NCBI GenBank assembly: GCA_965197525.1
Contig: OZ240211.1
Coordinates: 800,001 to 864,000, forward strand
Source of the DNA: Nitrosopumilus sp.
GTDB lineage: Archaea; Thermoproteota; Nitrososphaeria; Nitrososphaerales; Nitrosopumilaceae
DNA: 64,000 nucleotides
Direction: 5' to 3'
The notes below the pieces were generated by a model. The model saw only the letters and a program-made list of their open reading frames with translations, had not been told where the DNA came from and did no database searches. The first letter of the stretch is position 1. Every line of letters begins with the position of its first letter. Positions 1-64,000 of this stretch are shown here, in pieces. The position numbers and the translations under genes are program-made.

Positions 1-1272
1 GAGGGTTAACCCCTATAAACTTGACTTTGACATATCGACTATTCGGATTACCAATGGTGTGCCGGGTTCCGTCATCGCCGGCTCAAAAGTGCCGGACTGC
101 GCTTCATCTATGTCATCTCTACTACCCCTAAACCTAGGGGGCAGCTTGCGTGATATGTTCATGGCAGCGATAATATCCCTGTCCATAAACAAACCGCAAT
201 TATTACACGACATTTTACGATGTTGTTGCATGTCCTCTTGGAGTCTCTTTCCGCATTTCGGACACTGCGTGCTCGTGTTTCTTGGGTCTACTGTCTCGAC
301 TGGAGGCAACCCGACCCATTGGGCTTTGTATTCTATTTGGCGTTGTAACTCGTAGAATTGCCACCCGTTCAATCTACGTCTGTACTTGTTACCTTGACTG
401 TTTCCTTTTCGGTACAATTTTCTTATTCCTTTCAGGTTTTCCATGACGATTGCAGTCTTGTTTTTGACTGCGTTGTATACCATATCCTTTGAGATTCTGT
501 GGATGTACTGCTTTGTTCTATTGCTCATTCGTCTCTGTCTTTGTTTCCAGAATTGACCTTTCTTCCTGCGATCATTTCTGTGGAATCCTGCCCTGGCGTG
601 TATTGTGTTCTCCTTTATGGATAACAGTTTATTTGTCTTGTAGACTGTCACCTCTTCCTCGTTCCCACACGTCACATTTCTTAGGTTTCTGTCTATTCCC
701 ATTTTCTTGGTGCACTCTATCTCTTGTACTGTTTTTGAAACACAAAGACTGATGTTCAGAGCAGTCAATGAAAACGAGCGCACCGTCAAGGCGGGATCAG
801 ATAGGATTTTTTGGGTGTGAACGTTGAGTAAAATGTTGATTGGGTTATGTTTCTTGTATGGGATTGTGAGTAGTGCACCGCTGTGTCGTATACCGTAACA
901 GTTTGTCATAAAGGGATTTTTGACTATTGGGTCTCTTATTCTGACACCTCGTTTGATTGACTGTTTTCTGTTTGATAACATGCCTGCAGCTCGTGATATT
1001 GCATTTAGTTTGTATGAAGACAGGATGTCATAATTACGTAATTCATGATAACATAACATGGACAACCTCTTCATATTGTGAGTGTCTTCTTTCAATCCTG
1101 TCTTGATGCAATGATTGACCATCTTTGTGAATATAGCCATCATATCCATTAGATCAGAGTTCGGCGTATATTTCTGTGATATTGACTTTATCGCTTTCAA
1201 CGAATATCTTACGGTTTAGAGGTTTATACAATTTAGGGATTAACAGATAACCCTCGATAACTTCACAGAACC
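1..1272 (-). mobile_element. TIR-bounded tnpB element, copy A (one end cut by the window edge)
   Basis: TIR taaccctcgataacttcacagaacc at 1248-1272 is identical to that of copy B. The window starts inside the other TIR (gagggtta). Near-identical to 17000-18287 in inverted orientation. Confidence 0.9.
13..1200 (-). CDS. tnpB: RNA-guided endonuclease TnpB (IS200/IS605 OrfB family)
   Basis: RuvC motifs GIDRN, IVMENL and DRDIIAAMNI; Zn finger CPKCG...CNNCG; TTG start. Confidence 0.93.
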   Translation of the reverse strand: MKAIKSISQKYTPNSDLMDMMAIFTKMVNHCIKTGLKEDTHNMKRLSMLCYHELRNYDILSSYKLNAISRAAGMLSNRKQSIKRGVRIRDPIVKNPFMTNCYGIRHSGALLTIPYKKHNPINILLNVHTQKILSDPALTVRSFSLTALNISLCVSKTVQEIECTKKMGIDRNLRNVTCGNEEEVTVYKTNKLLSIKENTIHARAGFHRNDRRKKGQFWKQRQRRMSNRTKQYIHRISKDMVYNAVKNKTAIVMENLKGIRKLYRKGNSQGNKYRRRLNGWQFYELQRQIEYKAQWVGLPPVETVDPRNTSTQCPKCGKRLQEDMQQHRKMSCNNCGLFMDRDIIAAMNISRKLPPRFRGSRDDIDEAQSGTFEPAMTEPGTPLVIRIVDMSKSSL

Positions 1273-1316
1273 CAAGCACGTAAATGATATATAACATATA
1301 TTGAATAGTTTTATAG

Positions 1317-2897
1317 TTGTCAGGCAAACGTGTCGTACTAACTGCTGATCGTAGTTTAATGACAAATTATCGTGGAAACTTCTTATACGGATTTATTGCA
1401 TGTGGTCCCTATGAAGTATTACCAGAGTGGGTCTTTGACAAAGTATTTTGCCCTTCAGTTGAGACTGACCCAACAACAGGACAAGTCAAAGTTGCCCAAG
1501 TTGGACTGCGAAGAATAGAAAGTTCGTTACTACAGGGAGGATACAAGAGAGAAGATGTATTTATGGCACATCCTGAAATGTTAGCAAAATCAATAGGGCC
1601 TGATACCAAAGTTGTTGGGGTCAATGTAATGGATCCGTTAGGAATGGCGCCGGTTACAACAACAATGTCTCCTGAAAAGTTATCGTATGTTGCAATGAAG
1701 TTCAAAAAGATGTGTGCCAGTATAATTCAGCTCAAGAAAAAATATGATTTTAAAGTTGTAGTAGGCGGTAACGGTGCATGGGAGCTTGCAAAATCAGATA
1801 GAATGAAGATACACGGAATAGATACCGTAGTTGTAGGCGAGGCAGACGAATTAGCAGTAGATCTATTTCAAGATTTAGAAAAGAATGACGCCCCAGAGAT
1901 GATGCATTGTTTTGTAAGAAACCTTGAGAATATTCCGGTTATAGAAGGTCCTACAATTAACTCACTGATAGAGGCAATGCGTGGCTGTGGAAGGGGATGT
2001 GATTTTTGTGATGTTAACAAGAGATCAAAGAAAGATCTGCCTCTAGATAGATTACAGTACGAGGCAAAAACAAATTTGGATTATGGGTTTGACTCGATTT
2101 GGTTACACTCTGATGAGATGTTGCTTTATGGATGTGACAACAGAGACTTTATTCCAAACAGGGATGCCATAGTTGATTTGTGGAAAGGGTTGAAAGGATT
2201 GGGTGCAAACTTTGTTGGAACAACACATATGACATTCTCAGCAGTGGCAGCAGATCCTACACTCATGAAGCAAATTTCACATATCAACGAGCAAGACAAG
2301 ACAGGAAGATGGCTTGCTACCAACTTGGGAATTGAGACAGTAGCTCCTGCAATGGTAAAGAAACACCTAGGCGTCAAGACAAAACCATTTGCACCTGAAG
2401 AGTGGGGAAGCGTTGTAAGAGAAGGTGCAAAGATTTTAAATGAGAACCATTGGTTCCCTGCAGCCACAATAATTATTGGTTGGCCTGACGAGACACCGGA
2501 TGATATCCAACATACGATTGATATGATAAGTGACTTCAAAGAGATGGACTTTAGGGGGCTGGTGGCGCCATTGCTGTACCAAGACTTTAGTGAAAAGAAC
2601 TCTATGCATTTTGGGAATTTAAATGAGGCGCAATTTACATTGTTTTGGAAGTGCTGGGAGAATAACTTGCGTGTAATTAATGACATTATTCCGATTATTC
2701 TCAGAAACAAGACGTATGGGCCACCGATGAAGGTATTCATGTACGGAATTCTCAAAGCAGGCACATGGGCAATAATGAGATATCTTCGCGGACTGTGCAA
2801 AGACTTGTTTAACGGCAGAACACCTGATGAGATTATTGATAAATATGCAAGAAGTAGATCGGTGACTGCACCTAAAATTCAAACAAAGAAATTATAG
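1317..2897 (+). CDS. B12-binding-domain radical SAM protein
   Basis: CxxxCxxC motif (GCGRGCDFC) after an N-terminal cobalamin-binding-like region. Confidence 0.8.
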   Translation: MSGKRVVLTADRSLMTNYRGNFLYGFIACGPYEVLPEWVFDKVFCPSVETDPTTGQVKVAQVGLRRIESSLLQGGYKREDVFMAHPEMLAKSIGPDTKVVGVNVMDPLGMAPVTTTMSPEKLSYVAMKFKKMCASIIQLKKKYDFKVVVGGNGAWELAKSDRMKIHGIDTVVVGEADELAVDLFQDLEKNDAPEMMHCFVRNLENIPVIEGPTINSLIEAMRGCGRGCDFCDVNKRSKKDLPLDRLQYEAKTNLDYGFDSIWLHSDEMLLYGCDNRDFIPNRDAIVDLWKGLKGLGANFVGTTHMTFSAVAADPTLMKQISHINEQDKTGRWLATNLGIETVAPAMVKKHLGVKTKPFAPEEWGSVVREGAKILNENHWFPAATIIIGWPDETPDDIQHTIDMISDFKEMDFRGLVAPLLYQDFSEKNSMHFGNLNEAQFTLFWKCWENNLRVINDIIPIILRNKTYGPPMKVFMYGILKAGTWAIMRYLRGLCKDLFNGRTPDEIIDKYARSRSVTAPKIQTKKL

Positions 2898-2984
2898 AGA
2901 TATCATCAACAGCAGTAGCAACAACAACAAAATGATAATAAAAAAGATACATGTAGCAGAATTGTTACTTGAATAAAAAAGAGA

Positions 2985-3314
2985 TTAGAGTTTTTCAATA
3001 GCAAAGTCGGCAATGGTATTTCTTTTTGGTGTGATAGAAATAAAATACACCTTGTCTGCGCGCTCTATTGCACTTACTTTTTTAAATGATGTATCAGAGA
3101 CGTCAAACTCATAGATGCCTTGATCCAATGACCCTGAGGCATAAAGCATTAGATACGTATCACCAGTTGCGGCGCCTAGTGGAATGAAAGACATTACATA
3201 GCCTTTGTAAGAGTTTATAGGCATGGTATTCTTCATTGGCGGTGCAGCCGATGTCATATACATAAGAAGATCTTCTATGGTATTGAATTCTTCATACTCT
3301 ATATGCATAAACAC
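2985..3314 (-). CDS. hypothetical protein
   Basis: 109-aa ORF with protein-like composition filling the intergenic space. Confidence 0.65.
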   Translation of the reverse strand: MFMHIEYEEFNTIEDLLMYMTSAAPPMKNTMPINSYKGYVMSFIPLGAATGDTYLMLYASGSLDQGIYEFDVSDTSFKKVSAIERADKVYFISITPKRNTIADFAIEKL

Positions 3315-3350
3315 TGTAAAAAGAGTCAGTATAATAATCTTATATAATCA

Positions 3351-3738
3351 GGTTCTGTGAAGTTATAGAGACCTGAAACATGAATGAATGAATATCGTTA
3401 ATTATATCATAATTATGTTGAATCCAACAAACACGAACACGCAATGTCCAGGATGCGGAAAGATATTCCAAGAGGACATGCAATACAGATGTAAAATATC
3501 GTGTACTAATTGTGGATTGTTCATGAACAGCAACAACATTGCCATGAACACATCTCACAAGCTGTCCCCTAGGTTTAGGGATAGTAGAGGTGACATACAT
3601 GAAGCGCAGTCTGGCACTTTTGAGCTGGCAATGTCGGAACCTAGTACACCGGTAATCCGAATAGTCGATATGTCAAAGTCAAGTAATAGGAGAAACACAC
3701 CTTGGTAAATCAACGGGTACCTATAACTTCACAGAACC
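3351..3738 (+). mobile_element. 388-bp non-autonomous mini-element carrying the tnpB 3' end
   Basis: 18-bp TIR ggttctgtgaagttatag / ctataacttcacagaacc; 8-bp TSD tataatca at 3343-3350 and 3739-3746. Confidence 0.92.
3388..3708 (+). pseudogene. tnpB: tnpB 3' fragment (Zn finger, degenerate RuvC-III, putative omegaRNA region)
   Basis: NTNTQCPGCGK...CTNCGLFM...IAMNTSHKLSPRFRDSRGD aligns with the C-terminus of the full copies; RuvC-III DRD is replaced by NSN. Confidence 0.85.
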
Positions 3739-3902
3739 TATAATCAATGAGAATCGTCCTTTTATTCTATAAAGAGTGCCAAGGTAAACAAAAAGACAAG
3801 AATTACCATACCGAGAGGCACAAGTCATGATGTTTTTATAATCATGAAAGCAGACAATGCATGAATTGTGGTATTAGATGTAGAACGCTTATGCATGTGT
3901 GA

Positions 3903-4415
3903 TTACAGTGAAGAGAATATATCTTCAAGGGCTAAGGCAGGTGCGTCTAATAAGTGTGGGTGATAGTCATCTACGAGACGATCCACTGTACTTCTATCCA
4001 CGATACCGTAGGATATCTTTGTGTTTGTCAGACGTCTCCACACTACATTGTCTCTGACTAGGTGTGAAAGAGATACAGACACGGTAGAAGGTGATCTGTT
4101 AGAAAGTTTTGTTATTTGATCAAATGTCAAACCCTCTGGATTTTGCATAAGAGCAAGAATCAAACGTCTATGAGTATTACGTCTAAGATATCTGCATAGA
4201 GTAGATTCTACATCTGAAAGACCAAGGGGATAGTAATGGGTTCGACGCTGGAATCGTTCTACTGTTACAATGCCTAATTTTTCAATCATGCGTAGATGAT
4301 TACTCAAAGTGCCGTTGGCCATTCCTGTACGGCGCATGATCTCCCGATACTGTATTCCAGGATTGCCACGAATTACACATAGTATATTTTGGCGTTTATC
4401 TGACATACTAGTCAT
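3903..4415 (-). CDS. winged helix-turn-helix transcriptional regulator (two wHTH-like halves)
   Basis: NPGIQYREIMRRTGMANGTLSNHLRMIEKLG and a second HTH GLTFDQITKLSNRSPSTVSVSL. Confidence 0.8.
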   Translation of the reverse strand: MTSMSDKRQNILCVIRGNPGIQYREIMRRTGMANGTLSNHLRMIEKLGIVTVERFQRRTHYYPLGLSDVESTLCRYLRRNTHRRLILALMQNPEGLTFDQITKLSNRSPSTVSVSLSHLVRDNVVWRRLTNTKISYGIVDRSTVDRLVDDYHPHLLDAPALALEDIFSSL

Positions 4416-4797
4416 TTCTGAACACCCCCATAGACATGGTGCAAAACGCTACCAATAGCATTACGTGACTAATTTCAGACAATGACATTGAACCAAAAGT
4501 GTAAACAAATGGCCAAGTGATGTCCACTAGCATATGTACCTCTGCAAATACGAACATGAACAATCCCACACATGTAAATCCCATACGTTTGGTTCTAGTA
4601 CGAGAGTAAGCCACAGTGCCAAGCACGGCCAAAAACGCAGCTAAAATGATGCTTCCAACGTGTAACATAATATGTGCTGTATGAGTCCCATGAAAGAGAT
4701 GTGGAAGTATTATTGGCACAGCCAAAATTCCTAGCACTAGTATCATTACTATGCCAAGTAAGGCAGGTTTGTTAACTAAAATCTGAGAGTTGAGCAT
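4408..4797 (-). CDS. small multi-pass membrane protein with a His-rich loop
   Basis: About four hydrophobic helices; HLFHGTHTAHIMLH; overlaps the start of the wHTH gene. Confidence 0.7.
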   Translation of the reverse strand: MLNSQILVNKPALLGIVMILVLGILAVPIILPHLFHGTHTAHIMLHVGSIILAAFLAVLGTVAYSRTRTKRMGFTCVGLFMFVFAEVHMLVDITWPFVYTFGSMSLSEISHVMLLVAFCTMSMGVFRND

Positions 4798-4979
4798 ATA
4801 CAGAATTACTGCATCTGTTCTTATAATGTATGTGGTTCATTTATCGAACAGATGTAGCTGATAGATATCTCCAAGTTCAGTACATATAGTTATAGGATAC
4901 ATATTTGTCATTTGGGGGTGTGGTACATTCGTAGTATGTATCACAATGATTACTAATGTTACAGATAGTATTATTGTAA

Positions 4980-6566
4980 ATGAAGCAAAAAACATTACTG
5001 ATTGTAATGCTAGCAGTGACACTTGTAGCGGCAACTAACAGTGCATATGGAGATCACGCAGAGGTAGCAGTTAGCATCACTCCCGGTTCTCAGAGTGATT
5101 GCAAGACAAACCCATGCTATGTACCATCTGAAATTGTATTGAATGTTGGGGACGTTGTTACATGGTCAAACGATGGAGCAGTAAGTACTCAAGTTATGAG
5201 CGGCACCATAGGCGATGCTGACGAAGGAAGTGTGTTTGATTCAGGACTAATTCCGATTGGCAATATGTACTCGTTCAAGTTTGAGAATGCAGGAACATAT
5301 CATTTCTTCTCACCAATCCAACCATGGATGAAAGGAACTATTGTTGTCTCAGAATCACAAAGAAATGATTCAGATGATGAGCATGACGAACATGTGCATG
5401 GGCACTCGGTAATAGAATCAACAGTACAGGTCAGTATGGATATTGATGTTGACGTAGAGCCTGAAGGCGGAGTCAACGTGTACATAATGACTGAGAATTG
5501 GAGATGGGCACCTGAAAATGTTAACACTGAACATATTCCTGGTGAAGGACACGCGCATGTTTATGTAGATGGTGAAAAGATCAATCGTGTATATGGTTCA
5601 CACTACTACATTAAAGATGTAGAAGCCGGCGAGCATGTTATTCGGGTGTCGCTTAATACAAACGAACACAACGAGTTTACTGTTGATGGGACACTAGTAG
5701 AAGCAACACAGACCATAACTGTTGAGAAGAGTCATGGTGATATGAGTGAACGTGTTCCGGTAGAAGCTACAGCATCAATGGCAGTAGAAATCATGGTACA
5801 TCCTGATTTATTAGGAGGATACAACATGCAGGTTATCCCTACTGACTTTGTATTCTCAGGAGAGCATGTCAATGGTGAGCATGTCAATGGTGAAGGATAC
5901 GCGTATGTAAACATAGATGGAGAACATCACACGCGTATGTATGGGGAATGGCTCAAACTACCTAGTCTGGAACCTAGGATGCATACAATCACAGTAGGAT
6001 TGAATGCTAATGACCATAGTCCTTACCACCAAAACAACAAACCAGTATCGGTCTCAACTGCCATACATGCAGATGACGCAGACAAAATGATGATGGATCA
6101 TGACAAGATGATGGATCATCATGATGACACGAAGATGACAATGACTGACGATCCATCTGCTACAGGAATTCTATCTGATGGAACTGTGGTTATGATCAAG
6201 GTAGACGAGCTTGTGATAGGACAGCAATCAAGGATTGATGTCGTATTTGATGATGTAAAACACGTAAACTATGATCTCATGGTAACACAAAATGGGGTTG
6301 ACGTGTTAACAGACAAGAACTATCGTGCAATGACTGGATCAAGTATTCATACAACTAACACGCTAGAATCAGATGAACCGCTTGACATTACCATCATTGT
6401 ACAAGGTTACGGCATGTCAGAACCATATACTGGACCCATAGACGAACATGTGGTGTTTACTAACATTGTACCAGAATTTGGCATGATTGTAATTGCGGTA
6501 CTTGGCGTTGCCATGACGTGCACTGCAATCTTTGGAACAAGGACATCTGCAATGCTGAGATCTTGA
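4980..6566 (+). CDS. secreted PEFG-CTERM protein: degenerate cupredoxin domain plus two His-containing repeats and His/Met/Asp-rich linkers
   Basis: Signal peptide; plastocyanin-like domain (GDVVTWSN...FDSGLI...GTY..F....PWMKG); two GEGHAHVYVDG-type domains; C-terminal VPEFG followed by a TM helix. Confidence 0.8.
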   Translation: MKQKTLLIVMLAVTLVAATNSAYGDHAEVAVSITPGSQSDCKTNPCYVPSEIVLNVGDVVTWSNDGAVSTQVMSGTIGDADEGSVFDSGLIPIGNMYSFKFENAGTYHFFSPIQPWMKGTIVVSESQRNDSDDEHDEHVHGHSVIESTVQVSMDIDVDVEPEGGVNVYIMTENWRWAPENVNTEHIPGEGHAHVYVDGEKINRVYGSHYYIKDVEAGEHVIRVSLNTNEHNEFTVDGTLVEATQTITVEKSHGDMSERVPVEATASMAVEIMVHPDLLGGYNMQVIPTDFVFSGEHVNGEHVNGEGYAYVNIDGEHHTRMYGEWLKLPSLEPRMHTITVGLNANDHSPYHQNNKPVSVSTAIHADDADKMMMDHDKMMDHHDDTKMTMTDDPSATGILSDGTVVMIKVDELVIGQQSRIDVVFDDVKHVNYDLMVTQNGVDVLTDKNYRAMTGSSIHTTNTLESDEPLDITIIVQGYGMSEPYTGPIDEHVVFTNIVPEFGMIVIAVLGVAMTCTAIFGTRTSAMLRS

Positions 6567-6699
6567 TGATCATAAGCAGTTTCAAAACTCTATCTTTTTT
6601 TTATTATTATAATTATTTAATTTTAACCAATTACACAACTCTTCATCTAACATGAGACAGGGATAATGCAGAGAGATCAGATAAAACCTGAGATACAGA

Positions 6700-7887
6700 T
6701 TAGTGTTTTCTAGATTTAAAGTATTTGTGAACTTGGAATCCAATTAATGCAGGTGCTGCAATATACATGCCAAGGTTCAATGCAATTACAGAGATGCCCA
6801 GTCCAAGAACATCAAACTCTGAACCATCATCAGCTAGCGACATAATTGGGAGTGTTGATATCATAGGAGTGATAAATGCTTGGACTGCCTGTCTAAATAC
6901 CGGACTCTCTCGTTCCATATCAGCAATGGCAGGAGAGAATGCATAATAGAATTCATTAAATCCAGACATAAATGTAATTCCAGACGATGTACTCATCAGT
7001 GTATTGTCCCTTACCTCTCTGAGTAGTTGAACCTGTGGCGCTAATTCAGTACCATATGCTGCTGTTGCAATCAAACATCCGTTAGTAGGAGGTGGTGATG
7101 GAGGAGTAGTTGATACAACTTGACATATGCCATCAACTAGTTCAGTTCCAGGACCACATACGGGATCTGTGGATGGTTCAACAGGTGGTGTAGTAGGTGG
7201 TGGTGGTGGAGGTGGAGGTGGAGCAGAACCAGCGACTCGTACTGTTTCTGTAATTTCAGCATAATTGTTCTCAGAGTCGGTTACTCTGTATGTTACTGTG
7301 TATTCCCCTGCAGTATTAGTATCTACAGATGAAGTACCCGTGACAGAAGTTGAGGTGTCAGATTCATCAAAGATGTTTTGAATGGTACCAGCCGAGTACA
7401 CGTCGCCTAACTCAAGATTTGTCACAAAGTCACGAGTATTACCAGAGATATCAAACTCGGGAGGATCATTATCAAGAGTGGTTGAAGGGCCTGCGGCTCC
7501 ATTATAGTTGATTACAGCCGTACCAATGTTTGAGTTATAGTGAAATTCAATAGTATATTCCCCATTTACATTCCATAAATTACCGCCCACAATAAAACGG
7601 ACTTCAAATGAACCGTCAGAGTTAGGAACTGGTTGTCCGATATGTATACGCGGATTATTAGAGGAGCTAACTACAAATGTTAGTCCATACCCATCTGCAG
7701 CATCATAATTTTTTAGATTTCCGGTTATAGTTATTTCATCGCCAGCAGCATAGAGTGGTAGTGGATCAGATATTGATACTGATACTGGAAGAATATCATG
7801 ACTGTCTGCAAATGCAGAGCCATCCAAACCGTAAGAAAGAATAGAAATTGTTAATAACGTAAACACAAAGGATTTGGTTAGCCTCAT
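6700..7887 (-). CDS. CFI-box-CTERM surface protein with an Ig-like domain and Pro-rich linker
   Basis: GCLIATAAYGTELAPQVQLLREVRD motif; VDTNTAGEYTVTYRVTDS Ig-like repeat; poly-Pro; C-terminal TM. Confidence 0.85.
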   Translation of the reverse strand: MRLTKSFVFTLLTISILSYGLDGSAFADSHDILPVSVSISDPLPLYAAGDEITITGNLKNYDAADGYGLTFVVSSSNNPRIHIGQPVPNSDGSFEVRFIVGGNLWNVNGEYTIEFHYNSNIGTAVINYNGAAGPSTTLDNDPPEFDISGNTRDFVTNLELGDVYSAGTIQNIFDESDTSTSVTGTSSVDTNTAGEYTVTYRVTDSENNYAEITETVRVAGSAPPPPPPPPPTTPPVEPSTDPVCGPGTELVDGICQVVSTTPPSPPPTNGCLIATAAYGTELAPQVQLLREVRDNTLMSTSSGITFMSGFNEFYYAFSPAIADMERESPVFRQAVQAFITPMISTLPIMSLADDGSEFDVLGLGISVIALNLGMYIAAPALIGFQVHKYFKSRKH

Positions 7888-8226
7888 TTTACTTAATTGA
7901 AGAATTAACGGTATTTATGTTTTCATAAAACGAAAATTGACTGGATCATATAAAAGATTGAATTTTTTTGATCCCAACAGATTATAAAAAAATCAATGGG
8001 AATATGTACATGATCTCAGAAATGATGATAGCAAACTGCCAAGATACGTAAACTATGAAAAAATTCAAGAGTCAAAGAGCAATAAAGCAAAAAAGATCTA
8101 GTTGAGCTGTTACATTGAAATTCGTAAACAAGATCAGGATCATGGCGTCATCTTCATATGTCACTGTATTTTGCACATGCGTCACGTCCTTCACACACGG
8201 TATACATGACCATAATCAGATCGTCA

Positions 8227-11490
<3,264 letters not shown>

Positions 11491-11863
11491 AAGATCAGTA
11501 TATTATCGTAAATAATAATATTCAGTGCAAGGCAGATTATTGAAATAGATTCATAAACCCACATTAACGTTTTGTAATTCAGACATTACTTTATACATAT
11601 AAAAAAATCAGAGAAAAGATAATACTCTATCATTCAAAAAATATAGATGGATAGAAACAGAGATAATCAAAAGGAGAAAAATTGGTGGGCATTAGTTATA
11701 AAAACTAAAAACTAATTTCGAAAAAAATATGATATTGTTTTAGAGATATTAGAGTAACCACAACGACATACATCATCGTCATCATCAAACGATGTGTTGA
11801 AGAAAAACGACAATTACATAAATACCTAAATGATATAAGCTGTGCTATAAAACAAGAAATCAT

Positions 11864-13216
11864 ATGTTTGAGAAGAGAACCCAAGTTTTAAAGATCTCAT
11901 TTTTAGCAATATTTTCAGCGTTTGTAGTAGAGTTAATCTTTGGTCTAATCTCAAACAGTCTTGCGCTTGTTGCTGATAGTATTCATGCGTTGCTTGACAG
12001 CGTAGTCACCATTGTACTACTTTTAGCAGCAAGATGGGCAATCAAACCGCCTGACGCTGAACACACATACGGACATGGAAAGATGGAGTCACTAGGAGGA
12101 TTTATCGGTGGAGTCGCAATTTTGATACTAGCGGGTTTTTTCATTTACGAATCTATTCACAGATTACAAAGTCCACCTCCAAGCGTTTTACCAGGATTAA
12201 TTGCAATTGTTGGAGGGGCATATACGATTGGAATAGATATTTTAAGAATGGTCATACTGCATAGATCAATTAAAAAACTTGGAGGCTCGACACTTAAAGC
12301 AGATTTTTACCATGCAGTCACAGATCTTGGTTCCACTGCAATTGCAATAGGCGGAATAATACTAGCAACATACGGATGGTATTTTGGAGACTTTGTTGCG
12401 GCATTAATCTTGGGCATAGTTTTGGTAGTACTAAGTCTAAAGCTAATATACAGAACATCGCTGGATTTGACAGACGCCATAGCGCCTGAACTGGTAAAAA
12501 AAGCCAAAGAGATCACATTGTCAACGCAGGGAGTAGTTGATGCAGGGGCCATATTGATGAGAAGATCAGGAGACATAATTTTTATGGATATCACAATATC
12601 ATTAAGGGGCGATACAAGTTTTGATAAAGCACACAAGATTAGTGATGATGTTGCAAAAAATGTAAAGGATGAGATAAAAAATGCTACAATTACAGTTCAC
12701 TTTGAACCAAACTGGAAAGGAGTATCACCGAATATCCGAATATCAGAGATTGCAACGAGCGTCAAAGGTGTAAGAGAGGTTAACAACATAAGTACAAATA
12801 ATATCAAAGGAGAGACGTATTGCAGTCTTCATGTAATGGTAGACAAAGACATCAATCTGTTAGCAGCCCACACAATTTCAGAGATAGTCGAAGAAAAGAT
12901 TCAAGGGCAGATACCTAAAATCACACATGTTACAATACATTTAGAACCATTTGTCAGAATTCCTAAAAACTTCAATAAAGAAGACACATACACCAAAGAA
13001 AAAATAAATAAAATATTAAGAGAATATCCAGATATTAAAAAAGTTGGACGTATAGCATCGTTAAGATTTGAGAATATTCTCAAGATAGATGTTGACTGCT
13101 CGTTTGACAAAGAGTTATCAATTGAGAAAGTTCATGATCTGACAAGCGAGATTGAACAAGCCATAAGATCAGAGATTAAAAATGCCGTAATCACGATTCA
13201 TCCAGAACCTTACTAG
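11864..13216 (+). CDS. cation diffusion facilitator (CDF) transporter with three C-terminal dimerisation-type domains
   Basis: ADSIHALLD, HTYGHGKMESL and ADFYHAVTD motifs; repeated VHFEP / IHLEP / IHPEP ends. Confidence 0.9.
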   Translation: MFEKRTQVLKISFLAIFSAFVVELIFGLISNSLALVADSIHALLDSVVTIVLLLAARWAIKPPDAEHTYGHGKMESLGGFIGGVAILILAGFFIYESIHRLQSPPPSVLPGLIAIVGGAYTIGIDILRMVILHRSIKKLGGSTLKADFYHAVTDLGSTAIAIGGIILATYGWYFGDFVAALILGIVLVVLSLKLIYRTSLDLTDAIAPELVKKAKEITLSTQGVVDAGAILMRRSGDIIFMDITISLRGDTSFDKAHKISDDVAKNVKDEIKNATITVHFEPNWKGVSPNIRISEIATSVKGVREVNNISTNNIKGETYCSLHVMVDKDINLLAAHTISEIVEEKIQGQIPKITHVTIHLEPFVRIPKNFNKEDTYTKEKINKILREYPDIKKVGRIASLRFENILKIDVDCSFDKELSIEKVHDLTSEIEQAIRSEIKNAVITIHPEPY

Positions 13217-14436
13217 ACGAGTATACTAGTCAGATACATTACTGACATTCCAACTGCAAATCCTGACACTACTGAGATACTTGACAGGTTGTTAGAATTG
13301 CCGTTACCAGTAGCAGTAGCAGTAGCATCATCATCATCACCATCATCATAAATCCATTTCAATATTACCAAAATCACTTGAAAGATGGCACCTGCGCCAA
13401 CTGCAAGAAAGATTACAGATGTGAATGGGGAATAAGCAAACCCCCCTATCCAAGCACCAAAGATGGCAGGAGTTCCTGCAATTAACCCTAGGGCAATCAG
13501 TTTTTTTACCATTAGCCTGCCTTGAGACATCGGTGCTGCAATGGCAATCCCTTCAGTAGTATTGTGCAAGGCAAACCCTACAATCAGAAATGTACTAAAT
13601 GCAATAGAGCCTAGACCAACTGCAGCGCCAATAGCTAGACCTTCACCAAAATTGTGCAGTCCTATCCCAATTGATATCATCAATGCAACAGCAAAAGGTT
13701 TGGCAAGTTTTGCAGATACAGATCGCTTGACTAGTTGATTGCCAGTATAATACAGTCCAAGAAAAGAGAGGACAACAACTGTTGCAACAAGCAGAACACC
13801 ATTAAAACTAGGAGCAAGATTTTCGGCAGATACATCCAAGGACTCCTCTATAGAATCAATTGCTAAGAAGAGTAGCAGGCCTGCAGTCAAAGCCAGAAAA
13901 AAATGATATTTTTTCTTGCTGATTCTTTTTATGAACGGGAGCCACAATAAACCAATCATCACAGGAATTACTCCAACATACGTTCCAATTACAGCAAAGA
14001 ATACTGCCAAGTCCAAAGTTAAATCAAGAGCTGGTGCTGCTGCATCGACTGCCTTTTCAAAACGAGTGCCATCATCAACTGTAATTCCAATGGTATATGG
14101 TTCTGCAACGTTCCATTCAAAAGGAATTCTAACTAGCGCAGTCTCAAACCGTTCCAAGTATGTGTCAGGTTCTACAGCAGCCGGTTGAATTCGATCATTT
14201 ACATCAGCAACAGCTATATCAACGGGGATATGACCGGTATTTCTCACGGTAGCTTGAATTTCAGAATCGATAAAATCGATCTTTTCAATAGTGATTTCAG
14301 GCAGCATAACTCCTAAATCTAATAAAGTAGCACCAGGACCAAAGATGTACAACATCAAAATAATTAAAAATGCGAATGGAATTAGCCCACTTGCAACAAG
14401 CTTCAATTTAGATGAATGATCATTGATCTTCAACAT
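13213..14436 (-). CDS. ZIP (GufA-like) divalent metal transporter with an N-terminal extracellular domain
   Basis: GIGLHNFGEGLAIG and GFALHNTTEG ZIP signatures. Confidence 0.9.
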   Translation of the reverse strand: MLKINDHSSKLKLVASGLIPFAFLIILMLYIFGPGATLLDLGVMLPEITIEKIDFIDSEIQATVRNTGHIPVDIAVADVNDRIQPAAVEPDTYLERFETALVRIPFEWNVAEPYTIGITVDDGTRFEKAVDAAAPALDLTLDLAVFFAVIGTYVGVIPVMIGLLWLPFIKRISKKKYHFFLALTAGLLLFLAIDSIEESLDVSAENLAPSFNGVLLVATVVVLSFLGLYYTGNQLVKRSVSAKLAKPFAVALMISIGIGLHNFGEGLAIGAAVGLGSIAFSTFLIVGFALHNTTEGIAIAAPMSQGRLMVKKLIALGLIAGTPAIFGAWIGGFAYSPFTSVIFLAVGAGAIFQVILVILKWIYDDGDDDDATATATGNGNSNNLSSISVVSGFAVGMSVMYLTSILV

Positions 14437-15472
14437 ACATCTCTGGTGTAGTTATGTCATCTGTGTTATCACTTGCAATAAATAGACCGACCCAACCTTT
14501 CTCGGAGAACTCTACTTTGTGTGCATGAAAGAGGTATTTGCCAGGATAGTCATATGTGAATTCCATTATTCCTCTCTCAGTCTGCGACAGGGTTATCATA
14601 TCAGTGTAAAATGAGGGAATAAGATCAGTTCCTGTAGGATAATATGTGTACAAATTAGCATGAAGATGAAAGTTATTGATTAAATCAAACTCTACCATAT
14701 TGACAACATAGATTCGAATTAGTTTACCAGTATCAATTTGGATAGGGTGGTGTTGATAGTAAAATGGAATAGTATTTGCGGCATAAAAATTGTTTTCAGC
14801 ATCAAAATCAGTATCAAAACCATTTAAGACCATGACCATCTCATCGGCAGGAGGACGGCCTTCTTTAGGATCTACAATAAAGACACCGTATAATCCATGT
14901 ACAATATGCTCTTCAAGCGGCATCACGTGACAGTGGTAGGGATGAACCCCCATAGGATCCGCTTCAAATTCATAGATAAATTTCCCTCCAGGACCTACAG
15001 GCTCAAATACTCCATCCATCTCAGAAGGGTGAATTCCATGAAAATGCATAGTATGCGTTCGAGAGCCATTATTGATAAAATTAATTCGGACTATATCACC
15101 TTCAGTAGCTCGGATAGTAGGTCCTGGAACTGTTCCATTAAACGTCCAGACGTTATAGAAGACACCGGGTGAAACTTCCATTATTTTATCATCCTCAGCA
15201 ACAATGGTATACTCCCTAAGAGTAGTACCGTCAGGTAGTTGTGAGACGTGTCCGTAATGAAATTCACGTAGATACTCCATTGGATCAAATTCTACTGTAG
15301 ACACTGAATAGACGGGATCAATTACTTGACCAGTCGTCTTTATGACCGCACCTGAATGTGTCAGAAATGTGGTTGGTTCAGATTGAGCCTGAGTAAACGC
15401 AGGTAGCCCGACAAACAACCCAATGATAAGAGATGGAAACAAAACAATAAACACAAAATAAAATATCTTCAA
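14420..15472 (-). CDS. two-domain multicopper oxidase (T1 site in domain 1 only)
   Basis: HTMHFHG, YHCHVMPLEEHIVHGL, FHLHAN and FHAH copper motifs; no Cys in domain 2. Confidence 0.88.
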   Translation of the reverse strand: MKIFYFVFIVLFPSLIIGLFVGLPAFTQAQSEPTTFLTHSGAVIKTTGQVIDPVYSVSTVEFDPMEYLREFHYGHVSQLPDGTTLREYTIVAEDDKIMEVSPGVFYNVWTFNGTVPGPTIRATEGDIVRINFINNGSRTHTMHFHGIHPSEMDGVFEPVGPGGKFIYEFEADPMGVHPYHCHVMPLEEHIVHGLYGVFIVDPKEGRPPADEMVMVLNGFDTDFDAENNFYAANTIPFYYQHHPIQIDTGKLIRIYVVNMVEFDLINNFHLHANLYTYYPTGTDLIPSFYTDMITLSQTERGIMEFTYDYPGKYLFHAHKVEFSEKGWVGLFIASDNTDDITTPEMYVEDQ

Positions 15473-15502
15473 GACACAGAAAAGGACGTCGACAAATATT
15501 TA

Positions 15503-15538
15503 AAGTTAACTTGAGCTAACTTTTTTAGCCTAGGATAA
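15503..15538. promoter_or_regulatory. two imperfect palindromes just upstream of the TATA box of the MCO-ZIP operon (candidate metalloregulator operator)
   Basis: aagttaacttgagctaactt (15503-15522) and ttagcctaggataa (15525-15538), adjacent to minus-strand tttaaata about 25 nt before the TTG start. Confidence 0.4.
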
Positions 15539-15941
15539 GTTTTTGAAATAGACGTATAGATTGAGACACTGATACAAAAGTTAAGATTTCAACTTTGACC
15601 AGATACTTAGTCATATGGATATAGAATTTTTTGGCATGATAACTTTCAAAAGAATTGTTTGATATTTGAATTTAGATATTTTTAACAACCGGCTAGTAAT
15701 CATAGTAATAACTTTGAGATATACAAAATATCTAAAGGTAATACAAGTAGATACAATGTGTAATCATAAAAGATGGCATCAAAATTTGTAACAGCATATA
15801 TCAATGTGGATTTGTGTACATGCTGAGAGATTACGCGTTTGATCATTAGTGCTAGAAAAGATAGCTTACAAATAAAATAAAATAAAAGGAAATAAAATAT
15901 TAAAAAAATAGGTTTAAACTAAAGAAAGAAAATGATAATGT

Positions 15942-16454
15942 GTGCATAAATCGGGATTAATTATTATAATTTTGGGATTATTGATTGTGACAGGACTAGT
16001 AGTGTCTGTGGTAGGAGATAGAATTACGTTAGAAGGAATATCTCAAGGTAACGGACAAGTAGATGAAATACAGACAGTTACAATTACATCCGAGTTAGAT
16101 AGAGACAAGACATCCAAAGGAGTTTTTGCAGTTCAGGCAATGGAGTTTAAAGAAGACACATTATCTGCAATAGTATTAGGCCCTTCAAATACCGAGATAA
16201 TATCAGAAAGACTAGACACAGATACAATAGAAAGTGAGTTTGATGTGCTAGAGACTGGAACCTATCAGTTAATAATTCAAAGTTCAGACGATGAAGAAGT
16301 ATATGTAGCAGGTGCAATAGGACCATTGCCTGATGCGACAAAAAAATTAATCACATCAATCATATCATCAGGTTGTATTATTAGCGGCATGATAGGCCTA
16401 GTAGTAATTGGGATACTAGGAATTAAAAATAAAAAAAGAGATCAGTTAAGATAA
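15942..16454 (+). CDS. hypothetical membrane protein
   Basis: N- and C-terminal TM helices around a soluble domain. Confidence 0.7.
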   Translation: MHKSGLIIIILGLLIVTGLVVSVVGDRITLEGISQGNGQVDEIQTVTITSELDRDKTSKGVFAVQAMEFKEDTLSAIVLGPSNTEIISERLDTDTIESEFDVLETGTYQLIIQSSDDEEVYVAGAIGPLPDATKKLITSIISSGCIISGMIGLVVIGILGIKNKKRDQLR

Positions 16455-16753
16455 CTGTCCATTTTCTCTAGACCGCTAATAGTTGCATCAAAATTGCCAC
16501 TGTCTGCAACTACACTCTCAAGCTTATCAAAGTTGGCAGTAAGAAAACACCCGGTATCATCTGCAGTCTTGAAGACAAATCCATGTTGAATCAGATATGA
16601 GAGTCTCTGAAGAACGTCAGATTCGGGCAAGGAAGACTGTCGGGCCAAAAACGAGCATTCTTTTTTACCATCTTCTAGCGCTTCTAAGATCATGGATGTG
16701 GTGGGATCAAACATACAATCTACAACTTTATCTCTATCAAAGGTATCATCCAT
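16442..16753 (-). CDS. small wHTH-like protein
   Basis: FDPTTSMILEALEDGKKECSFLA...DVLQRLSYLIQHGFV resembles an ArsR-type wHTH. Confidence 0.65.
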   Translation of the reverse strand: MDDTFDRDKVVDCMFDPTTSMILEALEDGKKECSFLARQSSLPESDVLQRLSYLIQHGFVFKTADDTGCFLTANFDKLESVVADSGNFDATISGLEKMDSYLN

Positions 16754-16999
16754 TGATTTAGCAATAAATTTAGAGCATTATAACTTTTTGAATGCGATGA
16801 TTTCATTACAATTTTAATAGCAGTTCTAAGATCAGCATGATTAGACAAAAATGATCAAATTGACTCTGTTACCATTTGGAATCAATTCATCGTATCACCT
16901 TGTTGTTTTTAGCTCCAGATAACCCGACAGAACCATAAAATTCACATCCCCATAACGTTACAGAACCGTATATCCAATAAGGTAATTAATGAAAAAGAG

Positions 17000-18287
17000 G
17001 GTTCTGTGAAGTTATCGAGGGTTATCTGTTAATCCCTAAATTGTATAAACCTCTAAACCGTAAGATATTCGTTGAAAGCGATAAAGTCATTATCACAGAA
17101 ATATACGCCGAACTCTGATCTAATGGATATGATGGCTATATTCACAAAGATGGTCAATCATTGCATCAAGACAGGGTTGAAAGAAGACACTCACAATATG
17201 AAGAGGTTGTCCATGTTATGTTATCATGAATTACGTAATTATGACATCCTGTCTTCATACAAACTAAATGCAATATCACGAGCTGCAGGCATGTTATCAA
17301 ACAGAAAACAGTCAATCAAACGAGGTGTCAGAATAAGAGACCCAATAGTCAAAAATCCCTTTATGACAAACTGTTACGGCATAAAACACAACGGTGCACT
17401 ATTAACAATCCCATACAAGAAACATAACCCAATCAACATTTTACTCAACGATCACACCCAAAAAATCCTATCTGATCCCGCCTTGACGGTGCGCTCGTTT
17501 TCATTGACTGCTCTGAACATCAGTCTTTGTGTTTCAAAAACAGTACAAGAGATAGAGTGCACCAAGAAAATGGGAATAGACAGAAACCTAAGAAATGTGA
17601 CGTGTGGGAACGAGAAAGAGGTGACAGTCTACAAGACAAACAAACTGTTATCCATAAAGGAGAACACAATACACGCTAGGGCAGGATTCCACAGAAATGA
17701 TCGCAGAAAGAAAGGGCAATTCTGGAAACAAAGACAGAGACGAATGAGCAATAGAACAAAGCGGTACATCCACAGAATCTCAAAGGATATGGTATACAAC
17801 GCAGTCAAAAACAAGACTGCAATCGTCATGGAAAACCTGAAAGGAATAAGAAAATTGTACCGAAAAGGAAACAGTCAAGGTAACAAGTACAGGCGTAGAT
17901 TGAACGGGTGGCAATTCTACGAGTTACAACGCCAAATAGAATACAAAGCCCAATGGGTCGGGTTGCCTCCAGTCGAGACAGTAGACCCAAGAAACACGAG
18001 CACGCAGTGTCCGAAATGCGGAAAGAGACTCCAAGAGGACATGCAACAACATCGTAAAATGTCGTGTAATAATTGCGGTTTGTTTATGGACAGGGATATT
18101 ATCGCTGCCATGAACATATCACGCAAGCTGCCCCCTAGGTTTAGGGGTAGTAGAGATGACATAGATGAAGCGCAGTCCGGCACTTTTGAGCAGGCGATGA
18201 CGGAACCCGGCACACCATTGGTAATCCGAATAGTCGATATGTCAAAGTCAAGTTATAGGGGTTAACCCTCGATAACTTCACAGAACC
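17000..18287 (+). mobile_element. TIR-bounded tnpB element, copy B (1288 bp, complete)
   Basis: Perfect 25-bp TIR ggttctgtgaagttatcgagggtta (17000-17024 / 18263-18287); 8-bp TSD aaaaagag (16992-16999 / 18288-18295). Confidence 0.95.
17072..18265 (+). CDS. tnpB: RNA-guided endonuclease TnpB
   Basis: Intact RuvC D/E/D motifs and Zn finger; differs from copy A at only a few residues. Confidence 0.93.
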   Translation: MKAIKSLSQKYTPNSDLMDMMAIFTKMVNHCIKTGLKEDTHNMKRLSMLCYHELRNYDILSSYKLNAISRAAGMLSNRKQSIKRGVRIRDPIVKNPFMTNCYGIKHNGALLTIPYKKHNPINILLNDHTQKILSDPALTVRSFSLTALNISLCVSKTVQEIECTKKMGIDRNLRNVTCGNEKEVTVYKTNKLLSIKENTIHARAGFHRNDRRKKGQFWKQRQRRMSNRTKRYIHRISKDMVYNAVKNKTAIVMENLKGIRKLYRKGNSQGNKYRRRLNGWQFYELQRQIEYKAQWVGLPPVETVDPRNTSTQCPKCGKRLQEDMQQHRKMSCNNCGLFMDRDIIAAMNISRKLPPRFRGSRDDIDEAQSGTFEQAMTEPGTPLVIRIVDMSKSSYRG

Positions 18288-18615
18288 AAAAAGAGACATC
18301 ATAAACATGCAAAGATTGTGTAGGTATGATCCAACTGGCAAAGGAACGCATTGTTTTTGTATAGATATTGACGCACAAAAAGGAATCAAAAAATGCTGTA
18401 AATGCAATCAATGGAACGTTCAGGGGAATGACTGGACTAGTAATGAAGATTTTAGATAAGTAAATGCACGAGATCACAGGAATGGAATAATCACGAACTA
18501 ATTCTCTGAATTGATACTAGGAGCTTTGTTTATGACATGTACGTATAACCGATAGGAGTACTGAAAACCCTCTCTTCATTCTATCTAATGGTTTTTATCA
18601 GGGATTCTTTGAATT

Positions 18616-19113
18616 TTGGATTACTTGAGTACGCAGGAATATAGACATATAGTTAGAATTGTGGGAAATGATATCCCAGGAGAGAAGAAGGCGTTAATTG
18701 GACTGACTCAGATAAAAGGCATAGGATACAATTTTGCTACTGCAATTCTTGATACTATTAATATTAATACAAACTCCAATATCGGTAACTTGACAGATGA
18801 GAATGTGCAGGCAATTGAAAAATTAATCACAGATCCGTTAAGCGGAAATTTCCCATCTTGGTTTCTCAATAGAAGAAAAGATATTGAGACAGGGGCAGAT
18901 CTGCACCTATTGACGTCAGATATTCCATTCACATTAAGAAATGATATAGAACGAGAGAGAATAACTGCAAGTTGGAGAGGTTACAGACACATGAGCGGTC
19001 TAAAAGTCAGAGGTCAACGAACTAGAACTTCAGGCAGAAGAGGCGGAGCAGTAGGAGTCGCAAAGGGTGGACTGGTAGCGCCAGATAAGAAAAGCAGTAG
19101 CACAGGAGCATAG
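18616..19113 (+). CDS. rps13: 30S ribosomal protein S13
   Basis: [14 protein letters not shown]...[14 protein letters not shown]; start may be the TTG at 18625. Confidence 0.95.
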
Positions 19114-19125
19114 TAGGTGTTACAG

Positions 19126-19752
19126 ATGGGCGATCCAAAATATCCACGTAAAGTATGGAGAAAACCAAAGAGGCCTCTTAATTACGAATTAAAGATGGAG
19201 GAGTTAAAGACGTTAGGTACGTTTGGATTAAGGACAAAGAGGGAGCTATGGAAAGCACATACACATTTATCACAGGTAAGGCATCAAGCAAGATCGCTAC
19301 TTGCATTAGGACAGGAAGTCAGAGCAGAGAAAGAACCAATCTTGATGAGATCGCTTGCAAAGATTGGTTTGGTAAGTAACGATGCAACACTTGATGACGT
19401 ACTAAACTTGAATGTAAACGATGTACTTGGACGCAGGTTACAGACTTTAGTTACTAAAAAATTAGGATTCAAGACACCCTACCAAGCAAGACAAGCAGTA
19501 ATTCACGGTCATATTATGATAGGGGACAGAAAAGTAGACATTCCATCATATATTGTCACAGTAGAAGAAGAGCCAAATATTCATTTCACGCCAGAATCAA
19601 CGATTCCGGATAGTTTGGATGACAGTAAATCAAAAGAGCCCAAAACTCTCGTAGATGATGATACTGCTGATAATGATATTGCTGATAATGATACTGATGC
19701 TAAAGTAAAAGCAGAAACAAAGACAGACGAGTCCAAAAAGACAGACGAGTAG
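19126..19752 (+). CDS. rps4: 30S ribosomal protein S4
   Basis: MGDPKYPRKVW...RRLQT...ARQAVIHGHI; acidic C-terminal tail. Confidence 0.95.
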   Translation: MGDPKYPRKVWRKPKRPLNYELKMEELKTLGTFGLRTKRELWKAHTHLSQVRHQARSLLALGQEVRAEKEPILMRSLAKIGLVSNDATLDDVLNLNVNDVLGRRLQTLVTKKLGFKTPYQARQAVIHGHIMIGDRKVDIPSYIVTVEEEPNIHFTPESTIPDSLDDSKSKEPKTLVDDDTADNDIADNDTDAKVKAETKTDESKKTDE

Positions 19753-19868
19753 ACTCATAGAATAAGTTTACATTCCCTAGTGCGTACGCACGTATGATAT
19801 CAAATTACTGGGCATGAGAAAATAGAGATATGCTTACAGTAAATAACCCCAAATAATCAATAATCGTA

Positions 19869-21677
19869 ATGTGTTCAATTATTGGATACTCTGGGGATAC
19901 GACTGCTGCGCAAGTAATCGTAAAGGGCCTAAAGAGAATGGAATACAGAGGATATGACAGTGTAGGAGTTGCAACTGAATCAGAATACAAGATCAAACTA
20001 AGAAAGGGCACCGGTAAGGTAGATGAGGTAAATGCACAGATGCATCTAGATGCACTGCCAGGCAAAGTAGGGATAGGGCATACCCGATGGGCAACTCATG
20101 GAACAGTTACAAATTTTAACGCACACCCACACAAGAGCAACTCTGGTAGTATTGCAATTGTGCATAATGGGATAGTAGATAATTTCGAAGAAACAAAAAA
20201 ACGGCTGCAAGAGGATGGGTATAGTTTCAAGAGTGATACAGACAGCGAGGTAATTGCAAACATAATACAAAAGCATTATGAGAAAACAAACAACATAAAA
20301 GAGACAATGATAAAAACAGTTTCAGAAATTAAAGGACATTACGCATTTGTTGCAATATTTGAGAATGGAGAGCTTGCAGCAGCAAGACTACACGAGCCGT
20401 TAATTGTCGGGGTAGGAAAAGACGAACATTTTTTGTCAAGTGACGTATTAGGTTTCATAGAACATACAGATGATGCAATTTACATGGAGAATGGAACTTT
20501 TGTAATTTTAGATAAAGATAATTTTCAGATTTTAGATTTTGATGGAAAGGATGTAAAATACGAGATAACAAAAATTTCAAAAGAGTTCGGAGATGCGTCA
20601 AAGGGAAAGTATGCGCATTTTACACTAAAAGAGATCTATGAACAACATGAGACAATACTCAGAGCAGGAGGAGGTAATGACGAGGACGGTAAAGAAACAA
20701 GGGATAAAACACAAGATGTCATTAGAAGAGCTTCGGCATACATAAAAGATGCAAAGAACACCTATGTGACAGGCAGTGGAACAAGTTATAATTCAGCACT
20801 AATTGCAAAACAAATTCTATCAAACTATGCCAAGATAAAAATCGAACCAATAATAGCAAGCGAGCTTCAATTTTCAGCAGATTCTATAGATACAAATTCT
20901 ACAGTAATTGCAATATCACAGAGTGGAGAGAGTGCAGATGTGCTTGAGGCAGTTAAAATTGCAAAACAAGCAAATTGCAAAGTTATAGCCATAGTTAACC
21001 AATCAACATCATCACTTGCCAATCAGGCAGATCTAGTCATAGATATGAATTGCGGCCCAGAGATAGGAGTTGCTGCAACAAAGAGCTTTACAGCACAGCT
21101 TGTAATAATATACAAGATTGCACAAGTGTTAACTGACAATGACATAAGCATTAACTGGAATGAGATCTCAAGACTGGTCTCAAAAGTACTGCATAATTCT
21201 GCAAATATTAAAGGGATTGCAAAAGAGCTAAAGAACATATCAGATATCTACGTTCTAGGAAGAGGAATAAACTACCCAATTGCAATTGAGGCTGCCCTGA
21301 AATTAAAAGAACTTACGTATATACATGCAGAAGGAATACCTGGAGGAGAATTAAAACATGGACCACTTGCTTTGATGGACTCGAACGTATTTGTGATAAC
21401 AATTAACCCAGATGATTCGACATACTCAGACATGCTAACGAGTGCAAGAGAGATAAAGGCACGAGGGGCCAAAATTATTGGAGTCTCAGATATCCCAAGC
21501 GATGTATATGATTTCTGGATAGAGATCCCCGTTTCAGGCAAAAAAGAGACAGATGTGGCAGCATATCCAATATCTGAGATTATTCTAATACAGTTACTAT
21601 CGTATTATGCAGCTATCGAAAAGGATACAGACCCTGATTATCCAAGAAACCTAGCAAAATCAGTTACAGTGAAGTAA
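19869..21677 (+). CDS. glmS: glutamine-fructose-6-phosphate transaminase (isomerizing)
   Basis: N-terminal Cys, EYRGYDS, GHTRWATHG, SQSGES and RNLAKSVTV. Confidence 0.96.
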   Translation: MCSIIGYSGDTTAAQVIVKGLKRMEYRGYDSVGVATESEYKIKLRKGTGKVDEVNAQMHLDALPGKVGIGHTRWATHGTVTNFNAHPHKSNSGSIAIVHNGIVDNFEETKKRLQEDGYSFKSDTDSEVIANIIQKHYEKTNNIKETMIKTVSEIKGHYAFVAIFENGELAAARLHEPLIVGVGKDEHFLSSDVLGFIEHTDDAIYMENGTFVILDKDNFQILDFDGKDVKYEITKISKEFGDASKGKYAHFTLKEIYEQHETILRAGGGNDEDGKETRDKTQDVIRRASAYIKDAKNTYVTGSGTSYNSALIAKQILSNYAKIKIEPIIASELQFSADSIDTNSTVIAISQSGESADVLEAVKIAKQANCKVIAIVNQSTSSLANQADLVIDMNCGPEIGVAATKSFTAQLVIIYKIAQVLTDNDISINWNEISRLVSKVLHNSANIKGIAKELKNISDIYVLGRGINYPIAIEAALKLKELTYIHAEGIPGGELKHGPLALMDSNVFVITINPDDSTYSDMLTSAREIKARGAKIIGVSDIPSDVYDFWIEIPVSGKKETDVAAYPISEIILIQLLSYYAAIEKDTDPDYPRNLAKSVTVK

Positions 21678-22737
21678 ATAGCCTATGATATTCACTCTCT
21701 GCTAGACTCAAAAATTTTTCGGGAGTATTGCCTGTCTTGAGCATTGATGATATGATACTTCCACCTGCACCAACACCTTCTTTTGCAAACCCCTCAGAGA
21801 AAGCCCGAAGTCCAGAATATTGTGAATTATCTAACCCCGGATTGACAGAGATCACTGGAATATCAGCAATTTTAGGTATAAGGCTCGTAAAGTTTGCATT
21901 AGCGTCATGTGCGATATAAGATGTGGTTCCAATAGCAGTATTGTCCTCGTTAAATCCAATCTTCGATGCAAATGCCAGTACTGCTGCCATCTGCGTTCCG
22001 CCTGCAAGCATAACAGATGACATGTACGATGCAGAGCTTAGCATCCCTGCAACAAAGGCGATCATAGGATCGCCTACTTTGGCAACTATGGAATAGGGAT
22101 GATCAGAGTCAAGTCTGTCTAGTGCGTTACGCGTAATTTGATTCTTTAGTTTAACCGGATTCTCAGGCATGCTAGAACTGACCTGGGCATCATAACCCAA
22201 GGCTTTGAGTACGGCAAGAGCAGTAGTTGTCCCGCCAGGAATACTCTCACCAATGACAAGACAGTCAGTAAGTGAGGCAAGATTTCTTCCAACGATTCTG
22301 CCATATTCTACTGCGTGTGATATTTGAGAGTCGGTCATAGCATCCTGAGTTGCTATATTCTTGCCATATGACAGACCAGTCTCAATGAATGGAAGTTTAG
22401 GGGCAATCTTACTTCCTGCATTAATGGCTAGGTGCGATATGCTAGCAGATTCAAGTGCAGTCTTGGTAAGTAATCCCGGTGTCGGATTACCATCAGGAGT
22501 CATTGGTATCTTGTTGATAGTTTTACAATAGCCGTAATGCAGGTATTCGGCATCAGCAGGGGGAGTGAACTGGATTGTATCAGGAGTTGCGCCTGCAATA
22601 GTAATTCCAGGAATCTCACAGGTTTCAGTGTATGAGAGTACAAAGGAAAAGAGAAACCTTTTTGATTTGACAGCCTCAAGAAAGTTTTGTGCCTGTGTCG
22701 TATTTCCAAATAGCTCAAAGTTGTCCATAGGAATCAC
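21664..22737 (-). CDS. cobT: archaeal nicotinate-nucleotide-dimethylbenzimidazole phosphoribosyltransferase
   Basis: GESIPGGTTTA, LAGGTQMAAV and KEGVGAGG motifs. Confidence 0.85.
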   Translation of the reverse strand: MIPMDNFELFGNTTQAQNFLEAVKSKRFLFSFVLSYTETCEIPGITIAGATPDTIQFTPPADAEYLHYGYCKTINKIPMTPDGNPTPGLLTKTALESASISHLAINAGSKIAPKLPFIETGLSYGKNIATQDAMTDSQISHAVEYGRIVGRNLASLTDCLVIGESIPGGTTTALAVLKALGYDAQVSSSMPENPVKLKNQITRNALDRLDSDHPYSIVAKVGDPMIAFVAGMLSSASYMSSVMLAGGTQMAAVLAFASKIGFNEDNTAIGTTSYIAHDANANFTSLIPKIADIPVISVNPGLDNSQYSGLRAFSEGFAKEGVGAGGSIISSMLKTGNTPEKFLSLAESEYHRLFTSL

Positions 22738-23351
22738 TATGGACCGCCCATCATATCAATAAACTGTTGTTCAGTGCGTCTTTGCATCACATGATTGGTT
22801 AGTTTTTCTTCTCCAAGTGTAGAAGTCTCAGTACTGCCATAGTTATGTCCAGAATACATTACCAAATCTTCATCTAAAGAGTACAAGACATCAAAGATAC
22901 TATGATAAAGATCTTTTGAGCTGCCGCCAGGTAAATCAACCCGACCACAATTTCCAACAAACAGAGTGTCACCTGAAAAAAATTTTCCATCACCTACAAG
23001 ACATATGCTGTCTTGAGAATGGCCTGGCGTATGTAAAACTTGGAGCTGTGAATTACCAAACTCTATAAAATCCCCATCCTTTACTGCAATATCATGGGAT
23101 AACTCTGAGGATTCATGTTGAACCACGAGAGCTCCTGTAGATTTTACCATAGCTTCATTGCCCAAAGTATGATCAAAATGATGATGTGTGTTTACAATGT
23201 ACTTGATCTCAAGATTGTTTCTTTTTATGATCATCTCCAATTCTATCAGATCCCAAGAAGGATCAATTATTATTGCATTATGGGTATCGTCATCTTCAAC
23301 AATATAACAAAAGTTTTGCATACCTCCAACTTGAATTTGATGTACCAGCAT
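22737..23351 (-). CDS. MBL-fold metallo-hydrolase (glyoxalase II-like)
   Basis: THHHFDH, HTPGHS and FSGDTLF. Confidence 0.9.
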   Translation of the reverse strand: MLVHQIQVGGMQNFCYIVEDDDTHNAIIIDPSWDLIELEMIIKRNNLEIKYIVNTHHHFDHTLGNEAMVKSTGALVVQHESSELSHDIAVKDGDFIEFGNSQLQVLHTPGHSQDSICLVGDGKFFSGDTLFVGNCGRVDLPGGSSKDLYHSIFDVLYSLDEDLVMYSGHNYGSTETSTLGEEKLTNHVMQRRTEQQFIDMMGGP

Positions 23352-24019
23352 TACAGGATACCTCTTTCAGCTTCTGGAGGAATGCCAATTTTTTCAACAA
23401 ACAGGTCACCGGTCAAATCTGGACGTTTAGGAATGCCTTGCTTCATTTTATGAAAAGTGACAGTCATATCGCATTTGGAGCATATGTTGGCAGTGTTACC
23501 TGTCTGAGGATCCAAACCAGATGGCACATCGACTGCAAATTTGTAGCTGGCTGCCTGATTTATATAATTGATTGCAGATGCAAAGGGCTCTCTAATATCT
23601 CCAGATATGCCAGTTCCCAATATAGAGTCAATAATAATATCAGCTGAGGCGTCCGAGTCAGTGAGTACATCAGGCAAATTAGAATTGCATGAGAGTAATC
23701 GTACAGATGACGGCATCTTTTGTAGAATGGACCAGTTCCAACTACATTCATCGGTCTTTATCTTGTCAGGATTTCCTAAAAGAACGACTGTAACTTTGGC
23801 ATCATAACCTGCAAGATGTCTTGCCATTACCAGTCCGTCACCGCCGTTATTTCCCAGTCCTGCAAAGATTAAGATGTGCTTTTGTGAGACGTCTACTAGT
23901 TTACTCACGAGACGCCTAACAGAAGCAGCACCTGCATTCTCCATCATGAATTTTTTAAAAAATCCCATGTCATGGCCTTTATTCTCAATTTTATACATCT
24001 GATCAACTGTAATCTCCAT
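23351..24019 (-). CDS. nnrE: NAD(P)H-hydrate epimerase (YjeF N-terminal domain)
   Basis: MENAG, GLGNNGGDG, DSILGTG and AVDVPSG. Confidence 0.9.
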   Translation of the reverse strand: MEITVDQMYKIENKGHDMGFFKKFMMENAGAASVRRLVSKLVDVSQKHILIFAGLGNNGGDGLVMARHLAGYDAKVTVVLLGNPDKIKTDECSWNWSILQKMPSSVRLLSCNSNLPDVLTDSDASADIIIDSILGTGISGDIREPFASAINYINQAASYKFAVDVPSGLDPQTGNTANICSKCDMTVTFHKMKQGIPKRPDLTGDLFVEKIGIPPEAERGIL

Positions 24020-24183
24020 GTTTGTGATGAAATTAACCCAAAATATAAAATTTGAAGTGAAAATACCACGAATTGCGCCTTTTTTGGCATCAATAGACTG
24101 AACTTATTTAAAGCAATGATAATAGATGGGTTTGATACGAACAACGAAGATAGGAAATAAACGATCAGTCGATATTTTGTAAA

Positions 24184-24588
24184 TTATATCTCGAGGATTT
24201 TATGAATTTGTTTTTTAGATGTATGTTCATCATAATGACTCTCACCGTTCGTACAAATAATGTAACTAAGATTGGTGTTATCAGCACGGCTATCAACATT
24301 AGAGCAACGAGATGACTGGCATATCGTCTTATCTGCGACATGCCAAGGCTTTGTCCAGACAGCTCTTCTAGTTTGTCGTGCAGTTCTACAGAGTGTAAAT
24401 GCGCGTCCCTCGCACCAATGCCTTGCCTTGTCTAGAATTTTTCTGTCTATTTTTGGTGGACGTCCTGACCATGGCTTGTCTGATAAGGCCTGTCGTATTC
24501 CATGGAGTGATTTTGTAGCACATGCAAACCTGCAATCACATGGCAACAGTACGACTATAACAATAAGATATTTCGGCAGTATTGACAA
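24184..24588 (-). pseudogene. IS630-like transposase N-terminal (HTH) remnant
   Basis: LSDKPWSGRPPKIDRKIL resembles the IS630 HTH linker; frame degenerates on both sides. Confidence 0.5.
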
Positions 24589-25066
24589 ATGTTTTGATTA
24601 CCATAAATGCTAACAGCATGGACAACCTACGTGATATACGGCCTACATGTTCTACTTTTTGCACTTGTTTTAGCATTTTACGTTCGTGCATATGTATACT
24701 TGGAGAAACGCATTTTTGACTTTTCCTATTGAGCTAGTAACCGTACAGTTAAATTTACATTCGTGTGTAATGCTGAGCTATACCCAGAAAGTAAAGTTCG
24801 AGAACACCTATTCTGGCAGGCTAGTGGAAAAATTCTGCGTTTTGATCACGGACTTTTCTTTCACGGTATAGTTCCGGTTTACACATTTGTGTGAAAAAAA
24901 TACGTCAAGGCATACAGATGTCATTCGGAATACAGGAGACGATGATTTACACATGATGTGATATACAAGGGACTACGATGACCAAAAATTAGCTGTACAG
25001 AAACTTATGCACGTTGCTATATGTCCTTGGTTATGTCATTGTTTTTACTCTTAGGTGATAGCATCA

Positions 25067-25350
25067 CCACTCGAATTTAACAGTCTCAAAAACACGTAAT
25101 AATTACCACCTGAATTTAACAATTTTACACCAAACACTGCGTTACCACTCAAATTTAACAGTCTCTTAAAAACCTCCTAAATATTGAACAGTGTAAAGAA
25201 ATTCAAAAACATGTAATAATTATATCCCTATCTTAACAGTCTCGAAAACATGTAATAATTATATCCCTATCTTAACAGTCTTGAGACAAATACGACTTTA
25301 TCTCCCGAATTTAACACCCTAGTGAAACCTCCCTAAGATTGAACAGTGTA
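25067..25350. repeat. degenerate array with a 39-bp period (core ttaacagt), arranged as two super-units
   Basis: ttaaca cores at 25077, 25116, 25155, 25233, 25272 and 25311; tails ending ttgaacagtgta at about 25184-25195 and 25339-25350. Confidence 0.75.
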
Positions 25351-25456
25351 GTTTATTTTGTAATAATTTACAAAATTGTTACTCATTCTATATTGATATA
25401 GTTTCTGGTAAAAACACGGTCACTTCATCGCTTTTGAGACGATTTTAAGTACATTT

Positions 25457-26185
25457 TCAGATACAGTGGTAAAAGATGAGGGTTTTTGGGGCAAAAGAGG
25501 TTGGTAAGTCCTGCACCCAAAATTCCTCCCTCTTAGAAACACTCTCTTTGAACTTACCCATATTGAATTCATCTCCATAAACTGATTTGATTTTGGTTCT
25601 AACCATACCTGGATTTAGCACTACTCCTTGGCCATCCAGGAATGAAAGGTCATGTAAATGCCTAGGATGTTTAGTATACAAAATGGCCCTAATTTTCTCA
25701 GCCATAATCTCTTCCAGAGACATAGTTGGAATCTCAAATGGATTTGTAAAAATATCATAGAAATGTAAAACAGGTTTTGTAGAAGTTTCTGTGAGAACAT
25801 CTTTTCGGAAGCTTAAATCAACTCTCACACTTGTTGTTCTGTCATTAAATTGAGTATATTTTATTTTGAATTTGAAACTTTTATTTTTTCTTTCTTCATC
25901 AGCAATTTCTGTAAATTGTACATCAAGTTCTGTCATGTTATTGTTGATAAAATCTCGAAATTCTTCTGAAATATCTTCTAAACAAGTAAAATCAAGATCC
26001 TCAGAAAATCTAAAGTTTTCAAAATGTATTTTTTTAAGTGCAGTACCTCCTTTGAATACTAACGAATCAAGTTTTGGAAAATTTGTAATTATTGAAAGAA
26101 GACTAGTTAATGCATAATCTTTTTCTAATGTACCCAATGGTATGTGATGTCTATTTGCCAAACTTCGTAATTGGTTTTCCTCCAT
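25457..26185 (-). CDS. abiEii: AbiEii-type nucleotidyltransferase toxin (type IV TA), C-terminus possibly truncated
   Basis: LEKDYAL, VFKGGTAL, RFSEDLDF, EKIRA...RHLHDL; TAATG coupling with the upstream gene. Confidence 0.88.
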   Translation of the reverse strand: MEENQLRSLANRHHIPLGTLEKDYALTSLLSIITNFPKLDSLVFKGGTALKKIHFENFRFSEDLDFTCLEDISEEFRDFINNNMTELDVQFTEIADEERKNKSFKFKIKYTQFNDRTTSVRVDLSFRKDVLTETSTKPVLHFYDIFTNPFEIPTMSLEEIMAEKIRAILYTKHPRHLHDLSFLDGQGVVLNPGMVRTKIKSVYGDEFNMGKFKESVSKREEFWVQDLPTSFAPKTLIFYHCI

Positions 26186-27009
26186 TAGTAATCCATCCAC
26201 CCTAATAGTTCTTCTTTAGTCCTATTAATTATCAATCCATAATCATTAGATGACTGAATTTTCTTTTTTACAGTGTTTGGGTCTAAATATTGATATGGAT
26301 ATAGTTTTATTTTTTTAATAGTTGATTTTGAAATATTATTTTCAATTTGTAAAATATCTAACAAATATCCTAATCTTTTCAATACAACATTAACTTCAAC
26401 TTGTTGTGCCATTTCTAGAACTTGATTCCAATCTATTTCTTTGCGTACATTCCACATTGCTTTTGTTACTTCAGGAATTCCTCCACAATATTCAGGATGC
26501 ATTAAACCATCCACTATTGTTTTTTCTTTACTTGAAATGTTAAATTTTGTTTTACCTGATTTCTCTTCTATAAATCCAAAAAATTTTTTCTTGGATAATG
26601 TTACAAACTCATATCGTTGATCTCCAAACTCTAACACTTTATTCTTTTTTCTTTTTGGTGTTGCAACAAAAACAGTATAGAGAATTTGTTCAGTCATTTC
26701 CCAAAAATCCATTGCAGTCCAAAATCCAACATAATATTCATCTATTAGATGAGGGACTACTACCCATGCTTCTTCGGCCCAATATCCCCCTACTCCTGCA
26801 CGTGACGGAATGAGAAGATATTTTCCTCTCTCAATCTGCCTAATACGTCCTTTTTGCTTTAATCCACTTACTACAAGTTTTGTTGCTATGGCTCCCGATC
26901 CTAGTATTTTTCTGGCATCATCAATAGTGAAAACACTGAAATTCTTCTCTTCCAGTGTGAAAAGGAGTTTTGTCTCCTGAGGACCAAGTTTTATATTTTG
27001 TGTAACCAT
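26185..27009 (-). CDS. abiEi: AbiEi-type antitoxin / transcriptional regulator
   Basis: N-terminal wHTH, IERGKYLL, EKTIVDGL..P..CGG, KRLGYLL. Confidence 0.85.
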   Translation of the reverse strand: MVTQNIKLGPQETKLLFTLEEKNFSVFTIDDARKILGSGAIATKLVVSGLKQKGRIRQIERGKYLLIPSRAGVGGYWAEEAWVVVPHLIDEYYVGFWTAMDFWEMTEQILYTVFVATPKRKKNKVLEFGDQRYEFVTLSKKKFFGFIEEKSGKTKFNISSKEKTIVDGLMHPEYCGGIPEVTKAMWNVRKEIDWNQVLEMAQQVEVNVVLKRLGYLLDILQIENNISKSTIKKIKLYPYQYLDPNTVKKKIQSSNDYGLIINRTKEELLGWMDY

Positions 27010-27459
27010 AGTATCTCTTAAAGATATTATGGTAACATAAAGTATATATAATTTATGTAACTATAACTCTGTTTTCCAATTTCGATAAACGTATCTGAGT
27101 TGCCACAAAGAGCACGATTCTCGTGTGACTTGACGCTGTTTACGAACTAAATTAATCGTAAAAGTGCGAAATGTACGAGTTGGGAAACAAAATTGTAACT
27201 ATAGTATCTTTATAAGATACCTTAGTGACATGAAACATCTCTTGTACAAAAAATAGTTCCTGCCCCCACATAGGGTGTCGTCGTCTGGAGTAAATCCAAG
27301 ACCAAAACTCAAACCAGAGCCCATAGGGCGGAGGAGGAGAAACACCAGCTACTGCAACAACTGCTACTGCGTCTGCTGCTTCAACTGCAACAACAATTCC
27401 AATCATCACTATGATGAGCACATCTAAATTGAATTAATTTCTAGACTCCGCCAAAAAGG

Positions 27460-27678
27460 TCATAATAAGAAAAAATGAACATTGTATGAGATCATAAGTT
27501 CTGCAACCTTCATTGCGCATCTTTTGTTTCCGTCGCTGAGCACATGACTTTTGGTCAATACTTCCATTATCGTGGCAGCTTTTTGATACAGTTCGGGATA
27601 CAGCTCGTGACCGTAGAGTGACGTCAAAAAGTCTTTGCAATTTTCAAAAACACTAGAAACACTTATAGCTTGAAACAT
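27460..27678 (-). pseudogene. Fic/Doc family toxin fragment
   Basis: LYQKAA...HVLSDGNKRCA Fic motif; only 72 aa, N-terminal part missing. Confidence 0.7.
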
Positions 27679-28333
27679 TTATCGCCCATCGTGGAAAACC
27701 AGAATGTGGAATTAATATATGTATATAAGAGGGAATTAAACTCAAAGGCAAAAGAACGAATGCTTGCAGTGTTAAATGTCGTAGAGGAACCTGCTTTAAT
27801 CATGTAGCCAATAAATATGGAGAATTTCCAGCCATAGAATTTGGAATACTTGATTATTACACTTATTTGCCAGGTACCAACGATTCTAATAATCAATGTT
27901 CTGTATTTTGCGATATTTACGGATATGAACCACAATGGGCCAAATCAATGGATGTTTATCAAGCAGCTGGAGTATGTATGTCAATCTTTAATAATTCTGA
28001 ACAGGCAAGTGATGATGATCTAGGATGGTGTTATGAACTTACAAGATATCTAATTGAGTAATATTAATCAAAAATCCAGGTTGTAATTTGTAAAACGTTT
28101 TACGGGGTAAAACATCAACCAAAAGCATTTTTTTTTTTTTGTTGTTGATAGATTTAGGGATTCAGCTAAATCATTAGTATAATGATGATTAATATACTAG
28201 GAATTATATCATATATTACGTGTAAACGTGTTTGGTGTTGTCATACTATACACTAAACGTGTTCGTGGATAAGACAAAAATCCTTGGAATGGCATCCACA
28301 ACGCATTTTTACTTTACACATAATCTAATTCTT

Positions 28334-28420
28334 GCCAAGTTAAATTAGTCTGATCGAAATTGGATGTCTTAAGAACATCTGCCATTCCAAGACATGTGGG
28401 TTCAAATCCCACACTTGGCG
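28334..28420 (+). tRNA. atypical tRNA-like gene, anticodon TAA (Leu), long variable arm
   Basis: Acceptor GCCAAGT/ACTTGGC; anticodon stem GATGT/ACATC with loop CTTAAGA; T-arm GTGGG-TTCAAAT-CCCAC; D loop lacks GG; discriminator is G. Confidence 0.6.
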
Positions 28421-28505
28421 CTTCTATTAGTCAAAATGTGGTATGTATAACCATACATGAATCTGAATTTTAATTTTTCATGCATTCTGCTTCATGTTTT
28501 TGATA

Positions 28506-28609
28506 TATTCCACAGACAACAAGCATTATGCATATTGATAGTTGACATCTCAGGTCTGATTAAATATATGAGGTATTATTCCACAGATAACAAGCATTAT
28601 GCATATTGA
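28506..28609. repeat. two 33-bp direct repeats, 71 bp apart
   Basis: tattccacagayaacaagcattatgcatattga at 28506-28538 and 28577-28609 (one mismatch). Confidence 0.8.
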
Positions 28610-28793
28610 CAGTCCTAAAATGCCATGTATCGAAACTTATGCACGTTGCTATAGGGGTACATTTTCAACTTCTGATATAGAAATGATTTGGTACATATCA
28701 CAGTTAAGAAGATGTAGTTGTAGGAAAATGGATTATTTGCCTAAGATATTAGAAAAGTGCAAGAACGCTGTTGGCCAGCCCACGGTTATTATT

Positions 28794-29156
28794 TCAGAAT
28801 ATGCCAAACTTACTTGATTCCATCTCCTCTTTGATTGCAAGTTTGAATCGAGGAGATTTGGCGTTTACTTTGCTTGTCAGCCACGTCAGAAATTTCTTCT
28901 CCATACTCTTCCCTTTTAACACGACAAAATCAGGACCCATAACTTCCATTAGTTTCTCTACTAGCGACCTATTCACACTGAGTACAAAAAAATGCCATCC
29001 AAAAGCAAATTCAGAGTCAGTCATAACAAAATCTTCTTCGCTGTGAACCATCTCCTCTAAGAGAGATAACTGGTGAGTCAATGCCTTGCTAGTCTTGTCA
29101 TAATCTACTGCAGAGACATTGATGTTGATTCTGCCACTACTACCACCACTATTCAT
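28794..29156 (-). CDS. hypothetical protein
   Basis: 120-aa ORF collinear with the neighbouring core genes. Confidence 0.7.
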   Translation of the reverse strand: MNSGGSSGRININVSAVDYDKTSKALTHQLSLLEEMVHSEEDFVMTDSEFAFGWHFFVLSVNRSLVEKLMEVMGPDFVVLKGKSMEKKFLTWLTSKVNAKSPRFKLAIKEEMESSKFGIF

Positions 29157-29195
29157 ACTTGTAATACATTAAAACAAGATAAAAGGATTACACCC

Positions 29196-29966
29196 TCAGT
29201 CAAGCAAGTGCCCAAAGTCAATATCAAAATGCATCTTCATGATACTAATGTATGTTGTAATGGATTCTGGAACCTCATCTTCGCATGATACGCCTAATTT
29301 TTTGGCGTTAATCCAAATTATCAACGTCTGTATAATTGTTAAAAATCGATCGTTCTCAACTTGAGGACTGCCTAGTGATTTTGTGTATCTTTCTGCAAAC
29401 TCCCATGCTGTAACAAAATCTATACACTTTACGCCAAAAACGGATAACAATTGTTCTTGCATACTAGAGGCTTTTTTAAATGGAGTTGTATTGATGACAT
29501 ATGGAAAATCCACCTGTTCTGGAAGACAGTCAGGGAGCGGCCCCCAAATAGTGATTATCTTTGTTCCAGGTCTCAAATCTTCAAATTTTTTTAACATTTG
29601 TTCAATGACATGCTCATCAGTAAACCAGAATAAGACTACAGTGGCATCTGAAATGTTAGAGTCTATAACATTTTGGCAGATTAATTCTGCCCCTTGGACA
29701 TTTTTCTCTTGTAGTGTCTTTTTTGCATCTTTGATTTTTTCGGAGTTATTATCAATTCCCACAGCTCGTCTTACATGAAACTTGCTTACTGCTAGATCAA
29801 TACTTGTTGCATCGCCGCAGCCAAGATGATAGAAAACGTCATCACATGTTAACTTTGCAAATTTAAAGATAGTCTCAAGAGATCTCTCAGACAGCGCAAT
29901 ATCCTCTCCACTAAGTAAATTAGTTGGAAGCGTGTCTAAATATTCTTCAATCCTCATAAATACCAA
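29196..29966 (-). CDS. SAM-dependent methyltransferase
   Basis: FYHLGCGD...AVGID...ISDATVV class I MTase motifs. Confidence 0.8.
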   Translation of the reverse strand: MVFMRIEEYLDTLPTNLLSGEDIALSERSLETIFKFAKLTCDDVFYHLGCGDATSIDLAVSKFHVRRAVGIDNNSEKIKDAKKTLQEKNVQGAELICQNVIDSNISDATVVLFWFTDEHVIEQMLKKFEDLRPGTKIITIWGPLPDCLPEQVDFPYVINTTPFKKASSMQEQLLSVFGVKCIDFVTAWEFAERYTKSLGSPQVENDRFLTIIQTLIIWINAKKLGVSCEDEVPESITTYISIMKMHFDIDFGHLLD

Positions 29967-29982
29967 GAAAACAAAGAGGGAT

Positions 29983-30252
29983 TTATTCTCTTATACTCTC
30001 TAATTTTGAAACTGCTTGCCATAGTTGGGTTCTAACATAAGAAGGCATGTTCGGATCTTGGGTAAAATCATCAAACAAGCTTATTGTATTTGCGACCCTA
30101 ACTGATAATGAAAACTCTTCACTCTTTAGATCGGTTATCATATCAAGAACCGCTTTTTTTATAGTCTTGGGAGTAGAACTGCTTGTAGCAATTTGATTAA
30201 GTGTCTCTATTGCTTCCTTCATGGATTCTTTATTTTCTATATCACTTGGCAT
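29983..30252 (-). CDS. UPF0147 family protein
   Basis: TPKTIKKA...DPNMPSYVRTQLWQAVSKLE. Confidence 0.85.
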   Translation of the reverse strand: MPSDIENKESMKEAIETLNQIATSSSTPKTIKKAVLDMITDLKSEEFSLSVRVANTISLFDDFTQDPNMPSYVRTQLWQAVSKLESIRE

Positions 30253-30287
30253 TTTTCCACCTTTTCTTAAAAATTAGAGGTATATAG

Positions 30288-30596
30288 TTACATCTCTACA
30301 TAGACGTTATCAGATTCGACTACAATGTTATACGACGTTAAATCTCTAATTTTGGCAGGGAATTTTGATAGTTTTCCAGTTTTACAGTCAAACTCTGCCC
30401 CATGCCATCCACAAGTGATAGTGCATCCGTCTAGTTTACCTTCAGACAAGCTGGCGCCTGCATGAGTACATGAATCGTCTGTCGCACAATACGTATTATC
30501 AATATTTGCAACTAAAATATCACGCCCGTCAACTGACACCTTGATCATACTACCAGGTGACACATCTGCTGTTTTACAAACCATAATCTTACCCAT
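30288..30596 (-). CDS. Rieske-type [2Fe-2S] ferredoxin
   Basis: CTHAGASL...CGWHGAEF. Confidence 0.92.
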   Translation of the reverse strand: MGKIMVCKTADVSPGSMIKVSVDGRDILVANIDNTYCATDDSCTHAGASLSEGKLDGCTITCGWHGAEFDCKTGKLSKFPAKIRDLTSYNIVVESDNVYVEM

Positions 30597-31132
30597 GTGA
30601 AATCATACCTAAATATAGTTAATATTTTTTTCCATAGCCATTTTAGAAAACCCAGATACAAGATCAGATAGTTACAAGTCATGTGATTTTAACACATGCT
30701 AGTTACGATTGTTGTTACAACATATAACAGATGTAAACTAACAAAATTCATCAATGTACAAAATAAGAATTAAAAGTAGAAAGATATCCATAATGCGATC
30801 TGCATAGAACAAAATTATGAAATAAATAAAGCAAGACAGACTAGACGCGCTGTTTAATATTTACAATATTAAATATTCGAACATATAGAATTTGATCTTG
30901 ATCTAATATCAAATGCGACAAAAGATAGTCAAAATGTATTGATATATAGACACTCATTATGCAATACAAAGAATAAAAATAAAATGTAAATTTATGCATA
31001 ATTAAAATAGAATTAAATCAAGAAGAAATAATAAGTCAAAAAACATCCACATATATAAAAACGATTGGTCTACAAAAGAAATTGCAGAGTAGTGTATTAA
31101 TTAAATGATGGGCATGAGATATATGCTAGCGG

Positions 31133-31360
31133 TTAAAAGTTCTTGAGGTTGAACGATTTTCTACTGATGTAGTTCATTACATTAATTCTGGGACGTACCA
31201 TCCTGAAATATTCTGATACGGCATCGAGCATCTGTTCTACAGTTGCATAATACTCTGACACCAGCATATCACACTTTGACTGCTGCCGGTATTCTTTGAT
31301 CGCGCCGAGCTCCGGTGTTGTAATAGGAAGATGTAATAATTTTAAAAGCGATATCTGATA
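31133..31360 (-). pseudogene. IS630-like transposase C-terminal remnant
   Basis: Manual translation LLHLPITTPELGAIKEYRQQSK...EYYATVEQMLDAVSEYF resembles the IS630 LPxxxPELNPIE region; not in the ORF track. Confidence 0.55.
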
Positions 31361-31435
31361 AATTAGGAAGGACAGAGGATTCCATAAAATCTATTTAGAA
31401 TCTACAGACTAAATACTGAGATTCATAAATAAGCG

Positions 31436-32224
31436 TTAGAGTATCTGTTTTAACAATTTTTTTAATTCTTTTATCATTTGTGCCATTGTTGGGATCTCTT
31501 CATCTTTCAACCATATTAGACCCTCTTCACTTTGTAAATCTAACTTTTCAACAATGTTTTCAGGAAAAAATTGTTTAACGCTTGTATATTCTGCACCTCT
31601 AAGTTTTAATTTTTCTATAAACAATTTTTTTATTTTATCGTTGTCAATTTCTTCTGTTTTTAACAATCGCCATACATCATAGTAATCTCTTATGTAACCT
31701 CTTTCTATAATTGCACAAAGTTTTTCTGCTAAAATGGTTGAAATCGAATATACTTTCACCATTAAATCTGGATAATCAAAAATTTTGAATAATTTCTTAT
31801 CTTCAATATCTCCTATTGTGTTTTCTAATGTAATCTCAATTTTTACAGTTCCCGTACCTATTTTGCCATTATATGAAAATCTAGTGCGTATAAATTTTGG
31901 ATTTATGTATGGATCTCCTTTTTGCCTAATATCTAAATTACAAGATTTTTTTATTATTTTTGGCAATTCATTTTGCAATGTTTTTCCGAATGTTTCAAAT
32001 CCTTCTCCATTTAATGCTGTAAAATCTAAATCTTCTGATAATCTCCATTTGTTTGGATAATGAATTTTTGATAGTGCAGTTCCACCTTTGAATACCAATT
32101 TATTTGATATGGATGTAGAAAATATTCCGTGTAATATCCATCCTAATACGTAATGCTTTACCATCATATCTATTGGAAAACCTTGTTCTGCAGCTTCCTT
32201 TACTAATTCTTGTTTTTCAATCAT
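31436..32224 (-). CDS. abiEii: AbiEii-type nucleotidyltransferase toxin, second copy
   Basis: KHYVLGWIL, VFKGGTAL, RLSEDLDF, EKLCA..ER..IRDYYD; TAATG coupling. Confidence 0.88.
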   Translation of the reverse strand: MIEKQELVKEAAEQGFPIDMMVKHYVLGWILHGIFSTSISNKLVFKGGTALSKIHYPNKWRLSEDLDFTALNGEGFETFGKTLQNELPKIIKKSCNLDIRQKGDPYINPKFIRTRFSYNGKIGTGTVKIEITLENTIGDIEDKKLFKIFDYPDLMVKVYSISTILAEKLCAIIERGYIRDYYDVWRLLKTEEIDNDKIKKLFIEKLKLRGAEYTSVKQFFPENIVEKLDLQSEEGLIWLKDEEIPTMAQMIKELKKLLKQIL

Positions 32225-33039
32225 TATTGAACGAATCCTTTTGGATCTAATTGAGTATTTATTCTTAGTTTCCATCTCTCTTTAATTTTTATTCTTGTTT
32301 CTTTTGTTTTTGTTGGTTCCAAAAGCGAATAACCATTTTTTAATTTAATATTCTGTAACAATTCTAAACATTCCTTCCATTCAATTATTTCTGATATGTA
32401 TCCTAATCTTTTGATTATAGTGTTATTCCCCATTTTTTTTGCACAATCTACTAGTTTTTTTACATTGATTTCATTTTTAGAAAAAAATAAAGTTCTAGCA
32501 ATTTCTTCTATGCCTCCACCATATCTTGGATGATCTAAACAATCTACAATAGTTTTTTCAGGCGATGATATTTTTACTTTTATCTCGTCAATTGTTTTTT
32601 CTTCGGTACCAAACATTTTTTGAGAATGTATGGTAATAAATTTGAACTTTATATCAAATATTTTTTGTGAACGTTTTGCTATTGTTGTTGCTATATGTAC
32701 ATGTGATGAAATTCTATCAGTTAATCCATGATAATTTAATGCGCTCAAATATCCAATATAATATGATGATGGTGATGCAAGAAGTGAACCTATTGCAAAA
32801 CCATGCAGTGTATAACTTTCAGATCCATTTTCACCTGCATTCAATGGTATTATGATGTATGTTCCTTTTCGTATTTTCATGATCCATTTTTTTTCTACAA
32901 GATGGTGCAGAAAATTTTTGGTATCTTTTACATATTTTTTTAAATCTTTTGTTGTGAATACTGATTTGCTGTTATAACTTAGCTCTGTTAATATTCTTGA
33001 TTCTTTATCTGATAGACTACGTTTGTATTTATTTGTCAT
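32224..33039 (-). CDS. abiEi: AbiEi-type antitoxin, second copy
   Basis: IRKGTY, YYIGYLSALNYHGLT, PEKTIVDCLDHP..GGG, KRLGYI. Confidence 0.85.
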   Translation of the reverse strand: MTNKYKRSLSDKESRILTELSYNSKSVFTTKDLKKYVKDTKNFLHHLVEKKWIMKIRKGTYIIIPLNAGENGSESYTLHGFAIGSLLASPSSYYIGYLSALNYHGLTDRISSHVHIATTIAKRSQKIFDIKFKFITIHSQKMFGTEEKTIDEIKVKISSPEKTIVDCLDHPRYGGGIEEIARTLFFSKNEINVKKLVDCAKKMGNNTIIKRLGYISEIIEWKECLELLQNIKLKNGYSLLEPTKTKETRIKIKERWKLRINTQLDPKGFVQ

Positions 33040-33668
33040 TATTCTCTTTATCTAGAGTAAATCTCCTAATAAATATAGGTTTTATGGTATGATGAGGAGA
33101 CAAAAATGTACTCCTAGTCTGCCCCCTCCAAGATCATACAGCAGGCTTGTAAACCTACATGCTTTGAGTGCAAACAAGCCGGATAATTGTACAGAACAAT
33201 CGTGATGCTTCGATTACAATGAACAGCCGTACAACTACAGATGCTATACGTCAGCCGGTTAGAAATACATGTACAGTTGATGATACCCGATATGATTCTA
33301 CAGTAAATGACAGTATTATACATGCTAGAGTCCAGATGACAGATGGCAAAAAAAATCAAACATATGCAACGTGAGTTCAGGAAGCAAGATAGTTTTGCAT
33401 AATGATTCCACTGTTACCATAGCGATCAACGACTGGATACGGATTTGAGATCTAACGTAGTGTTTCTATTAGATAAATTTGATCTCGTGAACTTTTGCTT
33501 GACAGTATATATGATTTGATTACGCCAATCAACAAGGGTAAAACCGCATACTAGATCAAATTAGATTTTAGGACAGCACAATATATTAAAAATAGATTGC
33601 CAGAATACAAGATCGGTTATTTATCAAAATTCAAAATAAGTATGATTGACTGCGCAGATTCCATATGT

Positions 33669-34541
33669 CTAATCTGAGGATACAAATCTTACAGTGTTAC
33701 GCAAGGTACCCAAGTTCTCAATCTCTAGATCAACTACATCCCCGCTCTTCAAAAATACGGCATTCGGACTGTTCAATATTACCCCAGCAGGCGTTCCAGT
33801 GGATATAACGTCTCCCTTCTCCAGAGTCATAACTTGGGAGAGTTTTGAGACAATATCGGGAATTTTGATAAACATGTTACTAGTAGATGAATCTTGGCGT
33901 ACATTCCCATTAAGTCTAGTAGTCATCTTGAGATTGTGAGGGTCAGCAATCTCATCAGCAGTCGTTATCCATGGTCCGCACGGGGCAAATGAATCAAAAC
34001 CCTTTCCTCTAGTAAATTGCTTGTCTTTGAATTGAATATCGCGTGCAGATACATCATTAAACACCATATAGCCAAAGACTGCATCTGATGCGTCCTCAGG
34101 ACTGATATTTTTACAATCCTTGCCAATAATCAGAGCTAGCTCTATCTCATAATCAAGCTGAGTAACAAAGTCAGGACATATAACATCTGAATTTGTGCCA
34201 GTTAGCGCAGTACGTGGCTTTATGACTATTGCAGGATCGTCGGGAGGGGTCTCTAAGCCTTGTTCTTTGGCATGGTCCAGATAGTTAAATGCAAGACAGA
34301 TTACCTTGCTGGGATTTTTAATTGGTGTTAATATCTGATACTTTGAGAGAGGATCGTTGTATGGCAAGTCATTGACCTGGTCTTTAACTTCGTTGTACCA
34401 TCCATCAAATAGAAAGTCCTTTACGTTGTGAGGAAGAGGTACTCCTGTCAGATAGATTAGCTCATCTTTTGTAGATACATTGGTACCATTTACAAAACCG
34501 TATGTCTCATTATTTTCATGCAACAATCTTGCTATCTTCAT
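33669..34541 (-). CDS. fumarylacetoacetate hydrolase family protein
   Basis: LDYEIELA, FNDVSARD, KGFDSFAPCGP and STGTPAGV. Confidence 0.92.
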   Translation of the reverse strand: MKIARLLHENNETYGFVNGTNVSTKDELIYLTGVPLPHNVKDFLFDGWYNEVKDQVNDLPYNDPLSKYQILTPIKNPSKVICLAFNYLDHAKEQGLETPPDDPAIVIKPRTALTGTNSDVICPDFVTQLDYEIELALIIGKDCKNISPEDASDAVFGYMVFNDVSARDIQFKDKQFTRGKGFDSFAPCGPWITTADEIADPHNLKMTTRLNGNVRQDSSTSNMFIKIPDIVSKLSQVMTLEKGDVISTGTPAGVILNSPNAVFLKSGDVVDLEIENLGTLRNTVRFVSSD

Positions 34542-34547
34542 AATTCA

Positions 34548-36362
34548 TCACTTGTGGGTAAAAATAGCCCTATTTTGTAAATCTTTTCTGCAGTAGCCAA
34601 ACCTAACAAATTGGATCAGAGATCCTTCTTTTAATTGTAGATAATGGGGTTCGACATAGGCATTCAACTCTTCCAAACTATCAGAATTGAATTGATCACC
34701 GTTAAATAATATTTTAGGCACCATGACACTAATTTGATGCGCAGTCTTTTGAGGGACCCATTGAATCTTTGGGATATCCGACTTATCAGAATCGCCGATA
34801 AATTCACCCTGCAATATAGAACCATCACTATCTGTGATGGATACATCACCCAATCCTAAAAGACGGACATGTGTATTAGTACCATCTCTTATGCTTTGTG
34901 CGTCGTCGTCAGATATGTAAAGATCTCCATCAGTTTCTACTGTTCTATTTCCCAAAGTAGCGTGCATAGGATGGTTGGGTATGACGACAGAAGACAGTGA
35001 CAGATTCTTTACAGTTAGTTTGGTTGCATTTTTTACCATGAATAATCGCACACTAGTAGAATCAATAATTTTTCGATTAAAGGCTTCAAGCGAGTCAAAT
35101 GGCGCCAGAGTGTTTGCTCGAGTTAATCCTAGTGACAGAATAAATTGTCTAATTGCTTGAGGCTGTATTCCTCTTTTGCGTAGCCCTTCAAGAGTGGGCA
35201 ATCTTGGATCATCATACCATGAAACTTTACGCTCTTCAATCAAAGGTTTAAGAATTCGTTTTGATATTGGCATTCCTTTAAACTCCAATCGAGAGAAAAA
35301 ATCTTGAATCGGTCTTCGCATGTTCAACGCATTCAAAATAGCATCAATTAGTTCTGCTCTTAATTCAAACTCTTTGGAACGAAAAGCATGCGTCACACCA
35401 TCGACACTATCCTCAATCGCAACTGCCATATCATAGCTAGGCCAGACCCTATACTTGTATCCCAATGTGTAGTGTTTTCCATCTATAATTCGAAACAGAA
35501 CCGGATCCCTCATGACGGCATTATCTGCTTGCATATCTCCACGAAATCGCAATGTGGCATCTCCCGGCTTGAATTTGCTATGCATCTTTTCCCAGTTTTG
35601 TATATTTTTATCAAGACTGTTAACCATGTTACATTTACATGCTTTTTTTGCCTGTCGGTTATTACGTACGGTATCCTGTTTACATGTACATACGTATGCG
35701 TTAGACGAGTTAATTAATTCAAGAGCTTTCTCGTAAAATAACTCCATATCATCAGATGTGCTTTTTACGATATCAAACTTAATTCCCAGCCACTCAAGCC
35801 CAACTTTGATGGCTGCATGGTATTCCATTCTTTCTGCTTCAGGATTGGTGTCGTCCATTCTCAAGATAAATTTGCCACCATACATCTTTGCATACTCAGA
35901 GTTAATGATAGCAGCTTTTGCATGACCGATATGAGGATAACCATTAGGTTCTGGAGGAAACCGGGTTACAACTGCTCCTTGCTTTGCATCCCTTAATTCC
36001 GGAAGACCCTCTCGCTGAATTATCTTTTGCTTTGGTGCCAAGAGTTCAGGGAAACTGTCTTGAATCTCTTTTTCCTGTTCTTGTAACGATAAATTGTTGA
36101 CGGTTAAAACGATCTCAGATATGATTCCTGCAACATGAGACACCTGGTCTCTAAATTCAGGACGAGTCCCAAGAAGCTTACCCAAGACTATCTTATCTCG
36201 AGTTCTGCCACCATGCTCAAATGCATTTTGAAGGGATAGGCGCAGAATATCTTGTTTTAATTGATCCTGGACGTTGGGCTTTTGCGGCTGTTGTTCCGGG
36301 TCTGACTGTAGCCGGTTTTCTTGATGTTCGTCTTGTAGTTTATCATCCATATTCTTTCTCAC
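34548..36362 (-). CDS. gltX: glutamate-tRNA ligase
   Basis: RFPPEPNGYPHIGH; archaeal N-terminal domain; Gln-rich N-terminal extension. Confidence 0.95.
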   Translation of the reverse strand: MRKNMDDKLQDEHQENRLQSDPEQQPQKPNVQDQLKQDILRLSLQNAFEHGGRTRDKIVLGKLLGTRPEFRDQVSHVAGIISEIVLTVNNLSLQEQEKEIQDSFPELLAPKQKIIQREGLPELRDAKQGAVVTRFPPEPNGYPHIGHAKAAIINSEYAKMYGGKFILRMDDTNPEAERMEYHAAIKVGLEWLGIKFDIVKSTSDDMELFYEKALELINSSNAYVCTCKQDTVRNNRQAKKACKCNMVNSLDKNIQNWEKMHSKFKPGDATLRFRGDMQADNAVMRDPVLFRIIDGKHYTLGYKYRVWPSYDMAVAIEDSVDGVTHAFRSKEFELRAELIDAILNALNMRRPIQDFFSRLEFKGMPISKRILKPLIEERKVSWYDDPRLPTLEGLRKRGIQPQAIRQFILSLGLTRANTLAPFDSLEAFNRKIIDSTSVRLFMVKNATKLTVKNLSLSSVVIPNHPMHATLGNRTVETDGDLYISDDDAQSIRDGTNTHVRLLGLGDVSITDSDGSILQGEFIGDSDKSDIPKIQWVPQKTAHQISVMVPKILFNGDQFNSDSLEELNAYVEPHYLQLKEGSLIQFVRFGYCRKDLQNRAIFTHK

Positions 36363-36368
36363 TGCTAC

Positions 36369-37349
36369 TTAGACACTTCTGTTAACCACAAAATCAAGTA
36401 ATGCTACCAGATCTGCCTTTGCAGTACCCGAATATGCTGATAGTGATCGCTTGGCTCTGTTGGCATATCGCAGGGCCTCTTTTCTGGCAATCTGGTCTAT
36501 ACCAAGGGAACGAATAACATCAACTGCATCATGTAGATGTTTTTTGGATACCTTGGGATTCCCAAACGCTTGTAGAATTATTTTTTTATCCTTGCCTTTT
36601 GCAGTCTTGATTGCCAATAGTATAGGAAGTGATTTTTTACCTTCTCTCAGATCGTTGCCTACAGGCTTTTTAGTGATTTTAGAGTCGCCGACAACCCCAA
36701 TAATATCATCAGTAATCTGAAAGGCAATTCCTAGATTCTTTCCAAAAGATACAAGATTTGATATATCCCGTTTGTTATCTGTTGCGCATATTGCGCCCAT
36801 TGCACATGACACACTAAACAATGCAGCAGTCTTTTTTGAGATCATTTGGATGTATTGACTCTGGGTCGGAATTTTTTTGGTTTCACCCATTTGGATATCA
36901 AGCAGTTGGCCTTCACACACATCAACACATGCTTCAGCAAGCATGGAGACCAATCTAATATTTGCCTCAGAAGACAGTTTTGAGTAACTGAGAGTTTGAA
37001 ACGCTTTTGAGAAGAGTACATCGCCTGCCAAAATTGCAGTAGGTATTCCAAATTTAGTATGTACAGTCAATACAGCATGACGCATCTCATCATTATCCAT
37101 GATATCATCATGAACCAAAGTAAAGTTGTGGATCATCTCTATGGCAGCTGCTGCGCGTATCGCATCAGATGTTCTGCCTTTGAAGATTTGACAGCTCTTA
37201 ATTACCATGTATGGTCTGAGTCTCTTTCCACCATGGAATATTAGATGTCCTGCAGCGTCATAGAGTGTCTTTGGTTCTCCTTTTAGTTTTGAGTTCAGAT
37301 ACTTGTTTATGATATCTGCATTCTTTTTAACAGAATCAGTCTTTTGCAT
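36369..37349 (-). CDS. idsA: polyprenyl (geranylgeranyl) diphosphate synthase
   Basis: GGKRLRP, HDDIMDND, FQITDD and DLREGK. Confidence 0.9.
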   Translation of the reverse strand: MQKTDSVKKNADIINKYLNSKLKGEPKTLYDAAGHLIFHGGKRLRPYMVIKSCQIFKGRTSDAIRAAAAIEMIHNFTLVHDDIMDNDEMRHAVLTVHTKFGIPTAILAGDVLFSKAFQTLSYSKLSSEANIRLVSMLAEACVDVCEGQLLDIQMGETKKIPTQSQYIQMISKKTAALFSVSCAMGAICATDNKRDISNLVSFGKNLGIAFQITDDIIGVVGDSKITKKPVGNDLREGKKSLPILLAIKTAKGKDKKIILQAFGNPKVSKKHLHDAVDVIRSLGIDQIARKEALRYANRAKRSLSAYSGTAKADLVALLDFVVNRSV

Positions 37350-37998
37350 TACTTACCAACCTCCAATCATCATCAGACATATGAGCTCTGATTGCATCAC
37401 GTAAAGAGTCATGAATTTCACTACTTATCCATGTCGATAAAACATTTTCGTATTTTTGAAGCGATAGTGCGTCTGATCTATCAAGCAATCTCAGTGCAAC
37501 GAGCATCCATGGACAGTAAATCAAAGGATCTTTCTTTAATTCTGCCAATAGTTCTCTGGCAGTAATCCACTTGATCTCGTCAATTTCACCTCTTATTGTT
37601 TCTAGTTTTGCATCTCTGTCAATTACGCCTATCAGGGTAGCACATATCTCGTTTTCAGAACCAATATCCTTGTATGGGACATGGTATTCAAACTTGTGCA
37701 GATAATCTAGTCCGGTAATAGAAGGGGCTATTCCCAGCTCCTCAGGCATCCTCCTCTCTGCAGCAGAGACAAATGTTTCAGATTCTCTAGGATGGCTTGC
37801 AAATGTACCATCCCAGTCACCGGGCCACAGCATCTTTTGGCTTGATCGTCTAGTGAGTACCAAGGCCCCATCTTTATCAAATAGTAGCGCAGTAAAGGCA
37901 CGATGCAACAGTCCATTTGGCTGATGGCATTTTACCTTCTCTTCAAGGCCTAGAGGATTGTCGTGTTTATCTACCAGAATTACAAACTCGTCAGACAT
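37336..37998 (-). CDS. idi: isopentenyl-diphosphate delta-isomerase, type 1 (Nudix)
   Basis: LLHRAF, WPGDW...SHP, RRMPEELG and ENEIC; start at MSDEF. Confidence 0.88.
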   Translation of the reverse strand: MSDEFVILVDKHDNPLGLEEKVKCHQPNGLLHRAFTALLFDKDGALVLTRRSSQKMLWPGDWDGTFASHPRESETFVSAAERRMPEELGIAPSITGLDYLHKFEYHVPYKDIGSENEICATLIGVIDRDAKLETIRGEIDEIKWITARELLAELKKDPLIYCPWMLVALRLLDRSDALSLQKYENVLSTWISSEIHDSLRDAIRAHMSDDDWRLVSNAKD

Positions 37999-38767
37999 GT
38001 TTCTTACCTCTAAACAGTGTACCTTTAAATTTTTTATCTGCAACAGCCCCAATAATCCTTTGAGGCTTATTTCCATTCACAAAGAACACGTTAACACCCA
38101 TCTTTGAGATTGCTAGTGCTTCAGTTACCTTTCTAGTCATTCCTCCGGTGACATCCATGACAGGATCAGTATCAATATCATCATTTTTTGAGAGTACATT
38201 GCGTAGACTGGCATCTAGTTCTGAGACTAGCGTCTTTGACTCCAAATCAGAGTACAAGCCATCTTCGTTTAGCGCAAATATACACAATCTTGGTTTTATG
38301 ATTTTTGCAAGATGTGTCATTATCTTATCACCAGACAGGATGTATGTTTTTTTCTTCCCATACCACAATGCGTCCCCATACGTTACAGGAATCAGACCAG
38401 AGCTGGCAATCTGTGAGATCTCTTTGATCTTTTTAGGTATCGGTTTGCCTCCGGACATAAAATCAGTGGGCGGAAGAGAGTACGGATGTAATTTATTCTT
38501 CAGCAATGAGTCTAAAATTATCTTATCTAGCTCGATCATGGAATTCTTGACTACTGCAACACCGTGCAAATCATAACGCTTCTCCTTTGTATGCATATCG
38601 TATTTGACAGACCAGTAATGTCCAAAAGAACCGCCACCGTGAACAATAATCAGAGGCTCTTTGATTTTTTTCAGAGTCTTACATAGATTGTCTATCGCTT
38701 TCTGTTTAGCAAACAATGGTTTAGTCTTGTCTGTGATAACTGAGCCACCTAGCTTTATGAGAATCAT
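37991..38767 (-). CDS. ipk: isopentenyl phosphate kinase
   Basis: KLGGSVITDK, VHGGGSFGH, SGD and DVTGGM. Confidence 0.9.
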   Translation of the reverse strand: MILIKLGGSVITDKTKPLFAKQKAIDNLCKTLKKIKEPLIIVHGGGSFGHYWSVKYDMHTKEKRYDLHGVAVVKNSMIELDKIILDSLLKNKLHPYSLPPTDFMSGGKPIPKKIKEISQIASSGLIPVTYGDALWYGKKKTYILSGDKIMTHLAKIIKPRLCIFALNEDGLYSDLESKTLVSELDASLRNVLSKNDDIDTDPVMDVTGGMTRKVTEALAISKMGVNVFFVNGNKPQRIIGAVADKKFKGTLFRGKKHV

Positions 38768-38810
38768 GTTGTTTTGACTATTCTCGTCAATTAAAAAGTA
38801 TCCAGCCCTT

Positions 38811-40157
38811 GGTTCTGTGTAATCTTCGGGTGTTTTTTATGTTATTCATACCAAAACTAAACATTGTTTCAACAACGTAAAGTAACACCTTGATGATTAC
38901 TTGACTTTGACATATCGACTATTCGGATTACCGGTGTACAGGGTTCCGACATCGTTGACTCAAAAGTATCAAACTTCGCTTCATTTATGCCATCTCTACT
39001 ATCCCTAAACCTAGGGGACAGTTTGCGTGATATATTCATGGCAGCAATTACATCTCTGTCCATGAACAATCCGCAATTATTGCACAACATTTTACGACTG
39101 TGTTGCATGTCCTCTTGGAGTTTCTTTCCGCATTTTGGACATTGCGTGCTTGTGCGTTTTGGGTCTACAAATTCGACTGGAGGTAGCCCGACCCACTGTG
39201 CTTTGTATTCTATCTGTCTTTGCAGTTCAAAGAATTGCCATCCGTTCAATCTGCGTCTGTATTTGTTACCTTGACTGTTCCCTTTCCTGTATAGTTTTCT
39301 AATTCCTTTCAGGTTTTCTAGAACAATAACTGCTTTTTCTTTGACTGCATTATCCACAATATCTTTGGATATTTTGTGGATGTATTGTTTTGTTCTGTTG
39401 GTCATTCTTTTCTGTCTCTCTTTCCAAAACTGATCTTTCTTTCTGCGATCATTTCTGCGGAATCCAGCTCTAGCATGTATTGTGTTCTCTTTGATTGAGA
39501 GCAGTTTGTTTGTCTTGTAGAATGTTACCTTTTCCTCATTTCCACAGGTGACGTTTCTAAGGTTCCGGTCTACTCCCACTGTCTTGGTACACTCTATTTG
39601 TTCTGTTTCTTTGGAAACACAGAGATTGATGTTGAGGGCAGTCAATGAAAATGAGCGTACTGTCAAGGCAGGATCAGACAGGATTTTTTGTGTGTGTTGG
39701 TTTAACAGGATGTTGATAGAATTTCTACTCTTGTATGGAATTGTCAACAGTGCACCATTGTGTTTTACTCCATAACAGTTTGTGATAAATGGTTTTTTTA
39801 CCGTTGGATACTTTACTTTGATGCCACGTTTCACGGATTGTTTTCTGTTAGCTAGTATACCTGCAGCTCTTGATATTGCATTGAGTTTGTATGATGATAA
39901 AATATCATAGTTTCTCAATTCGTGATAACACAGCATAGACAATCGCTTCATGTTATGGGTATCTTCTTTTAACCCTATCTTGATACAGCAGTTAACCATC
40001 TCTGTGAATGTGACCATCATACCCACGAGGTCTGAATTCGGTGTATATTTTTGTGCTATTGACTTTATCGCCCTCAACGGCTATATTGTGATTCAAGGAT
40101 ATTTAAGTGCAGATATACTGAGTCACAGTTATCAGCACCCGAAGATTACACAGAACC
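38811..40157 (-). mobile_element. TIR-bounded tnpB element, copy C (1347 bp), with a different TIR variant
   Basis: Perfect 22-bp TIR ggttctgtgtaatcttcgggtg (38811-38832 / 40136-40157); 8-bp TSD cagccctt (38803-38810 / 40158-40165). Confidence 0.95.
38869..40077 (-). CDS. tnpB: RNA-guided endonuclease TnpB (more divergent paralog)
   Basis: GVDRN, IVLENL and DRDVIAAMNI; Zn finger intact. Confidence 0.93.
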   Translation of the reverse strand: MRAIKSIAQKYTPNSDLVGMMVTFTEMVNCCIKIGLKEDTHNMKRLSMLCYHELRNYDILSSYKLNAISRAAGILANRKQSVKRGIKVKYPTVKKPFITNCYGVKHNGALLTIPYKSRNSINILLNQHTQKILSDPALTVRSFSLTALNINLCVSKETEQIECTKTVGVDRNLRNVTCGNEEKVTFYKTNKLLSIKENTIHARAGFRRNDRRKKDQFWKERQKRMTNRTKQYIHKISKDIVDNAVKEKAVIVLENLKGIRKLYRKGNSQGNKYRRRLNGWQFFELQRQIEYKAQWVGLPPVEFVDPKRTSTQCPKCGKKLQEDMQHSRKMLCNNCGLFMDRDVIAAMNISRKLSPRFRDSRDGINEAKFDTFESTMSEPCTPVIRIVDMSKSSNHQGVTLRC

Positions 40158-41207
40158 CAGCCCTTTAAAGTCAATATCAACTGAAAAACAGTTGTAACGA
40201 CCATCTTGAAATTGGTTTATGGTACGCTGCATATTGGAATGATCAGTCAAGGCAAAGACACATCCACCCCCTCCAGCACCGGTAAGTTTGGCGCCAAATG
40301 ATGTGGTCTGACCCACCCTTACCATGTCTCGTAGCGTGTCATTTGAGACGCCAATCATCTCAAGATATTCTTGGTTACGCCTGACTTGTTGACCCAGTTC
40401 TGATATATCATTACCTGTTTTTAACAACTGTAACACATCATGTACTAGTTTGGCCTCATCATCGCACAATCTAGAGAACAGCTCAGGGTTACTGTCTTTG
40501 AACTGACGTACATTTGCAACTATAGACTCTGTTGAATGCTGTAAATTTGAATTGGCAATTACCAGATTAAAAGTAGATTTGGGGGAGATACTTGCAAACC
40601 CATGTTCCTTATCATAGGTTATAATTCCCCCATAGGTGCACACTGTACAATCAGCACCCGATGTATTCTCAAATATCGTTCTCTCAGCTTGTATTGCCAG
40701 ATGTAAAATCTCTTCTCTGGATGCTTGTTTAAACAATCCAGAGATTGCAGCTGCCCCTGCTACACAGCATGCAGATGACGAGCCAAGACCAACACCTAGT
40801 GGAATTTCGGATTCTACTGTAATGCGTATTCCAGTGTTATTGTTGCTAGTACTGTCACGAGTATTGTTATTAGTGTTACCGTTAGTATTGTTGTTATCAT
40901 CACCGTCATTGATATTATTTTTATTATCATTATTATTTACATAGCCATTATTATCTTGATCATGCATCAACTTGTCTGCAAGATAATACAATGGTTTTAG
41001 TGGATAATCAATCTCAGATATAGGTGTATGTGGGGAAACGCATAAATTACCAACGTCAGAAACAATAGAGATTTTATTATCGTTGGTGTGCTCGGCAGTT
41101 ACATAAACTCTTCTATCAATTGCGCAAAGTATTGCTTGAATACCATACACTACAAAATGCTCTCCAAATAAAATTACTTTACCTGGTGCCGATGATTTAG
41201 ATTTCAA
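40146..41207 (-). CDS. mvk: mevalonate kinase with an Asn-rich insertion; last codons supplied by the element TIR
   Basis: PGKVILFGEH, PLGVGLGSSSA and KLTGAGGGG. Confidence 0.93.
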   Translation of the reverse strand: MKSKSSAPGKVILFGEHFVVYGIQAILCAIDRRVYVTAEHTNDNKISIVSDVGNLCVSPHTPISEIDYPLKPLYYLADKLMHDQDNNGYVNNNDNKNNINDGDDNNNTNGNTNNNTRDSTSNNNTGIRITVESEIPLGVGLGSSSACCVAGAAAISGLFKQASREEILHLAIQAERTIFENTSGADCTVCTYGGIITYDKEHGFASISPKSTFNLVIANSNLQHSTESIVANVRQFKDSNPELFSRLCDDEAKLVHDVLQLLKTGNDISELGQQVRRNQEYLEMIGVSNDTLRDMVRVGQTTSFGAKLTGAGGGGCVFALTDHSNMQRTINQFQDGRYNCFSVDIDFKGLGSV

Positions 41208-41233
41208 GTAGACATATGGAAGAGTAACAGAGT

Positions 41234-41860
41234 CTATTCAACGTCCTCATCAGTAATCTTTGTTTCAAAATCGTCTATCTCGTGTTTCATTGGTTCGTCA
41301 TCTTTTAATTCTCCTCTCTGAATTAAGATTGCACGTACCAATAGCCAGTATATGGTTGCAAGTGCCTTTCTTCCTCTATTATTTGCAGGAATTATTACAT
41401 CCAAATTTGATGTAATATTGTCAGTATTTGAAATTCCTATTATTGGAATTCCAGCGTTTGTTGCCTCAATAATGGTTTGCTCATCAACTTGTGGATCTGA
41501 GATTAACACTAGTTTTGGCTCAATGTAATAAGGTAATGATGGATTAGTCAAGGTACCAGGCATAAATCGTCCTAGTAATGGTTTTGAGCCTAAAGCCTCA
41601 CAAAACTTTTCAACTGGTGTCTCGGCATACTGTCTGCCAGAGCATACAATAAGATTCTCAGGCCCCATCCTGTTGATAAATTTGGCTGCAGTGTCAATCC
41701 TCTCTAATGTAATATCCAAATCAAGCATGTACAAACCTTCAAGACTAGCTTGTGTGATAAATGACCGCATAAACTTGGTCTTGACTTGGGTACCTACTCT
41801 AATCCCTGTCGTAACAACCATCTTTCTGATGTCATTTTTTTCAGCTTCTTGTTGGCTCAT
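41234..41860 (-). CDS. rps2: 30S ribosomal protein S2
   Basis: GRFMPGTLTN, DEQTIIEA and IPANNRG. Confidence 0.95.
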   Translation of the reverse strand: MSQQEAEKNDIRKMVVTTGIRVGTQVKTKFMRSFITQASLEGLYMLDLDITLERIDTAAKFINRMGPENLIVCSGRQYAETPVEKFCEALGSKPLLGRFMPGTLTNPSLPYYIEPKLVLISDPQVDEQTIIEATNAGIPIIGISNTDNITSNLDVIIPANNRGRKALATIYWLLVRAILIQRGELKDDEPMKHEIDDFETKITDEDVE

Positions 41861-41867
41861 GATAATT

Positions 41868-43127
41868 TTAAACCTCTGTCATGCCACATATTAAATCATC
41901 TCTTGATAATCGTAATAGTTCATTTAGCTTGGCTACACGTTCACCCCCTACAACACCTACTTTGAGCATCTTGGAGTGTGTTGCAATGCCTATATGACAG
42001 ATTTGAGAGTCATTAGATTCGCCAGATCTATGGGATGTGATTAACCTAATATCATTTTGCGCTGCCTCATCTGCAAACTCCAAGGCGTCATAAAGACCGC
42101 CTGCTTGGTTAACCTTGAGAATTGCAGCGTTACAAGATTTAGCAGAGACTGCCTTCTTTAGGATGTCTTTGTTAGTTACTGTCAAGTCATCACCTGTTAT
42201 CATGGTATTAGGAAATCGCGATGTTAACTCGGCCATATCCTCAAACGCTTCCTCATGGACTGAGTCCTCAGCGTAAATCAGTTTAAACTGTTTGATAACA
42301 TCTGTTACAAAGTCAATCTGTTCTCCTGGAGTGTTCTCAAAGCCTGCTCTCTCGTAGACATATCGTCCTTTGTTTTCATTCCATTGTGTAGATGATGCAA
42401 AATCTACACCCAGAGATACCTCACGTCCTAAAGTATATCCAAGATTCTCACAGGCCTTAGCTGAGATCTCTAATGCCTGTTGATTGTTTAACTTTGGCGC
42501 CCATCCGCCTTCATCTCCTCTTCCGTTTGTAAAAGTAGGATCTGCTTTTTCTATAACTTTACGCAATTCTTTGTGCACAGATAGATTGACATCAATGGCA
42601 TCCTCAATTGTTTTAGAGCCTATTGCGCATATTAGTATCTCTTGAATATCAGGAGTTCCGGGACCTGCGTGTGCTCCACCACCTAAAATATTGCCCAGAG
42701 GGAATGGAAATTTGAAGGATGGTGATGATGATGATTTAGAAGAGATGGTCTTAAACAATGGTTGGTTTAATGCCTTTGATGCAGATTCTACAGATGCAAT
42801 ACTTACTGCAAATGCAAGAGATCCGCCGATACCTGAATAATTTTGAGTGTTGCCGTCTAGCTCTTTTAAGACGTCGTGCACTCCTTTGATATCAGACGGG
42901 TCAAGACCGATAAACTTGTGAGAGTTATCTTGTAATATTTGAAGACTTGTCTCAGGGGTATTGCAGCTATCAGGAAAACTAACTGCCTCATACTTTCCAA
43001 CACTAGCACCTGATGGTGCACATACACGTCCGAGGAATTGTCCATCTGAGATAATATCAACTTCAATTGTTTTGCTACCACGACTGTTGTATAGAATGTG
43101 TCCTGCAATCGAGGAGATTTTAGCCAA
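41868..43127 (-). CDS. eno: enolase (thaumarchaeal type)
   Basis: NSRGSKT, PSGASVG, GDEGGW, GDDL, LKVNQ and SHRSGE. Confidence 0.92.
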   Translation of the reverse strand: MAKISSIAGHILYNSRGSKTIEVDIISDGQFLGRVCAPSGASVGKYEAVSFPDSCNTPETSLQILQDNSHKFIGLDPSDIKGVHDVLKELDGNTQNYSGIGGSLAFAVSIASVESASKALNQPLFKTISSKSSSSPSFKFPFPLGNILGGGAHAGPGTPDIQEILICAIGSKTIEDAIDVNLSVHKELRKVIEKADPTFTNGRGDEGGWAPKLNNQQALEISAKACENLGYTLGREVSLGVDFASSTQWNENKGRYVYERAGFENTPGEQIDFVTDVIKQFKLIYAEDSVHEEAFEDMAELTSRFPNTMITGDDLTVTNKDILKKAVSAKSCNAAILKVNQAGGLYDALEFADEAAQNDIRLITSHRSGESNDSQICHIGIATHSKMLKVGVVGGERVAKLNELLRLSRDDLICGMTEV

Positions 43128-43128
43128 G

Positions 43129-43365
43129 TTACTCTAACTCAGATTGAACTTCTTGCCTTCTCTTCTCAATTGCCTCGTAAAATGGTATTACTTGCTGTAT
43201 CGTCTCGATAGTAGTTAACAACATTCTTCTGCAACAATATCTATCAAACCCCAAGGAGTCAAGAATTTTGGAAGGATCCTCATTGTTAGTGAGTTTACTT
43301 TGATAATCGTCAAATTTATCAGCTATTAACTTTCCACATGTCAGACATCGAACAGGAATTAACAC
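43129..43365 (-). CDS. rpoN: DNA-directed RNA polymerase subunit N (Rpo10)
   Basis: PVRCLTCGK...RYCCRRM; GTG start. Confidence 0.93.
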   Translation of the reverse strand: MLIPVRCLTCGKLIADKFDDYQSKLTNNEDPSKILDSLGFDRYCCRRMLLTTIETIQQVIPFYEAIEKRRQEVQSELE

Positions 43366-43415
43366 GTACAAAAATGTAATCAAGGATTATAAAAACCATA
43401 CAAGCCAATTACAAT

Positions 43416-43500
43416 GCGGGCGTCGCCCAGCCTGGCCAAAGGCGCTAGCTTGAGGGGCTAGTCTCTCAGGAGTTCGTGGGTTCAAATCCCATCGCCCGCA
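43416..43500 (+). tRNA. tRNA-Leu(GAG)
   Basis: Full cloverleaf: GCGGGCG acceptor, CTAGC-TTGAGGG-GCTAG anticodon arm, long variable arm, A discriminator. Confidence 0.95.
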
Positions 43501-44123
43501 TGAACTTGTTTAGATTCTAGCTTCTCCAAGATTTTAATCAAGTCTGCTCGTCGCTTCTCTTCTGTAATTACAGATCTGGTATCATCTACTAGAATTCTAT
43601 TAACGTCAATCTTCCTTCGAGCCTCTTTTACTATTTTGTCATACAGTGAAAAAGTATACAGTTGTAGATACAGACTCTCCATTATATCAAAGATTCTAGT
43701 AGCGTCATCAGTTTGACCCAATCTAATTTTATCAAATACTTGCCTCTTTAATTCACCTATGCAATCAAGCAACCCTAAAACATATGATTCAGGCATTACT
43801 GATAGTGCTGTATCAGAAGGTATCACCTTGTGTTCAACTATTGCAATCAGACATGACGCCTCTACAAACTCTTGTTCTGGAGTGACAAGATATCTATCTA
43901 GTCCTGGCGGGGTTTTTTTCCTATATCTTTTTAAGAGTATCTCTGCTTGTTTTAGAGTTTTCTTGGCAGTTGCAAAATCATCTTTATGAACTGCGATAAT
44001 GGATTTGCTACACAGAGTAATTATTTCACGAGTATTTTTGAGGAGAAACTCTCGTGCATCTTGGCGTTTGTTAAGAGATTTTGCGATTTTATTTAATGAC
44101 GGTTTTACATTTTTTAGTGTCAT
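43482..44123 (-). CDS. translin family protein
   Basis: QEFVEA, YVLGLLDCIGELKR and RRKID motifs; 3' end overlaps tRNA-Leu on the opposite strand. Confidence 0.85.
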   Translation of the reverse strand: MTLKNVKPSLNKIAKSLNKRQDAREFLLKNTREIITLCSKSIIAVHKDDFATAKKTLKQAEILLKRYRKKTPPGLDRYLVTPEQEFVEASCLIAIVEHKVIPSDTALSVMPESYVLGLLDCIGELKRQVFDKIRLGQTDDATRIFDIMESLYLQLYTFSLYDKIVKEARRKIDVNRILVDDTRSVITEEKRRADLIKILEKLESKQVHAGDGI

Positions 44124-44341
44124 AGCAAACATAATGAAATACTGTGATAAATCCGTTTGCAAAATATTCGAATGTATAATGAGCAAAAAATAGATTGTTT
44201 AGCGTACTTTTTATCGTGACAGAGTGATTTTTGTCATTTGGTATTACTACATTACAGAGACAACATGTAAGAGTTAAAAATTTTGGATATTTGAGAGGAT
44301 AGCAATTACAATTAAAAATCAAATACAGCATCTAGTATGGA

Positions 44342-45688
44342 TTATAGGTTTTTTAGAAAATCACGAACGGAAGGTCGGTTAGACGAACTTGTATTAATTT
44401 GAGTAAGAGTCTTGGTTTTAACATTACCAAAAAAGGTTAGATCACGTGGGAATAATAGATCTATAAACCAACTGCTCCCAACGCGGAATTTTTTTTCAAA
44501 TAATGGCAATTTGCTTAAATAATAAGTTCTCCAAAGTACCCACGCAATAGATCCGCTATAGTCCATACCATGCATAAAAGCAACAGCTATCTTTCTACCC
44601 AATGTAGTCATTGTATATCGGGTCTTGAAATAAAACGGTTCAAGATTATCTTTATCATATATTTCAGAATGTAAATTATGTACAACTGTGGCACTCTCAC
44701 CAATGGAGTGCAGAGCGGTAGGCGGATAGGGTTTTCCATTCAAGGGGTCTATAATTAGCGCAGCATCACCTAATGCAAAGACATCTTTATGTTCAACCAG
44801 TCGAAGATACTGGTCAACTATAAGTTTAGAATTTTTATCGTGTATACAATCTATATCAGATACGACAGGAGGAATAACTGATCCGGTTACCCAGATTAAT
44901 GTCATGCATGGAATTATCGTACCATCAGTGAGTTTTACAAAATCTTCACCAGCATCAGATACCTTGACATTAGTCGATATGTTGACGCCTGCTTGAGACA
45001 AGAATTTACCAGCTTTTCTTCCAAGATTTTCGCCTAGTTCAGTCAGGATATAATCTCGGGACGCAATTAAATTCATAGAAATGTTTTCGCTATTAATATT
45101 AGGATAGAAACGTTTAGCAGAATCTCTAACAAATTGGTTTATCTCACCAATGGTTTCGCTACCTGCAAAACTCGCACCTGCAACAGTAAATGTCATTAAT
45201 TTTTTTTGAAAGGACTGATCGGATGTTTGAGATGCACTCTCAAGCATGTTGATCACGTGGCGGTTAATAGCCATAGCATCTTCTGCGGTCTTGATAGTAA
45301 ACGCATGTTTTTCGATATTCTCACTACCAAAGAAATTGACGATATTCCCCAAAGATAACACCAGATAGTCATACTCTAGTGCATGCACTTTGCCATCAAA
45401 TGCTCTAGTAATAGTAACTAGTTTTTCTTTTAAATTAATAGACGAGATAGTTGCATGATAAAATTCTGCTTGTTTACATAATTTGCGTATAGGAACAGTG
45501 ATATCATTTGGGTTAATAAGCCCAGAGGTAACTTGTGTCAGCATGGGAGTATAAACGAAATAGTTATCCTGACTTACAATACTGATTTTGATATTTGGGT
45601 CACGCTTGAATTTATTTTGTGCAAACTTTAGTATATTGATTCCGCCAAATCCACCACCTAGTATCAAAATTTTTTTGATTTTTGTCAT
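44342..45688 (-). CDS. type II NADH dehydrogenase-like FAD-dependent oxidoreductase
   Basis: ILGGGFGG, YDYLVLSLG, VAGASFAGSE and VFALGD. Confidence 0.85.
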   Translation of the reverse strand: MTKIKKILILGGGFGGINILKFAQNKFKRDPNIKISIVSQDNYFVYTPMLTQVTSGLINPNDITVPIRKLCKQAEFYHATISSINLKEKLVTITRAFDGKVHALEYDYLVLSLGNIVNFFGSENIEKHAFTIKTAEDAMAINRHVINMLESASQTSDQSFQKKLMTFTVAGASFAGSETIGEINQFVRDSAKRFYPNINSENISMNLIASRDYILTELGENLGRKAGKFLSQAGVNISTNVKVSDAGEDFVKLTDGTIIPCMTLIWVTGSVIPPVVSDIDCIHDKNSKLIVDQYLRLVEHKDVFALGDAALIIDPLNGKPYPPTALHSIGESATVVHNLHSEIYDKDNLEPFYFKTRYTMTTLGRKIAVAFMHGMDYSGSIAWVLWRTYYLSKLPLFEKKFRVGSSWFIDLLFPRDLTFFGNVKTKTLTQINTSSSNRPSVRDFLKNL

Positions 45689-45842
45689 AGCTGAATACCC
45701 ATCATATAACTATTAAACATATTACCGTATTTCAGATATGGTAAATTGATTATTTGCAGATTTTGTAGAAGGGTATTTGCGCCTAAATTTTACATCAACA
45801 ATCCAGTTACAACCACAGCAAGTGACTTTAATTAAATTGATG

Positions 45843-45915
45843 GGCCCTCGAGGGGAATCGAACTCCTGTCCGAGGATCCACAATCCTCTATACTAACCAC
45901 TGTACTACGAAGGCC
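45843..45915 (-). tRNA. tRNA-His(GTG)
   Basis: Encoded G-1, GCCTTCG/CGAGGGC acceptor, GAGGA-TTGTGGA-TCCTC anticodon arm; one A:C mismatch in the T stem. Confidence 0.9.
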
Positions 45916-46228
45916 ACAAAAGATAAGATCGTGTATCTAGTAATAATCTTTAAGATAAAAGGATATTTATCTAATAGACTGCAAGACCCATAGATACAAG
46001 ATTAGATTTATTATTAACTAAATAAAAGTGAAGATATGCGTTTATGGTGGGTTAGTATGGGAATAACTATAGCAATCACATGGGCTGGAATAAACTATAT
46101 GCTCCCATGGGTATAAGTGTCTCACTAAACAGTCAAAGATACAAGATGTTTTAGATGCCAGAGCAGGCAAGTATTTAAAAATACGAAAGCGATCGCTTTA
46201 AATTTGTTGTATAAGATAATTTTTCAAC

Positions 46229-47254
46229 TTGAAGAAAGGATTCATTACCAATAGGTTGCGGTCAAGCAAAAAGGCAGTAGAGGAGCCAATAACAAGCAAG
46301 ATAGAGACCATACAAGGTAAGAAATTTGTATGGATAGACCTACAGAATCCAGATAGGACGGATGTTGAAAAACTATCTGAAAAGTATAACTTTAACGCAT
46401 TAAACATCGAAGACTGCATGACAAAGTTTGAGCTGCCAAAATTGGACAGTTATGACGATCATTTCTTTGTAATTCTTCATTTTCCACCACTAGCCCAGAA
46501 GATAGGAATATCAAAAAATAGTCAACTATCTATATTTGTGGGAAACAATTTTCTAATCACAGTTCATCAGGGAGATCTTAACCCTCTAGTTGAGCTAGTA
46601 GACATTTGTAGAACAAATTCAGACAAAGATAGACGAGACAGATTATTAGGAAAATCCTCAGGATTGCTACTACATGAGATAATAGATGTGCTAGTAGATG
46701 ATCTTTTACACACATCAAGGAAGATAATTGCAAATCTAGATGAGATGGAAGATAAGGTGTTTGATGAAAAGAAACAGGTAGCCAGAAGTATCGCATTACT
46801 TAGAAGAGAGATCAATAGACTAAGAAGAATAGCAACGCCACTGAAGAGATTTGTATTGGAGATTGCAAAGAATGTAGAAAAACTCTCAGATAAAAAAGAT
46901 AAAGAACTCAAATTATACTACGATGACGTAATTGATCATATTGATAAAGTAATAGAGACGTTAGAGGAGTCACGTGAGACTATGGAAATTTACAAAGATA
47001 CCGACTTTGTGCTCAGTACTGAAAAGACAAACAAGGTACTTGCAGTACTTACTATGATCTTTACATTGGGCATACCTGCAACAGTGACCGGGACATTTTA
47101 CGGAATGAATGTTAATCTGCCTGGAGGAGCAAATGATAGCATCCCCTTGTTCTTGGGACCGTTTACAACCTTTATAATCGTGATTGCAGTATCTGCAGCG
47201 CTTGCGATTATCATGTTTGCATATTTTAGAAAGTTAGGATGGATTAACAACTAG
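46229..47254 (+). CDS. corA: CorA family Mg2+/Co2+ transporter
   Basis: WIDLQNP; GTFYGMNV signature between two C-terminal TMs. Confidence 0.93.
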   Translation: MKKGFITNRLRSSKKAVEEPITSKIETIQGKKFVWIDLQNPDRTDVEKLSEKYNFNALNIEDCMTKFELPKLDSYDDHFFVILHFPPLAQKIGISKNSQLSIFVGNNFLITVHQGDLNPLVELVDICRTNSDKDRRDRLLGKSSGLLLHEIIDVLVDDLLHTSRKIIANLDEMEDKVFDEKKQVARSIALLRREINRLRRIATPLKRFVLEIAKNVEKLSDKKDKELKLYYDDVIDHIDKVIETLEESRETMEIYKDTDFVLSTEKTNKVLAVLTMIFTLGIPATVTGTFYGMNVNLPGGANDSIPLFLGPFTTFIIVIAVSAALAIIMFAYFRKLGWINN

Positions 47255-47259
47255 AAGCG

Positions 47260-48213
47260 TTATCTTGTTTCATGAAGGTTTATCTTTACTTTAGTCAAGG
47301 ATTGTTTTAATATATCAGGTATGACAACTAGAAGACCGGAATTTTGTTCCACATTCTCGCATACCCCATGAAAGCTCTGATGACCAGTGACATGGCATCC
47401 ATCTTGAGGGTAATAATAAAAGTTCTCAGAGTTAAGATAGTTATCAAGCTGGTTTGAGGATGGCACAAAGTAGACGTCAAACCAAGAATTTGGGTCATTA
47501 ATTGATATGGAATATTCATAGGATGTATCATCATCATCATCCTCATGCATAGTACAGATAGGGATAAACTGGGCATATGATGATGATGTAGTTGTTATCG
47601 GATCTTTGTGTTTGATTGTAGGGAAAATCGAGATATATGGATCATCATACAGTTGGGTACCTTGCATCAACGCAATTTTGTTGCGAGCGGCATCAACGGC
47701 ATATCTATACAATACAGGCTTCCAACTTGATTCGCAGTCACTGAATTCGTGTTTCAGTTCCACATATGCTTTGCCATGTTGATGTTGTAGTTGATTTGTA
47801 TTGTAAACTTGTAATGAGGATATGTCGAATGGATCTTCAAGACTGATATCACCATCAAGACTAGGAGAACCATCCCATACATTAGTTATATCAAATAGAA
47901 TATTTCCAGGGCGGCTGTTCCATTCTTCTTGTAGATGTACGTAGATGGAATATTTGTTTATGTCTTGATCGTATATCGAGTCAGATACAAGATGCCCGAA
48001 AAAAATATTTGATAGAATTAATACAAATGCAAGCACAGGAAGGACAAAATACAGAAGGGTTTTATGCTTCTTCTTCAACAGATAACAACAATTTACCATT
48101 ATCAAGTTAAAATTGTATTGGTACAAATCAACAATATAGCAAAATATGTGCGTTATCTGCACAGGCGTATGATTCAAACCGCGTATTCTGTTTATATGTT
48201 GTATTTTAGACAC
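47260..48213 (-). CDS. hypothetical protein with an N-terminal TM anchor
   Basis: 317-aa ORF; true start probably downstream of the annotated one. Confidence 0.6.
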   Translation of the reverse strand: MSKIQHINRIRGLNHTPVQITHIFCYIVDLYQYNFNLIMVNCCYLLKKKHKTLLYFVLPVLAFVLILSNIFFGHLVSDSIYDQDINKYSIYVHLQEEWNSRPGNILFDITNVWDGSPSLDGDISLEDPFDISSLQVYNTNQLQHQHGKAYVELKHEFSDCESSWKPVLYRYAVDAARNKIALMQGTQLYDDPYISIFPTIKHKDPITTTSSSYAQFIPICTMHEDDDDDTSYEYSISINDPNSWFDVYFVPSSNQLDNYLNSENFYYYPQDGCHVTGHQSFHGVCENVEQNSGLLVVIPDILKQSLTKVKINLHETR

Positions 48214-48358
48214 GTAACTGCCTTGTGTATTTTTGTTTTATGATATATTTAGATTTAGTATTTTGTTGTTTTACGAGAATACAGATATTCTCAAACACCG
48301 ATGTTTTGACTAGGAAAATAATTTTTTAAATACCAAATACAAGTTACCTGTTTTAGGA

Positions 48359-49225
48359 TTGAAATATGATATTACAAGTGAGCGTGAAGGAGTCGATATC
48401 CTGTGGAAAGGCACGGTAAGACTAAGTCAAAGCTTTATTGACTGCATGGACAGCAAGCCAGTAGTACAAGAAGGGGTAAAAATCTACACAATCTATGACT
48501 GTAAATTCGATAGAGAAGACAACGCCCAATTTGATAATCCTGACTTGCAGAAGAACTTTCCAAACAAGATAACTGTTGTTCTCAAGGGAGACAAAGTCAT
48601 GGAGTCAATGAGATGTTCTGCATTTACAATGCAGGAACACTTTGATACAAAAAGATTCACAAGATCAGTCAAAAGACAAAAAACGACAACCAAAGGGTTT
48701 GTACTAGAGCCATTACAGCAGCAGCAACAACAACCAACTACAACAGAGCACGATGCATATTTGTCCATGTTCCAATTTGATAACAAAAACTCTAGTAATC
48801 AAACAATAGTCCAATTTAACTCAATAGACCTCAAACCATCTCTAGTTGTAGAAAAGTTAGGTTGTGCTGCTTTTGCTTCCGGGTCACAGGGATCAAGCGT
48901 TACCTTTTCAAAAGATCCTAAAAAATCCGTAACCATCTTGTATGCGGCATCAGAACAGAGACCCTTTGTTGCAAGACTTGATACCAACCAAGATAGAAGA
49001 TGGATAGTCTGCAAAAGTAATGGAGAAGAGATAAAAATAGACGATCAGACGGAAGAACTGCAAACCCCAACAAAGAAACCTGACAATACACCTGGACTTG
49101 ATGAAGCGTTAAAAATTCTTAACACTAGACTTGCCAAGGGAGAGATTACAATTTACGAGTATGAGAACTTGAGACAAGTGATGGAAAATCGTACAGACAA
49201 GGCATCAACTAATTGGGGGGCATAG
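48359..49225 (+). CDS. hypothetical protein with a C-terminal SHOCT-like domain
   Basis: ALKILNTRLAKGEITIYEYENLR at the C-terminus. Confidence 0.7.
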   Translation: MKYDITSEREGVDILWKGTVRLSQSFIDCMDSKPVVQEGVKIYTIYDCKFDREDNAQFDNPDLQKNFPNKITVVLKGDKVMESMRCSAFTMQEHFDTKRFTRSVKRQKTTTKGFVLEPLQQQQQQPTTTEHDAYLSMFQFDNKNSSNQTIVQFNSIDLKPSLVVEKLGCAAFASGSQGSSVTFSKDPKKSVTILYAASEQRPFVARLDTNQDRRWIVCKSNGEEIKIDDQTEELQTPTKKPDNTPGLDEALKILNTRLAKGEITIYEYENLRQVMENRTDKASTNWGA

Positions 49226-49484
49226 TCACAGGTCAAAGTACTCCTAAAACCAGACAGTACAAAAAACAGTTCTGGTAACTTGACGTAGTGTTCCCATTGA
49301 TACAGTATGCTATCTGCACAAAACATTACAAGAGAATTTGCGGTATCCCCAAAAACTAAATCGGTAATCTGACAAACTGATTTTGTGCATGAAATTTGGC
49401 TTTGATAAATGGGGTTTAGATTTTAGGCGTAAAACAGATTTTTTCCAAAAAATCATTAAATAATATATCTATCTATAGATATAC

Positions 49485-49721
49485 ATGGAACAAACCAGTA
49501 TCGCCGTATCAAAAAAGTCAAAAGAAGAGTGGGAGAAATTCAAGAACTATCCCGGTGAATCAATGGAGAAAATGATTAATCGAGTTCTAAAACACCAGAA
49601 AGAAGAGGATGAAGAACTACTTACAGAAAATGACATTGCTGAGATAAAAGCATCAGTTGCAGACATTGAACAAGGTCACTACATGACTCAAGAGCAGATG
49701 AAAAAAAAATACGGATTGTAA
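49485..49721 (+). CDS. putative antitoxin
   Basis: Short N-terminal RHH-like segment and acidic C-terminus; 1 bp upstream of the RelE-like gene. Confidence 0.7.
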   Translation: MEQTSIAVSKKSKEEWEKFKNYPGESMEKMINRVLKHQKEEDEELLTENDIAEIKASVADIEQGHYMTQEQMKKKYGL

Positions 49722-49722
49722 T

Positions 49723-49983
49723 TTGACAGTTGTTTGGAAGGTCATCTATTCTGGCAAAGCCCAAAAAGATCTGGATCACGTTGATCCAGACATTGCAAAA
49801 AAAGTAATCTTGTTGATGGATAAAATTGCATTGGATCCATATGGGTTACTTGAAAAGATGACAAACTCACCGTTTTACAAATTTCGTATTGGACAATATC
49901 GGGGGATTGTGCATGTCATAAACGACAAACTCATTTTGTATGTATTCAAAATAAAACGTCGCTCCCAAGTCTACAAAAAATGA
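49723..49983 (+). CDS. RelE/ParE family toxin
   Basis: WKVIYSGKAQKDL...YKFRIGQYRGI...KRRSQVYK. Confidence 0.85.
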   Translation: MTVVWKVIYSGKAQKDLDHVDPDIAKKVILLMDKIALDPYGLLEKMTNSPFYKFRIGQYRGIVHVINDKLILYVFKIKRRSQVYKK

Positions 49984-50256
49984 TTTTTACAATGTTACAT
50001 ATCATAATTGGGCCTTGTGCATAATTAACATTATAAAATTTTTTTAGCATTTCAGAACAAGATTAAACAAAAATAACATTACAATTCTCCTACAACGATG
50101 ATATGTAGTAACAGCTTGATTTTCCAAAATATCATTATAGAGTGGCGTCATCAAGTCTTTACAATTGATTTTCTGAACAGAACTCATCTAACAAGATGAA
50201 TTGATTATATGCCAAACATTATCTGAATATTGCAGAATGGTCAAGGCGCTAAAATT

Positions 50257-51501
50257 CTAATTATCAGGAATTTTATACCATGGTCTTCGAGGCATTAGAA
50301 CCCATTTCACAATAAGTGCAGTAATTACCAAGTAAATTGCGATTCCGATCGGCTCTATCCAGTTTTGATTGTTAGTGCCAGGGTCTATTCCCAAGAGAGG
50401 TTCTACGCCGTAGAAAAATATCATGCCTGCCATCAGAGGAGCCATTCCTACAAAGAATATCATAAGGGAGCCCGTATCTCGAAGTGCTCTTACCAGGTCC
50501 TTGTATGTCCCATGTGGTTTTTTCCATTTGCCTGGTCCGACCCATGTCTGCATTCCACTGACATACCAATACACCATACCTTGTAATATCATCGAGCCGA
50601 TGATATTGCCCAATGTGACTGGAACAAGATTTTTGAGCCACGCCTCTCCCCAAGTGTAATCACCGCCTGCCCATATTCCTGCAGACAATGCAAAGTGGTT
50701 CACTATACTGTGTTCAAATCCTATGGCAAAGAATAGTGATACAGGGATGCCAATCAAAAAGATCTTGGCTACCATATCTTGGGTTCTGTACGCCCCCCAC
50801 ACACCCATACCAATCATCCAATTTGCAAAAATCCCTCTAAAAAACAACTGATCCCATTCAAGTACATTAACTTTGGTATTGCCAATACCTGCCAGCAACT
50901 CCATAAGCGCAGAACCGGCATGGCCTGCTTGACCTGCGCCGATAACTATCATCCACGAGACTACAAATCCAGCTATCCAGTGTCCAGAATGAGTAATAGA
51001 CCATTGCCACAATACCTCTCGCCACTTGGCTTGACCACTCATCAGCGATATTCCAGCAGTCATATAATCACCTGTTACAAGATTAGAACCATAGATGATC
51101 ACAAGAGTAAGAGCAGAAAAACCAAACACTGCAAACATTAGGAATTTTCCAAGTCCCGGAGATAGATCCGGTGCTACCGTAGCCATTATCATCCATGAAA
51201 AAAAAGCTGCAAATGCAAGATAGCTCATGGATTGCCACCCCATAAGAATGCCCTGCGCGGGGTTTACCTTGGTTTTGGCAACTCCCATGTTACTTAGTGT
51301 CCTTATGGTATCTGGAATTCCAAACAATCCCGACATGATGCGCGGAGGTGGCAAGGCAGATGACGATGAGGATGAAGATGAAGAAGAGTCATTAGAATCT
51401 CCTGAGGAGTCAGAGTCATTAGTAGACCTGTCTTTTACAGTATCTTTTGATTCAGAGTCAGGTAAAGAGTCATGCGCATCGACATCATCAGATTCACTCA
51501 T
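50257..51501 (-). CDS. formate/nitrite transporter (FNT) family channel with N- and C-terminal extensions
   Basis: GSNLVTGD, RGIFANWMIG, GFEHSIVN and VTLGNIIG; start likely MSESDD. Confidence 0.88.
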   Translation of the reverse strand: MSESDDVDAHDSLPDSESKDTVKDRSTNDSDSSGDSNDSSSSSSSSSSALPPPRIMSGLFGIPDTIRTLSNMGVAKTKVNPAQGILMGWQSMSYLAFAAFFSWMIMATVAPDLSPGLGKFLMFAVFGFSALTLVIIYGSNLVTGDYMTAGISLMSGQAKWREVLWQWSITHSGHWIAGFVVSWMIVIGAGQAGHAGSALMELLAGIGNTKVNVLEWDQLFFRGIFANWMIGMGVWGAYRTQDMVAKIFLIGIPVSLFFAIGFEHSIVNHFALSAGIWAGGDYTWGEAWLKNLVPVTLGNIIGSMILQGMVYWYVSGMQTWVGPGKWKKPHGTYKDLVRALRDTGSLMIFFVGMAPLMAGMIFFYGVEPLLGIDPGTNNQNWIEPIGIAIYLVITALIVKWVLMPRRPWYKIPDN

Positions 51502-51572
51502 CGTTGTGATAAATGTCATACAATTAATAAGCATTGAAGCGTTATACGCCAGTTCATAACCAACACTATACA

Positions 51573-52559
51573 CTAAACACTGCTGCTGCCAAGTTTGGAG
51601 GCATAGCAGCATCTACGGGTAACAAATACAGAGAAGACTAAAGCAATAACAAGAATCATTACTCCTACGGTAAACTCAGGAATGACCAGAGTTCCAACAA
51701 CCTCTATGACATCTGAATCACCTATGTCATTGATAATTATGCGGTTGTTTAGTCGATCACTTATCACATGGAATGGTTTTTGCTTGCCATCTGCAAAAAC
51801 AGAATATGTACCGCCTAAAAGTTCGTCAGGGATTGTCACATGCATAAATGATGAACGAGTCTGCGCCTGTGCAAAATTTGGAGGTTTTTGCGATATTGTA
51901 ATCTTTTTTTCGTCCAGAATAAAATCCACATCTATTCTTTTTGTATCATAAAATGTTTCAATTAAAAATACACGATCATCAACTGTGACACGATGCTCGT
52001 TGTGAAAAAACACATCCAATGGCCCCCAGCAGAAAGGATCCAAGGAACATTCTGCTACTAGTTGACCTAGATTGCCGTTGTCTTGCCCTTGGGTAGCAGT
52101 TCTAAAAGTCCAATCCCTAAATGCATCAGAATCTACACCGTCAGGGAAACGTTGCCATGTCTTGTCATCTGCAATCACATCCCCTAATCCCATGATAACA
52201 TCCATCTGTCCTGCTGTTTTGTCTAACAGTATAATAGTAACATTATGTGTATTAATGAAATGTTGTGTGGGTTCCTCTTCTAGGAATACCAGATAATATT
52301 CTTCTGATTCAATCAGGGCACCCTCTGGAAAAGAGATAACAGTGGGAATGCGGATAGCATTGTTATGATATAAGTGTAATTCTATATTTTCCAAGGATGC
52401 CTGCAAAGTGTCAGGATTATACAACTCTATCCAGGGGGCATCTCCTTGAATCGGACCTAGTTCGACCTCATTGATAATGACATCGCCCATAACCTCAATG
52501 ACTGCGAGGGGAGTCAGAAACAAGACTAACACAAATAACAAGAGCATGTTATTCAACAA
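51573..52559 (-). CDS. surface protein with a lamin-tail-like domain and PEFG-CTERM-like anchor
   Basis: VIINEVEL...WIELYNP; C-terminal VIPEF followed by a TM helix. Confidence 0.75.
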   Translation of the reverse strand: MLNNMLLLFVLVLFLTPLAVIEVMGDVIINEVELGPIQGDAPWIELYNPDTLQASLENIELHLYHNNAIRIPTVISFPEGALIESEEYYLVFLEEEPTQHFINTHNVTIILLDKTAGQMDVIMGLGDVIADDKTWQRFPDGVDSDAFRDWTFRTATQGQDNGNLGQLVAECSLDPFCWGPLDVFFHNEHRVTVDDRVFLIETFYDTKRIDVDFILDEKKITISQKPPNFAQAQTRSSFMHVTIPDELLGGTYSVFADGKQKPFHVISDRLNNRIIINDIGDSDVIEVVGTLVIPEFTVGVMILVIALVFSVFVTRRCCYASKLGSSSV

Positions 52560-52599
52560 CTGTTTTACAAGATTATGTTAGTTAATTGCTTTGTTCAAG

Positions 52600-53018
52600 G
52601 GTTCTGTAAAGTTATAGAGACCTTGGCAATGCTACGAATTACAACGCCAAATAGAATACAAAGCCCAATGGGTCGGGCTCCCACCAGTCGAATATGTAGA
52701 CCCAGAAAACACGAGCAAGACGTGTCCAAGATGCGGAAAGAAACTCCAAGAGGACATGCAACACAGTCGTAAAATGTCGTGTAATAATTGCGGATTGTAC
52801 AGGGATAGAGACATTGTAGCTGCCATGAACATATCACGCAAACCGTCTCCTAGGTTTAGGGATAGTAGAGATGACATAGGTGAAGCGCAGTCCGGTGTTT
52901 TTGAACCGGCGATGATGGAACCCTGCATACCGGTAATCCAGATAGTCGATATGTCAAAGTCAAGTGATAGGAGGATATAACCTGTTAAATCAACAGATAC
53001 CTATAACTTCACAGAACC
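52600..53018 (+). mobile_element. 419-bp mini-element carrying the tnpB 3' end; no matching TSD
   Basis: TIR ggttctgtaaagttatag / ctataacttcacagaacc (one mismatch); flanks tgttcaag and gttaataa differ. Confidence 0.88.
52626..52980 (+). pseudogene. tnpB: tnpB 3' fragment
   Basis: WQCYELQRQIEYKAQW...CPRCG...CNNCG..DRDIVAAMNI...VDMSKSS. Confidence 0.88.
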
Positions 53019-53036
53019 GTTAATAAATGCCGTAAA

Positions 53037-54161
53037 ATGCAAAAGATATGGATGCGCCTATTAGAGTTTCAAGCTAAAGAATTATTTCGAGAGTATGGGA
53101 TCAACCTTCTTGATAGCAAGGCATCAAAGAGCATCGAACAAGGGCGAATACATGCAAAAGAGTTGGGATATCCGTTTGTAATCAAGATTCAAGTGCCAGT
53201 TGGAGGAAGAGGAAAGGCCGGAGGCATTCAAAAATGTCAAAATGATGATGAATTTGAGCTAAGATACCCACAAGTGATGGATTTGAAGATTAAAGGCGAG
53301 AAAGCAAGAGCAATCCTGTTAGAAAAGATGGCAGATATCAAAAAAGAGCTGTACCTTTCTTTGTTTTTGAATCGTTCAAAGAGATGTTACACCATTATTG
53401 CATCAGCTGAAGGCGGAGTCGAGATTGAATCAGTAAAGAATCAGATAATCAAAGAAGTAGGTCTAGGCCACGTATCAGAAGAGTTAGCAAAAGAGGTAGC
53501 CCAAGAGATGGGTCTGCAAGGTAGTAGCACCGCAGAAGGGTTTGTAGATACTCTGATGAAGCTATCAAAACTTACTATTGAGAAAGAGGCAGAATTAGCA
53601 GAGATTAATCCACTTGCCATCATGCAAGACGACTCAGTCATGGCCCTTGATGGAAAATTTGTAACAGATGATAATAGCAATTTTAGACATGACGAATTAC
53701 AAAAATACCAAGAAAAGTCAGAGATTGAAGAACGGGCAGAAAAGAGCGGATTTTCACTAGTAGAACTAGATGGAGATATTGCAGTAGTTGGAAACGGAGC
53801 AGGACTTGTAATGTCTACACTAGATATGTTATCAGATAATGGTGGCAAACCAGCATGCTTCCTAGATGTCGGAGGAGGTGCAACGGCAGAATCAGTATAC
53901 GAAGCACTCACATTAATTAGTAAAATACGCAGGGTAAAGGGAATTCTTGTGAATCTGTATGGTGGGATTGTAAAGACCACGGTAGTTGCAGAAGCATTTC
54001 TTAAAGCATATGAGACTAATCTAATCGATCTGCCGGTATTTGCAAGATTAAAAGGTACAGAGGCAGATAAAGCAAAAGAGATGCTTGATGGGTCTAGAAC
54101 CAAGATATTTGATTCAGTAGAAGACGCAATCAACTCTGCAGTGATGGGAGTAAAGAGATGA
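53037..54161 (+). CDS. sucC: succinyl-CoA synthetase beta subunit
   Basis: GGRGKAGG, EINPL, GNGAGLVM and FLDVGGGA. Confidence 0.95.
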   Translation: MQKIWMRLLEFQAKELFREYGINLLDSKASKSIEQGRIHAKELGYPFVIKIQVPVGGRGKAGGIQKCQNDDEFELRYPQVMDLKIKGEKARAILLEKMADIKKELYLSLFLNRSKRCYTIIASAEGGVEIESVKNQIIKEVGLGHVSEELAKEVAQEMGLQGSSTAEGFVDTLMKLSKLTIEKEAELAEINPLAIMQDDSVMALDGKFVTDDNSNFRHDELQKYQEKSEIEERAEKSGFSLVELDGDIAVVGNGAGLVMSTLDMLSDNGGKPACFLDVGGGATAESVYEALTLISKIRRVKGILVNLYGGIVKTTVVAEAFLKAYETNLIDLPVFARLKGTEADKAKEMLDGSRTKIFDSVEDAINSAVMGVKR

Positions 54162-55075
54162 CTGATATTTTTGCACAACTCAAAGGAGTCCCAAGTGACG
54201 AGGATTACCAAAAAAAAGGGGTAATTGTGCAAGGAATCACAGGAGCATATGGATCATTACACACAAGAAACATGATGACTTATGGCACAAACATAGTTGC
54301 AGGAGTAACACCTGGCAAAGGAGGCCAAAAGTTTGAAGACAAGGTTCCAATATACGATACAATGCAGCAAGCAGTAGATGCAACAGGAGCAAAGATTTCA
54401 ATCATGTTTGTTCCAGCAAAGTATTTCCTAGGAGCGGCAAAAGAAGCATTAGAATCCGGAATCAAACTGCTAGTCGCAATTCCAGAGCATGTTCCAATTA
54501 GAGACACCATGGAGGTATTGAATTTAGCAGATCAGAGAGGGGCAATAATTGTTGGACCAAATACGCCGGGAGTCATGATTCCTGAATTAATCAAGATAGG
54601 GATTATGCCGCCGACACCTTTCAAGGCAGGTAACATAGCAGTACTATCAAAGAGTGGAACATTACTATACGAGATCTCAGATTCTCTCACAAATGCAGGA
54701 TTTGGACAAGCAATTACAATTGGAATCGGAGGCGATCCGATAAATGGCACAAGACTCATTGATGCATTTGACATGATAAAAGACATCTCAGAGTTGGAGG
54801 GTCTAGTAATAGTAGGAGAGATAGGAGGGGATTCTGAAGAGATTTTAGCCCAGAAAATCATAGATTCCGGCTTTAACAAACCTACAGTAGCATACATTGC
54901 AGGCAGAGCAGCACCTAAAGAGAAGAGGATGGGTCATGCAGGAGCAATTGTCATGGGCAACTATGGATCTGCTGAATCCAAGATATCAATGTTCAACAAG
55001 GCAAACATTCCTGTAGCAAAGAGACCTGTTCAAGTGCCCATGCTACTTGCAGGAAAGATGAGAAAATCCGATTAG
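54158..55075 (+). CDS. sucD: succinyl-CoA synthetase alpha subunit
   Basis: VQGITG, GPNTPG, SKSGTL and RMGHAGA. Confidence 0.95.
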   Translation: MTDIFAQLKGVPSDEDYQKKGVIVQGITGAYGSLHTRNMMTYGTNIVAGVTPGKGGQKFEDKVPIYDTMQQAVDATGAKISIMFVPAKYFLGAAKEALESGIKLLVAIPEHVPIRDTMEVLNLADQRGAIIVGPNTPGVMIPELIKIGIMPPTPFKAGNIAVLSKSGTLLYEISDSLTNAGFGQAITIGIGGDPINGTRLIDAFDMIKDISELEGLVIVGEIGGDSEEILAQKIIDSGFNKPTVAYIAGRAAPKEKRMGHAGAIVMGNYGSAESKISMFNKANIPVAKRPVQVPMLLAGKMRKSD

Positions 55076-55105
55076 AATAAAAGAGAGATACCCGAGTGAT
55101 ATTTA

Positions 55106-55273
55106 ATGCCAATTACTGACCCAGAAAAGAAACGAATAGCACAGCAAGCGCGTCTTGTAATGAAAATATGTTTCAAATGTGGTTGCAGAAATGATATTCA
55201 GGCAACACGATGCAGAAAATGCAGAAATCCATACCTGAGACTAAAGAACAGAAACCTAGGTATCAAAAAGTAA
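55106..55273 (+). CDS. rpl40e: 50S ribosomal protein L40e
   Basis: Manual translation MPITDPEKKRIAQQARLVMKICFKCGCRNDIQATRCRKCRNPYLRLKNRNLGIKK. Confidence 0.92.
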   Translation: MPITDPEKKRIAQQARLVMKICFKCGCRNDIQATRCRKCRNPYLRLKNRNLGIKK

Positions 55274-55277
55274 CCAG

Positions 55278-55541
55278 TTAGCAACTCGCCAATTCTTGTC
55301 TATAATCTGTAATTAACGATTTGAGCTCGTCATGGTAACGTAGTACAAATGACTTTGCAGCATCTTTGCTTTCCAACTCTTCAAAAGTTATTTGGAGATG
55401 TTCAGGTAGCTGGTTATTCATCTGAAATAAGATTTTAGCTGCATCAACGTATTGTCCCAAGTTATCAGCATACTCAAATGCCAGATTCATCTTGTCAATT
55501 ACAGCATCAAACTCTTGAAGAAGAGGAGGAAGAGTAGACAT
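55278..55541 (-). CDS. hypothetical protein
   Basis: 87-aa helical ORF. Confidence 0.65.
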   Translation of the reverse strand: MSTLPPLLQEFDAVIDKMNLAFEYADNLGQYVDAAKILFQMNNQLPEHLQITFEELESKDAAKSFVLRYHDELKSLITDYRQELASC

Positions 55542-55634
55542 GCAGTTAGTTGTTATGGATTGTATAAAAGATCAAGGTAATTACGATATAACTGAACCTA
55601 AAGACAAAAAAATACCTTTTTTGGTATCAATGTT

Positions 55635-55730
55635 GGACTGGTCGTCTAGTTTGGTTTGGATGACGCACTCACACTGCGTAAGGAGTGTCAACTCCCGCAA
55701 AGGTCGTGGGTTCAAATCCCGCCCGGTCCA
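55635..55730 (+). tRNA. tRNA-Val(CAC) with a 21-nt intron at non-canonical position 44/45
   Basis: GGACTGG/CCGGTCC acceptor, ACGCA-CTCACAC-TGCGT anticodon arm; BHB motif TGCG-TAA-GGAG / CTCC-CGCA-AAG; intron 55681-55701. Confidence 0.85.
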
Positions 55731-55816
55731 TTACATCTGTTTTGATTGACTGTTTGCTTTGACGATAATTTTTCCGTTGGACAAGACATCAACATATTCC
55801 CATGTTCGGTTACTGA

Positions 55817-56104
55817 CTATTTCAATGGAATTGAGCTCTTTTCCAAATCAACTAACCCTGACTTGTTTTTTGCAAATATCCAGAATACTGCACCGTTCTT
55901 ATCATATGCTATTTTGTTCGATTCTTCCAGATATGCCAAAACTTTCTTGAATGTGGCATGTTGCACGCCACGTGGCAGTGCATTATACAGCTCTGTCACA
56001 GTTCTAAAATCGTGGTGGGATTCTATTGTTTGCTCTATCATCTGTACCGTATCTAGATTGGGGCTGTGGATCTTTCTCTTTGGGATAATAGTACTTTTAC
56101 TCAT
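55817..56104 (-). CDS. small wHTH-like hypothetical protein
   Basis: PNLDTVQMIEQTI...TELYNALPR..QHATFKKVLAYLEESNKI; start at MSKST. Confidence 0.6.
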   Translation of the reverse strand: MSKSTIIPKRKIHSPNLDTVQMIEQTIESHHDFRTVTELYNALPRGVQHATFKKVLAYLEESNKIAYDKNGAVFWIFAKNKSGLVDLEKSSIPLK

Positions 56105-56483
56105 ACAAGATAATGTACATAATTGTATATATACATAACTGTATATATACATAATTGTGTACTTGGAGATGAAATTGTACCCAAAATTTAGCCGATTCCA
56201 TTCCCAAATTAAGCAAACTTGGCAATATAAAGTAGATATTACATGCACACATACAATATTGCAAATGCACGCTTTCAGTCTTGATTGTACAACCACACAT
56301 GACAATTATGGTAATGATATGCGTAGTTAACGACGCAAATATCTATGTGTGCTCTAAAAGTTTTCATGGTGAAACCTGAAAATGCCTTGTTATCAAGTCA
56401 AATCTCAAAGGATTCAACCCCTCGACACGCAACAGGAGAAATTACCACGCGCGAATGCAACAGAACCTGATCCACTTATTCAT

Positions 56484-56625
56484 CCACCTAAATTAACAGT
56501 CCGTAGATTTAACAGTCTTAAAACAGACCGTAATCCATATCCCTAATTTAACAGTCTTAAAAATAAACACAGTGTTATCTCCCGAATTGAAGAGTAACTT
56601 GAAATCTCCCTAATTTTTAAGTGTA
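56484..56625. repeat. third copy of the 39-bp-period super-unit seen at 25067-25350
   Basis: Cores at 56509, 56548 and 56587; tail gaaatctccctaa...gtgta. Confidence 0.65.
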
Positions 56626-58948
56626 AAAATTATAGATGCTTCAGGTGTTCCCCATCACATACTCTAACGCAACCCTAAACTCGTCTAGGGTTATCAGTTC
56701 TTTTACCACCAGTGGTGCAAGATCAGTCATGACCCAGGCAGGTATGTCTGCTCCCAGGTAACTCAGGCCCATGACAGCTAGCAATTGGCCGTCGTCTGCT
56801 ATCTCAGATTCAAATCCGGACCACATGCGCAGTACAAGCAATGCACGGTCATAGTCAAAGTCATCTGCAAAAGTCTCAGTCCCAAGTTCTGGACTAGGTA
56901 CTGCAGGTAACCGTGGCTCTGGGTCCACCACTGTTACTTGGGGCTCTGGGTCCACCTCCACAGGTATGACATTTAGCGCATCAACGATTATGACGATTGA
57001 AGATTTGTGGTCTGCGTTCCAAGTCCTGATTACCATATTGGTATTCCCTATCGCATCTGCAAACGTGATATCAAGTGTTACTGTCTTCTCAGTGGAATCA
57101 TCAGGGTCAGTTGATACGGTAAGTGAGGCATCTGACAACAGGTTTTGAGGATCAACTATGTTGGTTTGGCCTCTGTTGTATTCCACGTATGTATCACTGT
57201 TCGTGTATAATGTGTCATCATCTTGAAGGTTCAGGTATACTGCAAAGTAGAGTATGTCAAGTCTGTCGTGTGCCGTAAAACTCATGGATATGGGTTGGTC
57301 TACTACAACCTCCAGCGGCGTGGCATTATGGTTTACCCTGTTTTGAGCATTGTAACTCTGGCCGTTTATCTCAAGTGTATCCACAGATGGTGGTGCGGTA
57401 CCTGACTTTTTGGACTCGAGTAGTATTATGGCCGCATCAACAAATGATTCCAAAGGTTTGCCTGACTCGTCTACAATATCGCCTGTGCTACTGTCGTATG
57501 AGAGCATGTCCCCACGAGACAGTGGACCATCAAGTAGTAACGTAAGGGTGTCTGTGCCACTTCCGGTGATGGATTCCACTGTGACTGTATTACCAGAAGA
57601 AGAAGAAGATACTGTAAATCCGTTGGAGTCTGTTCCGCGGGTGTTGACTGACTCAGAGAATGCCAACGTTATAGAAGAACCAGAGCCCCGTACAGATACA
57701 TGGCGTGGAGCTATGTCATTTATTGTAACTGATACCAGTTCGGATGCGGTGCCGCCCTGGCCGTCAGAGACAGTCACATTAATGGAATATACACCGTCCT
57801 GGGACTGGTCAGGCCTCCAAGAGAACGAGCCGTCCCGAGTGATTGATGTGCCGCGTGGCCTGTCTGCCCCGTCACCAAGTGAGAATGTCAGAGAGTTAGG
57901 AGAGCCTTGGTATATGTCATCGTCCCGGGCTGTTGCATCAAACTCGAGTGTGTCTGTCTCATCTATGGTCTGTCCACCTATTGAATCAAGTACAGGATTC
58001 TGATTTACCTCAGTTACAGTTATCTGGACATCCTGCAAGTCAGTGCCGCCGCCGCCGCCGTTACCGTCAGAGACCTGTACGGTTATGGTATGGATGCCAT
58101 CCTGTGTCTCAGTTGGCGTCCATGAGAACACTCCGGTGTTGGCATCCATCGTGGCACCGTCAGGTATCGGCTCGATAAGGGAGTATGTCAGAGGATGGTT
58201 ATCAGGATCAGTTGCTTCAGCAGTGAACGTGAGGGGTGTAAGCTCATCTCCAGTCTGTGATGGGATATTATTCAGTACGGGTAACTGGTTGACTAGGTAG
58301 GCCTCATTAGAGCCTACCACTGCCGTGTCAGTCAGACCGTTGTTTGCAGCATCCTGTATGTCGTGTCCTGATGCGATATCCAATCCTATGGTTCCACTAG
58401 CGGTTACTGTGACTGTTACCCGATATGATGCACCATCACCTGATACGCCAGATATTGTACCCGTGCCGGTGCCTGTTACTGTAAAGTCAGTAGCATCATC
58501 CACATTGATGACTGATTCATCAAACGTGACAGCAAACACTAGGGTAGTGTCAGATGTGGATTCAGTTAGAGGGGTGTGGCGCAGTATGGAGGCAATACGT
58601 GGTGGAGTATTGTCTACCACCGTGACTGTGTAGGTCTCATCATTGTCGGTAGGTGCCAGGTCGGTCAGATCGTTGTCTGCAGCATCCTTGATGTCGTGTC
58701 CTGGTGCGATATCCAAGCCGATGGTTCCAACATCAGTTACTGTAACTGTTACGGTGTATGACGTATCGGTGCCTGTTACTCCAGATATTGAACCTGTGCC
58801 AGTGCCTGTTACTGTAAAGTCAGCAGCATCCACGTTGGTTACCGGTTCATCAAACGTGACAGCAAACACTAGGGTGGTAGCAGTTGTGGATTCAGCAAGA
58901 GGGGTGTTGCGCAGTATGGATACAACACTAGGTGGAGTACTATCTAAT

Positions 58949-59549
58949 GGAGGCTGGTTGGGGACTGGCACATTGTTTACCGTGACATCGTAGGTGGCAG
59001 ATGCCGGGGCCCCGTCGTTGTCTGTTACTGTGAGGGTAAATGTAACTTGAGTGTCCGAGGATACCTGTGACGCAGTGTACTGCAGGGTTGCTGTGTTACC
59101 AGACGTTATCGTGACAGCAGATGTGTTATCCACGCTCCACGCGTATGTGGATATGGTGCCGTCGGGATCATCAGCGGTGCCTGTGAGCGTGCCAGATGCG
59201 CTCTCGTTGATTGTAGCGGCACCGGTTATGCTGACAGTCGGAGGCTGGTTGGGGACTGGCACATTGTTTACCGTGACATCGTAGGTGGCAGATGCCGGGG
59301 CCCCGTCGTTGTCTGTTACTGTGAGGGTAAATGTAACTTGAGTGTCCGAGGATACCTGTGACGCAGTGTACTGCAGGGTTGCTGTGTTACCAGACGTTAT
59401 CGTGACAGCAGATGTGTTATCCACGCTCCACGCGTATGTGGATATGGTGCCGTCGGGATCATCAGCGGTGCCTGTGAGCGTGCCAGATGCGCTCTCGTTG
59501 ATTGTAGCGGCACCGGTTATGCTGACAGTCGGAGACTGGTTGGGGACTG
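58949..59549. repeat. two essentially identical 291-bp tandem repeats (97-aa PKD/Ig-like domain)
   Basis: ggaggctggttgggg recurs at 58949 and 59240, with a partial third start at 59531. Confidence 0.9.
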
Positions 59550-59556
59550 CTGCCAT

Positions 59557-60640
59557 GATCGGATAGACGGAACTCAGTGTGTACTCGTTTATGTCGTCTC
59601 CATCATCACCCACCACGAACATCTTGGTGCCGTTGCTTGAAAATGCCATGCCTGTCGGAGAAGTTTCCTGCGCCGAGACGTCAAAGGCGTCGACAAAGGT
59701 CGCAGTGGAGACATCCCACGGGGAGGTCAGGTTGTACTCGTTTATGTTGTTATAGAATTCACCCACCACGAACATCTTGGTGCCGTTGCTTGAAAATGCC
59801 ATGCCTGACAGAATAAAATCCTGCGCCGAGACGGAGGTAGCGTCAACAAAGGTCGCAGTGGAGACATCCCACGGGGAGGTCAGGTTGTACTCGTTTATGT
59901 CGTCTCCATCATTACCCACCACGAACATCTTGGTGCCGTTGCTTGAAAATGCCATGCCTGTCGGAGTATTATCCTGCGCCGAGACGTCAAAGGCGTCGAC
60001 AAAGGTCGCAGTGGAGACATCCCACGGGGAGGTCAGGTTGTACTCGTTTATGTCGTCTCCATCATTACCCACCACGAACATCTTGGTGCCGTTGCTTGAA
60101 AATGCCATGCCTCGTGGTTTAGTATCCTGCGCCGAGACGTCAAAGGCGTCGACAAAGGTCGCAGTGGAGACATCCCACGGGGAGGTCAGGTTGTACTCGT
60201 TTATGTCTTCGTCGAACCAGCCCACCACGAACATCTTGATGCCGTTGCTTGAAAATGCCATGCCTGTCGGAGTACTATCCTGCGCCGAGACGTTAAAGGC
60301 GTCGACAAAGGATGCCGTGCTGACATCAAACGTGCTCATGATGGGGTTCCCGGCAGTGTCACTTACCGCCCCGGGTTCTATGGTCAGCTCCAGCGTGGTC
60401 AGCCCCGCGACAGTTGCATTGTGCGACGCAGTCAGTGTAAACGAGATCGTGGTGCCATCTGTGTTGGTATCAAGTTCTGCTGCAGTCAGTGTCACACCTC
60501 CGGTGTATGTGCCCGACTCCCTTATGTGTATTTTGGATGTATCGACCTCTGTTTTGGGCGTCGCATCTATGTCCTCTGAAAAGGTAATACTCAGCACACC
60601 TGTACCCGCATCAAGATCAGAGGAGACGAAGACTGGGGGC
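59557..60640. repeat. about 1.08-kb module duplicated at 62584-63667 (Ig-like domain plus five 153-bp repeats)
   Basis: Both ends match at a constant offset of 3027 bp. Confidence 0.9.
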
Positions 60641-60804
60641 GTGGCATCACGCACGGTTATCGTGACTGTCTCCGAATCGCTCCCTCCGTTGCTGTCTGAG
60701 ACCTGTACAGTCACGGTATGGATGCCGTTCTGCGATTCTGTTGGTGTCCATGTGAACACGCCGGTGGCCGAGTTTATAGAGGCGCCTGTCGGGGCATCTG
60801 CATA

Positions 60805-62469
60805 CTATTCTGATTAAAGATCCGGACAAAATCGCTTTCACCATTGAAATCTAAATTAGATGTTCAAAAACAAGACAATCAACTAAGATATGGAAGTGTC
60901 TTGAATAATACACGCAGTGCTAGAAGAGATCCGGATGTACATAGCCGTCACACGGTAATAATAACACAGAATGATCTGTTCAGTGTGCAGATATTTTGTG
61001 TATGCTGATCACTGTTGTATGATTGTAGGGCCTACAGGTATGATCCGCGGAGGGTGCCACGGCCCGTTTTGATTTTTGAGGGCCTCCTGCATATATCTGA
61101 ACAGTTTGACTATGGCCACTTCTCTGCTGTGCAACAGCTGCCTGATCCTCTTTTGCAGCTCGTCTAGCCCTCCAAAAAACATGTCTGCAACTGCACGCCT
61201 TATCTCGCGCCACTGTATCTCGATTGGATTGTGCTGCGGGGTACGGGGAGGTAGAAACCACAAGATGACATCGCCCTTGGTGCTTTTAATATAGTTGCCC
61301 ATCTGTCTGCCGGTGTGGGCTGCCGCGTTGTCAAGTATTACAAACACCTTGCCGTACCTGTATCTGAGATACTCCAAAAGTGCAATCGTACTATTGGCAT
61401 CCGTCTTTTGATGGAACTGTATGTCAAGCGTGCCCAGTCCCAGTGCCCCTATGATCTTTATGCTCTTTTTTGAAAAATTAATCTGGACCGTGTCCTTTCC
61501 GCCTTTTGCCCGTATGCCCCGCGTCGATGAGGGCGCATCTACAAAGGCTGCGGCGTCCACACATACTGCTTTGTAATGCTTGTTGTCATATTTTTTGAGC
61601 ATCTTTATGGTTTCGCAGATGTATTCATCCTGCTTTTCAGGCGTGGCACAGTTGTACGGCACGGGTCTTGCATATCTGACAGAGAAACCAATCTTTTTTG
61701 TCAGCTGTAACGCGCCGCTTGCACCGTACGCCACTTTGAACCTGTTTTTGATATGACAGGCGACAATCTTTGCGGTCCACGAACCACGCAGAAAACCGCA
61801 TTCTGCAGGACTTTTGCCAAGATCCATTCTCAGTCTGTTTTTTTGCTTGACAGAGAGGCGACACGGCCTTCCCGGACTCTTCCTGTCGTGTATGCGTTTG
61901 ATTCCTCCGACGGCCAGACGCAGCAGCCACCCATAGACGGTACTTTTTGCAACTCCAAGAGCTTGGGATATCTGCCTGAATGAACTGCATTGCTTTCTGA
62001 GTCTGACTGCCTGTAGCACGCACTTGACCTTGTAATCCGTGCTGCCTGCGTGCAGTGATTCAATGTCTGCCATATCGACATCTGGAAGAAAGATTTCCCT
62101 CGTTCCACTATACATGCAGCAGGGACATCCGTACTATGCAAGATATTTCTGCGTCTCATACCGGTCCGACCCTTCTGCCATACCGCGCGTAGTTAGTTGG
62201 GATTAACTTGCAGTGAAGAAAAAATTTACATACGTTCTTAAGCGTTGTTCCTGTGAGTGTTTGTTGTGTGCGTCCCTTCATTTGTGGATATCTGAAGGGA
62301 TTTCACACTGTATGTTATTGTCAGAGACGGTATCAATTACGTTTGCAGTAAACTGATTTAAAACGTAAGGCACGCACATGCAGGATTGATCAGATCGTGT
62401 TGATTACCCATTCACGCATCTGTTGTAGGAACTTTTTCTAGAAAGTGTCCGGATCTTTAATCAGAATAG
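60805..62469 (-). mobile_element. complete IS630-family element (1665 bp)
   Basis: 24-bp TIR ctattctgattaaagatccggaca (60805-60828 / 62446-62469); TA duplication at 60803-60804 and 62470-62471. Confidence 0.93.
61009..62115 (-). CDS. IS630-family transposase (HTH plus DDE)
   Basis: DRKSPGRP, SWTAKIV, VCVDAAAF, ILDNAAAH and HNPIEIQW in a single ORF. Confidence 0.92.
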   Translation of the reverse strand: MYSGTREIFLPDVDMADIESLHAGSTDYKVKCVLQAVRLRKQCSSFRQISQALGVAKSTVYGWLLRLAVGGIKRIHDRKSPGRPCRLSVKQKNRLRMDLGKSPAECGFLRGSWTAKIVACHIKNRFKVAYGASGALQLTKKIGFSVRYARPVPYNCATPEKQDEYICETIKMLKKYDNKHYKAVCVDAAAFVDAPSSTRGIRAKGGKDTVQINFSKKSIKIIGALGLGTLDIQFHQKTDANSTIALLEYLRYRYGKVFVILDNAAAHTGRQMGNYIKSTKGDVILWFLPPRTPQHNPIEIQWREIRRAVADMFFGGLDELQKRIRQLLHSREVAIVKLFRYMQEALKNQNGPWHPPRIIPVGPTIIQQ

Positions 62470-63939
62470 TATGCACCTAGCGAGTACATCATGGTGTCAG
62501 CAACTGCAGTAAAGGTGAGTGTTTCGCTCGTTTACGCTATGCGCCCCGATGGGCTGCAGCACCGGTGCCCGGTTTGATACCGCGATCGGATAGACGGAAC
62601 TCAGTGTGTACTCGTTTATGTCGTCTCCATTACTACCCACCACGAACATCTTGGTGCCGTTGCTTGAAAATGCCATGCCTGTCGGAAAAAGATCCTGCGC
62701 CGTGACGTCAAAGGCGTCGACAAAGGTCGCAGTGGAGACATCCCACGGGGAGGTCAGGTTGTACTCGTTTATGTCGTCTCCATTACTACCCACCACGAAC
62801 ATCTTGGTGCCGTTGCTTGAAAATGCCATGCCTGTCGGAGAAGTTTCCTGCGCCGAGACGTCAAAGGCGTCGACAAAGGTCGCAGTGGAGACATCCCACG
62901 GGGAGGTCAGGTTGTACTCGTTTATGTCGTCTCCATCATTACCCACCACGAACATCTTGGTGCCGTTGCTTGAAAATGCCATGCCTGTCGGAGTATTATC
63001 CTGCGCCGAGACGTCAAAGGCGTCGACAAAGGTCGCAGTGGAGACATCCCACGGGGAGGTCAGGTTGTACTCGTTTATGTCGTCTCCATCATTACCCACC
63101 ACGAACATCTTGGTGCCGTTGCTTGAAAATGCCATGCCTCGTGGTTTAGTATCCTGCGCCGAGACGTCAAAGGCGTCGACAAAGGTCGCAGTGGAGACAT
63201 CCCACGGGGAGGTCAGGTTGTACTCGTTTATGTCTTCGTCGAACCAGCCCACCACGAACATCTTGATGCCGTTGCTTGAAAATGCCATGCCTGTCGGAGT
63301 ACTATCCTGCGCCGTGACGTTAAAGGCGTCGACAAAGGATGCCGTGCTGACATCAAACGTGCTCATGATGGGGTTCCCGGCAGTGTCACTTACCGCCCCG
63401 GGTTCTATGGTCAGCTCCGGCGTGCTCATTCCCGCGACAGTTGCAAGGTGTGACGTAGTAAGTGTAAATGAGATTGTGGTGTCGTCTGCGTTGGTATCAA
63501 GTTCTGCTACAGTCAGTGTCACACCTCCAGTATAGGTGCCCGACTCCCTTATGTGTATTTTGGATGTATCGATCTCTGTTTTGGGCGTCGCGTCTATGTC
63601 CTCTGAAAAGGTAATACTCAGCACACCTGTACCCGCATCAAGATCAGAGGAGACAAAGGTTGGGGGGGTGCTGTCTTGAACCTGCGCAAACGCATATTCT
63701 AACAACAGCCACGCGAATACGGTATCACCAGACGGAGGCCACGCATTCAGAACGGCAACACCGCCGTCCCAGGTGGGCGCGCCGGTCAAGCCTCCAGGCT
63801 GCATGATCAAGAGCCCGGCCGTCACCACAAGCGCCAGCGCCGCGATTGCCACGGTTCTGCCGTCTCTTCTATTCCTCAGACCACACACACCCCCCCCCCC
63901 CACAACATTCTTCAGACTAGCTAAAACAACTATAGTCAA
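62470..63939 (-). pseudogene. N-terminal part of the giant surface protein; frameshift near 62526
   Basis: Signal/TM region, Ig-like domain and five 51-aa repeats; after a frameshift at about 62526 the frame reads ETLTFTAVADTMMYSLGA into the IS630 TA. Confidence 0.85.
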
Positions 63940-64000
63940 TATTGCAGTCAGAGAGGAGTTTGAGAATGGGATATTGTATGTATAGAGTCTGTTTTTACTA

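Follow-up and report, generated by a model that had tools for sequence, protein, structure and literature searches.

TnpB is the ancestor of Cas12. To our knowledge, its natural role is understood only for IS605 and IS607 elements, which excise without leaving a scar.

IS200/IS605 elements have no inverted ends, make no target duplications and depend on a Y1 TnpA (PMC13565253). A different arrangement was described by Altae-Tran et al. (2023), who found six DDE-associated branches of TnpB (DDE-1 to DDE-6) with inverted terminal repeats, and solo tnpB ends nearly identical to those of transposase-bearing elements, which implied mobilisation in trans (PMC10691335). According to a 2026 review, prokaryotic DDE transposons seldom carry OMEGA modules, the partners named being IS630, ISL2 and IS1031, and the review asks of what use a homing nuclease would be to elements that make duplications (PMC13565253). 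In eukaryotic Fanzors, the TAM that is read includes the 5' target-site duplication (TSD), and the RNA scaffold contains the 3' TSD (PMC13565253). For the IS6 family, the review of Varani et al. (2021) records a passenger gene in only one member, names two miniature elements and includes no TnpB (PMC7986276). Our literature search found nothing relevant on TnpB with IS6, nor on TnpB in Nitrosopumilus.

Here we describe a tnpB family with inverted ends and 8-bp TSDs in a Nitrosopumilus genome of 2.21 Mb (one contig, 99% complete, G+C content 39.6%). The analysis started from a stretch of 64,000 nucleotides, bases 800001-864000 of the contig, which we call the window. The general idea of TnpB between DDE-type inverted ends with mobilisation in trans is already published (PMC10691335). 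What we add is an IS6-like partner, a covarying RNA in which the inverted repeat is the predicted last stem, and a contrast between element types in a one-sided motif next to their insertion sites.

Results

An intact tnpB gene between inverted repeats

The element at the centre of this study, copy B, is a non-autonomous element with arms that are complementary over all 25 nt (100%) and an exact 8-bp duplication, AAAAAGAG (Table 1). An earlier note on this DNA had described it as an intact tnpB in a 1288-bp element with perfect 25-nt inverted repeats, and the sequence bears this out. The tnpB gene is the sole gene of the element and its sole long ORF, and its stop codon is 22 nt from the element end. 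Its product matches Pfam PF07282 (E = 4.5e-21; 75.2 bits, cut-off 26.3) and the NCBIfam guided_TnpB profile NF040570 (122.6 bits, cut-off 100), and the motifs GIDRN, VMENL and MDRDII and two CxxC pairs align to solved TnpB and Cas12f chains. With a profile score above the curated cut-off and both the D-E-D triad and the zinc ribbon present, the copy B protein is, judged by its sequence, a member of the TnpB family.

Table 1. Coordinates of copy B, its parts and related elements, in positions of the window.
Feature	Position	Strand	Description or basis
Copy B, non-autonomous element	17000..18287	+	1288 bp; perfect 25-nt inverted repeat and 8-bp TSD
Left terminal inverted repeat (TIR), GGTTCTGTGAAGTTATCGAGGGTTA	17000..17024	+	Arm comparison
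Right TIR; inner part predicted to form last stem of guide-RNA-like scaffold	18263..18287	-	Arm comparison and terminal-stem pairing
TSD AAAAAGAG, left copy	16992..16999	.	Sequence
TSD AAAAAGAG, right copy; putative first 8 nt of guide	18288..18295	.	Sequence (duplication); guide role putative
ATG, copy B's instance of [T/A]-T-[G/A], directly 5' of TSD; candidate TAM	16989..16991	+	
tnpB	17072..18265	+	397 aa; RuvC D170/E254/D342 and two CxxC pairs intact
Conserved RNA region, predicted to be structured (omega-RNA-like scaffold)	18127..18287	+	Overlaps tnpB 3' end and reaches element end; alignment of copies and terminal stem
Two solo right-end remnants just left of copy B	16909..16967	+	Ends at 16934 and 16967, 33 nt apart
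Copy C	38811..40157	-	1347 bp; TSD CAGCCCTT at 38803-38810 and 40158-40165; tnpB 38869-40077 (-); motif TTA, minus strand, 40166-40168
Copy A, window part of a 1289-bp element (genome 799984-801272)	1..1272	-	TSD CAAGCACG at 1273-1280; motif TTA, minus strand, 1281-1283
388-bp miniature derivative	3351..3738	+	Left end and RNA scaffold region; RuvC-III lost; TSD TATAATCA; motif TTA 3340-3342
419-bp miniature derivative	52600..53018	+	RNA scaffold region kept; good ends; no TSD (TGTTCAAG vs GTTAATAA)
Solo end GGTTCTGTTGCATTCGCGCGTGG of another subfamily	56438..56467	-	

The same design had been noted at two further places in the window and in part at two more. It recurs in full in copy C (TSD CAGCCCTT) and in the 388-bp miniature derivative (TSD TATAATCA), and the partial occurrences are also real: copy A has a TSD, CAAGCACG, and the 419-bp derivative has none. 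No transposase gene lies inside any of the copies, as the earlier note had stated. The terminal sequence GGTTCTGT is found 14 times in the window (1.8 expected by chance), and the 25-mer end three times (0 expected).

Genome-wide, we found 35 full-length tnpB copies, with 60-97% amino-acid identity to copy B, in at least five end-sequence subfamilies; ends of the form GGTTCTGT(G/T/C)... are present in all subfamilies. The ORF is intact in 31 of the 35 copies, and a few copies are broken. Among the 31 intact copies, old pairs give a dN/dS ratio of 0.12 and young pairs one of 0.2-0.4, and the catalytic D-E-D and zinc residues are conserved in 30-31 of them. Purifying selection thus acts on tnpB, and the catalytic residues are preserved. 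No two copies are identical, and because the youngest are already 0.5-1.5% apart, no very recent burst is visible. A search of the genome with the RNA core gave about 50 units, miniature derivatives included, of which 27 are bounded by exact duplications (8/8 nt).

Between 10 and 12 copies genome-wide lack a TSD. When we searched all ends in the genome for swapped 8-mers, as intramolecular replicative transposition or recombination between copies would leave, only AT-rich chance pairs came up, and reciprocal pairs of flanks, a sign of cointegrates, were not found in this genome. One clear 8-mer swap, an inversion between copies, is present in a related genome (OZ245003.1).

Empty sites in related genomes

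The earlier note had expected that empty sites in relatives would carry one copy of the 8-mer. For copy C this is what we observe in seven genomes of the same genus: the alignment runs without a gap across the junction once the element and one 8-mer are removed, and the empty sites have a single 8-mer and no inverted repeat, reading ...AAAAAGTATC CAGnCCTT TAAAATC... For copy B, both flanks are present on a 26-kb contig from a related organism (run X5). On this contig 237 other letters replace positions 16837-18287, and homology resumes exactly at 18288, the first base to the right of copy B. What inserts is the whole element, and it duplicates 8 bp of the target.

A family of DDE transposases with matching ends

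We searched the genome for a transposase that could move these elements. Profiles for the Y1 transposase (PF01797) and the serine recombinase (PF00239) have no match in this 99%-complete, single-contig genome, and so no tnpA of the IS605 or IS607 type defines the real mobile unit, the alternative against which the earlier note had asked its proposal to be checked. Copy B also differs in structure both from IS200/IS605 elements of the IS1341 group (no TIR, no TSD, Y1 TnpA) and from IS607 elements (serine TnpA, no TIR or TSD). DDE_Tnp_IS240 domains (PF13610), by contrast, are encoded at seven loci (42-53 bits, cut-off 27), and at least five intact transposases combining a SWIM zinc finger with this domain lie in elements that have GGTTCTGT ends and 8-bp duplications. 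The genome holds no other candidate transposase. The same SWIM-DDE family is present in 47 of 121 genomes of the genus searched.

The ends of these transposase elements match those of the tnpB elements. An intact DDE element at genome positions 746475-748444 (1970 bp, TSD CTATTGTG, 378-aa transposase) has an end whose first 18 nt equal those of tnpB subfamily C, represented in the window by copy C. In other species of the genus, the ends of a 1968-bp DDE element (L086) are identical over 20 nt to the copy B end, and those of a 2699-bp DDE element (L081, TSD CTGTGGCA) are identical over 20 nt to subfamily C. A transposase with matching ends, which the earlier note had predicted, is therefore at hand (18/18 nt in this genome, 20/20 nt in related species). 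Duplications of 8 bp flank the DDE elements at 746475, 1956395 and 917093, as well as L079, L081, L082 and L099. No autonomous element with exactly the end type of copy B is left in this genome.

We found no case in this genome of tnpB and a DDE gene inside one pair of ends, and among 24 tnpB loci in relatives no DDE gene within 4 kb, apart from one DDE fragment. Given the matching ends, the absence of Y1 and serine genes, and the fact that tnpB and the DDE gene never share a pair of ends, mobilisation in trans is the natural reading, and from these sequence comparisons the DDE transposase most likely moves the tnpB element in this way. Both halves of the earlier proposal, an IS6-like element and a DDE transposase acting in trans, gain support from the shared ends, the TSDs and the DDE loci. 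Two features of IS6 elements are present, an 8-bp TSD and short inverted repeats that are tipped with GG and contain a cTGTt motif (consensus from PMC7986276). The partner itself proved to be IS6-like rather than a typical IS6 transposase: the DDE proteins are 374-383 aa long, with a SWIM finger and a zinc ribbon N-terminal to the DDE domain, and their best NCBIfam match, the IS6 transposase profile NF033587, covers positions 1-200 of 202 with scores (103-121 bits) below the cut-off of 125.

A predicted RNA scaffold that ends in the right inverted repeat

All subfamilies conserve the terminal 160-215 nt of the element, and do so much more strictly than coding for the variable C-terminal tail of TnpB would require. 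This region is retained in miniature derivatives, from which the N-terminal two thirds of tnpB are gone and, in some of them, RuvC-III as well, through an 18-nt deletion. In an alignment of the copies, RNAalifold predicted 45 pairs, 12 of which show compensatory changes on both sides–for example, columns 156:167 are GC in 12 sequences and AU in 10, and columns 177:210 are CG in 14 and UA in 10. The covariation score is 0.208, compared to 0.141 +/- 0.006 in 500 shuffles (none of which reach it) and 0.03-0.05 with the partners slid, although both the position of the RNA inside coding sequence and the relatedness of the copies can inflate such measures. In copy B a further predicted helix starts near position 18073. 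Past the invariant GUCAAAGUC the subfamilies diverge, yet in all five the bases that follow pair with the inner portion of the right-hand inverted repeat, and ACAGAACC stays unpaired. Since this pairing is found in each subfamily, the right inverted repeat, the putative binding site of the transposase, appears to double as the last stem of the RNA. We thus predict a structured, omega-RNA-like scaffold that overlaps the 3' end of tnpB and ends at the element boundary.

No Rfam family matched positions 16800-18500 at E <= 1. In a sponge metatranscriptome with contigs of related organisms (run X1), word depth is higher over positions 17916-18368 than over the 5' part of tnpB, a difference that we do not take as evidence of expression or of RNA ends, because contig depth cannot rank gene parts, the run may hold DNA, and miniature copies raise the depth of the 3' part in DNA runs too.

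A motif on one side of RNA-bearing elements

We oriented the elements by tnpB and counted positions leftward from the element, so that -9 adjoins the TSD. All 21 full-length copies flanked by TSDs have T at -10 and a purine at -9, and position -11 is T in 15 of them and A in the other six. With the miniature copies included, this [T/A]-T-[G/A] motif is present in 27 of 27 TSD-flanked RNA-bearing elements, where the chance per site is about 0.15. Nothing comparable is seen inside the duplication or on the opposite side, and the TSDs and flanks have no sequence in common (information content about 0). The motif is also on the left in 9 of 12 copies without a TSD. Among other Nitrosopumilus-type assemblies, 10 of 11 copies fit it (nine from one genome, OZ245003.1) and the eleventh has CTG. 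The nearest relatives have the motif even where the site is empty, so it is a property of the target.

The pattern is different in elements that carry only a transposase. Among seven such elements with TSDs and the same end types (three here and four in relatives), a small comparison set, the motif is found on 1 of 14 sides, where about two would be expected by chance. This contrast points to a genuine functional connection between TnpB and the places where elements persist. We regard the motif as likely to be the TAM, and its presence beside the landing sites suggests that the nuclease still polices them. Nearly all of the youngest copies have the motif, including every one with a TSD, a pattern that would be the same under target choice and under later selection.

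Discussion

We think it probable that copy B and its relatives are non-autonomous archaeal IS6-like transposons with an OMEGA cargo (tnpB and a 3' RNA), which are moved in trans by a DDE transposase and whose TnpB homes at a T-T-G/A TAM. An RNA would be transcribed across the right end, so that the guide would consist of the 8-bp duplication and the flank beyond it. TnpB would read T-T-G/A as its TAM and cut the unoccupied allele, which would present the TAM, a single 8-mer and the flank; the occupied allele would have ACAGAACC in the TAM position and would be spared. Recombinational repair from the occupied copy would then restore or spread the insertion, as in IS605 homing. Only TAM-adjacent insertions would therefore persist, which would explain why the motif tracks RNA-bearing elements and not the transposase.

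Homing does not by itself account for a 100% association with the motif, which calls for very stringent selection or for an involvement in insertion itself. The association could be reached through frequent excision with refilling at TAM sites only, through drive in a recombining population, or through assistance by TnpB during insertion. The current view of IS6-family transposition is that it proceeds through replicative cointegrates and involves no excision (PMC7986276). The excision and refilling route is therefore uncertain for this divergent clade, and restorative homing would have no obvious need to fill, which counts against our explanation.

The motif could instead be made at insertion, if TAM-bound TnpB (or TnpB with its RNA) helped the DDE transpososome to choose a target, directed by the TAM and not by the guide. 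The 27 of 27 RNA-bearing elements, with all of the youngest TSD-flanked copies among them, would fit this, as would the absence of the motif from transposase-only elements of the same end types and the fixed spacing by which the motif abuts the site of the 8-bp staggered cut. We consider it unlikely, since no contact between TnpB and a DDE transposase is known, the lack of shared sequence among TSDs and flanks leaves no pairing of the guide with new targets, and selection after insertion gives the same pattern with no new mechanism. It is similarly doubtful that TAM recognition is mechanically coupled to DDE transposition, which would steer the element to sites right next to a T-T-G/A motif, with each new copy born with a usable TAM and with a guide that starts with its own 8-bp duplication. 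If true, this coupling would be a prokaryotic form of nuclease-assisted, guide-independent target choice, intermediate between OMEGA homing alone and CRISPR-associated transposons. An intrinsic target preference of the moving transposase, with TnpB irrelevant to site choice and the TAM perhaps adapted to that preference, would have a precedent in IS605, where the target site of the transposase is the TAM (PMC13565253), and an asymmetric complex could arise because the two ends differ in their subterminal sequences. The transposase-bearing elements speak against it, because all seven have the same end types and yet the motif on their 14 sides is no more frequent than chance, and we think it quite unlikely.

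We also weighed two further readings. In the first, tnpB would play no part in the life cycle of the element, either as inert cargo in decay or as a regulator domesticated by the host; the broken copies and the lack of identical ones could be cited in its favour. Decay is hard to reconcile with dN/dS of 0.12-0.4 over the 31 intact copies, with conserved catalytic residues, with an RNA structure that is maintained even in protein-less derivatives, and with a one-sided motif that tracks the RNA-bearing elements; we regard this reading as very improbable. It is scarcely credible that these are ordinary IS1341-type (IS200/IS605) tnpB elements, moved by a Y1 or serine TnpA, with incidental inverted repeats and 8-mers. 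Elements that carry only tnpB are usually classed as IS200/IS605, and the copy B protein has partial matches to TIGR01766 and NF038281, but its scores for NF038281 and NF038280 are far below their cut-offs. The 27 exact 8-bp duplications, the empty sites with one 8-mer, the ends held in common with DDE elements and the lack of a Y1 or serine recombinase in the genome already contradict that classification.

If our preferred explanation is right, the arrangement would solve the 'TSD problem' in another way than Fanzors do, by having the duplication in the guide and not in the TAM. This compact archaeal family offers a direct test case, with about 35 copies per genome, matching transposases, RNA-only derivatives and a candidate TAM outside the TSD, and the link between nuclease and persistence is testable at the bench. 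A small TnpB with a 3-nt candidate TAM may also interest genome editing.

Comparison with known systems

The closest described systems are the DDE-associated TnpBs (PMC10691335), which these elements resemble in three features: TnpB lies inside inverted repeats, no more than 250 bp separate the 3' end of tnpB from the end of the element, and solo copies share their ends with transposase elements. A TAM-like motif outside a variable 8-bp TSD, an inverted repeat that would serve as an RNA stem, and about 35 copies per genome are not mentioned in that study. The partner is IS6-like, unlike IS630, ISL2 and IS1031, the partners named in the 2026 review (PMC13565253).

With IS6 elements (IS26, IS257 and archaeal clades; PMC7986276) the family shares the 8-bp TSD, short repeats with GG tips and cTGTt, and a transposase with the DDE_Tnp_IS240 domain. 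A typical IS6 element is about 800 bp long (PMC7986276), whereas the transposase elements here are at least 1970 bp, and their transposases of 374-383 aa have a SWIM/zinc N-terminus and score just under the IS6 cut-off. Unlike the IS6 members listed in that review, the family carries TnpB, a methylase-HNH cargo and many miniature derivatives.

The predicted scaffold is like that of tnpB-only IS200/IS605 elements (IS1341 group) in overlapping the 3' end of tnpB up to the element end, and in both cases the RNA is kept in protein-less derivatives. The TAM would likewise be on the 5' side and the guide would come from the 3' flank. The TIRs, the 8-bp TSDs and a genome without a Y1 gene set the family apart from IS200/IS605. 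Finally, Fanzor1 in eukaryotic DDE transposons is also a nuclease of the TnpB family within a transposon that has TIRs and TSDs, a likeness of arrangement. Unlike in Fanzors, the 8-bp TSD is variable here, the candidate TAM immediately flanks it, and the guide would begin with the TSD.

Cargo and flanking motifs

Both IS6-like transposase elements listed in the table below (L010 and L011) have restriction-modification-like cargo. In one of them, genes for an N6/N4 DNA methylase and then an HNH endonuclease adjoin the DDE gene, and the other has a methylase-HNH fusion of 475 amino acids. The larger element (L011) has ends GGGGCTGTTAAGTTCAYGGTAG and the TSD CATTATTT, with further element ends nested within it.

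We also found two miniature elements that lack the RNA core, the guide-RNA-like region at the right end of tnpB elements; in both of them TTA adjoins the TSD on one side. The tnpB element L016, from another species, has ends GGTTCTGTGAAGTCATGGAGACCT and the TSD CGAATAGT. Its duplication is preceded by GTT instead of T-T-G/A, the candidate TAM, so this tnpB subfamily may, judging from the flanking bases, recognise a different motif.

G000:C1 contains an unrelated second TIR family with ends GGGAATTACATACTTGGATTAC, likewise with 8-bp duplications.

Features by location (G000:C1 is the single contig of the genome containing the window; G021:C1 belongs to another species)
Feature	Location	Remarks
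Transposase element L010	G000:C1:699962-703151
Transposase element L011	G000:C1:917093-923763
Miniature, 851 bp	G000:C1:883991-884841	TSD-flanked, GGTTCTGT ends
Miniature, 208 bp	G000:C1:1385894-1386101	TSD-flanked, GGTTCTGT ends
tnpB element L016	G021:C1, 1477-2744 of locus	protein identity 65%
Second family, 1637-bp unit	G000:C1:545581-547217
Second family, 1637-bp unit	G000:C1:879513-881149
Second family, 386-bp miniature copy	G000:C1:562158-562543
Two right-end remnants	window 16909-16967	33 nt apart, just left of copy B (1288-bp tnpB element)
Stacked ends	G000:C1:917309/917372
Stacked ends	G000:C1:920321/920355
Stacked ends	G000:C1:703092/703151

Rearrangement at element copies

Next to intact elements, solo or truncated ends are piled up at spacings of a few tens of bases, which suggests that existing ends were hit repeatedly by insertion, at or beside them, and that deletions followed. 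Two copies in the Nitrosopumilus MAG OZ245003.1 (L058 and L060), about 126 kb apart and inverted relative to each other, have exchanged their 8-bp duplications (TAGAAACT and TTATGTTA), and this swap is the mark of inversion through recombination between copies.
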